Source: Lama guanicoe | Lineage: Eukaryota | Direction: 5' to 3' | Length of the DNA: 64,000 nt | NCBI GenBank assembly: GCA_013239625.1 | Contig: MU053652.1 | Location: 4,019,902-4,083,901, forward strand | Shown here: in pieces, positions 1 to 64,000 of the stretch | Numbering within the stretch: the first letter of the stretch is position 1 | Layout of the letters: each line of letters opens with the position of its first letter | Made by a program: the position numbers and the translations under genes | The notes under the pieces: model-generated | What the model saw: only the letters and a program-made list of their open reading frames with translations | The model's database searches: none | Told to the model about the DNA's origin: nothing

Positions 1-99
1 GCATGTATAAAATATTTTGTCGCTGCTTCTTTCCCCCCACATTATATTTTTATTATTTATTGAAATTGAAGCATATTGATATAGATCAATTGTTTTAAT

Positions 100-620
100 G
101 ACTATACAGTAGGCTAATATATTGATATACTAGTTTATCCATTCCCCAACTAAGTTGTTTCCAATTGTTCACAATGGCAGCAATAAACATCTTTGTATGT
201 GTTTTTCTTGTGCCCAAGAGTTTAAGTGGACAGCTAGAGTCACTGTGCCATAATATGTGTACATCTTCAACTTTGCTAGATATGACCAAACTGCTTTTCA
301 GTTTTATACTCTGTTCCCTTATGCCAAGCAATGTATAAAAAGTACTCATTTTTCTATATCCTCATCAACCTCAGGCTTTTAAATTTTACATCTGATAATT
401 GTTAAATAATATCTTACCATTTAAATTTATTTTTCCCCATTTACTAACATTATTGAATATCTTTTCATATATTTATTAACCATATGGTTTTCTATGACTT
501 CTTAATTTATATTTTTTGACCATTTCTCTATTGTCTCTGTTGGGTTGTTCATCCCTCTCTCTCTCTCTCTCTCTGTGCTCCTATTCTGGGTTCTAATCCT
601 TTGTTGGTTATTAAACTTAG
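100..620 (-). mobile_element. Old L1 fragment, includes a (CT)n tract near 555-573
   Basis: Antisense L1 3' ORF2/UTR-like phrases (ccaaactgcttttca, catcttttcatatatttatt-like). Confidence 0.5.
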
Positions 621-1472
621 CTCTCTATTTCTGTCACTCATCACAAAATTTATTCCCTAAGCTATTCACAAGAACTTCTTAAAAAGTGTTTCTCTTTTCT
701 CTGAAAAAGCATGTCTGAAGTGTCACTTCCATGTGACAGAATATTTAACTTTCACACTATTTCCACACAAAGCTCATTTATTAATAACTGGTATTCATAG
801 CACGTGTAACATGGAGGCCTTTAATGTGAGATCACGTTTAGCCTACGCTAAAAATCCAGACAGAAGCAGCCCATCACTGAAAGAATGGGATTGCTTAACT
901 AGCTCAGAAATATCTAAGCAGAGCTCCACTACAATGGATACAGGTGACACGTCCAGCCTTGCTCAGCTGGCCAGTTGTGTAAAGAGTTTTTCTTCAGACA
1001 TTGCTGATATTTTAATAAGGAGCCAGTATTAGGGGAAAGGGGCAAGATAGATGTAGACGAGAAAAGGAGAGATGGAATGCAAAAGAGATGGAAAGGGTGG
1101 CAGAAAGAAGGGGGCACACAAAGATATGGGTAAATACGGGAAGAGAAACAAAGGGGAAATGGGGAGAAGTGGAGAGAAAACAGATTTGAGAGTGCACACA
1201 CCAAAAAAAAGGGAATAAAGAAGGGTGAGCAAAAAAGAGCGACAGAATGGAAGAGTGGAGAGTACCACAGCCAAGGGAGAACTCACAGAAAGAAATGTGA
1301 AAGCAAACAAAGAGATATTTACCACTGGAGGATGGAGAGAAGAGGAAATGTGGAGAACCGTCTTTGTTCTATAGCCACTTGCTGAGAACAGAGGCTGCCA
1401 GGTGAGATCACAGGCACCTTCCCTCCCTTCTTGGCCCTCCTTCCGCTCTCCACAGACCCATCTATCGCATAC

Positions 1473-1542
1473 CTGACAACTCGGCTGCGTGCCCATCTGC
1501 ATCTCCATACTCAAATTCCAGGGTGGGGCAGTCCACAGAGCC
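1473..1542 (-). CDS. STRIP2: STRIP2 coding exon 2 (GSVDCPTLEFEYGDADGHAAELS + 1 nt)
   Basis: Acceptor cattacag|GGC and donor TCAG|gtatgc; 70 nt, in phase with exon 1; peptide matches recalled STRIP2/FAM40B N-terminus. Confidence 0.92.
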
Positions 1543-2275
1543 CTGTAATGGAGAAATCTTTGTGGTAACTTGGGAAAAGGGTGGAGATTACACTCTCATT
1601 TCATCCTCTTCCTCTCCTGGAAGCCACGGTTAGATCAAGGAGGCAACTAGGAGAGTCTCACCTGGGCTTTTCATTCAAGAAGTACCCTCCTCCAAGCCAA
1701 AATTAGAGGCTCAGTGCAGGACCAGGCTGAAGATTCCTACATAGAATCAGAAACTCTGGGTAAAGGGCCAGGATCATAAACAGATATGAAAGCTGCAATC
1801 TGTGCCTGTATGAGATCTACATAAACATGGATTAGAAGAACATCTAGCTGATTTCTAGAAAAACAAGATGGACAGAAACAAAAGAGGCAAACTAGATTGT
1901 GACCTAAGCTCTGTTATTAACTCACTGTATGATTTTGTATGATCTATTCTGTGGATCACAATTCCTCATCCATAAAAAAGAGGTCTTCAGCTCTAATGTT
2001 CCACAATTTTAGGATTGTCAAATAAGATAGCATTTCTACTTTAAATTGTATTAGTAGATTTTCTATGATGTTTTATGTATAAATTTATAATCCTATTTTA
2101 AAAGTATTTTTAATATAATCCTACCACCTAACCTCTTTAAGCATTTTTGGGGTATTTCCTACTGGGATATATTAATATATATGAATTAAAAAATTTATAA
2201 ATCTCAGCTCTTGTCACACACTCTGTCACATATTATGTAATCTTGAACATGTTACTTAACCTCTTTGTGCCTTAG

Positions 2276-2953
2276 CGTGGTATAAAAAATATATTTGGTC
2301 TTTGCCCTCTTCCCCTTCTTTCTGGCACAGAGCTTCCAAAACCTTTGGAATTTCCTGAGCCATAGGAGTGTCTGTTATTCATAAGGAGCCCCTGTCAACC
2401 ATACTTGAGTTTATGCTAATAAGGTGATTCACAGTGAGAATTTCAAAGGAGGGGCTCCAGGGAGGGGATGAGGTTGAAGACTAAGCTCAATCAAGTGGCC
2501 AGTGGTTTAACCAACCATGCCTAAGTAATGAAACTCCATATAAAAACCCTGAAACAATGTGGGTTGCGCACACCAATGTGCTAGGAGGGTAATGCCCCAG
2601 AGAGGGCGAGGGAATTCTGCACCACCCCACCTCCATACCTTGTCCTATGCCTCTCTTGGTTTGGTTGTCTGAATTGTACCGTTTATAATATAATTGCAAT
2701 CGTAAGTACAGCACTTTTCTGAGTTTTGTTAAGTTTCTCTAGGAAATTATTGAACCTGAGAGGGGCAGTCATGGTAGCCCCTGAATTTGTAGTTGGACAG
2801 GCAGAAGTGCAGGTAGTCTGCAGACCCCACTGTGGCTGGCATCTGAAGTGGGGGCAGTCTTGGAGGACTGAGCCTTTAATTTGTGGGGTCTGTGCTAACT
2901 ACAGGTAGTGTCAGAACTGAACTGATATCAGGGTACTGTTGGAAAATGACAAA
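2276..2953 (+). mobile_element. Solo LTR, MER21-like (ERVL class), inserted in a MIR
   Basis: Recalled MER21 motifs (ctggcacagagct..., gagtttatgctaat, ctgaagtgggggcagtctt); 5-bp flanks CTTAG/CTCAG; MIR core continues on both sides. Confidence 0.7.
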
Positions 2954-4714
2954 CTCAGTTTTCTCATCTGTAAAATGAAGATAATTCATAGGATCATTGT
3001 AAGGACTAAATGCGTTAATACAGGAAAATCAGTTAACACCACCCAGCACTTTGTAAAACTATGTAGGTGGTTACTCTACTTAGAATTTTACTTATTCTAC
3101 TTATAATTTTAATATTATATTATAAAGACAGTTTTCTCATATATTAATATGAGGAAAATATCACTTTAACTGTCACTTTAAACAGCTAAATGGATAGATA
3201 CCTACTTGGTTTACTTAACCAATTCTCTATTGTTGAACATTTGTTTTTAGTTTTCCTTTACTATATACATGATGCTGTGATACCCTCATACATTTTTTGA
3301 CATTTAGGATCTTTCCGAAGGACAGATTCTTATAAAGGGAATCGATGCAACAGACCTTGTGAATATTTGTATAGCTCCTTGTACATGACACTCTGTTTTC
3401 CAAAACCACTTTATCAATTTACATTGCCAACAAGGTGAATCATGTTTAAATCCAGCAAAGATTTTCAAACTTCTGGTTTACAGAGACCAGTAAGAAAACA
3501 AAGATGGAGGGTGGGGAATGACATAAGGTTGTTGATGTTTTATTCTGCTAAGCAGAGACTTTAAGAATATTAAAATATATTAAAAATAAATTAAAATATA
3601 TTAAAAATATATTTTAAAATATATTTAAACATTTTTTTAAAAAAGTTTTATACCCCCAAAATAGAAAGGACAAAATATCAGAATAAAAGAGACATTAAAA
3701 GTAGTCTTTTTAAAAATTTTTTGACTGTAAGTATAAGTAAATTTTGTATCATATCCCAACACAAATCCACAAAACTGAAACAAAAGTTTAACAAAATAAA
3801 ATTTACTGTTATAAGTATTTCCTATTAATCTGTTTCTTAAAAAATGTTGGTCTGAACTCACTGGCCACCCTCTGGAGTTTGAAAATATTGTTTTAAATTA
3901 CATAAAAGTCAATGTATTGAACTACATTTTATGAAAAACTCACTTCAACACCCTGAATTTTCCTCATTTTGCCACAAACCAGTTAAACTTTGTCAAGGAC
4001 TTTGGGAACCAATTAAACCAGGGGATCTGCCTGTAAGAGGCCTGAGGTGAATCCTTGGTTAGGTTAAGAATCTTTTTATTAAGCAAACAATTGTTCTCTA
4101 GCTTCCTTTTAATGTTAGGATGTCCATACACATTGGGAGAAGGTAGGTCAATAGTGCCCCTATAAACAGTGATGTACGAGAAGGCTCTCATGACTGGTGC
4201 CAACAGTAATTCTCTTCCAGTAATTCTTTTTAGAAGCCCTAGAAAGGAAAGAAAATCATCTCCCCAAGGACAGTCTTCCATAGGAATGTGAAAGGAGGGG
4301 AGGAAAAGCAGATACTCATCTATGTGAGAGAGTTAAGCAGAGAGCCTGGCACCTGGGTGTTGTGGTGATAGAGGATATACTGACAGGTAAGAGCAGCTCT
4401 CTGGCTGCAGTGGAAGGTGGAGGAGAACTAATGTTTCCAGCCAGCCTTTGGCCAGGCAATGAGCTCAGATGGCGAACATCACTGCAGTTGTTCATTTTCA
4501 AGCCTGGGAAGTGCAGCTGCAGACAATCAGGAGGTTAAATGCGGTGCAGGTGGAAAGCCCTGAGTCTCTGGATACTGACCTCACTGGCAAGAGTAAAGTA
4601 CTATCAGAGCCTTTTCCTGGAGGAAGACTTGATAGGTAGGGAAAAGAACCCCCTGGTTCAAGAGGAGTTTTAATTCCCCCACAGATACTATTCTGAAATT
4701 ATTTTATTCACTCC

Positions 4715-4840
4715 CACATTGTCTGTCTCTCTATCACCACTAGAATGTTAGCTCCACGGAGCAAAGACCTCATCTTGTTTACTGCTGTATCCCTAGTTCC
4801 TAAAACAGCGCTGGGCATACAGAAAGGACTAAATAATTAA
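4715..4840 (+). mobile_element. L2 3' end
   Basis: ctagaatgttagctccacggagcaaagacc...actgctgtatccctag...gcgctgggcatac. Confidence 0.65.
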
Positions 4841-5224
4841 TAAGACTCATCTCATCTGAGCTCAAAAAAACCCATTTGAGCAGGAGCAATGTCTCTATGG
4901 GGGAAAGGAGGCACAGAGCACCCTAAAAGGCCAGATTAACACTGAGGCAAGAAGGGAGATGATTTGGTGCATAGAACCCTGATCCACATGGTAGGAGGGC
5001 TGAGCTCTGCTCCTGAAAGATGGTGTGACTTTGGGCCAGTCTTTTTGCTGCCTCCACTTCTCTCTTTTAAAAAATGGGGATGGAGTTCTACTTGTCTGTA
5101 TCAAAATGTAATGCATACATGAAATACCACTGGAAACTGAAATTCAAACTACTATTCAAATGGTAAACCATGGACTGGGATGCCTAAGACATGGCTTCTA
5201 GTACTAGCCCTTGATGATGCTGAT

Positions 5225-5495
5225 AATACAGTATTAAGAGCTACGATATACTAACCAATTACATGCACTGTGCCTGCACTGAATTAAACATTTCACATTA
5301 GGTTATCTCATTTGACTTTATCACAATTCTTCTGAGATAGGTGGTGTTAACCTCATTTCACAGATGAAGAAACTGGAGCTCAGAGAGGTTGGGCAATTTG
5401 CCAAAAGTCACACAGAGAGTAAATGGTAGAGCTGGGATTCAAAGCCTCAAAACCTGACTGACCCCAAAGCGTGGTCTAGAGCCACTATGCCATTG
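5225..5495 (-). mobile_element. MIR SINE
   Basis: Core catttcacagatgaagaaactggagctcagagaggtt...gtcacacag...agagctgggattcaaa. Confidence 0.8.
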
Positions 5496-6401
5496 TATGA
5501 TACTGGGCAAGTTACTTCTGTCTCTCACTTCTGTAAAAGCAAGGGCTAAAACCAGGTGATCTCTACAGACCCTTCCACATCTGACACACTGGGCTCTCTT
5601 CTCCTGATCCCTCGCTCAGATCCAATTCTACTCTTGGCTAGTTGATGGAAACTGGCTGGCTGAGGGTATGTGTGTGTGATGTTAACTCACTCATTTCATC
5701 CTCCTAGTTACGATTTCTTTTCAGAAGAGGGAATATTCATACTCCCATCTGCGGGTCTGCATGCTGGGACCGGTGCATTCACTCGCTCCGGTACTGCCCC
5801 GTCTGACTCCTGTCTCATTAACCCTTACGGAGAGAGGGGTCCTGATGCCCGTGGAAAGCACGCCCTCAAGGGCCTGCCAACACGAGGGGTTGGGGGGAAG
5901 GGGACGGGCCGAAGCCATGCGGCTCCTCTGATCGGCTCGGGAGCCTTGGGTGGGAGGGCGGCGGCCCGCACGCGGGCCCCTCGTTACCGCCGCGGAGTTC
6001 CGGCCTCCCACCCCTCAGGCCACTCACTCAGCCTCTCCGCGCCCGTTCCCTCCTCTGAACTCGGCGACGCCAATTCCCACTTCTGGGGCTGCAGCGATTA
6101 AGTGAGATACGTATTTGAAAGTATCTGGGACGCTCGATATCGCGCGACATCTCTGCGCCCCCAGAGGCCAGGGGACTAGAAAGCCCTCGGCCCGCCGCCG
6201 GAGACGGGCGGAGAGGGGTCAGGAGCTGCAGAGCAGAGTTCAGGCTGCGGCGGACCCCGCAGGCGCCCGCCCCAAGGGGCGGCTCGGGGCGCGCCGGGGG
6301 CTCCGGGCGCGGGAGGGGGACGGCGCCGCAGCACTTCAACCACCGCTGCCCTCCCCAGGCGTAGGGTCCCGGCCCCAACTAAAGCTCTCCCGGCTCCTCA
6401 C

Positions 6402-6548
6402 CTCCGACTCCCGCCGCTGGCTTCTGAACGCTTCCCGGCCCTTGGGCGCCGCCGCCTTCCCTTTGCCGTTGCCATTGCCGTTGCCGTTGCCGTTGCCGTT
6501 GCCATTGGAGAGGGGGCTCCCGGCCCCGGGCGCCGCGGGGTCCTCCAT
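6402..6548 (-). CDS. STRIP2: STRIP2 coding exon 1 (MEDPAAPGAGSPLS(NG)7KGKAAAPKGREAFRSQRRESE)
   Basis: ATG at 6548, donor GAG|gtgagg at 6401; 147 nt; resembles recalled human MEDPAAPG...APKGREAFRSQRRESE; STRIP2 follows AHCYL2 in mammals. Confidence 0.93.
6465..6506 (-). repeat. Coding hexanucleotide repeat (AAYGGC)7 encoding (Asn-Gly)7
   Basis: Read directly from the sequence. Confidence 0.95.
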
Positions 6549-8192
6549 GCGGTTCTTGCTCTTGATAGCGGCTCCCCTTAGTCGCTCAGGGCTCTCTGCC
6601 CGAGGCGACCCCGCCGCCGCCGCGCGCCGCGAGCCAGCCCCGGCCCCTCCACAGCTATTGGATGCGGCCGCTCTCAGCATGCCCCGCCCCGCAGTGCGAT
6701 TGGCTGTTCGACCTCCCCGAGCGGGACTTGGAGGAGGTGGGGGCTCATTCAAGGTTTTTTTTGGGGGGGAGGGTTGGCCCTCTTTTTTACCCCAGTTCTG
6801 CGGTGTTGCTGGTAGCCTGACACTCCTGGGTCGGCTCCCGGCTCCACTTGCCAAATTCTGGGCCTTAAGCTCTGGCTGGTTTCTGCTTCTCCCTCGGTGT
6901 CCCTCAGCACTCACCCCCTCCCAAACAGCGACCTTTTCGGGGAGCTCTAGTCTCCACCTCTTGCTCCTCTGCAGTCACCGTTTCCCCATGGCCACAGATC
7001 TCTGCCCCCAAATCCCGGCTCTGAATATGTCCCAAATCCCGCTTCAGTCAAAAGGGAGGGATGGCATGGCCGGTGGCCAGGGACACTGCAGCAAAGGAGG
7101 GACTCTCCCTCCCTGGAAGTTGAGATTTCTCAACTCGGAGTGACTGGAAGATTGGGGGTTGAGGGGTGGGGTGGGGTGGGGCATTTTTACTTCACTGAAA
7201 GTGCCGGTGCCTTGTCGGGCTGCTCCAGGCCATCTGCTTTTCTCTGCTGGAGCAGGGCACCTTCCTCATGGTGTGAGCTAGGAAGTACATCTTGACTGGA
7301 GAGTAAGCCCCCACCTGCTCCCCAGTCCTTTCTTTCATTCTAAGATCCTTCCTAAGGGCTCAGTGTTACCTGGGGCAAACAAGGCTGTGTGGTCTGTCCA
7401 TTCTGCAATTTACCTAAAAAGCAGCTTACAGTAAAGATGTAGCCATTCTGGGATCATAAAAGAAGCCCCAAACAAGCAGCAGAAGGGGAATGAGTGGGAC
7501 TGATAGGGGGATTGTTGAACTGCCATTTTGTTCCAGGCATTGTACTAGACACTTTCAAGATATATCACATCTGTCCAACAGGTTGTTTTCACTAATCCAA
7601 TATTACTGATAAGGAAACAGGAACTCCCAGAGATTAGTTACTCCTTGCAGTTCTCAAGGTACTGTCTTGTTTTGGTGTGTTTGCATATGCTATTTTTTCT
7701 CACTGGAGGAAATGCTATTCTTCTTTTGGCTAACTTTTCCTCTTCCTTAAAAACTCCATCTAGTCATCACCTCCTCCTCCAGAAAGCCTTTCTTTTGACC
7801 CTCCTCAACCTACTCAGTCTGTGCTGGTATCAGCCAAATCTGCCTGGATCCACAATCCTTATATTTTCCACTATGTCCCCAAAGTAAGGGGCCCAAAGGA
7901 GCCAGCACCCCCCTTCTTGTAGGGACAGCTCCGTCCCTTTCCTAACCATAACTCTCCCTCAGTTTCCTCTGCTAATTAGTAGGTGACACGTAAGAAGAGT
8001 GGAGAGATCGGCGAGCACTCTGGAGATAGTTCTGAGTTCCTTTCTATCCCTAGTCTTCCACGTCTCCTTACTGTACCCACCCACCATTTTCCCTTTCCTT
8101 TCTCATTCCCACCCACACCCTCAACCTGGCTATAAGCTCTTTGAAAGTAGCTTTTGTTCATTTGTTTATACCTCGTTTATGTATGTTTAACA

Positions 8193-8398
8193 CAGGGTTT
8201 CTTCTGTATTATCAACTGAAAAATTACTTGTAGGGGGCTGTCCTGTACACTGTGGGATGTTTAGCAGAATCCCTGGCTTCTCTTCACTAGATGCTAGCAG
8301 GACGTCCCCCCCCACCCCAATTGTGACAACCAAAAGTGTCTCCAGATACTGCAAAATGTTCCCTAGGAGGCAAAATCTTCTCTGGTTGAGACCTGCTG
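8193..8398 (+). mobile_element. MER20-like hAT-Charlie DNA transposon
   Basis: gggggctgtcctgtacactgtgggatgtttagcagaatccctggc...ttgtgacaaccaaaagtgtctccaga...ggttgagacctgctg. Confidence 0.8.
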
Positions 8399-9689
8399 GC
8401 TTAAAGAATTGAACTGATAATGAATTTCCAAGAAAGTCCCTGGCTCAAGGCCTAAATTATTGGATTTTAGAAAAATTTTCAGAGTATAATTTTGTTAAAC
8501 TCTTAAAGATTCACACTCTGCTTTCAAATTCACAACCCACGCCTAGCTCATCACTGTTTCAGTGTGGTAAACCTGCCACAGCACAGCCCATTAGGGCCTC
8601 TTAATAAAAGAACTTAATTTTTCTACCTCCACTCTTCCCAATACCTCTCCTCCTGAGCAGTCAACTCTCTAGGATTGACAAGCCCAGAATTTCATATTCT
8701 TTTTTGTGAGCCTAGTCAATCAGCAGGAACCCCAACAGTGGTGACAGACAGGAGTGGCCACTTTTGAGGCTTTGTTCCTTTTTTGACCTATCCTTAGGGC
8801 AGAGGGAGTCCAGAGACCATCAAATGGGAGTAGTATTGGGGACAACTCTCAGTGCCCTCTGGCCTCTATATAAAGCCTTTTGCTGAGCTTAGAGCTCCAT
8901 CTGGCTTCATTTTGAGAAAAGGGGTTAAAAAAATGGTGCTCTGGAGATTGCAAAGAATCAACACAAGGAGCGACTTCAATACAGATTCTTTTCCACACTG
9001 CAGTGGAATGGGAGACAGTAAACATCAAACACCTATCTGACCATTATAGGCCCAGACTTTTAGAGCGTGTCATAAGGAAGACGATATCTGGAAACAACTA
9101 CTGGATGAAATAACAAGAAAACACAGATTAACTGAAAACTTTGAAATTATAGGCCATGGAATTTGCACACACACTATTTTTTTTTTTTTAGTTTATTTCT
9201 CAACAAAGAAGTGGCATCCATCAATACCACTGACCACAGACGTACCCATAAATACACCTCAGAGCTAATTAGGTGTTGGTCTACATCTTGCAGAGATGGC
9301 TTCAGTGCTGAGTTATTTTAAACCTACGCTACCACTTTCCCTTGTCCCAAAAATCAGGTATTCTGAGGCTGCTGGCAAGAGGGCTGGAGGTATAAATAGG
9401 TATAGTTATAAGGACCAAACATACCCCTTTCCCTGTATAAGCATGCCACTTTAATCCACAGAGGTCAGTTACGTGATTAAATAGATAACATCTGGCAATG
9501 AGAAAGCTAAAAAGTAAGATGCAGGAAGTCTTAAAATACCTAGCTTTTGTGGATATTGGGCAGCCAGGATAAAATAGTAGAAAAAGGACGGAAACATCCC
9601 ATTTCACCCCATCAGGAGCACGTGTGGGTGTAATGAGCCAATACAAGCTCTGTAGGGCCCTAGACTGAGACAAAGAGTTATGCAGTACC

Positions 9690-9890
9690 AAGTGTTTACT
9701 GGGTCTTCAACCAGTATTCTAAACATTAAATCAAGTCATTTAATCCTTACTCTAGGAGATAAGCTTTATCCATTTCACAGGCAAGAAAGCTGAGGCTCTG
9801 AGTGGTTCTATAATTTGGCCAAGACACGCAACTTGTAAATGGTAGAGCTGATCAAGTCAGCCTGACTCCAAGCTCTTTCCACAGTACCAT
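9690..9890 (-). mobile_element. MIR SINE
   Basis: catttcacaggcaagaaagctgaggctctgagtggtt core. Confidence 0.65.
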
Positions 9891-10739
9891 GAGACAGAGA
9901 AATTACACAGCAGTGAGCAGCCTGGGCTTAGTCTGTGAACCCGAAACTAAGACCCAGGTACCCAAGGTTCCATCCTTCACAAAAGGAGTCAAGCTATGCT
10001 GTAGGGGAGCAAATCCGGGCAGCTGGCTCATTCTCCTCAACTAGATTGGGCCAGCTTTGAGCCATTACCAACTGCCCAGGCTATTCCAGCCCTGTGGCCC
10101 TTGGTTTAGATTAACAGAACTCAATGTGGCATGAGATTCTGATAGGGAAGAAAACATTTTGCATACATGATGTCAAACTAGTTAGGTTGTCAACTAAAGA
10201 AGGTGGCTATCAGAAAGCTACTCAAAAATGACTACTCTACTGGTAGTTGAGAAAGAACAGGCAGTTGGACTCATCCTCTGGTTATGATGTAGTCAGGCAA
10301 AACCTGACTGAAGAGATAATTCTCTCCCAGATTCATTTCTTTCTTCTCTTTGGTTGGATGTAGTTAGGTGTCAGCGTCCTTTGGTCCCAAACCAAACTGT
10401 GGAATGCTGGCTTCCTGTGCTCTCCAGCTAAGGGCAGCACACTGAGGGCTTGGGGGACCAAGGACCAGGCTGTACGTACTCTCTCAACTCCCCAGGGTGA
10501 TGGCTCTGAGAAAGCAGGTTCTTTATACACATAACGGGGTAGGCAGCAGGGGGTGGTATTTATGAGTGGAGTGACCCACTATGGAATGAGAGACTCACAG
10601 CTAAGGCCACACAAACATGCCTATTGGTAACTGCTTCAGCTTTTCACATCCTAGCTCTACAGCAAGCTCTCTAGACTGTTGCCCAGAAACCTCTCTCATC
10701 TCTGAATTCCTAGTTCAGCAAGGAATACTCTCAAGACAA

Positions 10740-13700
10740 TAATCCATTTTAAGAATATTTTATTTATCGTTTGAGATTACATATTCATTATTGCTGATCT
10801 AATACAATCACTTAGACATAAAGATTTCCAAGAGCCTCTCAGAAATGGCAATCCTTAGAGGTTTTATTTCCTTTTAGTAAGATGACAATGAGAACTAGAT
10901 GATTATTTATATATATATATAGTATATACGTACGTATATAGAGTTTAGAACTTGTCCACATATAATTTGCTGGTGTTGCCTATTTTCTTTCCATAATTCT
11001 CCTTTATTAAAAAAGCTTAATGCAACAATGCATTTTGATTTTTTTTAAAACCAGGACAAAGTTAATTTTGAGAAAACCACAGGAGCAGCAATTTCAGATC
11101 TGTTCAGAGAAAAGCCAAGCAGCAAAAAAGCTTTGCAAGAGTATGTGGCCATGGGGAGCCGTGCTCATATGGGAAGGGAAGACAAGGAGGTAGGAGGGCA
11201 GAGGGAAGGTAGACCAGATATCTTTATATATTTATTTTTTTTTAGTGAGAAAAAGAAAATTTAGTATTTCCTTTAAGAAGGCAAAAAAGACCTTGAAAAC
11301 TAGCACAAATTCATTGTAGAGAAAATGGTAAGTATCCCTACAGACCAGGGCCACATATAAAAAGTCTTTCCTATGCTTCCAGATACCTAGGATGCATCTA
11401 AGGTGAGAGCTTGAGGGAAGATGACATCTTTGTTCTGATTACAAGGGCAGGGAGAATAATGACCAAATTCCAACACCAAGGTGGAACCCAAATACTCAGG
11501 AGGCCTGGACCTCCTTTTCCTTAATGGTTGGTGACTCAGGATCCCCTGAAATTCAGAGGCAAATACCTCACCATGGGTAGCAACACTGGCAACCTAACCT
11601 AGAAGCCCAGTGTGGCTCCTTGTTCATTTGGAATGGGTCTCTTCACTACTGCAAGGCAGAGCTTGCTCTGTCAGGACCAGCAGAGTGAGCGCCACAGGCA
11701 GCCAGGCTTTGCTGAGAAACAGCAGGCTGTGATATTTGGCCTAAAACATAATAGGCTGGAGTCCAGATATCTGCCTAATGGATTCTACTCCGGATGTAAA
11801 TGAGGTACAAATCTCATTTTCTGAATCTTCTGCTAAAGGGATTCAATTAATACAAAAATCAGAACTGGGAAGGCAAAAGGAAGAACTGAATAGCCCTGGT
11901 GGAATTTTCAGCCTTTATGATCTTCTTTATGAAAGAATACAGCCATGTATGTGGCAATTTTCTAGTACTCGCTAAGACATAAGTCTCTGATGAACCAGAT
12001 TCTATGGGCTGAGCCAGTATGCTATTTAATGAGGCAAAGAGCCATTTACCTAAGGCCCACCTCCCTACCTCCAAAAGGAAGGTCACTTCCAGACTAGCTC
12101 AGGATATATGTGAAGACCAGGGGAAGCTGGAGAAGGTGGAAACAGGAGCAGAAGGTTACAGTGATCCTGGGTGGTTTGGTGTTTCCTTGAGTCACCCTGG
12201 TCTTGAGACTTTGAAGCAAACCATGGTAGAAAAAAATGGAAAAACAAGCAAAACTTTAAGTATTAAATAGGGATGGCAGGGGAAAAAAGGGCTCATTTCA
12301 TCCAAGATTCCTAGGGCCACTCCAGACTTAACTCCTAGAACCAATCTGGTCCCAATGGAACCCTTAAGACCAATAGGTCAGTCTCCAAAAGGAATCCAAT
12401 TCTTAGGTGGGATACAAAATTTCAGGCTGCTCACATTATAAATTTTTTGTAATGGTGGAGGTGTTAAAAAAAACTACCTCTCTGAAATACAGAATCTTAA
12501 GATGGAAGAGGCCAGAACATAAAAAGATATGTCTGCAGAGAAGAAAGACGACAGACCAAATTGCAGAGACATTAGATTTCAGTTTCATCAATGGCAATGA
12601 CCAAAGGGATGAATGTCCGATGAGGTTCAAACTAGTCAAACTAGCTTTGATCATCTGGATTCAGTTTACAGTGTCATCTCTGTATCGCCTACTCAGTTAA
12701 GCTGCAAAGCCCTTCCCAGGGGACAAATAAATATGTTCTGCTTCTTTAGGGTATTGAGCTGTGGGCCTGAAAGACCTGTCCCATTTCCAAAGTCCTGCAC
12801 GCCCAAATCCCTTGAAAGGTAGGCCTTTTCCTGCTCAATTTCAGAAAGTTTTAGGCAATAGGAGGAAGTTTCAGGAAGCAGTGTTTCACAACAAACCTCC
12901 TTTTATGAGACAGTGACAATCTGGAGGGAGCTTCCCGGGAAACTATCCAGTTAAATGACAAGGAAGTAAAATTACGGGCTCCCGTGGGGCTGGCCCCCAC
13001 TTCCTGAGCAGAGGTTAGCTGGGTTATAAAGACAGCAAAACAAATGTCTGACAAACATCAGAGCTGCTGAGGAAATAATAGAGGCACATTCCTCTTGGAA
13101 CTTGAAAGTGTTAAAATGGACATAAATATTCAAGAAGAAAGGAGTCCCGGGTAAGGAAGGAGACCCACAGCAAGTACAGGGAGAGCTGAGTTTTTGGTGT
13201 AGCTGCCAAAGCCTCAACACTCCTTCCTTCCCAGCCATTGTATAAAGAAGGCAGTGATAGTGATGGTCAAGGCTGGGAACCCAGGCCAAGTGAATTCAGT
13301 GGTTTCCAAAAGGCCTCACCTAGGGAAGGGCCAAAGCTGAGAAAGGCAGCGGTTAAAAACTTATTCCAGAAAAACCCCAGAGAACAAGGAATCTGGAATC
13401 CATGGACTAACTCCTGAGCCTGGACGAGAGAATACTGACCAATGCTGAGGACTCAGAGTCAATGGGGAATCATGCGAAGGACGCACTGGGAGCAGCTACC
13501 CCATTTCTTTCCTTTCTCAGCCTGTCCTCTGTGGCTCTCACAGCCCTTGGGGCAGCAACCACACTCTAGGCCAAGGCGACAGGCACAGGATTCTGGATTT
13601 TAATAAATAAATAATCTAACATACAGGATGAGCACGGCGGGCAGCTGATTGGAGAAGCAGCTTGCTGGGTTCTTTCCTGTATAGGAGTGGAGAAAAGACT

Positions 13701-13746
13701 TGGAGTTCTATTCCTTAAAACTTCTTCTGGCTTGAGTTACAGGAAC
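10740..13746 (-). other. AHCYL2: AHCYL2 3'UTR (about 3 kb, 3' end approximate)
   Basis: Repeat-poor stretch after the stop, ending in a cluster of minus-strand AATAAA at 11231-11236, 11003-11008, 10863-10868 and 10759-10764. Confidence 0.7.
10759..10764 (-). terminator. Most distal candidate AHCYL2 polyadenylation signal AATAAA
   Basis: tttatt on + strand; last of the cluster. Confidence 0.55.
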
Positions 13747-13753
13747 TTAATAC
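13747..13753 (-). CDS. AHCYL2: AHCYL2 last exon (17), coding part: completes Arg, Tyr, stop
   Basis: tttccctacag|G TAT TAA; completes the family-typical ...YYRY C-terminus. Confidence 0.92.
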
Positions 13754-14058
13754 CTGTAGGGAAAAAGAAAGATGAGACTGGATGTTATCAGCTTGTGGGG
13801 ATGCTGGGACATGAAGAGCCTGCCTAAAGGTGTAACGGGGAGGTAGGGACTTTTCTGCAGTGTATGGTGAGAGGAGCTAAATGGACTTTTTCACATCAAT
13901 GAAAAAGGCCAGGATTTCTCCACATAGAGATGAATATCACATCAAGAAGATGAAATGGCAAATTCAGGAAAAGGAACACTATTTAATGTCTGGAGAAGAC
14001 CTCAAAGAGTCCTTTACGGGGGGCAGTGATGGGGAGTGGGTTTATTTTTCTGAGTTCA

Positions 14059-14304
<246 letters not shown>

Positions 14305-14660
14305 TCAAGCCTCTTGCCTAGCAGTCCTCTTCAGCCTTAAAAAGTTGGAAAGCGCCTTCTAATTCTTGGAGCTAAATGAAAAAATATTCAACTTTTGCTT
14401 ACTGGACCTCAATTCTAAGAATGGTTGCTTGAGCCTAAGCTCAGTGCTCTTCAAAGTCCTAACATTTCTTCCTTACAAGCTGTTTCAGCCCTGAACCTTT
14501 CCTTCTCCCCAGAAAAGTGAGGGAGATGTGAAAGAAGCAATAGGCCTTAGAGTCTAAAATAAAGGATGGGAGAGTAGGGGGGGGGTCTAAAAAGCGAGAA
14601 GCTCCAACTGTAGTTCTACCTTGAACCCTATACTTTGGGTCACTCGGAAACAGACACCTG

Positions 14661-14845
14661 GGGGGAGGATATAGCTCAAGTACTAGAGCACATGCTTAGC
14701 ATGCACAAGGTCTTGGGTTCAATCTCCAGTACTTCCTCTAAAAATAAATAAATAAACCTAATTACCTCGTTCCTCAAAAAAATAAATCAATAAGAAAACT
14801 CAATAACAACTTTATAAAAAAGAAAGAAAGAAAGAAAGAAAGAAA
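14661..14845 (+). mobile_element. tRNA-Ala-derived SINE (camelid vic-1-like) with (GAAA)n tail
   Basis: tRNA head tatagctcaagt..tagagcacatgcttagcatgcacaaggtcttgggttcaatc; ACACCTG duplicated at 14654-14660 and 14851-14857. Confidence 0.85.
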
Positions 14846-15674
14846 CACTAACACCTGCGGAAATCCGAAAGGAGTGACCAAGGACACGACACTGTTTGCT
14901 TTGCTTTCACCACTCTTAGCTCTTATGGGTTTCTATTTTTACCTTTTCTTACCTGAATACATATTATTCAGAATTTTTGTGTCATTTCCTATGTATTTGT
15001 TTGGTCTCTCTAACTTCATTATACATTCAGTCAGAATATGGACTGTTCTATTTTTTAAAATCTTTCCAAAGTGCCTATTAAAGGGAGAATAGGTTGCCAA
15101 CTTCTAACAGTTGCTGTGCCTCTAATGCTAAAGCCAAACAAAACTAGAAGCTGATTTATGCCCTGATCTTTGGCTCGGAGTTTATAAACACACTGTAATC
15201 AGTTCAGGTGCTTGAGGCAGGTTCCTTAAAAATTTAAGACAGTTTAATGTTTCTCTTATACAAAACAGCCACGTAACTAAACTCTTAACAGCAGCTATTC
15301 AGAGTCTTTCCTTTGGCCTGAAACAACAGGGTCAGTGTTAGAAAGCGTAGAATGAAAGTCTTCTTGGTCTGAGGACAGTCTGGTAGGGGCTATCTGGCAG
15401 CCTAGAGCTGGAACCAGTCAGATGTCACAAGGTAGGAGACGATTCTTCTCTCTCGGGGTGGGGGAGGAATTTTTTTCCTTTGAGATTCTTTTCTTGTATA
15501 ATAGACACTTTGGGAAAATCCTTAAAACTCACAGGCAGGTACACTAAATCATAGCACAGTGTCGTGACTTGCTTAGGATAACCTGTTTGAAAAATGCGCC
15601 AAATCAACTAGGGCTGGAATCTAGGAATTCTAGCTCCCACTTTATAAGATGAAGATAACTTTTTTCTATCTCTA

Positions 15675-15836
<162 letters not shown>

Positions 15837-15958
15837 CTAGAAAAGCAGAGAGACAGATGCTGACATGCCATTCACAGCAACCCACCTCTTACCAAATGAA
15901 ACCCTGATGGGCTAATGACCCTCTCCAGCCCACTGCTTCCCCACTATGGGGGCCTTAC

Positions 15959-16027
15959 CTGAGTAGTGGCTGTGATGGAGAGCACAAAGGTAGGCACTGT
16001 GGAGCAGCTGAGGTTCAGCAGACGGCC
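15959..16027 (-). CDS. AHCYL2: AHCYL2 exon 14 GRLLNLSCSTVPTFVLSITATTQ
   Basis: ctag|GGC ... CAG|gtaagg; 69 nt. Confidence 0.96.
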
Positions 16028-17631
16028 CTAGAGGGCAAGGCGTGACACACAAATGGGTTGGTTAAATGAAGTCTTTGGCTTTGAGAAGCGAGGGAAGAAC
16101 ACCACTGCCATTTTCCAAATACTTCCCAACTACTATGCTGGACAAAAAGCAGGTATTCAATCAATAGAAATGAATCAATTGACATTTAAGTGAAATGTTA
16201 ACAAAATTCTGGAAAATCTGATGAAGGTAGTAAGTTAAAAGATCTCTGGGACTATTTCAGGGGGTATATCTTCTGTGTGTTTTGAAGGAGGTGAGTTCTG
16301 TATGTGCCTTGCAGGACTGTAATTCAAAAATAGGAATCTTTGGCTGCAGAAAAGTTTTTTTCTTTTTAATGAAATGATAGGAAGTAATTTTTTTTTGCTA
16401 ACATTAAAATTATAACTTTTTGAAAGATATCAGATTTTCCTGAAGTAAAATCTGATAGTTCTAAATTAAAAAAAAAAAAGAGAGAAAAAGAAAGAACTAG
16501 AAATGGTCACATGACCCTGAGGCTTATGCCAAGGAAGGGTGTATTTCTCTTGAATTTTCTATTTTCTACAACAGAATATCTTCCTTCTGATGCATTGCTA
16601 TTCCTTTGAAAAGCTGTCTTAAACAATGATCTGGTCAAATCCAAGGACAATCTCTCCAGGTTGTGATGGAGATATATTTTGATTTAGGAAGCTGTAAGGA
16701 TTTCTGTGCTTCTTCCTCAATTTGGTTCTCCTGAATCCAGGACAGCCATGTATTTCGAGTGGGTGACTCAGAGAGTTAGAAGAACTAGAAACTTCTTCCA
16801 ATGCCATCCTTTCCTACTTTATTTCCTAGGAAGCTTGATTACCTTTTTTGCTCAACATAGTAGCCAAAAACAACTGTGTTAGTTGCTTTTGTCACCAAAA
16901 TTGCTAGACAGGGCCTCTCAGGGCAACTAGAAATAAGTCATCAGACAGTGGGCTGACATTAAAGCAATTAATGAATATTTATCAACCTGCCCATTCCCTC
17001 CCTGTACATCCTTCTTTACAGATGCCCTGAAGTCTTTGAGAAGGTGAGATAAGGTGAGGAAAGGTGAAGAGAACAGGAAAAATACTCAAACATAAATTTA
17101 AGCATCCCTAGATGAAGACAGTATATGCTTTACATTTTCATATTCAGTTTCTTTAATTGAAAAAAACAATGAAAATCAAAATTCAAGGAAAGTATTACTA
17201 TCCTCCTTGTTATCTTGGTATCTTTCCCTGAAGAAGAGAAAGTATCAATGTAAAAACAGAGGGCAGTGTTAGAGCTGTCAGGAATCTAGGACAGGGAAGA
17301 GACACTGTCAAGAAAGGAAAAGTGGCTAAATATTGACATGGAAGTCTAAGTGGAAAGAAAGTCAAGAGTAAGGCTGAGCTAGAAGAAGCCGAGGGGGAAG
17401 TATCAGCCATGCAACCGATGTATAGCTGGGTATCTACTATACTTCTGGCTCAGCTTAGGGGAATGGACACTCAAAAACAGGGGATCTATTAGCAAAGACA
17501 TGACCTTCCCAGAGTTTGCTTAAGATTGTCTGAGTCACAGTCAGGAATATCTACTTTGTGCTTACTGATTAAACCATCCCACAAATGACATTATCTCTTT
17601 GTAAGCATCGCTCAAAGTGGCATTGGTTCTA

Positions 17632-18201
<570 letters not shown>

Positions 18202-19189
18202 TCAGGATGTCATTCCACAACATATACTGTACGCCCACTGACTGCTGAGCACTGTAAAAGGTGCTATGGGAAATACAAAAGAAACCAAAGACATGGTTTC
18301 TGCCTTCAAAAAGCTTGTACTGTAGTTGGGGACACAAAACAATACATATGTGAGGGGATAAAAGCCTTTAATACTTACAAAGCAACATGCAAACAAGTGC
18401 AGATTAATACGGTGCAAACTGAATACATAAGTGCTGAAGGGACACAGAAAAAAGGAGGGTCAGAGCTGAGTGAGATTAGTTAGAGAAGGCTTTATGTCCT
18501 ACAGGTAGCATGCCGGGGCCCAGGGTTCTGCCCTCATGTCCCAGTGTCCCAGGTTCCACCTTCTCAATGATGGTGGTTCACCCTAAAGATCAGAAGCTTT
18601 GTGACCTAAGTGCAAACGTGAGGTAGCCTTTAGAGAAATGCTTAATGGTGGAGTAAAGCTCCTGGTGGCTCACCCTCCATCCATTTCTGTATATTGTATA
18701 TTCCGAGAACAAGAGAAGAAATGTTAAGTTTATCAACAGCAGCAATCAAACAACAGTCACAGGGTTTAGACTTAAGATAGTAACTTCCTTCTTCCAAGAG
18801 GCAATGCCTAAATTAGAAAAGGAGTCTGTACTCTATGACTACCCACTGGCTCAAGTTGGTAAAACTGAGAAGTCCTGCCAAATAGTAGTTTGCAGATAAA
18901 TAAAGAGAAATACTTTAGTTATATAATAATCACTTACTGAGTACACATTATATTCTAGGCATTGTAGCAAAGGCACTATTATAGATAAGACTGTGGACTC
19001 CTCCCCTGGACTGTGAGCTATTTACGGACAGGGACTGTATCCTCCCAATCTAGTGGGAAAGACAGGCATGTAATTATATTTCATTATATTCAGAACTTTA
19101 TTAGTGGTCTGGACCACTTCTTTATTAGGTAGATGAGAAATATAAAATCTCTTGAGATGTCAAGTTTCACAAATTGGTTCAACTTTTCT

Positions 19190-19600
19190 AAAGGGCAATT
19201 GGGCTAACAAAATTTTATATATACCTAATCTTTAACTAAACAAATTCACTTTTAAGGCTCTATCCTATGGAAGTAGTTGCTTAAGTTCAGAAACGTAAGT
19301 GCCCAAGAATGTTCAACCCAGTATTATTTGTAATAGCAAAAATGTAAGTCAACAAGGGAATGTCTAGGTAAATCAGGATAATTCCATATAACAGAATAGC
19401 ATGCAATTCTTAACAAATAAAGAAGTAGATCTGTATGTGTTAACATGAAGACCATACGTTATTGTTAGGTGAAAAAAATCAAGTTGCAGAAATAACATAC
19501 TATAATCTCAATTTTGTGAATTTTTAATTTCTTACTTTAAACATATTTATAGTTTGAATTGTAAACTAAGCAAGTATTACTTGAAAATTAGAATTTAAAA
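19190..19600 (+). mobile_element. Old L1 3' fragment (L1ME-like)
   Basis: caagaatgttca...ttatttgtaatagcaaaa...ataattccatataacagaatagcatgcaatt. Confidence 0.55.
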
Positions 19601-21227
19601 AAGAAATTTTACAAATAAACACTGTAAATAAAGTTTAAAAGAATTTTAGCAAACAGACCATTTTGGGAAGTTAAGGACATACAAAGTAAATTATTCAGCC
19701 TTTAGAAATATCACCATGAAGGGCCATAACCATGTAGAGCCAAGAGACACTTCTCGGTGACATTGACAATTTTTTATTGAGATGATGGGACTTTAAAGGA
19801 TTTCAAGTTCTTAGTGTTTCACAGTCCTAATCTTCCATTGGACAAGCAATCTTGGTGACTGGGAGTAAAGAGCTGACACAATGATTAACAAAATCTCCCG
19901 TCTTAGGAAGGATTTCCTGGGAAAAAAAGATACGGTGGAATCAAGGAAAGGGCACTTCCTATGAACATCATAAAATAATCAATGCTTAGTAGAAGTGGTT
20001 TACTAGAGCACTGGGATGGCTATGATGCAAGCAAAAGACCTGAGGGTTTAAAATGGGGTTTGAAGAGAAACTTGGTTATCTCTAGCACTGCCCAAGCAGC
20101 CCCAATAACCTATTAAAGTCTACTTGGTAGTTACACTCCTTGAGAGAAGGGTTTCCCATGGCTAGCACAGTTTTACAGGAATTCCTCTTAAAGACATCCA
20201 ATTGTCTTTTCTGTGGATTTACAATCACTAAGCAATCTACCAGGAAACAGGTTCCCTAAGTTCCCTAAGGTTCCCTTTCCCCAACTAGGTGTACCTCCCA
20301 CTGTGGTTCTGGTCCTGCGAAGCACAGAGTCAGCAGCAAGTCTCAGGTTGTAATTCTTCAGTTGGCAAAAACTTTTAAAGCATGTGCACATAATGGTTTA
20401 ACTACTTGAGCTGTGAAGCTGACAATCATACAGGCTGTCTGTGTGATACATATGGGTAAGCAGGTCTCTTTTCAAGAGAAAGGAAGTATGTGAAAGGCTT
20501 GCCAAAAGGCAGCTAAGAGCACAATTCCTATCGCAGGTTCCGTAAGTATTCATGGTATCATTTCTCAGAAAAAAATACCTAAATGACTGATGTTTTCCAT
20601 GAGCTATTCCTTCCTAAAAATGCCGTAGTCAGTATCTCAAGGTTAGGTAAACTGTATATTTCAAACAAAAAAGACCCTTAAATTTTTGATTACTAAAAAT
20701 ATCTGGATAAAAATTTACCAGATCATTCTCCTTTGCAATTTGGCTGAGTTAACTTACAATGACTCTCCTCCCTTTTTATCACACTCTGCATCCAATTTAT
20801 TTAGCAAATCCCACTGGTCCTACCTTCACTTCTTGTCACCTCCACTGTTTACCCAGCTAATCCACGCTACCACTTTCTGTTGCTGGAAATACTGAAAGAG
20901 CTTCCTATCGTCCCTATGACCACTCAAGCTCCAGGAGTGTTTTCCTCATACAACAGCCGGGGTAATTTTTAAAAACATAAGTCAGGTTTTGTCAGTCACC
21001 TACTCAAAACATTCCAATGGCATCATTTGTATCCAGAATAAAATCTAAAGTCCATAGCATGGCATATAAAGTCACCTGCTACCTCCTTGCTGCCTCTTAT
21101 TCTCAGTGGCATCTTTTCTGTTCCTCAAACACATCAAGGACGTTTCTACTTCATGATCTTTAACTAACCATTCTCTCTGAATAGAATGCTCAGATGGCTT
21201 GCTCCTTCAATTCATTCAAGTTTTGTT

Positions 21228-21689
21228 TTTTTTTTAAACAGACAAGCACAGAGTCACTGTTGTGGTTAGAAGTTGGCAGCATGGGAAAGGGGAGGAACAG
21301 ATGGGGAATTGAGGTGTCGTTAAATACAGCCCCCCCCCACAGCAGTGCCTGGGGGAGACTTGGTCTGCTTCAACCCAAGAGGAATCAGGAGGTCAAAAGT
21401 GGTTTGGGAAGCCAGAACCATCAGGGATGGAGGGAGGAGGAGGAAGGTCCAGGGTGGGGTTGGGGGCTGTTTGGCAACTAGGGTGAAGGGCCTGCCCTCT
21501 CCCTGCTGGGATCCCCCTAGCCCTTCTGGTCTGGAAGGAAGCAAGCAGTCTGCAACCCCCATGGGCAGGTCTGGGGCTGCCAGATGCTTTAGGCAGGGGG
21601 CTGTAGGGGTTCACAAAGGCTTGCCCTCCAGGGAGATGATTGCGCTGCCCCCACCCCACCGGCTTCTCTGCCAGAATGCAGTGGTCCTT
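21228..21689 (-). pseudogene. CFL1: CFL1 (cofilin-1) processed fragment: last codons, 3'UTR and poly(A) (3' part of the chimera)
   Basis: Translates KDHCILAEK..(frameshift)..GSAIISLEGKPL* (TGA 21613-21611) versus cofilin-1 KDRCTLAEKLGGSAVISLEGKPL*; 3'UTR ending CTGCCAACTTCTAACC...GTGACTCTGTGCTTGTCTGTTT then A-tail. Confidence 0.88.
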
Positions 21690-21785
21690 AAAAATATGAA
21701 ATGGTTCAGGAGTTTCTGTGTCATCCTTGCACAGGGGCTATGCTAATCTCAGTATTTTTAGCATACGTGCTGCTGAAGCGAGCAC
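21690..21785 (-). pseudogene. RNU6: U6 snRNA retrocopy (5' part of a chimera), degenerate
   Basis: Reverse complement GTGCTCGCTTCAGCAGCACGTATGCTAAAAATACTGAGATTAGCATAGCCCCTGTGCAAGGATGACACAGAAACTCCTGAACCATTTCATATTTTT aligns end to end with U6, with an internal deletion and a broken ACAGAGA box. Confidence 0.93.
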
Positions 21786-22644
21786 TCATTCAGGTTTTTG
21801 TTCAGATGTTCCCTCCTCAAAGATACCTTCTTTGATCACTCTAACTAGATAGGTTCCTCAATGTCCTCACCCTTCTGCTATTCTTCAGTATTAGGCACTA
21901 ACTGACAATAACTGTCTACTTAGTAACTGTTTCCCACACTAGAATATAAGCAAGAAAGTAGGCATTATTGTTCACTGCTATTTCTTCAGCCAATTAGTAC
22001 TTAGCACAGAGCAGAGCAAGTATTCAATACAAATTTGCTAAGTAGTGAATGAACATTCCGGATTCAATGATTAGTTGAGCCTGCTCTTTCCTTAAATTTC
22101 ATTTTACATGCCCTGTGACACTACCATCCAAGGTTGAGTAATTTAACATTTTCAAAGCTGTTCTGAACATGTCCCTTTCTGGACCATTTAGTTTAGTCAT
22201 ACATTTTCTGCTAAGAAGAGCACAGACAGTTGAAAGATGGCTCTTGGCTAGTGTCAGTGGCAGATACTAGTGCTACTAGCAACACCTGCAAAAGTAGGTC
22301 TAATCTCACCACAGAAGCCAGGCTGATCCTTTTAAAACAAAAAATCATCCTTTTAAAACAGAAGTCAGAAATCCTATAATGGCTCCCTATTCCTCTCCAG
22401 ACACAATGAGGAGTTCTTACCATGGCCCCCCATAAGATCTGGCTCATTACCTCTGACCTCATCTTCCATTCTTCCCTGCCCCATGCTCTTCCGTTCCAGC
22501 CACACTGGCCTCATTGCTGCTCCTCAGACTAGGCACACTGGCACCTTAGGGCATTTGCTCTGGCTGCTGTTCCCTTGTCTTGAAATGTTCTTCATCTAAA
22601 AGTCAACATGGCTAATTCCTTCAGATTTGCTCAACCATCACCTT

Positions 22645-22762
22645 TTTTTTCTTTTTGGTTGGATTTTTATTTTATTTTATTTTAATAGAGGTGCCGAGGA
22701 TTGAACCCCAGATCTTGTGCATGCTAAGCATGCGCTCTACCACTGAGCTATACCCTCTACCC
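22645..22762 (-). mobile_element. tRNA-Ala-derived SINE (camelid vic-1-like)
   Basis: Reverse tRNA head and T-rich tail; perfect 13-bp TSD CAACCATCACCTT at 22632-22644 and 22763-22775. Confidence 0.9.
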
Positions 22763-24698
22763 CAACCATCACCTTCTTAATGAGGCTTATTAAGCCTCAT
22801 TAAAATTATAACCCTCTCTTTAAAATTATAACCCAGCACTCTTGATCCTCATTACCATGCTCTATTTTTTCTTTTATCCATGGTGTTTTCGTCTTCTAAC
22901 ACACTATAAATTCTACTTATTATATTTATTATTCTTCTTCTCAGTAAAATATAAACTCCATGGGGGCAGGAATCTTTTCCTATTTTGTGCACTGATCCTA
23001 AGCATGCAGAATAGCACCTGGCATATAGTAATCACACAATACATATTTGTGATGGGAGGTAAAGAGGCTCTTGGATTTTATCCTGAGAGATTACTTATGT
23101 CTGGGCTGCCTTTGGAGGAAAGATTAACATCACAATTTGAAGTTAATCTAAAAAAGCATGAGAAGATAATAGTATAACACATAGGAAAACAAGAACAAAA
23201 AAACTGGACTGGAAGTCAAAAAACACGGATTTTGGGCATCAATTTCATTTTGGAACCAACGGCTATGACTGAACAATGCACTTAAGCTTTAGAGTTTCCC
23301 AATCGAAAATCAGGAATAAAAATAATGCCTCATGGGATGGTCAAGAGGTCAAAATGAGATAAAGTAAAGGTATAAAAATCACATGATTGCATTTGGAATT
23401 ATTTTTATTTTAGAGCTTCTTGAGGGTTTAGAAGAGAAAATTTCTTCCCCTTTCCCTTATACAGAAGATTTCTCTTTAGGGCTCAGAGCATGACTACCTC
23501 CCTTTAAGCCTTTTCCATCTGGGGGCTCTATAAGTGGACTAATCCAGAAAAGGAAAATCATGGGCTAGATAGTTTTAGAAATATTAATATCTTTGACCAT
23601 TTAATAAAGGGGCAGTATGGTATATAAGTGGAACTTAAAAAACAAAGACAAACAACCCCCTCCACCAAAACCAAAATAGAAAACTAAATTAATTATTCTT
23701 TATAAGCAAAATATCACAGTAAAGACAGAGTAATGGAGCCATGCCACTCAAAAACCTCGAGGGTAGCAATAGGCTCTGGTAGGTTGTTTTCACAGCTATT
23801 TTTAATAACAGAAGAATAGAGCACAGAGTTAAAAAGAGAAACCATTTAAAATAGACACCCAACAGGTTCTCAGTATATCAACCGATCCTTACCTGGCCAT
23901 GCTGAAGCTCAATCAGAGCAGCCCTCAGTGGAGATGAAAGCATGCTTTGCTTGAGCCATTTACCCAGAGAGAAATACAGTTGTGCCAGAAAAATGCCAGA
24001 AAAATTTAAAACCAGAGTGAAAGTCACAATGAGACATACTTTGGTAAGTCTGAAAAGAAATAAATAACACTTCTATTAACTATTACTTGGGCAACTTAGT
24101 AGGACCGAGTGTTATGTTGGATTGGAAAATTTTACGGTGGATATAATAAAATTAGAGAACCAAAGTGACAGATTTTCTAAGTTTGAGGAACACATGCTAC
24201 TGAATCGCTTGTCACACCTATGGATGCAATTACTATAGTTTGGAACATATGTTAAGGGGAGATCTAGACCCATGAAAGAGGGAGAGAAAAGGGAAACCAC
24301 CATATTTGACAGTCAGTCCTAAGCAGTGTTCTCATCCCAGCCCATAGATTTTCCTCCCTTGACTTGTTTCCTTGGACCAACCTACTTATTTCATCTTCAT
24401 GGTAAAGTCAAATATTCCACAAATACTGACTAGCAATACTGACTCACATTTGTTGCTTCCTTTTTGTAGTTTTGAGTCTACCGAGCTCTTAATCCTATAT
24501 ATAAAGATAAAATGGCTTAGAGTATAAGTAGGTATCAAGCTTAGGTGGAAAACAAGAATCATTTGAAATGATTAAGTTGAGATGAAGAAGTTTTACCGAT
24601 TCCATAAGCACAGGCCATAAGGCTTGTAAGTGAACAGCTCTGCCAGGACAGTCATGTTTAGGATGACTGGTGACCCTGCTATTTCTTCTTCTGGCTTA

Positions 24699-24857
<159 letters not shown>

Positions 24858-24870
24858 TTAAAAACAGAAG

Positions 24871-25696
24871 AGATACCCACATGAAAAAGAATGAAGTTGG
24901 ACCTCTACCTCACACCATATGTAAATTTAACTTAAAATGGATCAGAGACCTAAATGTAAGAGCTAAAACTATAAAAGTTTAGCTGAGCATACGAATAAAT
25001 CTTTGTGACCTGAGTTAAGCAGTGGTTTCTTAGGTATAATACCTAAAGCACAAGGAACCAAAGAAAAAACAAAATAAATTGGACTACACTGAAATTGAAA
25101 AACTTTCGCGCTGCAAATGATACCACCAAGAAAGTGAAAAGACAACCTAAAGAATGGGACAAAATATTTGCAAATGATATATCTGATATATGGAATATTA
25201 TAAAATGGAATACTATTCAGCAATAAAAAGAATGAAACACTCATACATGCTATAACATGCATGAACCCTGAAAATATTATGCTAGGTAAAAAAAGCCAGT
25301 CACAAAAGACCACATGTTGTATGATTCTGTTCATATGAAATATCTAGAATAAGCAAATATACAGAGACAGAGAATTTAATGGTAGCCTAGGGCTGGGGAA
25401 AGACGGAGGGTAGACTGAGGAATGACTGCTGATAGTATGCGGTTTCTTTTTGAAATGATAGAAATGTTCTGGAATTAGATAATGGGATGTTGTACAATTT
25501 TACTAAAAATCACTGAACTGTATACTTTAAAAGGGTGACTCTGATGATATCTGAATTACATCTCAGTAAAAAAAAATTAGACTGTGGTGATGGTTGTATA
25601 ACCCTTTGAATTTGCTAGAAAATGCTGAATTATACACTTAAAATGAGTGAAATGTGTGGTAAGTGAATTATATCTCAATAAAGCTATTAAAAAAAA
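24871..25696 (+). mobile_element. L1 3' fragment (L1MB-like), internally deleted, with two 3' ends
   Basis: aaagaatgaagttggacctctacctcacaccatat...aaaatggatcagagacctaaatgtaagagctaaaactataaaa; ends aattatatctcaataaagct + A-tail. Confidence 0.85.
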
Positions 25697-26285
25697 TTAT
25701 CGAGTGATTGATGTGAAGCAAGAATAGTTTCTTATGATCCCTCTTTGTCCCCAACTCTTCCTGAGGCTACAAATAATATTTTTATTCTTAAACATTATGA
25801 TTTTCTCCTCTAAAATAAAATTATAAAAGAAACCCAACATTCCAATGGTTTATGGTTCTAACATAAAGATAAAATAAGTATCTCAGTCCAAGGGAAGTAG
25901 CCATATCTATATATTCCTCTCTAAAACTCAAAATCTACCTCTTCGGGAATTAACACAACTACCATTCCCACTTTCTCTAACTAGGAAGAATTTTGCTCTA
26001 GCTTTGCTTTAATTATAGGGACTAGAGAGAAATATACATCACTTCTGGAAGTGAAATAAAAAACCAGCAAATGTACAAATGTAAGATCTGGCTTCCCAAA
26101 TAAAACTCATCTGTAGCCATCTCCCAGGTAGCTGAGGATGCACGGAGATATAGAACAGTTAAAAGGGCTGGAGAGAAATATTCCTGTAGAGATGGCATAA
26201 TGGTATACTTTTGGTCAGAGCTCTAAAAAGGCAGGAAGAATGTGAAAGGTTGACTAGCTTTCTGGATGACTATCTCTGGCTTTTA

Positions 26286-26474
<189 letters not shown>

Positions 26475-26719
26475 TTAACCCAAATAGGCAGCTGGGAAGC
26501 CTTTTGCCACACAACCTCAAAAACTATCACCCAAGTTCCTCTGGTACCTACATCACTTCTTGATATAGCTGGACTATTCTTAGCAGTGAAAAATTCAAAC
26601 CGTTTCCTTAGCTCATACAGGACAGAAATAAAAGGTTCTTTCGTATCACTGGAACCTAGTTCTTCCATGATAATAGGGAAGCAGGGTTAACCATGAGATT
26701 CTCCAATCAAGTTTCTAAA

Positions 26720-28030
26720 AAGTGCCATCTTACCTGAACCTACTGCCCCACTGAAGCTGCTCTCCCCAAGATCATCAATGATCTCCTGAATGTCAAGAAA
26801 AATTCTTTTCTTAGATTCTGATATTACTTGATTTCCCCTGCTACATTAAACATTATTTGTCTTCTTAAAACTCTATACTCTTTGGAGACCATGATACTGT
26901 TCTCTCTTGGTTTCCCTACTTTTCTGATTGTTCTTTCTTGATCTCAGTCAACCTTTAAATGTTGGTACTCGGTAGGGTACTCTTTTCTCTACCCTTTCAG
27001 CACTTAACCATTCCCTTCCCTTGGCTACAAATGATGCCTCACAGGTGGCTGATTTGCACATCGATATCTTTAGCTTAGCTCTATTCAAAGCTTCAGAGCC
27101 ATGGATCAAATTATCCACTGGATAACTCCTCCTGGTGTCCCACAAGGACCTCAAACTTACTGTGTTTGAAAATAAACTCATTTTCTTCCCCACACCACCA
27201 ACCTTATCTATCCCTTCTTCTATATTTTTTATCTTAATCAACAGCATTACTATTCACCCAACTGTACAAGCCAAATAAACTAGAATGTCCTAGCCTACTG
27301 CCTCTCCCTAATTAAAATTGTCACCAAATCTGGTTGATTCTTTTTCCTTAATATCTTAAAATTTCTTTGATCTGTCTCTTCTTCTTCATACATTCTGGTC
27401 TTATGTTTGGTCTTATTATTTCTTGCCTAGATTAGTACAGTAGCCCCTGGCCCAATTTCATCGCCTCTAGGTTTATGTCCCTCTAATTCATTTTGCAGAG
27501 TGATTTCCCTAAACACAATTTGGATCCTGTCACTCCCTTGCTTAAAATACTTCAGTGAGATTGACTGTTCTCAGGATAAGATTCAAATACTTATGTTAAT
27601 ATATGATTATACTGACATATGATCCCTACCTCAGGTGTTACCACTGCCCCAAATTTAACCTATAGGTCAGCTGCATTAAATAATTTCTTAAACATAAACA
27701 TGATGTGCTCTCTCCTTTCTAGGTGATCTTGCACATGTTCCTGGAGCTTATTCCTAAACTAAGAAATCATTTACATGTCTCAAGACTCAACTCCATCGAC
27801 ACTTCTTTCTACCTTGCCCCCTCACTCTTCAGTTAGATATTTCTCCTTTGTGCTCCTACAGAAGCATGTGACGTTCATCTCTATCACAGCACTTACTACA
27901 CTGCACAGTGATTATCTGTGTGCTTCTAAAAACAGGGACCTTGTCTCATTCACCTATACATCTTATTCATCCTCAGCACACGGCACAGAACCTAACACAG
28001 AATAAGTGATCAGTTCACATCTATAAGATA
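26720..28030 (+). mobile_element. L2 fragment
   Basis: aagctgctctccccaagatcatcaatgatctcc..., cctcaaacttactgtgtt, gtcactcccttgcttaaaa and an L2-type 3' end. Confidence 0.7.
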
Positions 28031-28749
28031 GTTTGAATCAGTATCTTTATCAGTATTCAAGCAGGTTCACATTTCTCTAAGTGAAAATGCTAGAATGGTG
28101 ATAGTTCCCCTATTATGTTGGAGCCCTGACTCAGACAAAGCCGACAACTGTTGGGGAAATCTGTGGGTTGATGGCGAGGGTGTGTGAGGAGTTGTAGGGC
28201 AGGAAGAACAGTTACGGCAAAATCTTTTATGCCATGACTCATCTATCCTGGGTACCCTCCTCTGGAGGGTTAATGGTAAAGACTAGGGGTGTTATCCAGG
28301 CTACAGACACAGGGACTTTGCAATAGTCCTCAGGGGCAGTGCTATTTCCATCCTGCTGAAGATGCCAAAACAATTTTAACGATTTTACCACTTTTTGAGC
28401 ACTTACTATGTGATAGCAGCTCTATCTGATGTCAGCCTATATCTGTTTTCAACCATTGCTTTTCAAAGGGAGAGAACTGCATGTGGAGATGGTAAGGGGC
28501 TATTTGTTCTCTAGCTCCCTGTTACTATTTTCACAGGAGTTCTAAATGTTAGCTTCTCTAATAGTCTCGGCTCTTAGAGCAGAACTCCTTGATCTTTGAA
28601 AGACAGGTGCTTGCAGTTAACAGCAATCTCTCGGGATCTGGGCCCCTCGGAGATAAAATGCGGCATTAACCAGGCCAGTCTTTGGAGCTACAAGGTTACG
28701 TGTTAGATGGCAACGTAGAGGAAAAAGAAACTCTCCTTTTGCATGCTTA

Positions 28750-28893
<144 letters not shown>

Positions 28894-29184
28894 TCAAAGC
28901 TTCTGGTAAAGCATGCCCACCTTTCCGCCCCCAAAAGGAATTTTGCTGAATAGATTCATGCTTAGGGAAAAATAAGAAAAACAAATAAATGAATGCAGTT
29001 CATAAACAAACTCCTAAGCCTTGCTTAGCACATGCATGTGCATAAGAACACCCACACTCACGATTTATAATCAAAACACAAGCTAAAAGAACATCACAAA
29101 CAGTGTACTGGAACAGTCAGAAAATCAACTTAAGAAAAAAGAGCAAAAATATAAAGGGAAAAAAGAAAGACTGTATTTTAATCA

Positions 29185-29574
<390 letters not shown>

Positions 29575-31859
29575 CTAATGACTAGAAAGGAAGGTTCAAT
29601 AAAATATGTATTTTCTTACTCCATGCTATCCAATCAATTCCATCTATATGAGGCTTTTTTTCTTTTTTTGCCCCCTTGTCTTGGGAGTGGTGCAGAAGGG
29701 AAGACACTTTAGACCACAAAGTAACTTTTAAACATAACAGCAATACGTATTTATTATATAACATTTGGAATACATAACATTTATAAATAAAGATACAAAG
29801 AAGTAAAAAGACTGTAATTTTAATTTAAGGAGGTGACAAAGCTCTGTCTTAATGTAAACATTCTACCTTACTGAATTAGACACATAAAACACAACACTGA
29901 TAAATGAGTCCTACATTGTTAGTATCAGAATGGCCAATAAGTCCCACAGTAATTCACCAGGGAGGGTAACAGGCAACAAGGTGGAGAAGAGCCTTGAAAC
30001 ACACCAGCACTGACTACGTGAGGTAGTGAGTTTTCTAGGCCGAGTCCTTCTCAGACATGTTCTACTTCTTAGTCTCTGATTCTCTAAGAAGTTAGAATAA
30101 ACGTCCTTACTGTTATTTTCAGGGTCTCTTGGAAGAGGTTGTAGGAGCAGTTTCCCTTCAGGTTTAGTTGGTCTCCCTTCTCTAAGGAAGCCTCAGGGAG
30201 GCAGAGAAAGTTTTTAATTACAACCAGCCTATTCTGAGATAGACAGTTCCAACAAATATCTGTGGGTTTTTCTACTCATTTATCTCTCTGTTAAATATCT
30301 ATAAATGACCCAAAAGCAGAGTAGAAATCCTATCTTTTTACTGATCTGACAACTCCACTCACTAGACCTAGTATAACTCCATGAACCCCAATAAAACTCA
30401 GTAAATATCAATTGAGCGTAGAGGCAATTTTTGTTGACTGAAGAGACTAAGTCTGGCTGGGCTGCCACCACACTCAAAAGTCAGGGCTTAGAATGGTCCT
30501 GGACTGGCTAAACACTGCAAGGAAATCAGTAGATCATATTTCTGAGCCTCCTTTACTTTGCCTACCCTCAAGCCTTTCTGCCTCTCTTCCCAAAAGAAAA
30601 TGTGACTCTCTTTGTGATTACAAATGCCTGTGCGGTGGAAAGGAAACATCATCAACACTGCGGCTCTGCAAACAACAGGCTGACAGACCTGGATGGATTC
30701 CAGTTAGGCAGTGATTTCCTTGTGATCTTAGGGACCCAGATCTGCCTCAGGGTTCAAGGATAAAGGGCAGAAAAGACCTCAGTCAAGGAAGGACTTTTTG
30801 GGGATAGGAGGGGAAGCTGTCTGCTGGTGTATGAGAGTCACACCAAGTCTCTGGCTTCTCTCTTTATTCTTTTGGTCCCAGGACCTCTAGAAGAGTTTCT
30901 GAAATACAATCTATTTTACGAGCTAAAAATCATATCTGGGATTTCTGGTAAATCCTTTATCTCCCTACCAAGTGGAACCTCAGTCTCTAGAAGGCTGCAG
31001 TTGCCCTGCTTTTTGGCACCGCAGACCAATTACAGAAGTGTCCTCCAGGAACGAGTGGGGCCATTCTCTCAGCTTATGGTGTAGTATGTAACCAGCTCAG
31101 AGCTACAGAAGCTCAAGCCCTTCCTCATTTGGACCCTCTATTTTGCAGCCTTCTCTGGAGCACACTTTGCCTGTTCTTTAACTTCTACTATCAACTCCTC
31201 TGAGAGGAAAAACTACCCGTGACCCAGTTGGAAAGCTTTTCACCGTCTGAAGGTGCCAAGGATCTCTTACTACTCAGCAGTAAGTAGATGGGTGATGTTT
31301 TCCTGTCTCTCCATTAACCTTAACCCCTGTCTACTGCTTCCATTTTACTCTCACTTTCATACATCTGATATTAAAGTAGCTTTCTTATCCACAGGGTAAA
31401 TGCTGCTTAGGAGGGACTCTGTCCATGTTTATGAGCTATCTTTATGCATCTTTTACAAAACTTAAGATTAAGGAAGATTTTAAACTCACAGATTTGGGAT
31501 GTGAAAAATCTAAAAGAAACTTAGTTGTGAATGAGTAAATATTTTTATGAGTATAATACCCAGATCATTTATCAGGTGCAAAGCTGTGCATCACAGTAAC
31601 AGTTATATGGGTACAGAACTGGGGACAGTTCATAAACATACTGATGGATTGGGAACTCAAATGTCCAATCTATCTTATAATATCATTGACTTTACACGAG
31701 TAATAATTAGCAATAGTTTGAATTTGCATTCAATACCTCCCCCAACCCTGAAAAAAAAAAAGATTTCAAAGCAAAAGTCTTCCTGCTATGATCTAACTTA
31801 ATCCTAGAAGTTACTGTACAGGGTTCTGGAAAGAAGGGCAAGTGAACTAACAATGACCA

Positions 31860-32030
31860 GGATTCATACCTTATCTCATCTAATCCTCACAGTAACCCTA
31901 TGAGGTAGGTCTTACTGTCACCATTTTACAGGTGAGGAAACAGGCACAGAGAGGTTAAATAACTAGTCTGAGGCTTATAAATGATACAGCCAATCATCAA
32001 ATCAAGGTCCTTCTTGCTCCAATGCCTGTG
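31860..32030 (-). mobile_element. MIR SINE
   Basis: tcctcacagtaaccctatgaggtagg...ccattttacaggtgaggaaacaggcacagagaggttaaataact. Confidence 0.8.
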
Positions 32031-32570
32031 GTGTTGAACACTGCCTGGGGTCCAGACTAGTAATGGGACCCACAGGCTCTTCCTCCCCTTTTCTGTTAAC
32101 CTATACATGATGGAAACCATTTGACTTGGCAATATTCTAAACCAACTTAATGGTTTCATACAGAGAATTACTGAATCTTCCTAGCAAGTATGAAGAAATA
32201 TTAGGACACAAGTGTAGAAACAGAAACTGGGCACTGGAAGAACAGAATATTTGGTATAGTATATCTAAGTGGATTTTGTCAGACTTGCAGTCCTTACAGA
32301 TTTGAAAAACTAGAAAAGCCTCTGGGAAATGACTCTTTGCTCACTATAATTTCCAGATGGCCAGAGAACTCTATGACAGTGGAGGTTAACAACAGACAAC
32401 ATGACCTAGAAGAGGAACACCAGGAACCTTCTCCTAAACCACCAAAGATACTTCCTTGTTTATAACAACTTTAGTTACTGACTCACAGCCTTGATAGGGT
32501 CACAAAGTGAAAACTCTGCCATCAATAGATAAGGGCTGCTCTGACTTTTTAAGTAAAATAGATTTGCTGG

Positions 32571-32670
32571 TAATAGAGACAGCAATGGTAGCTCTAGGTT
32601 ATAAAATATTGAGTATGATATAATAGTGACAGCAATGGTAACTTTGGGCTATAAAATACTGAGTATGATG
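32571..32670. repeat. Tandem duplication, 2 x 50 bp
   Basis: Units 32571-32620 and 32621-32670 differ at 7 of 50 positions. Confidence 0.9.
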
Positions 32671-32782
32671 TGGTGACAGATCCAGAGGTGCTACACAAAT
32701 CATTTCCAGAAATAACCCAAACCGAAAAACTTAGAACCTCAATTCAACAACTTAAGTTCATCCCACAGATAATAAAAGATTA

Positions 32783-32950
<168 letters not shown>

Positions 32951-33958
32951 CTACCATCAGTTTCATATCAAATTCAACAAATAGGTTAATTGAACAGGCA
33001 TGAGACACGACTCGTTTCATCCTATTAGATGTATGTAGAGAAATAAAGAATACCTTTCCAGAGCCTGTATATGCCTTAGAAATAAAGACTTTAGTCAAAA
33101 GGCATGTGGGAAAATCTTTGACCCACCCCTAAATTTTAGGGATTAAAACATGAAACTTTAAACTATTTATTAATTTTATTTCCCTTTTTAATTAAAAAAG
33201 AGTAACTGTTAGTACAATTTTAATTCCACTCTCTAATGCAACAATTTTAACTTTCAAGTATCGTTTGAAATTTTATCATTTCAATACACACACCTATAAA
33301 TATATGTATCTGTGTATGGGGTTTTATTTAAATTGAGTCAACTAAAAATTAGAGCCAGGTGTTTTATTCAAAATTCATCCCTTTCTAAGAGTCTGAAAAT
33401 ATGGCATAATCCATAGTTTTATACATTCAAAAAGGTCATAAGATATTAAAGCAGTGATGGTAGCGTATTTAGATTTTACTTCCCTAAAACTTTCATACTT
33501 TCAGATCTTTCTGTATGAATAATAGTAAACAGAAATGATTCCAGTTTTACTCAGGGAATTATTGCTCATTTGAGGAAGAGAATCCTAAATCCTTGCTCTC
33601 TGTGCGAGAGTGTAAGCTCTACAAGGGCCCAGGTTTTTGTCCCTAGCATGGTTCCTAGAGCAGTTTCCGATTCATTGCAGAAGTTCAACAAATATCTGTG
33701 GAATCAAAGAATTCCCCTCAAAAGGACAAGCACTCATTGCACCAAAATGACGAGAAAACAGGAGGACCATACTTGTTCTCCTATCCACCCCCTCTCTATT
33801 TAGGTTTGTTGTGTTAATTAAAAAAACAAGTATGTAGACTCGGATATCATTATCTCAGAGCAGGTTCCAATTTTTAACATAATGTATTCTATAGGTATGG
33901 GATTGCAAGAATATATATCCAGGCTGCATAAAACCAGGCATGCCCATGTCAAATCTTA

Positions 33959-34090
<132 letters not shown>

Positions 34091-36655
34091 TTACTTACTT
34101 TGCTGAAGGCTCAAGGCTTCCAGTGCTTCTCTGGGTCTTGTATCCCAGTTCCTACTTGTCAATTTACAGATATTTCAAATTTCTCAAATGGTTATGCAAA
34201 GTAACTTAAGGCCAGTATAATAACCAAACACTTGTTTCACTGGAGAAAAAGACACTGAGGGTGAAAGGCAGACTGTATTTCTCACAGCCAAATGAACTTC
34301 CCAAATGACACACCTGCTAGATCAAAATATACAGCAACACGATGAAGACTTTCTTATAGACTAACAGCTTGCGTGGCTGTCTAGAGCACGAGCTCTTGAA
34401 TGTACTGTCGATAGTCAGAAAGCCTAAACTTAGTATCAGCACATTTATATTGGTTAAATTCAGGACTTTAAATATGCTCAAACCTTAGTTTAAATCCAGC
34501 CACATAATTCATCTTCCTCCTAGAACAATGACTTATAAAACTGTATTCATTAATCCTTTACTTCTCCCAAAGTTCAGGCGCTCTCCTACCCAAAATGATC
34601 AGGCAGCACTGGAGGGTTCTGCCTAGTGCAACCTCACACTCTCAATAAACCAAATTAAAAATAACTAGGGAACTGTGCAGCATGTAGGTGTGCAAGCATG
34701 CCTCTGAACAGCTCATCACTATTTCAGGTTGGAATTAAAGATAAACACAATGCTGTGCCTACTGAAGCTTTCATCAGCAGAGGAAAGTTTCTGAATTATA
34801 AATAAGCTAAAGAAAGACCAGCCTAGAATACTATTAGGCAGTAGGCTGTGGCATTTCAGCCCTTCACCTAGCTGTTAGAAATGCTTGGCAGGGCTTTCAA
34901 AACTGTGACACCCACCCTCCTGAAAAGACCCACAGGACTGAGCTGCCCTCTACTGACATGCACCCATTTTGCAGTCCCAATTATCAACTCTACTGCAAGT
35001 GCCAAGGATGCCACCCTGGACCCCTGAGTACATAAAACCTCCAACCTCATGTCCACCACCTGATCTCTTTTTTTGCTCCTGCTCTTGTTGTTGATCAATT
35101 TTTTTGTGACTCCACTAAACCTTATTTGAGAGCAGGGATCGAAGGCAGGACTCTTAATAACTCTTCCACTTGCTCCATAGTGTAAGTTAGTGCTCCATTT
35201 TCTCCCAGTAGAAACCTCAGAACAGATGCCCTAAGAAATGGAAAGGCTCCTCTGAATTCCTCTCTCCCTTTTTACATGTATGAAATCCCTCGTGGAGTTG
35301 CCCCTTGCAGTCTCTGATCCCTAGCCACATAGATGATCAGAGACAAAAAAGACTCTGTCTTAAATCTCCCTATTCTTGCCCACATTTCCCTTTTAACAAA
35401 GGTATCTACAGGCAGGTAGTTGCCATCTCCAATATTTATTTGATGAATATAGTCCGTAAGTCTCACCACGTAATTCTAACGCAGAAAATTTTTGTCACCA
35501 GGGAATCTTCCTGAGGTTGGAAAGCAAGTAAAAGTACTATATTTTGACAGGCTCCAAAGAGATATGGGCCCTGTTTTCTGGGGTCACAGTTGTTATCCTT
35601 GTCTTACTCTCTCCGTCAACCTTTCTAGCAGTCTGGGCTGCTCTACAGTCTGTAAAAGCTCTCTGTGTACGATCCCCTGCCCTCCCCATGTTCATCACTA
35701 TAACATTAATGTTTTATTTCCAGTAGAAGCCCCCTGGTATGTCTTCTTTAGCTTCTGCCAGTCACACTCTCTTCTGTCACTGTTAAACTCTACTGGAATG
35801 AGCGGACTCATCCTACAGCCGACCCCTCCTTCCTTTCAGGATTTGAAGGCTTTGACCCAGCTTCCTCAAACCAGCCCTTGGTGCAACGTGTCCTGGATCA
35901 CAGAATCGAGAAAGATTCTCTCTGTTGTGTACCAGGTGAAGCCTGCTCCGCTGTCTTTAGCAGCGAACAGTAGTTGGACTAGAGCTTCAAGGATTCTTTG
36001 TTTCAGTCGATTCCCTAATTTCTCCTCTCACTCAAATGCAGAAAAGTTTGCAAAGTAGGAGCGCATCACACTTTGTGCAGCTTTTTGCTTCTCTTTGTGA
36101 CTCTAATATGCTATCAGCCTTCAAGAACTTAATCTTAAAAAAAAAAAGAAACAAAAGTAAAAACTAAGCAAAAGTAAAAAACCCAAAATTTTGCCAGTCA
36201 TCTTTCTTAAAGTGAGGAATGAATAAAGAGAAGAAATTTGAACTTGTAATCCCTTCAGGTTTACTATAAATTAAGCATGTGATTCTAGAAAGCTAAGTAC
36301 CACAGGAGCTGTGTGCGCGTGTGTGTTTTAATCATTGTTGTGGGGAGCACGGTAGGGGATGGTAACTCATTAATCGTACTTTTTGACCAGTCATGTGTGA
36401 ACCCTGAGCAGTATTCTAATGTTGCTGATGAATGTGAGTGCTTCTAAGAGCAGCATGACAATTATAGCACTTTGAGGCTACAGAGAGGTTTAATATTCTT
36501 GGGATACTCTAAGCATAAGTGTCTGCTGGAAGCTCAGGTACATCAGATAGAAAAGGAAGCATTTACCTTCCTCCCTGTTGGGAAACCCTCTCCCAGACCA
36601 TCTCCTCCCTCTCTGTACCCTCAGGCCCCTACAGAATTGTGTTAGCAGAAATCTA

Positions 36656-36784
<129 letters not shown>

Positions 36785-38134
36785 TTAAGGCCTGAAAAAA
36801 GGGCTGACCCTAAATTCTGGCAAGAAGATGCCAGTTTCTCCCAATTCCAAACTCTCTCATTCTGCTGTACTTTCTGAATTGACTTTCTTCACTGATTAGT
36901 ATCATCTTCAGCTCCTCCACCCACTCCTTTGTCTTTGGTGGTCATTTTGTTCTTGTTAGACCAAAGAGGACAAGCAAAGGGGACAAGAATATGATGGATT
37001 CTAAAAATATAACTAAAGGCAAAAAGAAGAAACCAGAAATAAGTACTTCTTGATCCAGTCCAAATGGAATTCTCACCATTTCCCACCTACATTTTAATCT
37101 TTCTTGCTTCTATGCTTTAGTCAGAAATTTAAAAAGCTTCTGTGCTTTTCTTCATCAGGAAAGTTCTTAAACTCTTCTCCCTCTGCTAAAATGTTGTTAT
37201 ACTTCATGGCTCAGTTAAGTGTCATGTTCCTAATGAAGCCTTATTAACTCAGCTGGAAGTAATCTCTCTTGGACTCTGAACTTATACAAGCCCCTGGTTG
37301 GTATACTTAACGTGGGTTTATGACCTATTGTGGCATTCTCACAAATGCCCTTGTATTATCATTATTTATATAGATGTCTTTTCTCCTTAACCACAACATA
37401 TGATTCTGAGGGCAAAGACACTGTCTTATTTGTTCTTATATCTCTTAGAGTAAGTCAATAAGCATTTGTTGAAAAAAAAAGAGAAATGAATGTGTATGTA
37501 CAATTAATTGGACTATATATTTCTATTTGTGTATTTTTCTATACATATATTTTATACATGAATAAAAATTTTACAAATGAATAGAGCTTTCCCAGAATTT
37601 ATCAAGAGCTCTGAAGCAAGTATTTGGTATCTTGACCTGTGCTGTGCTACCAGAGAGTAAAGGCAAGAAACTGCAAAGTCTAAATTTCTCTTTCTCTCTC
37701 TCTCTCTTTTTTTTTTTTTGTCCTTCAAGTGTCAGTGGCTATTGTGATCAAATATTAATCTGCCAGGTCAAGTCCTGTTTACTGCTGAAGCAGAAGCACC
37801 AAACATTAAATCAGGGCAAACTGCTGAAAAGCCAGGAGGACCACAAAACTATGCCTGAAGCATTTTCTTTTTCAGTCCATATGACCTTAGACAGAGAATA
37901 GTGTTCTCTGGTGCTCTAATATTAACCAGTCAAGGCAAAGCATTAACTAATAATGGAAGATTAGACATAAGACGATATTTGCAACTGTAAAGTACACAGT
38001 TGCCTCAATCATATTTAACAAGAGAAGCCCAGAAAGAGAGCAAGTTCATCAAGAATATGGATTCATTTCTTCCAAAACAGCTTTTACATGGCAACTTTCC
38101 TTAGGGATTTATATGGCAACAATGGAACTTTTTA

Positions 38135-38284
<150 letters not shown>

Positions 38285-38589
38285 CTATATTAAAGAGAAT
38301 GCTGGAGATGAGCAGGCACGGGCCAAACAATTGGTCAAGGAGATTAAGTTTATATATCTGACAATGAGAAAGTACATTAGGAATAACTAATGTGAATGAT
38401 TTTCAAACTGTGCTTCACAGAAACTTCAATACCCTGAGAAAAGGGCAAGGGTAGGGCGCAGGCAAGGAGGAAGGCTCCAGCTGAGCTCTGTGCTTCTACT
38501 CATTTAACATATTGGGCCTCCCTGTAAGATTTAATTAAACCAAGGATTTCAGAGCCAAAACATTTTTTTAAAACCAATTTATAGTTCTT

Positions 38590-41000
38590 CTTCTTAAGAG
38601 GTAGAAAGCTGCAGAAGCTTCCACCTAACAACAAGAAAAAATTGGACAGTCTACAAAACCATAATTTTTCTTGAGCCCATCAAAAAGCTGAGGTCATAAT
38701 GCAACCAAGGAATTAAACTCTAAAGAATGACAAATCCCTTTAAGGAGAGAAGGTACACCGTTTCACCTCTGGCAGAGCAAGGGAGGCTGCCACACAACAG
38801 GTTAAGGAAAAAGTAGCTAAAATTTTAATGAATTAGTAAGGGCTGGGAAAGTATGTCAGTTTGTAACTTCTGGTCACCTCAGACCCAAGGAGATTTCATG
38901 CTCACGTGCCAGCTCTTTTCCAGGGGCTTCAACCAGGACTCACGTGAAAAACTGCGGGCAGGGAGCTGATTGTCTGTGCTCTACGATAAGCATGAAACCT
39001 GGGCACTTCCCCACAATCTCCTCTCACAGGAAGCAAAAGTTTTAAACTGTAGGAAGAGGAGCAGAAATTATGCCTGCCACCAAGGACCAGGCAAAGATCC
39101 CCTGCTTCTGAAAGAGTTAGTAGCAAAAACTCTCTGTTCCTGGGGGAGTGGTGGAAAACCCTCTTGGGTCAAGGACTCTACGTTAATACAAAATAAAGAT
39201 CTGCTACCTTTCCAGGAGGGACAGGAAAGTATCTCTGCTCGAGACCTATCATCAGATACAAGGCAAAGATTACTGTTACAGGGAGGAGAGGCAGGAACGC
39301 TGAAAAAGGCCTACCTTCAAGAGGCCTGCCTAAGACTGAGGCTGGATCAGAACCCCACCTGCCCACACTATAAGCCCAGCTTCAGGAAACAAGGAGCAGC
39401 CGTCTCCTGCTGCAGGTGGGGCAGGCACTTGAAGAGAGAGCCCCCGTGTGGCAAGCATTTGCAGAAGCAGCTGAAAGCCTCAGGGTGAAGCCAAAACACT
39501 CAAGAGCCCCTGGCTGGAGGAATTTGAAGACTACGGTGCAGGACAAAATTGAAATCCAGCCCAATTTATGACAATAATGGAAATGAATATACCTATTCAA
39601 TGTAAAATTTCTAGATACGCGAAAAAAGTGGGGAAAAAACCCCAACCTATTGTCCAGAAAGAAAGTATTCAAGAGAACCAGACTCTGAGATTAGTGAGAT
39701 GTTTGATCAAGACAGGAACTTAAAATTAACTATGATTAATATGTTAAGGGGTCTAGTGAAGAAGATGAACAGCATCCACAAACAGATAGGGAATTTTAGC
39801 AGAGAGATTGAAAGTATAAAAACAAGTCAAACAGAAATGTCAGAAAAAATTTTTTTTAATGTGTCAGAGATTAAGAAGTCTTTCATTAGGCTTATCATCA
39901 AACTGGGCATATTTGAGGACAGAGTGAACTTAAAGATAGATCAATAGAAAGTATGGAACTGAAATACAGAATAGAAAAAGAATAGGGGGGCAAAATCAGA
40001 AGAGGGCACCTGGGATCTATGGGATACTATCAACGGTCTAACACACAGGTAATCGGAATGCTAGAAGGAGAAGGAAGAAAACAGGGCAAAAGATATATAT
40101 GAAGAGCTAATGGACCACCATTTCCCAAAATTAATGAAAGAGGATCCAGGAACAATGACATCCCAATAGCGAAGAGCCTCAGAAGCCAGACTTAAGGGGC
40201 TCCCCTTGGCCAAAATTGGAACAATTTGAGCATCATAATAAATAATTATAGTAATGGATTTAACCTATTAAATAAAAGGAAACAATGATTCTATACAAAT
40301 AAACAAGTGAGTGAATAAATGGAAAGTCTGATGAAGAACAGGATATTTACACAGTTTTGTATCACTCCCTCACAAAATACTTATTAATTACAAAAGAGGG
40401 AAAATAACTTTTATAATAGAAAAGTCTGGCAGACATCACCTCCATCAAGGGATCAAAATGAACATCAGTTATGGGACAAATCAAGATCAAGTGCCATCTG
40501 ATAGAATTAAATGAAGAAAAAAAAAAAGCAGCATCATTTCCTACCAAAGCTACATACCCTGAAACTAGTCATGAGGAAGCATCATAAAAGTCTGAATCAA
40601 GGACATTCTACAGAATAATTTGTCTATAATCTTCAAAGTGTCAAGGTCATGAAAGTCAAAGAAAGACTAATGAACTACGCAGCCCTGATGGAGACCAAAG
40701 ATGATGACAATTAAATGAGACCTATAACTATGGACTGGATCCTTTGGTTATAAAAAATATTCTTGAGACAATTAGTAAAGCTCAAATGGGGTCTGAGAAT
40801 TAGATGGCAATAATGAATCAATGTTAATTTCCTAATTTTGAATGACTGTCCATTCAAATAGAAGCATATCCTTGTTTGTAGAAAATACACACTGCAGTAT
40901 TTGTGGGAGCATCATCAGGTTGGCAACTTACTCTCAAACAGTTGTATTTGCTACTTTTCTATAATCCGTATTTATTTCAAATTTTTTAAATTATTAAAAT
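38590..41000 (+). mobile_element. Ancient L1 remnants: 5' region, decayed ORF1 (about 39690-40140), L1MC-like 3' UTR
   Basis: ORF 39699-39947 (MINMLRGLVKKMNSIHKQIGNFSREIESIK) looks like an L1 ORF1 coiled coil; ggccaaaattggaacaatttgagcatca typical of L1MC 3' ends. Confidence 0.65.
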
Positions 41001-41059
41001 AAAGTTAATCCACTGTGACTTACTTTTACTTCAATATATAAGATGGAGATAGGCTTCTT

Positions 41060-41215
41060 CTTTTTCTAATTAACTTTTTTATTTTTAATTTTTATGGGGG
41101 GAAGTAATTGCTTATTTAATTATTTGCTTATTTTTAACAGAGGTACTAGGAACTGAACCCAGGACCTCGTGCATGCCCAGCACTCTACCATTGTGCTATA
41201 ACTGCCCCCCACACC
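41060..41215 (-). mobile_element. tRNA-Ala-derived SINE (camelid vic-1-like)
   Basis: gaacccaggacctcgtgcatgc...ctctacca; TSD AGA(T/C)AGGCTTCTT at 41047-41059 and 41216-41228. Confidence 0.85.
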
Positions 41216-42627
41216 AGACAGGCTTCTTTTTAAGAAGGTAGTATACCACCTTACTTCTTTGATTAAGAGCTATTTTAGTGAGAATAAAGCTTTAGTGGAA
41301 AAGCTTGTTTTAAAACTTCCTGACAGCAGTTAACTTTGGGTACTGATAATTTTCATTTTAAAATAAAAATTCTAATTAAAAATATGCTCTAAATAAAAAA
41401 AAAACTTGCAAATAACTCCACTAATGTAGGCTAATCCCTTATGTAATTTGTCCAAGGCCATATAGTGAGTTAATAGCAGAATTACTCTTATATCTTAATT
41501 TCTTTATCTTTCAATATCTGATCCCAGTTTTTCTCTCTTGTTTATTCACTTTAAAGAATTTCTGAATCCTTACAACTAGGATTCATGAATTTGTTAAAAA
41601 AAAAAAAAGAGAATGATACTGAGACTTGCCTACAAAGCAATATAAATTAACTAGAAAAGTGTCTGGAACCAAGACTGTAAGAACAGTTTAAAGAACTATG
41701 AGTCAAGGCTTCTGGCTAACGGCTCAAGCAGGAGTAAAGGCAAGTGGTAGTGGGGGGAGGACAGAGCTTAGAAGCTGGTTTAGCCCAACTTTAAATCATT
41801 ACTGTTTCAGAAGAACAGATAAGGAATCTGGTTAGAAGGAACTATGGAAACACACCTAAAAGACAAAAAGATCCAAGTCTAAAAAACATGAACAGGGACT
41901 GTTAACTATGAAAGTTATTCCTGGAGCACGAGATTATAGGAAACTTTGTCTTTCTACATTATAGATCATGGCAATGCTTGAATACTGTAAAATGAACATG
42001 AACTACTTCTGTAATCAGAAAAATTAAAGACTAAAAGCAAAACAAAGCAAAATTCCTTTGTTATTATTTTTTTCAAAGGAAAAGGAAAAAAACAAATAAC
42101 CTTGAAGAGTGGTAATGTTCAGTGAGTCAGGGAGTAAAAAAGAAACTAGATATAATTTAGCAACATGAGACAGTACAGAAGTACTTACTATTTTAGGCCA
42201 CCACACTGAAGTCTCATGTCCCCGACTGGGGAAGCCCAAAAAAAGTTTCAAGAGTGTTTCTGCCTTGATTCATTAATCTATATTTCCAAAAAGAGATCGC
42301 TTTTCAATTTATTATACTAATTTTGGGCCACCAAGACACGCTTTTCCTCTGAGAACACGTAACCCAGAAAAGACTCACGGGGAAGATGCTAACAGTAGCC
42401 GTCTATGTCATGAGGAATCTTTGCCGTTGTTAACAAGGAATGTGGACACATAAGCGTTGTGCTTCAGGAGACAATCTTTTGAAAGTTGATCTAGCCATAC
42501 AAATGACTTGGATCTTATAAATCCTATAAGAGATTCCAGACCATTTCCTGATACAGGGATTTCTTGCAGTGGTCCTATTATGGCTGGCAACCCAGTATCT
42601 ACTACATCTTTGATGAAAACTCTAAGT

Positions 42628-43256
42628 CAGTTGTTTTCAACAGAGGAACTCTGAACTTTGTGGGGGTGTTTTTGGTTGTCACAATAATTGATACATATTT
42701 GGTTTAATCTTCAAATGTTTCAATGCAAAGTTCACATGAGTGAGAAACCTATTTATAATGATCTGAGTTAAGAACTTTATTCCACTTTACATATCAACAA
42801 AAGCATTGCCAAGAATGCAACAAGTGTGTAAATCAAGAGATAACTCATACTTTTTGTTGTTATTCAAAAATTTACAAAAAGTTGTTTATAATTTCAGAAA
42901 ATTATGCAATTTTGCAATATTGCTCTGATGCTCTGGAAACAGTAACACACTTCCATGTATATATATTTGTAGCTCTCTTGTTCAAATAGTGCTATGAGTA
43001 AATACAGATAACTGTGACCATTCTGCTATAGATGTACCCAAGCACTTAGATACTGAAATATACATAATTTGATTATAAATCACTTTCCTTTTATTCTTCC
43101 TTCATATTTCAGTAAGATTTTATGTTGATTTTTTTAAAGAAAATTATATGTACTTAGATACGTCATACTTGAATTTCATTTCAAGGTAATACAGGGGGAT
43201 TGCAAAATATTTTTTGTATAAAGGAGTCATTGAATTTGATAGAGGTGACAGCACTG
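42628..43256 (+). mobile_element. hAT-Charlie element, MER20B-like
   Basis: Begins cagttgttttcaac, ends ...cagcactg; tttttggttgtcacaat motif. Confidence 0.45.
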
Positions 43257-43269
43257 ATCTAAACTAATC

Positions 43270-43659
43270 ACGGTAACCCCAGTTCCTTTCCAGGACTGAT
43301 GGGGCATAGGATGTGATCCAGTCCTGCTCAATGACATGATAGAGTATCCTGGAGGACTTCTGGGAAAGGTTTCCTTGCTCTTGGAAGAGAGAGAAGAAAT
43401 GGTCCCTCTTCCTCTTCATGTCTGTCTGTGATGGCTTGAAGAGCTGTAACCATCTTGCTATTAGCCTGAGGATGAAGTAAGCACAGTGAGGAGACAGCTC
43501 CAAGAGCAGCACGAACAGATGAAATAGGAGCCCTGAGATTCTTCATCTGAAGTCCACCTTTCCTCTGGGCTTCTAGCTATGTAATTCATAAATTCCTTTA
43601 TGTATAATCCAGGTTGACTCAGATTTTCTCTTATTTGCAGCTGAAAGCAGCCTAACACA
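43270..43659 (+). mobile_element. MLT1-type MaLR LTR
   Basis: gacttctgggaaaggtttccttgctc, gtaaccatcttgct, ataaattcc, ttatttgcagctgaaagcagcctaacaca terminus. Confidence 0.7.
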
Positions 43660-43699
43660 GTTGCCTTGTAGAAACAATAAAGGAAGGGAAGATAAAGGG

Positions 43700-43935
43700 A
43701 AGCACTGCAGAAAAGTGAAGGAAGCATCAGCTTGGGAATCAGATGTATTGAAGTTCAAATGTCAGTTCTGTTGTTTACTAGCTGTACAACCTTGGACAAA
43801 TTACTTAAACTCCCTGAGCCTCAGCTTCCTCATTTATAAAATGGAAACAGGAAAACAGGCTTTACACAGCCATTATGAGGGTTAACAAAATAATACTTGT
43901 TAAGGTCTTAGCCTCTTAAACTAGTGCTTAAACTA
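43700..43935 (+). mobile_element. MIR SINE
   Basis: ttactagctgtacaaccttggacaaattacttaaactccctgagcctcagcttcctcatttataaaatgg. Confidence 0.8.
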
Positions 43936-43979
43936 GTTGGAAGCCCTTAATAGCCGGTGGCTATTATTAACTATTGTTA

Positions 43980-44201
<222 letters not shown>

Positions 44202-44455
44202 TCAGGTTCTCTGTTACATTAGGTTTCTCAGGGGTTCAAGATAGTAAGCCTGACTTTTCCTTTATAAGGCACTTTCAGAGGCAAATGCTCCAGTGTTTGA
44301 TTCCCTCCATCCCAGTTCTCCTTATCTAGTCTCTCTTCCTGTTTTTCTTGTCCTTCTAGACCCACTGGAGTTTACTCCCTCCCCACAGTGTTTCCTGAGC
44401 TCAGATTTCTTTATTACAAGTATTCTTCACAATCACACTGAAATTTCACAAACTA

Positions 44456-44725
<270 letters not shown>

Positions 44726-47700
44726 TTAAAGCTCCAAACCATGAGTGAACTGAGGCTTTTCTAGTCATCCAGCATCATGTAAATTTTCCCATTTGGTAAA
44801 CACCTAAGTGGCACCAAGGAGCTCTCTCGGTCATCTCCTATGGAAAGTGCTATTACCCACAAGTCAGAAAGAGGAAGCTGAGAGAGGCTGCCAAAGACAT
44901 TCTCGTAGGGTAGCATTAACTTGGAATCTAGAGCTAACTTCATCTTCAGAACATGCAGAAGTCCTTGAACATGTAAAAAGAGAGGTTACACCACAGGAGC
45001 AATAGGTTCAAGTTCTTAATGCAAGATCATGGTCATTAACCTGTGGGTTTCTGGGATCCTAGCTACCCTTCTCTGTTTGCTGCTTAAATGCTTGATGTCA
45101 TTTGTATTTTAGTACAATAACTGAACAGATAAGTCCTAGAAAACAAGGAACCCATGGGAAAGTAATGAAGAACCACACAAAAAGTGTTTGTCCGACAAAA
45201 CAAGAGCTTTCTTTTTTAAGACTGGCTCTGATGAGACTGAACTATGCCTGCCAACCCAATTAGACATTGACAATGAAGCATTCAGTGTGCTCTCCCTTCT
45301 TGCTGGCCTCAGTGGGTCCTGCACTAGGCATTTTAGATTCCCAAAGAAGCGGATATATTTTCTTTTGGTATAACTAAATGCTCTGATGACTAATCCATTT
45401 AGAAATACACACTAGAGGGTAGAAGGTCTAAGACTTTTGATTGTGGCTAACAGGCAGCTGCTGCTATTCCCGTATTCGGCTGAGGTCTTCTTAGTCTTCA
45501 TATAATTCTGTAGTTGCTAATCATTTGCTGGATGGTTTCAAGTAATTTCTTTCCTTAATTTATGTTTAAGTTTCTGACTTAAAGTTTAAGTACCTAAGTA
45601 GTCTTCAAGGTTTGCTGGGAGGAAGGTTGAGGGACTTAAAGCACTGTCTATAAAGCATTATACATCTCTCAGTGAGATAAAAAGTACTTCCAACACTTTT
45701 AAGGGGAGAAAGCTGCAAAAGCTCAGAGCTCCTATGGTTTCTGGTGCTCTGATCTACTTATACCCAGAGAATTAAGGCATTTCTGGGATTTCTCAGTAAA
45801 TGGTCTATCTCTGGGAGGGCTGCAAAAGGCAAGTCTGACCTTGCCCGGTTAATCAGGCATGGCGCTACAGAATGCTTGGGCAGCAGGGGCCGAGTGTCTC
45901 TCTTGGAGCTGGAAAACTGCCCTAGAGCAAAGTCCCAACACGAGGCAACAAGAATGAACATGGACACCAGGGGAGGTGAGGGAATTAATAAATCCCCAAA
46001 GGGACTTTTGTTCTTTAAAGGAGCTAATCTGTACAAAACGTCTATGGGTCTCCCTCCTAGGGTTAGTAAGAGCTCAAAGTACCTTTGGCAGCAGAGCCCA
46101 AAAACAGTTTCCTGGGCAGTCATCTGTTTCACTAATCAATACTCAGAAATAGCTTATGAGTTGGAGGTTTAAGGGAACCACGATTCTATCACCTGAGAGA
46201 AGAAAGGTAACAGCCACCCCTAATCCTGATCCAAATTTATAGGAAAATTGCTTTTGAAGAAAGTGTTCACATTTAGAATATCTACAATTTCAAATCCTTT
46301 TCCAGAGCCATGATGATTCTGATGCTCCACAATGGCCATTTAAATCTAGGGGTTATGTGTTTTGGAGCAAGACAGAATTTGGTTGAAGTCTCCATCTCTG
46401 TTTCTGGGTATATAAAGTAGAGGTGACTCTAGAACCTGTTTCATAGGGTTGTTAATTCATTCATGGATTCAGTCATTCACACAGTCAGTTATTCATTCAA
46501 CAAATTTTTATTACACATCCACTATGTACCAGGCACAGTCTAAGTGCTGGGGTTACAGGACAGATACGGATTGTCTTTGCCTTCATGGAGTTTTCAGTCT
46601 AGAAGGTGAGTCAGACATGAAATAACTAATTATAATATTAATTATTTAGAGGGTTTGTTTCCACATGATTATAATACGTGCTATGAAGCAGACTATACAC
46701 TAGGCAGACATGACTTGTCAGAGTCAAGTTGTTGAGAAAATTAAATAAGATAATGTAAGTAAAGTGCTTAGTGCAATGCCTGGCATAAAGTAATTAAGCA
46801 TTCAAATTATACCTGATATACTTATTGGCTTTTGTACATATTTTTAATTCAATGCCAGATATTACATCATTAAAGGTTCTTACTCAGCTTTAGGATATTG
46901 AGTGAGAAAGGAATGACATACACACGGTATTATTTAGCAGTTTCTTTTTTTTCCTACCTCTGTCATCTACTGACTTATCCAAGCAGCAGGTGGTTGGCTG
47001 GCAGTGATTAGAAAGGTTGAGACTGGAGTCCTAACTACCCAGAATAGCTCTCCTCTCCTATGCCTCTTCAGCAACAAAGGATGAGCCAGGGAAAAAAAGC
47101 CAACCAAACAACAACAACAAAAGTCCCCAAAATTCCTCTTAAGAGAAGTACTTCAATTTTTGGCTTGACTTGTTCTCTTCCTACTCAAAGAACAAAATTA
47201 TTTGTATTATTTCCCTATTCTAAAAGGAAAAAATGGTATTTTCTTTTCTCAATGGTAGTCAACTGGTTGTAGTTAGTTCAACCAATGCTTTTCTTTGAGC
47301 CAAAATGGATTTGTTTCCAAGACCCTTTATACAGACCTGTTATCAGGTAAGAACCAAAAGTATCAGTTGTCTAGACTGGACTAATATGTGAATGCAAAAT
47401 GGCTGAGAGACCCAGACCAAGAAAGTATTATTTTTGCAAACACAGTAGATTATTCCTGAACTAACATGACATTTATTTTTGGAATCCATAACTCATTTCT
47501 GCCACTATATTTAAAGTAGGATATTCATGAAAATGGTTGAGATAGCATTAAAAAATTCTTGCTAGGAAAATTTAGAGAAACCCAACACATATGTATACAC
47601 ATGCCTGAATAGTTTCTAAAGTGTTTGTAATTGTCAGTACACTCTGAAGCCCAGAGTTACAATTTAATTAAAAGTGAACAATCAATAACCACAGAAACCT

Positions 47701-49009
47701 ACTGAAGCACAGCCCTGACATCTTAGCTCTAGTTCACCTCTAATTGGTTAAGTGAACAATTTTCAATTTATCCAACTGTATATTAGAGGGTCTAACAGAT
47801 CCTCTCTCTCCCATACTCTCCCCTTCCCCTAACTACCATGAGAAAAATCTTATGAATAAACGAGATAACAGAAAAGGGTCAATTTCTAGATAGAAGAATA
47901 ACATAAAGTACAAAATAACTTTACCATGGGATGTTCTCTTGTTTCATGATATCTCAGAATGAAAACAATTTGGTGAATCATTAATCCACAAATCTATCTC
48001 ATGGAACATGCACACATTTGCTCAGCAGCTGTGATACTGTGGGTAATTGCTAGGAGAAGCAGTCAGATTGCTGGTTGAATTAGTCCTATTAGACAATTTC
48101 AAGTCAGGCAATTCCTCTTGGGCCCAATCTACTCATTTGATAATGGAATAAGAGTATTGACCTCTGTGTCAATGTACAGTAGATTTCATTGACGACTATC
48201 ACTCTAGAAATATGCGAAAAGCTATGTTAGCAACCAAAATACAGACAAACAAACAAAACTTTGTTATTTGAAAAAATTTCAAGCTTTAGAAGAACCAATT
48301 ATGAACTGTGACACTTTAGACCTCTTTCCTTATCCTTAACCAATTAACTCACTGCAAAGGCAGCTTTTTCAGAAATACATCATTGAGATGATCTAACTTT
48401 GAAGAAGTCTCTTCTGTTCATTCGTTTTTATGAGGTTTTGTGCTTAGAGAAAGAGTTTTTAGAAGTTTGGTTTTTATAAAATAATTTCAGGGATTAACGT
48501 AGCCTTTTTCAACTTGGGTTTCACCAGAATTAAGCTCTAATGCCTTGAAGCATCCATTGGACGTATGAATTAACGTCTCTCTTATGCCTGTATCAGTAAT
48601 TCTGAACCATCCTTTGAAGAACTGAGAAAACAACCTTTGAAATCATTTTCTGTGTTCTGTGATTCACATGAGGAACCGGCTGCAAAGGCTGGAGGAGGTT
48701 CCTAAATAAAAGCATGACAGACTTTAGTGGCAGGAACATGAGGAAGGGAGTGTAGGCCAGCGCCTAAGAAAGGCTCCAAGTAACCTCAGCAAAACAAGCA
48801 CTTCGTACAGAAAGGTATCCTTTTTTTTGAAATGCCAGAAACCTTCTTCTAGCTGCTCACACACAGAGTATATCAGAGGTGTACACTCCTTCACAGAGGT
48901 GTAAAGTCGTTTAACAAGAATGTCTCTGGACGCCTTTCCCCTTATTTTAAAACAAAGGATCTGGCTGCAGCACTGAGAATAGATCGAAGAGGGGCAAGGC
49001 TGGAACTCA

Positions 49010-49240
49010 GCCGTTCAGTTTTTAAGACATGGGAGGGTTAAGATGCCTGTAAAATATCCAAGTGAAAGCACTATGGAGGCAGTTGAATATCTGGGTTTAA
49101 TGTACAGGGAAGAGATTTGGGCTAGAGACAAAATCCAAGAATCAAACATCAATACATATTTTAAACTGCGAGACTGAATGAGTTCACCTAGGGAGAGATA
49201 AACAGAGAAGAGAAGTCTTCGGGGCTCTCCAACGTTCATT
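49010..49240 (-). mobile_element. L2 fragment
   Basis: ggaggcagttgaatatctgggttt...gagactgaatgagttcacctagggagag. Confidence 0.6.
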
Positions 49241-51435
49241 TCTATAGTCAATTAAATGATAACATATGCTGAAAGGGGGTCCAAGTTCTCATTGACATGC
49301 ATTCGCACATCTTCTCATATTTAGAAAGCTGTGAGTAATTCTGTTATTCCTGGCTTTTCTCTTGATAAGTATGGAGCTTTTTCTGTATCACCTCGTATCA
49401 CTTTCCCATTCCCTCTGTTATGAACATCGCAGGCTGCAAGAGTTTTCCAGAATCACACAACAAATCACACATTGATCAAAGCCTAGAAGCTAGGTCTCTC
49501 CTAACTCCCAGCGTAAAACTCAAAGCAGCAGGCACCTCCATTCACAGTTCTAAAAGGGTTTGACAACTGTTCACATGGAAATAAAACAAGGTAACAGTGT
49601 GTGTGAGATGCTGCTGAAAAAAGAGCAAACATAATGAGGTTTCATTTTAAAAGCACTGAGTTTATGGAAATAACACTTCCTATAGATTATTTTGGATCAT
49701 ACCTAGAATATTATATTTATAGGTATAATATTTTGAAAGGACACTTCATCTGGAACATATCCAGATGAGGTTAACAAGGACAATGGGATGCCCTCCAAAT
49801 TAGGCAACCAAAAATGGTGATTTCTATTTCTAAGTAAAATCTTTACATTTCAGAGACAGCTAAATTACTAGATAAAGCAAGGATCATCCTATCATCTAAA
49901 AATGGTCCCAAAGAGACCAGATGGCCATTTTTGTCAGGGATGCCATCAAGGCAAGTCCAGCATCCACTGCAAAGCTAAATAATTGATCTTTAAGTTATTT
50001 TCCAAGTCCAGGATGTTTTGACTCCATGCTTCAAAACTTAATACCCTTAAATAGATATATAAGGTTGATTTTTTTTTTACTATAGAAATGGCAATTTCTT
50101 ATAGTTCAACCTAAAAGTCCAACTTTTCCAGGGTGACATCAGTCAATATTACTCACCAATGAGCTATCCCAAGTAACTATGCATTCTCTTGGACAACAAG
50201 GGTATCAAACTCACTCTTTTAGGTAAGTAGATACTTTGTAAGTACTCTCCCTGCATATATATATGGGTGTTTTGTAGGAAGGCAGGCTTTGCTTTTCTCT
50301 ATAGGAGCACAGTTGGAAATGTGGATCAAGTGTGTAGGGAAGAAAAGGAGCTAGAGTTAAAATTTACTGTTTTTATTATTTAGTATCAATCTTTAGATAA
50401 CATGCACAAACTCACAGTCTAAAATGTTCTACAATTCATATTTTCACAATTATTATAGTTTTCTGAATTATATTAACTGGTTCATGAATTTTTAACAGTT
50501 ACTGAGAATTTTTTTATATAATTTAATTATTTATTATTCTGCTGGTTATTTCAGCAGAATAACATAGGTACAAAATTTGGTATCTTTAGACAAAAATCCA
50601 TAGGGATTTATACCATGTGCTTTACATCATTCAGTTATTGTGGGGGAAATTTAAAGAAATGTAAAAAGTGTAAATAACAGTCCACCCAACCTAAAAGTTA
50701 CAGCTTCCCAAACAAGCTTTCTTCAGCTTTACATAACAAATGCTAATTTCTTAGTTGTGTGAAAAACAAATAAAATTTCAGGTCATGATGAACATTTTTT
50801 AATGAATATTATTATTTATAAGTTGAGACATAACTTGGACAAACACCCAGCTTCCTATCACATTCCTACATAAGAGCAAAATAAAACAGCTCCATATTAA
50901 ATCAGACACATACTGGACACTGTTACACAAATGGCCAGTGTTGACAAGGGGTCCCACATGTTGATACTCATTTGGCATTAAATGATAACTCAGCCCCAGG
51001 GACCACATATTGGAACTGACGCCACTGCAAAGGAAAGGAATAACAAGCAATACAATGTCACAGCTTAGAAGGAAAGGCAAAGGGCTCACTTGAGCTAGCT
51101 ACAATGATTTCATTGTTTCTTGGGGCAATTAAGGTTTCCCAGATGGAGGGATGGGGATCCTCTCTTTGATTTTCAAAGAATGGAAAAAACACAAGTCCCT
51201 ACACATGCTGTTCAGTGAAGGTCATCAGTGAGCAACATACTCCCATTCTCTGAATAAATCAGAATTCACTTTCCCTAGTCACCCTCTTCTGCCTTTATTG
51301 GAAGAGGCGGCCTCTGTTAGGCTCCACTCTGAATCCCCAAGAGAAATCCAAAGATTCGATCCAGAATTTTGGTCTAAATTTCGACTGAGAGTCCAAGTGT
51401 TTATTCCAAAGCACAGGCTTGATCGTGCTTAATTA

Positions 51436-51624
<189 letters not shown>

Positions 51625-53345
51625 CTAAGAAAAAGAACTCTAGTTTCATAAAGGGAAAGAACCTCCATTGTGAGACAGCAATTCAAGGCTTGTAGGAACT
51701 TACCTTCCTTCCCAGCTGATCTGATTGTACCAACCCGCGTTTGGAATGTTAACATTCTTCTGAGAGAACGATTTTTCATTCTTTACCTACTCTGTTTCTA
51801 TCAAATTTAAATCTTTGATCCACTCTCTCACTATATACATTTTGCAATAAAAGGGAATGTTCTGGTTAAAATAAATTTTTAGAAAGTTAATTCATATCCA
51901 GAAATCCTTTCTATGGTTTCACTGAAAATTAAAGCTGGAAAGGACCTCCATATATCTGGATAAGAAACTTCAAGGTACAGAAAGGTAAAATGACTTGCCT
52001 TCAGGTTTTAAGATTCTCAGGAAATGGTATGGTATAATGGAAAGGGAGAAAAAAAAAGCTTTCTACTCATACAGAACTTTCTGGAACTGCATTCAAATCC
52101 TGGCTATGCCACTCGTTAGCTATGTAACATTGGTCAAGATACTTTTGTGATCCTCATTTTTTCATAAATACAACAAAGATACTTCACAAGTTTTAGAGAG
52201 GGTTATATGAAATAACGTGTGTAAACTATGAAACTCAGCAGGAGATTCAATTAATTCACCCCTACAAAACAAGTTTATATTGTTCTTGTAACTCTTGCAG
52301 GTAGTCAATCTAGCTTTTTAAAGGTTTCCTAAAATGTATTAATAAGCTTTTTGGTACTAATAAGTAAACATTAATTTATTATTTTTAATATTTGGTATCA
52401 AATACTAAAAGCTACAAGATGATCATTTATTAACTGTAACAGATGTAGAAGGAGTAGATGACTGGACTGAATAGGTATACATCTCAGTACAGTGGAGGTT
52501 GCATTTTGGAAGTTCCAGCTGACGCTTCATAACACATTACAAATCAAAGCTCATATCATTTATTCAAAAAATACCTTTTTTTCTCTTTTTCTCTAATTGA
52601 ATGTTTGCATAATTGCTTAGATTGGATCAAACTGGCATGGAGGCAGAAAGGATCAAAGATCTGACAACTGGTTCTGCCTTTCATGAGAAAAAGATGGGCC
52701 CTTGATGGGCAGAAGACAGATACAGCACATCAGAACGAAAGCAACTGTTGGCTACATTTCCTGAAGTTAGAGGTAACCATTGAGTCATCTGAGTATTCAG
52801 ACAAGGAGAAAAGTGCCAAATCGAATTAGCTTAGCATATCTTTTAGGGGAATTCATAGCATTTTCATAGCTATAACAACAAATAAAGCCTGTGTAGTACT
52901 TTAGAGACTGTAAATTGTTTCCAGCAATAGGAAAATTCATTGGATTAGAAGCTTTCCGCAAAATGAAAAATGGCAAAGTTAAGTATTTTTTTTTTGAAGT
53001 AGCAGTGTATTCCAAAAAAATAAAGCCCTGTTTCTCTGCACTCCCATGGAACGTACGTGAACTTCCATTTACTTCTCCTATCCCAGCACTTACCACCCTG
53101 AATATAACTACCTACCTGTATCCTGTGCAAACTAGGCTCCATAAAGGCAAGAACTGTGTACCTTATTCACACTTATATCCTCAAGCACAAATGCCTGACA
53201 CACGGTAGGCAACCATGTGCTGAAACAGTGAATCTGAAGTAGCCCACTCTATTTGCAGGCTGTACTTGGTTGAATATTAAGTAAATATGGTAACCATAAG
53301 CCAAGTCTAAAGTTAAAAGAATTCTTAAGGGCAAAAAAAAAAAAA

Positions 53346-53756
53346 GTCCATCAACGGATGACTGGATAAAGAAGATGTGGTATATTTATACAATGGAATA
53401 CTACTCAGCCATAAAAACCGACAACATAATGCCATTTGCAGCAACATGGATGCTCCTAGAGAATGTCATTCTAAGTGAGGTAAGCCAGAAAGAGAAAGAA
53501 AAATACCATATGAGATCGCTCATATGTGGAATCTAAAAAACAAAAACAAAAACAAATAAACAAACAAAAACAAAGCATAAATACAGGACAGAAATAGACT
53601 CATGGACAGAGAATACAAACTTGTGGTTACCAGGTGGATAGAGGGTGGGAAGGGATAGACTGGGATTTCAAAATTGTAGAATAGATAAACAAGATTACAC
53701 TGTATAGCACAGGGAAATATACACAAAATGTTATGATAAATCACAGAGAAAAAAAT
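53346..53756 (+). mobile_element. Young 5'-truncated L1: intact ORF2 C-terminus and 3'UTR, running into an assembly gap
   Basis: 53348-53536 reads PSTDDWIKKMWYIYTMEYYSAIKTDNIMPFAATWMLLENVILSEVSQKEKEKYHMRSLICGI* without interruption. Confidence 0.92.
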
Positions 53757-53810
53757 NNNNNNNNNNNNNNNNNNNNNNNNNNNNNNNNNNNNNNNNNNNN
53801 NNNNNNNNNN
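53757..53810. other. Assembly gap (54 N)
   Basis: Run of n. Confidence 1.
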
Positions 53811-55024
53811 TACAAGTGCATTGGACTTAAAATTCACTTTATAGCAAGAACCTTCAATGAATTAGTAGACTGTTTAAATAGTTTTACCTGTGGTGAATTG
53901 TTTAATAGGTGTAAAAAAATATTTTAATGTTTTGTATCACCAACTCAAGCTGACCAAGTAATTTGAAAAGCCCATTAAAAGTCTTTATGAGGAAAAAAAA
54001 AAAGTTGGGAAGGGGGAAAGGGTGGGTGAGAAGATGGGGGAGGGGAACAGCAGTCAAGCTCAAATCCCTGGCTTCCATTTCACCAACCAGTTCAAGACAG
54101 TATGTCATTTTTCTTTTTCTAGAGGCTCATCTAGGAAAAGAAATAGTCCTTGACTTTCTAAAGGCCACATGAGTCACTAACTTCAGCAGTGCCTTTTTTA
54201 AAAAAAAGAATAACAGATAAACCCTGCCTCAGGTATGTACCACCCACTCGCACCCACCCACCACTAGAGGCGGCGGGTCAATCTACTTCTCTAGATTTGT
54301 AGGATCAGGGGTGGGTGGGCATACACCCGTTTACCCCAATAATACTAAACCATGTAGCCTTCTAGCTGCACCATCATCTCAAACCAGTTTCCTTAAACTG
54401 AATTCTCTTCTCTGTGAAGACTTCTCCACAGCAATTACTCTTAACCAGGTCAAGTTCAGGCTATCTTTTGGCACTAAAGAATGTAGGCTTTCTCCTCCCA
54501 GAGACATGGGGTTCTGAATCTTGTTTACTTTTTGGACACTGAACTCAAATTTCTTTAAGATTGAAGAATATTAGAAAGAGACTAATATATAGAATAAGTT
54601 ATACAATTTCCTCAAGAAATAAATGTTTATCTTTTACTGACAACCAGAACACATGGTTTAAATAGGTCATCCCTGTTGCCCACCTTCCCTCACCAGTTAC
54701 GTGCCATTACATTCTTTACTCTTCCTTTGTAAAACAGTAATGTACCCACCCCAGTTAGGGTACTCTGGTAGGCTCTACCCCTAAATTTCCTACCTTGTTT
54801 GAAATCAAAGAGTCCTTCAAGGTAACCCTCCTTATCCATTTCAGAGAGAATTGCCTATTCCAGCAGGCATCAAGGCACGGAAGGGAAAGAGACTGCTAGG
54901 AGAGGGGCAGCTCACCTTATACCAGAAGAAGGGACGAAAGCGGGAAAGGAGGGAAAGAGCAGCTGGCTTTTTACAGTAATGGCTGTAGCGGCAGCAAGAC
55001 TGGTAAATAAGAGCTTAGCCTCAC

Positions 55025-55081
55025 CTGGGCTTTAATCCCAAAGTTGCCATTGACAATGTATTTCTTCTTGTTGCTCAGCAT
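55025..55081 (-). CDS. AHCYL2: AHCYL2 alternative N-terminal exon MLSNKKKYIVNGNFGIKAQ
   Basis: ATG at 55081, donor CAG|gtgagg, phase 0, in frame with exon 2 (508-509 aa product); resembles a recalled short Long-IRBIT variant N-terminus. Confidence 0.85.
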
Positions 55082-55428
55082 AGTGACATTACCAGCCCTA
55101 CTGCCACCTCTCCAGTCCAGGGACCCTTGTGGCTAGGCCTTTAAACTTTCCTCATCAGCAATTCTGTTGGCTCTGGTTCCAGCTAGCTTTTTTTTTTTTT
55201 TGGTGTGTGTGTGTGGGGTGCCTACCCTTCCCTGGAAATCCTGAAGCAGCTCCAATAGCCCCTCCAGCAGTAGAGCCCAATTTAATAAGGCATTTCTGTT
55301 AGTGGCTCATCAGCCATTCCTAATTCTGCTGGCTGTTTTGTTTTTATTTTTAATTTTTTTCCTAAATACCCAATTACACAGATCCTCTGACCTCTAAACC
55401 TTAACAAGTCCCTCGACAAGGCCCAACT

Positions 55429-55459
55429 TGCATGCGCATAACAATAGCTTATTTATATA
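55429..55459 (-). promoter_or_regulatory. Candidate internal promoter: TATATAAA plus NRF1-like TGCATGCGCA
   Basis: Minus-strand TATATAAA at 55452-55459; tgcatgcgca at 55429-55438; about 350 bp upstream of the MLSNKKK start. Confidence 0.4.
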
Positions 55460-56194
55460 ACCGGTGCACTTTTTTACCTGCTATAATTAACTTGCTAATT
55501 AGGTTCCTTTTTAACCTTACCTCCTCCTTTTTCATGTCAGATGACTTTAGTTAACCTAGTCTCATTGGAAAAAAATTAACTACAGAGCCACTAAAACAAT
55601 GAGGGAATTTATTAAGACGGTAAGGAAAAAAATGGTTCCAAGTGCTCAGGCAGCCTGTACCTTATACTCTGTGTCCTTGAGTTAGTTAGACTGGGGACAC
55701 TGGTTTTAGCTCTGTCACCAAGGAAATCAACTTTCTGAGAACATTGCTTTACTCTTAATTATGCATCTTTTATACAGGTTTTGACATCTGGTTTCTAGTT
55801 CCATCTCAAGATTGTTCCTGATTGGGTGTTGAGTGATCTGCTTGCATTTTTCAAAAAATTTTTTCAAAACCCGTGTGTGTCACAGAAGGTGTGACTGCAA
55901 TAGGGAGTTTCTTATTTCCTCAGAGCCCCTAGAATCATAATGACCTTGTTACATATCAAACAGAGTCAAATGAAAGGGCAAAGAATCACAGTTGTTGGTT
56001 TCTGAAAGGGACTCAGTGAAAAGGAAAGCTACATTCAACCGTATGCTACAGAGATTGGGGTGGGAATGTGATTTGAATTCCTTAAAAAACAAGAGCTTGT
56101 TGAGCATAAGAAGGAGCATAAAATTGTAGATTCTTTTTTTAGGATAATCTTTATGTTGAGAGAAAAGGTCTCTGGAAGAACAGAATAAGGGGAG

Positions 56195-56422
56195 GAGAAC
56201 TAATATTTACGAAGTGCCTATTACGCCCAGCCCTGATATATGTTGCTTCCGTTAATCAGTATAAGAATCTTAAAAAATAGGCTTCATTACCCCATTTGAC
56301 AAATTAGGAAAGTACAGCTCTGAGAGAACAATGATTGGCCTGAGGTCTCACAGCAAGTAAGTGGGACCAGAATGTGAGCCTGCGTTTATGTCAGAGCCAA
56401 AGCTCTTTCCACTACACCACAC
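56195..56422 (-). mobile_element. MIR SINE
   Basis: cattaccccatttgacaaattaggaaagtacagctctgagaga...gaggtctcacagcaagtaagtgg. Confidence 0.7.
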
Positions 56423-57059
56423 ATTACGATATCGATCAGAGGACCCAAAACTCCCCCGGTCCTAATTCTGTGGGTACGTCTTTCCTCTTAATTTATCTTA
56501 AATTTATTTAATTTAAAATTACTCCTTAAATTTACTTTCTTAACAGATTAGGTCTCAGAAATGACATCATCCCAGATAATCTTGGGGCTCTGATCAAACC
56601 ACAATTCTGAAATGGCTAAATCATATAAGAATTTGAACTCTAACAGCCCCTTAACTGGCAATTTTGCCCAAGGCCACTACCAAAAATTGAAATGGAAATG
56701 AACTGATCCTGGGAGATGGAATGTTCACTATCACCCATGATGATCTTGATCTCCTGTTCATAATTTCACAAAATGAGATGAACTGATATTTTTCTGCTTG
56801 CTTGATGAGTCTCTAAACTTCTGCTCCTCCTAACCAAGCATGTTCACCCTAATACAACTCTCAGCTGGTTCCTCATTTTCCGCATTCAGGGGAAAAGGAA
56901 CTCCATGGCCTACTGGCTTCAGTCACTAGGCCTGAGTAGAGGAACATGCAGATCTATATCAAATACAACCAGGAGACATTAGGAAGAGCCTTATCACTTA
57001 ACAACTTCATCTAACAAACTACTTTTCAAATTTTAGCTGCATTATTTTATTAAAATAAA

Positions 57060-57190
57060 ATGCACTGTTAGGCCCTACCCCAGAGTTTCTGATTAGCAAA
57101 TCTGGGTGGGGCCCAAGATTTTCCATTTCTAACAAATTTCCAGGAGATGCTGATGCTGCTGGTCTGGGGACCACACTTTGGGAACCACTG
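57060..57190 (+). mobile_element. MER5A-like hAT-Charlie MITE
   Basis: gggtggggcccaagattttccatttctaacaaatttccaggagatgctgatgctgctggtctggggaccacactttgggaaccactg. Confidence 0.85.
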
Positions 57191-59197
57191 CTCTAATACT
57201 TTCTCCAAGCATGAATAAAGCTGCCCTAATTTGCCCTAATTTTCTCCTTAACCAACCGTTTTATCCTCTCTGTAGCTACAACCATGGAGGCATTTTCACA
57301 GGCAGAAAAGAAAAGTTTATTTCAAAGGTGAGAGAATGGAATGAGGTGATACTTTTTTGTTATCCAACACAGGGTATAAAGAGAACAGGGCCTAATTCTG
57401 ATTTCCACAATTTAAGGCTGTTAAGAGTAGATGATTAACACACTAAGAAATATAGGACTCATGGGGAGAACAGATCTATTTACCCTACAGAGGAGCAGGC
57501 CAAGAGAAAAAAATTCATTCCTTTTCAAGTACATAAAGTAGGACTACAAAGGATGGTGATCAGAGGTTCTCTCTCTCCATATCTTCATTTCTTAACATTC
57601 CTGTACTTAACATCTGTAATCCTCATCTGTAAAATAGGAATGACAATATCTACTTTGTCTATCCCAACTGTGTGCTGAGAAAATAATGTATGTGAGAGAG
57701 TCTGGGAGACAACATAATGATACACAAGTATAAAATATTAACATTTCTTCTTTTTTTAAGGTCAAAAGTTCTTCCTCTAGAGTACATGGAGGTCTAGACC
57801 CCCTAAAACAGAATGTAAAATTTTCCTGGGTAGAGAGTCCATAGTTTTCATCAGTTTCTCAAATGGGTCTCTGCTTTGTCAATTCTGACCCAGAGTTATA
57901 GTCAAGCTACTTCTAACACCATTTACCAGATACCTTCAAGGTTTTTGTCTCACTTCCAAGTAGATATGGTTCAAGCATGGTTTTATAGAGACATTGCTCC
58001 CTTCCAAGCCAAATGAGCTGCTTGAATAAATTCTTCACCTATACAAGGGATTACTTCTAGCCAAAAGAAAATCGGGTAACCAGCTGGCTGGGTACTCAAG
58101 AAAGTCAATCAGATTTCCTATGGAAAAGTACCAAGTACCACAGAGAGCTTGAGTGGGAGGAGGAAATATTAATTTGTAGAAACTTGAAAAAGGTTACTGC
58201 TGATCTCCATGCACATAAGAGGAAGTATTTTCACCTACCAGCAGGGACTAAAGAATTCTCAAGGGAAGTAAAACGTATTAATAAGGACAACCTTTAAAAG
58301 GATGAGTTCCCCAACCTTTTAGCAGTAAAACTGCCTGAACAAGGTTAAGAAAATCCTTCACATGAAAACAGCTGAGGAGCAGGGCTCCAGCAGAAATTTT
58401 CCAGTGACTGATGGAATGTTAACTTGAAGGTCTACCTTGTCAATTCTCGAGACTGGAGTTCTTCAGACTTCAACCTGGCTTATTTCCCTGCTGGGAATCA
58501 GAGATGTGAGTACTGTCAGCTGCTGTCTGTGGTCTTGAGTCCTATTCTCTGAGGGATATGCGAGTCCCTTTGCTGCTGATCACTAACAAGAAGGGAGGTG
58601 TTATAATTTAACTTCTCTGCTATATTTTTCCCCTGAAAGAAGATTTGAGAGCCTTGTCATATTTCCTTTGGGGGCAAGGATAGTCTCAGTGGAAATTTCA
58701 TTACATTAATATGTAAACTGGAACATGAGTCAGACATTTGTTAAAGCTTTCATAAACTGAAACTTTGGCTCAGTGTGGGAACTGGCTCCAGGCTTTCTTC
58801 TAGGGGATTAAAAGCACTCTAACATTTCACAAGTTAAGGTCTGGAAATCTATAGGCAATACACTAGAGGGTGCTCAGTGGCTCACTTTGGTGGCTAAGTG
58901 GATATCAGCGGCAGCCTACTGAAGCACTTCCAGACCAGGTCAGAAATTAATGACTTATGTGGTATCTGATAGAAAGCCTCAAGAGGTTAATCTTTGGCAA
59001 GAAAAAGACAGCTGATGAAAAAACTGAGTTATTGAAGACAAGCCCTTCCCTACTTTTTCTCATCGTTAAAAAAAAAAACCTACTGATCAAAGGCATTTTC
59101 CTGGTTTTTGAGAGAGAACGGCCAAGAAATCGCTAAATAAGAGACATGCTGTATTGAAAACAAAGCAGAGCTGTTCTTTATTAAAGAATGTTATCTT

Positions 59198-59333
59198 AGG
59201 GGAAAGGGTGTAGCTCAGTGGTAGAGTGTGTGCTTGGCATGCATGAGGTCCTGGGTTCAATTCCTAGAACCTCCATGAACATAAGTAAATAAACCTAATT
59301 ACCCACCCCCCCAAAAAAAAAAGATTTAAAAAA
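59198..59333 (+). mobile_element. tRNA-Ala-derived SINE (camelid vic-1-like)
   Basis: gtgtagctcagtggtagagtgtgtgcttggcatgcatgaggtcctgggttcaat; shares aataaacctaattacc with the 14661 copy; GTTATC duplicated on both sides. Confidence 0.88.
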
Positions 59334-60838
59334 GTTATCAAAAACTGGGGAAATCTTAGGTGAGCAATGGTCACACTAACTCTTTTAGGACAGTTATCTG
59401 TCTTGTTCACGTAAATAAAAAAGTGAGTAGGTAAAAGTCCAGTAGGAGCTCCTCTTGAGAGGATGTGCTCAGGAGGTAAGACAGAAAGGTGTATTGCTCA
59501 TGAGAATAAGAGTTACAATAAAACTTCTCTTGATTCTGAGTTGACACACTAGTCAACTGAGGAATTCTTCTGTAATATTCCTTTAGAGAAGTAACAAAGT
59601 ACTTAATGTGGGCCCTCACCTAAGAAAACCAGAATTCCTGCTCCCCCTTCCTGTTATTATTATGTGGCTGGAGACTCAAAAACAAGCTTAAAAGCCCAAC
59701 TAGAATTATTATTTGAACCCCTTCCATTAATCTCCAACACTACATTATTTGAAATAAGCCTGTGGATGGGTAGGATTTCTTTTGATCAAATATCTTAAAC
59801 TGAGCACAGGGTTCTGGAACAATATTAAGAACAACAGGAATAACTCGAACAAAAATAATAAACAATAGTTGTTATGAGAGTTGAAATGTGGGCTTGTCAG
59901 TTGGACATTTGTTAGGTCTACTATATACTCATTATTGATGGTTATTTCTTTAAGTCCGTAATTCCCTAAACACTGAAAAGAACTTGGAATATGTTATGTA
60001 TAGTCCAATCAGTTTTCAATAGGGGAAAAATATACATATATATGAAAAACACAAGCTGGTATACAGACTGTAAGAAATCAGGCTAAACCAGGAAGAAAGC
60101 AGACAGGAAAATAAAGATAGTTGCTGTTTTTAAATCAAAAGTTAAAATTGGATTTAAAATATTAGGTTATATGTGCTAGTTCTTATCATAATAATTATAA
60201 TATTATAACCTTATTATAATTATATTAAAATATGTATCAGGCAAATAAGATATTTTGAAGAACAGTAGCAAGAGAGCTGTAGTTCCTGCCTTTTAGAAAT
60301 ACACGTATGAAGAATATTTGGGGTAATATTTTGACCGGCTGGAGAAAAATGGGCAGGTAGGAGAGGAATGTCAAATTTTTTCAGACTTGAGGGAACACCA
60401 TTTCTACAAGTTCTGGTTTTTATCCCTTCACTATTCTTTTACCCCCATGAGAAATAAATTAAGCATCAGCTTGCTAGTAGCATGCAAAGCAATCAGAGAA
60501 TAACACAATTCATGCAGGATACCAGCAGCAGTGGGGGAGCCCCAGCCCAGCACAGACAGCCAGGCAATAAGCTGATTTGGCCAGGCAGGTCTCAGACCCT
60601 CCCCAGCTTCACTCGTAATTAAAAAAACAGGGGTTAAGAAAAAGAAGAAGAAGAAGAAACAAAAGAAAGCAGCAGGGGTGACCCAGGACATAGGAACTAA
60701 TCAGAAATAAGAACAATAACTGTTTTCCCAACCACAGGTCTTGGTAGAGACTTCTCACAAGTGATCCTGTCATCTGTCAGAAATGGCTGCCTCATTATCA
60801 AGAAACAGAAGGAAAAGCAAAGCAACCAAAGAACTCAC

Positions 60839-60895
60839 CATCCACTCAGGCACGTGAAAAGCTGAGGTGCCCTCATTACCGTCCCCATTCTCCAT
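60839..60895 (-). CDS. AHCYL2: AHCYL2 alternative N-terminal exon MENGDGNEGTSAFHVPEWM
   Basis: ATG at 60895, donor ATG|gtgagt, phase 0, in frame with exon 2; resembles recalled human isoform start MEKWDGNEGTSAFHMPEWM. Confidence 0.87.
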
Positions 60896-61244
60896 AGTAC
60901 AGGCTTGGGTAATATATGTCCTGAAGCAAAAGAAAGCTGGTTTGGAAATACCGGGGTTTTCTGAGGGCCAAAAAGTAGAACCAAATCTAGTAATTCAGAA
61001 GTTGACAATATCTAGCAGAAGCTGCATCCCCTTTCACAAAGGTTTCCTATTAAAACAAGATCATTAATAAGTCAAATGCCTGACACGTCCCTTACTGGCC
61101 AGTTTCAAAACTGCTTCTGCTTCAAAATCAGAGCCGATGCAAAGTTCTGCACCCCGATACTGAGCTTTCTACAGGGCACTCACTGTTTAATGCTCCCCGA
61201 ACACTCTAACCCCACCTCCTCTGTGGGGACTTTCTGCAGCAACA

Positions 61245-61320
61245 GTTAGGCTTCCGCTCTTTCCCGGCGTATAAGGCACTTGTTCATTTTCTCCCGCCCC
61301 TCAGGACACGTCATTGGAGG
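61245..61320 (-). promoter_or_regulatory. Candidate internal promoter (CCAAT, CRE-like TGACGT, GC box, ETS-like site)
   Basis: attgg 61313-61317, acgtca 61308-61313, ccgccc 61294-61299, cttccg 61251-61256; locally CpG-retaining. Confidence 0.5.
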
Positions 61321-61766
61321 TGCTGATACCAAGATCAATAAGGATCGAGGTCAAGAAGACACTCCCATTTCTCGAGAGTTGCTTGATTTGGATCTGTACA
61401 GTAAACAGGCGTTTCCTTGAAATCAAGAGTTCCTTATGGCTTTCAAGTTTAAACAGCTATGCAGAAGCTCCCCATCTACTCACACCAGGGGTCTGGCACC
61501 AAACTCAGGCATATCTCAAGTTAAATTCTTATTGCACAGGAGATTCGGATGGAGCCAGGGAAGATCTCTTGCAAAATCAGAACTTAGAAGCTCTCAAGAA
61601 AGTTCTGGGACCACAACCCCCTCTGCTGGCTCCCTGTGCTATGTACAAGAAGGTCTAAGGGCCTTCAGCTGCAGAAAGATAGCTGTTTCCCTGAGGCTAG
61701 TCAGGAGCTACCACAGTGTAGGTAGGTTTAGGAGCCAGGGTTTCTGATCAAGACTAGGGCTGCCTC

Positions 61767-62024
61767 TTGATTTCAGACATAGAAGTTTGTGTCTCTTAAC
61801 CCTCTACTCCTGTCTTACCCCATTACCCCCTTCCCTCTCCCCACTGGTTTATTATCTAAATCTGTAAGTTTACAAGGATATATTGGACATCATAGGGAAT
61901 ATAGCTAATATTTTAACGTAACTTTAAATGGAGTATAATCTATAAAAATAGTGAATCACTACGTTATATACCTGAGATTAATATAATACTGTAAATCAAC
62001 TATACTTCAATTAAAAAGAAAAAA
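61767..62024 (+). mobile_element. Short L1 3' end with apparent 5' inversion
   Basis: L1 tail taatataatactgtaaatcaactatacttcaatt + A-run; 17-bp TSD AAGACTAG(G/T)GCTGCCTC at 61750-61766 and 62025-62041. Confidence 0.8.
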
Positions 62025-63259
62025 AAGACTAGTGCTGCCTCAAAGTCCCTATCCAATGCTGGTTTTTACTCAGAGATCTGGTTTCAGAAACAGGATGCCA
62101 ACACAGTAGTCTTACATACCATCATCTTAAGGGAAGCTGTTTCGTACTTATGTCCCTGCACCGGCTCCCTCCTCTCCACATACTTCAGAAGTTTGGAAAT
62201 AAGACAAAAGTAGAAAAAAGGTGACCTAACCTATTTTACCTTCTTAGTTCATTCCTAGAGTATATTATCCAGTAAGAGTACCACAGACTTCAGGCACAAA
62301 GGAATTTCAACAAGATATGCCTGCTCTGGTCCCCTTCAAGGACCAGGGACTCTTTACAGTGTTAATTCCCACTGCAGAGGATAATTTCTCTGGAGCTACA
62401 GGCTCAGGGCTTTCACTGGTTAAGAGAATGGAGGACAGGAAGGTAACTTCTAGGGGAAGAGGTATTATTTTAAGATGCCAGAAAGGGCAGAATTCAAATG
62501 ACTGACCCAGAGATCTACACGAGAGAGAAAGGCAATTGAAAACAGAAGGGGACTGTTGGACCAGGTCAATGCAGAGGTGTCAAAGGATTAGAGATCATAG
62601 GGCAGGTCAGATGCAATGAGAACAGAGGTGGAAGTAAAGGAAGTTATGGTCCTAGAGGAGCTATGGAGAGAAGCAATTTGAGTGACAGCAAGATATAGAA
62701 AGTTGATGAAATGCAAGAGCGATTTGAGATAAGGATGTCAATTTTGATAAGGCCCTCTGAGGTCAGAGTGTCAATTTCGATAAAGCCTCAGCTCTCAGAA
62801 ACCTCCAGTTACTGTCTTCTGTCTGGTCTTCCTGTTAATCCAAAATTCTTAATAAAATGAAATGTTAACACTTGTTGCCTAAATTTCCAATGATACATTC
62901 CATCTGTGTTTTAAATGCAACATATCTAAAATCAAAATGATTGCCCCATCTTTCCTTTCCCCACATCCTTCAAACAAGTTTCTTCTCACTTTTCTACCAT
63001 TGTTCCCTCAGTCATCTAGATATAAAAATTCAGTCGTCTTTAATTTCTCCCTTTTCCCTAGCCCCTAGAACAATCAGTTGCCAATTATTTTTGACCCTCT
63101 TACACCAAGCATCTTGTCTATCCTTCCCTCTCTATTTTCACTGCCTCCTAAAAACCCTCTATAAATCCTTTCCAGGATCTTCCACTTCATATCCCTACAT
63201 ACCATGCACCCCCATATAAGATGTATTACCCACTATTTCCTGAATGTGAAGACCGTTCA

Positions 63260-63445
63260 GCAGAGCAGCTAAGGGTACTGGTTTGGGAATTAAAAAGACC
63301 TAGGCTAGAACCCTGGCTGCCACTTAACCTCTCTAACCCTCTAGTTTTCTAATCTGTACAGTGGTAATAATAATAGCCATCTTACAGTACTGATGTAAGG
63401 ATTTAAAAAGTGTGCATACACTAAGCATTTAATAAATGGTAGCTC
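63260..63445 (+). mobile_element. MIR SINE within L2-like sequence
   Basis: cacttaacctctctaaccctctagttttctaatctgta...gtaaggatttaaa...taagcatttaataaatggtagct. Confidence 0.65.
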
Positions 63446-64000
63446 GTACTTATATCATTGTTATGCTGTGTCCTTTCCCACCTCAGTGCCTTTGCTTATG
63501 CTGTTTTCTCCAATTAACATGCATTCATTTTGCCTTCATTTCCATCATCTTCACTTATTCATATTCTCTGAGGTTCAGCTCAAATGATAGTTCTGCCATG
63601 GAATCTACCCTAAAAAAAGAACCTCCCTTTCCTCTAACATTGTTCTTTGGTCACATCACTATTTTCACCTTTCCTCATATTACAGTTACTGTGTATGTTA
63701 TCCCTCGTTAGATTCCAGGCTCTTTAGGGGCTTAGCCAGCTCTGATTTGCCTCTAGTGTCCAGCAGATAGTAAGGGCTTAAGAAACTGTCAAATTTTGTC
63801 TACTGTATGTGTACCTCATAATACTCTGGGGTTACTTGTATAACCAATGTGTTTAATATATTTATGCCTATCTTATAGGATGTGAAACATTATTTTATAT
63901 ACACAGATCTTAGTTATACTACTGATAAAAACTATGACTTATTTGTGGTCCTTTTAGGGTTTTAATCCTTAATTATAATATTATGTCTGCATGAATATAT

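Follow-up and report, generated by a model that had tools for sequence, protein, structure and literature searches.

Structure of the locus and its host gene

The window, i.e. the whole stretch of 64,000 nucleotides of Lama guanicoe DNA that was analyzed, contains on its minus strand a U6 snRNA retrocopy that passes, without a change of orientation, into a 5'-truncated cofilin-1 (CFL1) mRNA copy. Read on this strand, the region comprises a flank, one copy of the target-site duplication (TSD), U6, the CFL1 piece, an A-run, the second TSD copy and the other flank. The unit and its surroundings comprise the following features, listed in the direction of the minus strand:

24759..24863, minus strand: host exon upstream of the insertion, AdoHcyase_NAD model positions 85-119
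21803..21865, minus strand: upstream half of the split old interspersed repeat, from flank and paralogue alignments
21786..21802, minus strand: 5' TSD copy AACAAAAACCTGAATGA, directly adjoining nucleotide 1 of U6
21690..21785, minus strand: U6 snRNA retrocopy, model positions 1-105, which has lost 8 and 3 nt internally, carries 13 substitutions and ends in five T
21611..21689, minus strand: remnant of the cofilin-1 coding region, K144 codon through stop, with the frame shifted by a 7-nt insertion in a G-run
21236..21610, minus strand: cofilin-1 3'UTR piece of 375 nt, ending ~122 nt before the 3' end of five of the six other retrocopies
21228..21235, minus strand: remnant of the poly(A) tail, untemplated in the parent gene; the A-run covers 21226-21235 and its final two A are common to the TSD
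21212..21227, minus strand: 3' TSD copy AACAAAACTTGAATGA, sharing two A with the A-run
21100..21211, minus strand: downstream half of the split interspersed repeat, from paralogue alignments
~17902..18006, minus strand: host exon downstream of the insertion, AdoHcyase_NAD model positions 119-153, bounds approximate

The earlier note had assigned the host gene to AHCYL2, and this assignment holds: the last exon of the host (14149-14286) is identical at 38 of 38 positions to 3gvp (adenosylhomocysteinase 3, that is, AHCYL2) and at 38 of 41 positions to 3mtg, and AdoHcyase exons on the minus strand flank the insertion. The unit lies in the sense orientation in an intron of ~6.75 kb, between the exons matching AdoHcyase_NAD positions 85-119 and 119-153.

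The U6 part

The match to the Rfam U6 family (RF00026) covers 21690-21785 on the minus strand and is not truncated (63.7 bits with a gathering threshold of 44; E-value 4.5e-15; model positions 1-105). A Rfam scan of the whole 64-kb window recovered the same match, which is the sole snRNA match there. The earlier note, which had proposed the scan of 21690-21785, had read the copy by eye as running from U6 nucleotide 1 (21785) to TTTTT (21690), and the Rfam coordinates are identical. A sub-threshold Rfam match to tRNA was rejected as a gene, with no tRNA found by ARAGORN in 20000-24000.

Alignment to a canonical U6 of the same genome (L014) gave 83 matches, 13 mismatches and 11 gap columns, the latter representing the deletions of 8 and 3 nt. 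It begins at nucleotide 1, and the copy terminates in ATATTTTT, that is, in five T. The top U6 copies of the genome reach 118.8 bits (48 U6 matches were scored, from a far larger number of candidates). U6 chimeras are routine in this genome, since at seven of the 12 U6 loci with the highest scores, U6 is followed by a piece of one common repeat that is 5'-truncated to a varying extent.

The cofilin-1 part and its parent gene

The 454 nt next to U6 (21689-21236) have twelve matches in the 2.05-Gb assembly of the same genome, the window locus included. The best of the other matches is an intron-containing gene (L002; 84%). Exon 2 of this gene is identical to solved cofilin-1 chains at 103 of 103 positions, the coding part of its last exon is identical to residues 131-166 of 1q8g (36 of 36), and cofilin-2 and destrin gave clearly lower scores against its exons. 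These comparisons support the identification of the parent gene as CFL1, which had been expected to be the best match and is the closest one in a search of the animal's own genome. The piece matches the parent gene at 391 of 445 aligned bases, with 22 gap columns; it lies entirely within the last exon of L002 and spans no exon-exon junction.

The coding remnant is split over two frames because of the 7-nt insertion in the G-run. Frame 1 from 21689 gives KDHCILAEKPVGW (KDHCILAEK), and frame 2 gives GGGSAIISLEGKPL / GSAIISLEGKPL and then the stop, a TGA at 21613-21611. The two peptide pieces reported in the earlier note are both real, but they do not share a single frame, being divided by this insertion. 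Of six independent CFL1 retrocopies, three carry extra G-rich sequence (GGGGTGG motif) at one and the same place. A shared odd source of the window copy and the retrocopy L005, both with extra G-rich sequence, was considered and rejected, as the tree is star-like and has no supported clade.

The 375 nt of 3'UTR (21610-21236) are followed by ten A (21235-21226), in agreement with the A-tail previously noticed after ~375 nt of CFL1 3'UTR. The parent gene has TTTAGTTCTG at this place, hence the tail is not gene-encoded. Five of the six other CFL1 retrocopies (L003 and L005-L008) reach the distal 3' end, whereas the window copy falls ~122 nt short of it; the sixth (L004) ends ~17 nt before the 3' end of the window copy. 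A scan of the CFL1 piece for 13 poly(A)-signal hexamers found none but TTTAAA, which is made by the tail itself. The short 3' end may reflect a proximal end that is seldom used, a decay fragment that was adenylated, or a later deletion.

U6 promoter elements lie upstream of the gene and external to it, and retrocopies are made without them. Judged from its sequence, the U6-CFL1 copy should be inert, since it has no U6 promoter and only 23 frameshifted CFL1 codons; it would also pose no threat to the host transcript, because, save for the tail-made TTTAAA, it carries none of the 13 scanned poly(A) signals into the intron.

The junction

Alignments to L002, L003 and L006 place the beginning of CFL1 homology at 21689, the base next to the U6 T-tract. 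The last exon of L002 starts with GGATCAAGC, and the homology of the window copy starts 41 nt further, at AAGGACC. The junction therefore corresponds to nucleotide 42 of the last exon, where the K144 codon (1q8g numbering) begins, and its proposed position within the CFL1 coding region is borne out. An origin of the junction at a splice site was rejected, the break being 41 nt into the last exon.

The junction has neither microhomology nor extra bases, and the break falls on a C|A step inside the exon. Its position is uncertain by at most 2 nt: AAGG is preceded by TC in the parent gene, where a change of C to T would leave no trace, and as many as two of the five T may in principle have come from CFL1 by mutation. 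The junction sequence contains no A-tract between U6 and CFL1. The search for other U6-CFL1 junctions, which the earlier note had recommended, revealed no U6 at any of the 11 other CFL1-like loci of this genome, and the junction has no second copy in it.

Decay and age of the two halves

In the U6 half, 13 of 96 aligned bases are changed relative to L014, and one of six assessable CpG dinucleotides (counted by eye) is kept; in the CFL1 half, 54 of 445 bases are changed and two of seven parental CpG are kept. By these counts, the two halves look equally old. The distance of the CFL1 piece to the present parent gene is 0.143 (K2P), and its maximum-likelihood end branch is shorter (0.094), because the parent lineage itself has changed. 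The neutral rate in mammals is ~1-2.2e-9 substitutions per site per year. With this rate, the end branch would place the insertion at roughly 40-90 million years ago.

Target-site duplication and the paralogous empty site

As described before, one pair of direct repeats encloses the whole unit. The repeats are 17 and 16 nt long, with 15 identical positions, one mismatch and one indel, and both copies abut the insert. Among random pairs of 40-nt windows at equal spacing, 115 of 19,935 scored as high, and with the constraint that the repeats abut the insert this was true for 24 of 20,000. A separate TSD was found neither for U6 alone (best local score between the flank and the post-U6 sequence 5.5; null mean 6.7) nor for CFL1 alone (best score between the U6 end and the 3' flank 8.0); the enclosing pair scores 12.5. 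The nick that can be deduced on the plus strand is TTTTTGTT/CAGATG, with T-rich sequence 5' of the nick; the target TTGTT/CA matches the L1 endonuclease consensus TTTT/A only loosely.

The 56 nt upstream of U6 match L026, the sole paralogue recovered by a search of the genome with the 5' flank; a direct genome search with the 3' flank retrieved no paralogues. In L026, the 5' flank corresponds to 1501-1556 and the 3' flank to 1544-1665, with an overlap of 13 nt at the duplicated sequence. A genome search seeded with L026 produced 17 matches of 67-85% identity, L026 and the window included. In an alignment of 15 copies of the flanking repeat, the family continues through the site without a break, and the two TSD copies of the window occupy identical columns. 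The empty site is thus demonstrated by paralogous repeat copies within the same genome, and, judging from these alignments, an element of an old, dispersed and diverged repeat family was interrupted cleanly and once by the insertion.

These observations bear on two explanations that do not involve a single insertion. Two independent events might by chance have brought a U6 pseudogene next to a processed CFL1 pseudogene with a truncated 5' end, as both kinds of pseudogene are common here (11 other CFL1-like matches; 48 U6 matches scored). However, U6 and CFL1 are joined without a gap and in one direction, U6 is not followed by an A-tract, the only repeat pair encloses both parts and no further pair belongs to either, and the paralogous repeat copies point to one clean interruption, which makes this explanation very improbable. 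We regard as extremely improbable an assembly artefact or a DNA-level rearrangement that joined unrelated pieces of U6 and CFL1 pseudogenes. Neither the matched repeat pair nor the paralogous empty site would be expected in this case, and 20 of the 24 listed public sequencing runs contain 0.91-1.00 of the 31-mers (76 sampled) from the 801-nt stretch 21100-21900; these runs come from eight studies with five organism codes, and 13 of them are flagged as possible sources.

The sole TSD pair, the lack of a TSD or A-tract specific to either half, the paralogous empty site and the similar decay of both halves argue for one L1-type event, in line with the single retrotransposition event suggested by the earlier note.

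Possible origin of the hybrid template

Very probably, one LINE-1-type event of target-primed reverse transcription (TPRT) copied a U6-CFL1 hybrid template tens of millions of years ago. The template would have comprised a complete mature U6, from nucleotide 1 to the five terminal U, and the 3'-terminal 454 nt of a polyadenylated cofilin-1 mRNA. The endonuclease would have nicked the plus strand at the site given above, within the old repeat in the AHCYL2 intron, and the T-rich 3' end would have primed on the A-tail. Reverse transcription would then have copied the CFL1 3'UTR, next the 79 nt of coding sequence and lastly U6 up to its nucleotide 1, and repair of the second strand would have produced the TSD of 16/17 bp.

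The imperfect TSD, the loose L1 target and the atypical 3' end without a hexamer are points against this reading, as are an empty site seen through paralogous copies alone and a CFL1 piece confined to one exon, which bears no mark of splicing. An ordinary mRNA template fails to explain the 3' end of the CFL1 piece, because this end is at an atypical site that lacks a poly(A) hexamer.

The hybrid may have been formed by either of two routes. Before reverse transcription, U6 with its 2',3'-cyclic-phosphate end may have been attached by an RNA ligase to the 5'-OH of a cleaved CFL1 mRNA. Somewhat less than an even chance is given to the other route, in which the L1 RT switched template from the CFL1 mRNA to the 3' end of U6 and no pre-ligated RNA existed. 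Template switching is the classical model for U6 chimeras (PMC4476161, main text), fits a full-length U6 with a complete U-tract, and is consistent with the same architecture, U6 followed by a 5'-truncated common repeat, at the seven U6 loci mentioned above. On the other hand, U6/L1 RNAs arise independently of retrotransposition and RtcB ligates U6 to other mRNAs, according to the main text of PMC6789731, and the junction has no microhomology or untemplated base, although such a junction is nonetheless compatible with switching. The five T, the missing microhomology and the absence of extra bases taken together are compatible with ligation and switching alike. We lean slightly to ligation, at little better than even chances.

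A more specific proposal is that the CFL1 part is an internal mRNA fragment with two non-canonical ends: a cleaved and re-adenylated decay intermediate, whose 5'-OH was ligated to U6, so that the copy would be a footprint of this ligation and the GGGGTGG spot a hot spot of RT slippage. The 5' break after C and before AAGG in the last exon and the adenylation ~122 nt early without a hexamer would agree with such a fragment; as a whole, this proposal seems rather unlikely to us.

Relation to known U6 chimeras

U6/L1 chimeric pseudogenes were reportedly described by Buzdin in 2002 and by Gilbert in 2005. 'U/pseudogene chimeras' with flanking TSDs are a named class, which the main text of Doucet et al. 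2015 (PMC4476161) attributes to template switching, citing Buzdin et al. 2003 and Garcia-Perez et al. 2007 for U6/processed-pseudogene chimeras of mammals. The main text of Moldovan et al. 2019 (PMC6789731) states that the major form of U6 ends in five U and that RtcB can join U6 with a 2',3'-cyclic phosphate to L1 or other mRNAs with a 5'-OH prior to retrotransposition.

The window copy resembles the U/pseudogene chimeras in having a full-length U6 at the 5' end, a direct fusion in the same orientation to a 5'-truncated polyadenylated mRNA copy, an A-tail and one enclosing TSD. It differs from those in the main text of PMC4476161 by its cofilin-1 partner, its non-human host and the non-canonical 3' end of its mRNA piece, and it would be outside the filter given there (at least 97.5% identity), because its U6 is only ~86% identical to the gene. 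The U6/L1 chimeras, as presented in the main text of PMC6789731, agree with it in their U6 part, in being joined at the U-tract, in the repeat pair and in the mechanisms proposed for them (a template switch or ligation by RtcB); their partner on the 3' side is L1 RNA, where the window copy has a cellular mRNA. The window copy is also unlike the U6/repeat form that dominates the young copies of this genome, as seen in the best U6 loci. The ordinary CFL1 processed pseudogenes of the same genome (L003-L008) have the source mRNA and the type of decay in common with it, and L003 is likewise 5'-truncated; the window copy is set apart from all of them by its U6 and from five of the six by its short 3' end.

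The main texts of PMC4476161, PMC11838501 and PMC6789731 contain no mention of CFL1 or cofilin. Likewise, among the papers listed in the literature searches, none combines U6 chimeras with cofilin and none, by title and abstract, deals with a copy at the AHCYL2 locus; U6/mRNA partners may be listed in supplements and in the tables of Buzdin 2003 and Garcia-Perez 2007. The class of chimeras is thus already described, and the U6-CFL1 copy itself is unmentioned in the literature searched.

In summary, this U6/mRNA chimera of a non-model mammal is a clean case, bracketed in full, which in itself matters only a little. If its orthologues are compared, it could serve as a phylogenetic marker free of homoplasy. 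It also adds one more data point on the sites at which U6 and mRNAs are joined, here an exonic C|A step without microhomology, which bears on the choice between ligation and template switching.

U6 copies elsewhere in the genome

The survey of U6 copies covered the 12 best-scoring U6 loci of the guanaco's own genome (L013-L024). In seven of these (L014, L017, L018, L019, L021, L022 and L023), U6 is joined without a gap to a piece of a single common repeat, 5'-truncated to a varying extent and terminating in an A-tail; these seven loci are young U6/LINE-type chimeras. At two others, L016 and L020, the U6 copy carries just a poly(A) tract and is bracketed by flanking repeats.

The window also contains two tRNA-like Rfam matches, which are probably heads of tRNA-derived SINEs:

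22686-22757, minus strand: tRNA-like match, 28.8 bits, just below the gathering score of 29
59204-59275, plus strand: tRNA-like match, 42.3 bits

ARAGORN identified no tRNA in window positions 20000-24000.

Cofilin-1 retrocopies and the parent gene

The 3' end of the cofilin-1 (CFL1) piece of the chimeric window copy, at 21236, lies about 122 nt short of the end used by the five other retrocopies, and that of the retrocopy L004 (at about 1495) about 140 nt short of it. No poly(A)-signal hexamer was found upstream of the early end at window position 21236.

At a spot where the parent gene reads CTGGGGGGC, three of the six CFL1 retrocopies covering it contain additional G-rich sequence that includes a GGGGTGG motif:

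Window, about 21650-21665, minus strand: G-rich extra sequence
L005, about 1525-1545: G-rich extra sequence
L007, about 1490-1515: G-rich extra sequence

The tree of CFL1 copies is star-shaped, with no clade supported; the extra sequence may have arisen by slippage at the same spot more than once, or the copies carrying it may have had an unusual source in common.

Another 5'-truncated cofilin-1 retrocopy, L003 (about 1960-2000, minus strand), has its start a few bases into exon 3 and continues across the spliced junction of exons 3 and 4; it is the youngest of the cofilin-1 retrocopies. The intron-containing parent gene, L002, has CTAGCT (1501-1530), whereas the window copy, L003, L005 and L006 have CTGGCA, and among the retrocopies only L003 has the 3'UTR GAAGG in common with the parent. 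Judged from these sequence differences, the parent cofilin-1 lineage was altered after most copies arose, and therefore distances to the present-day gene overstate the age of the copies.
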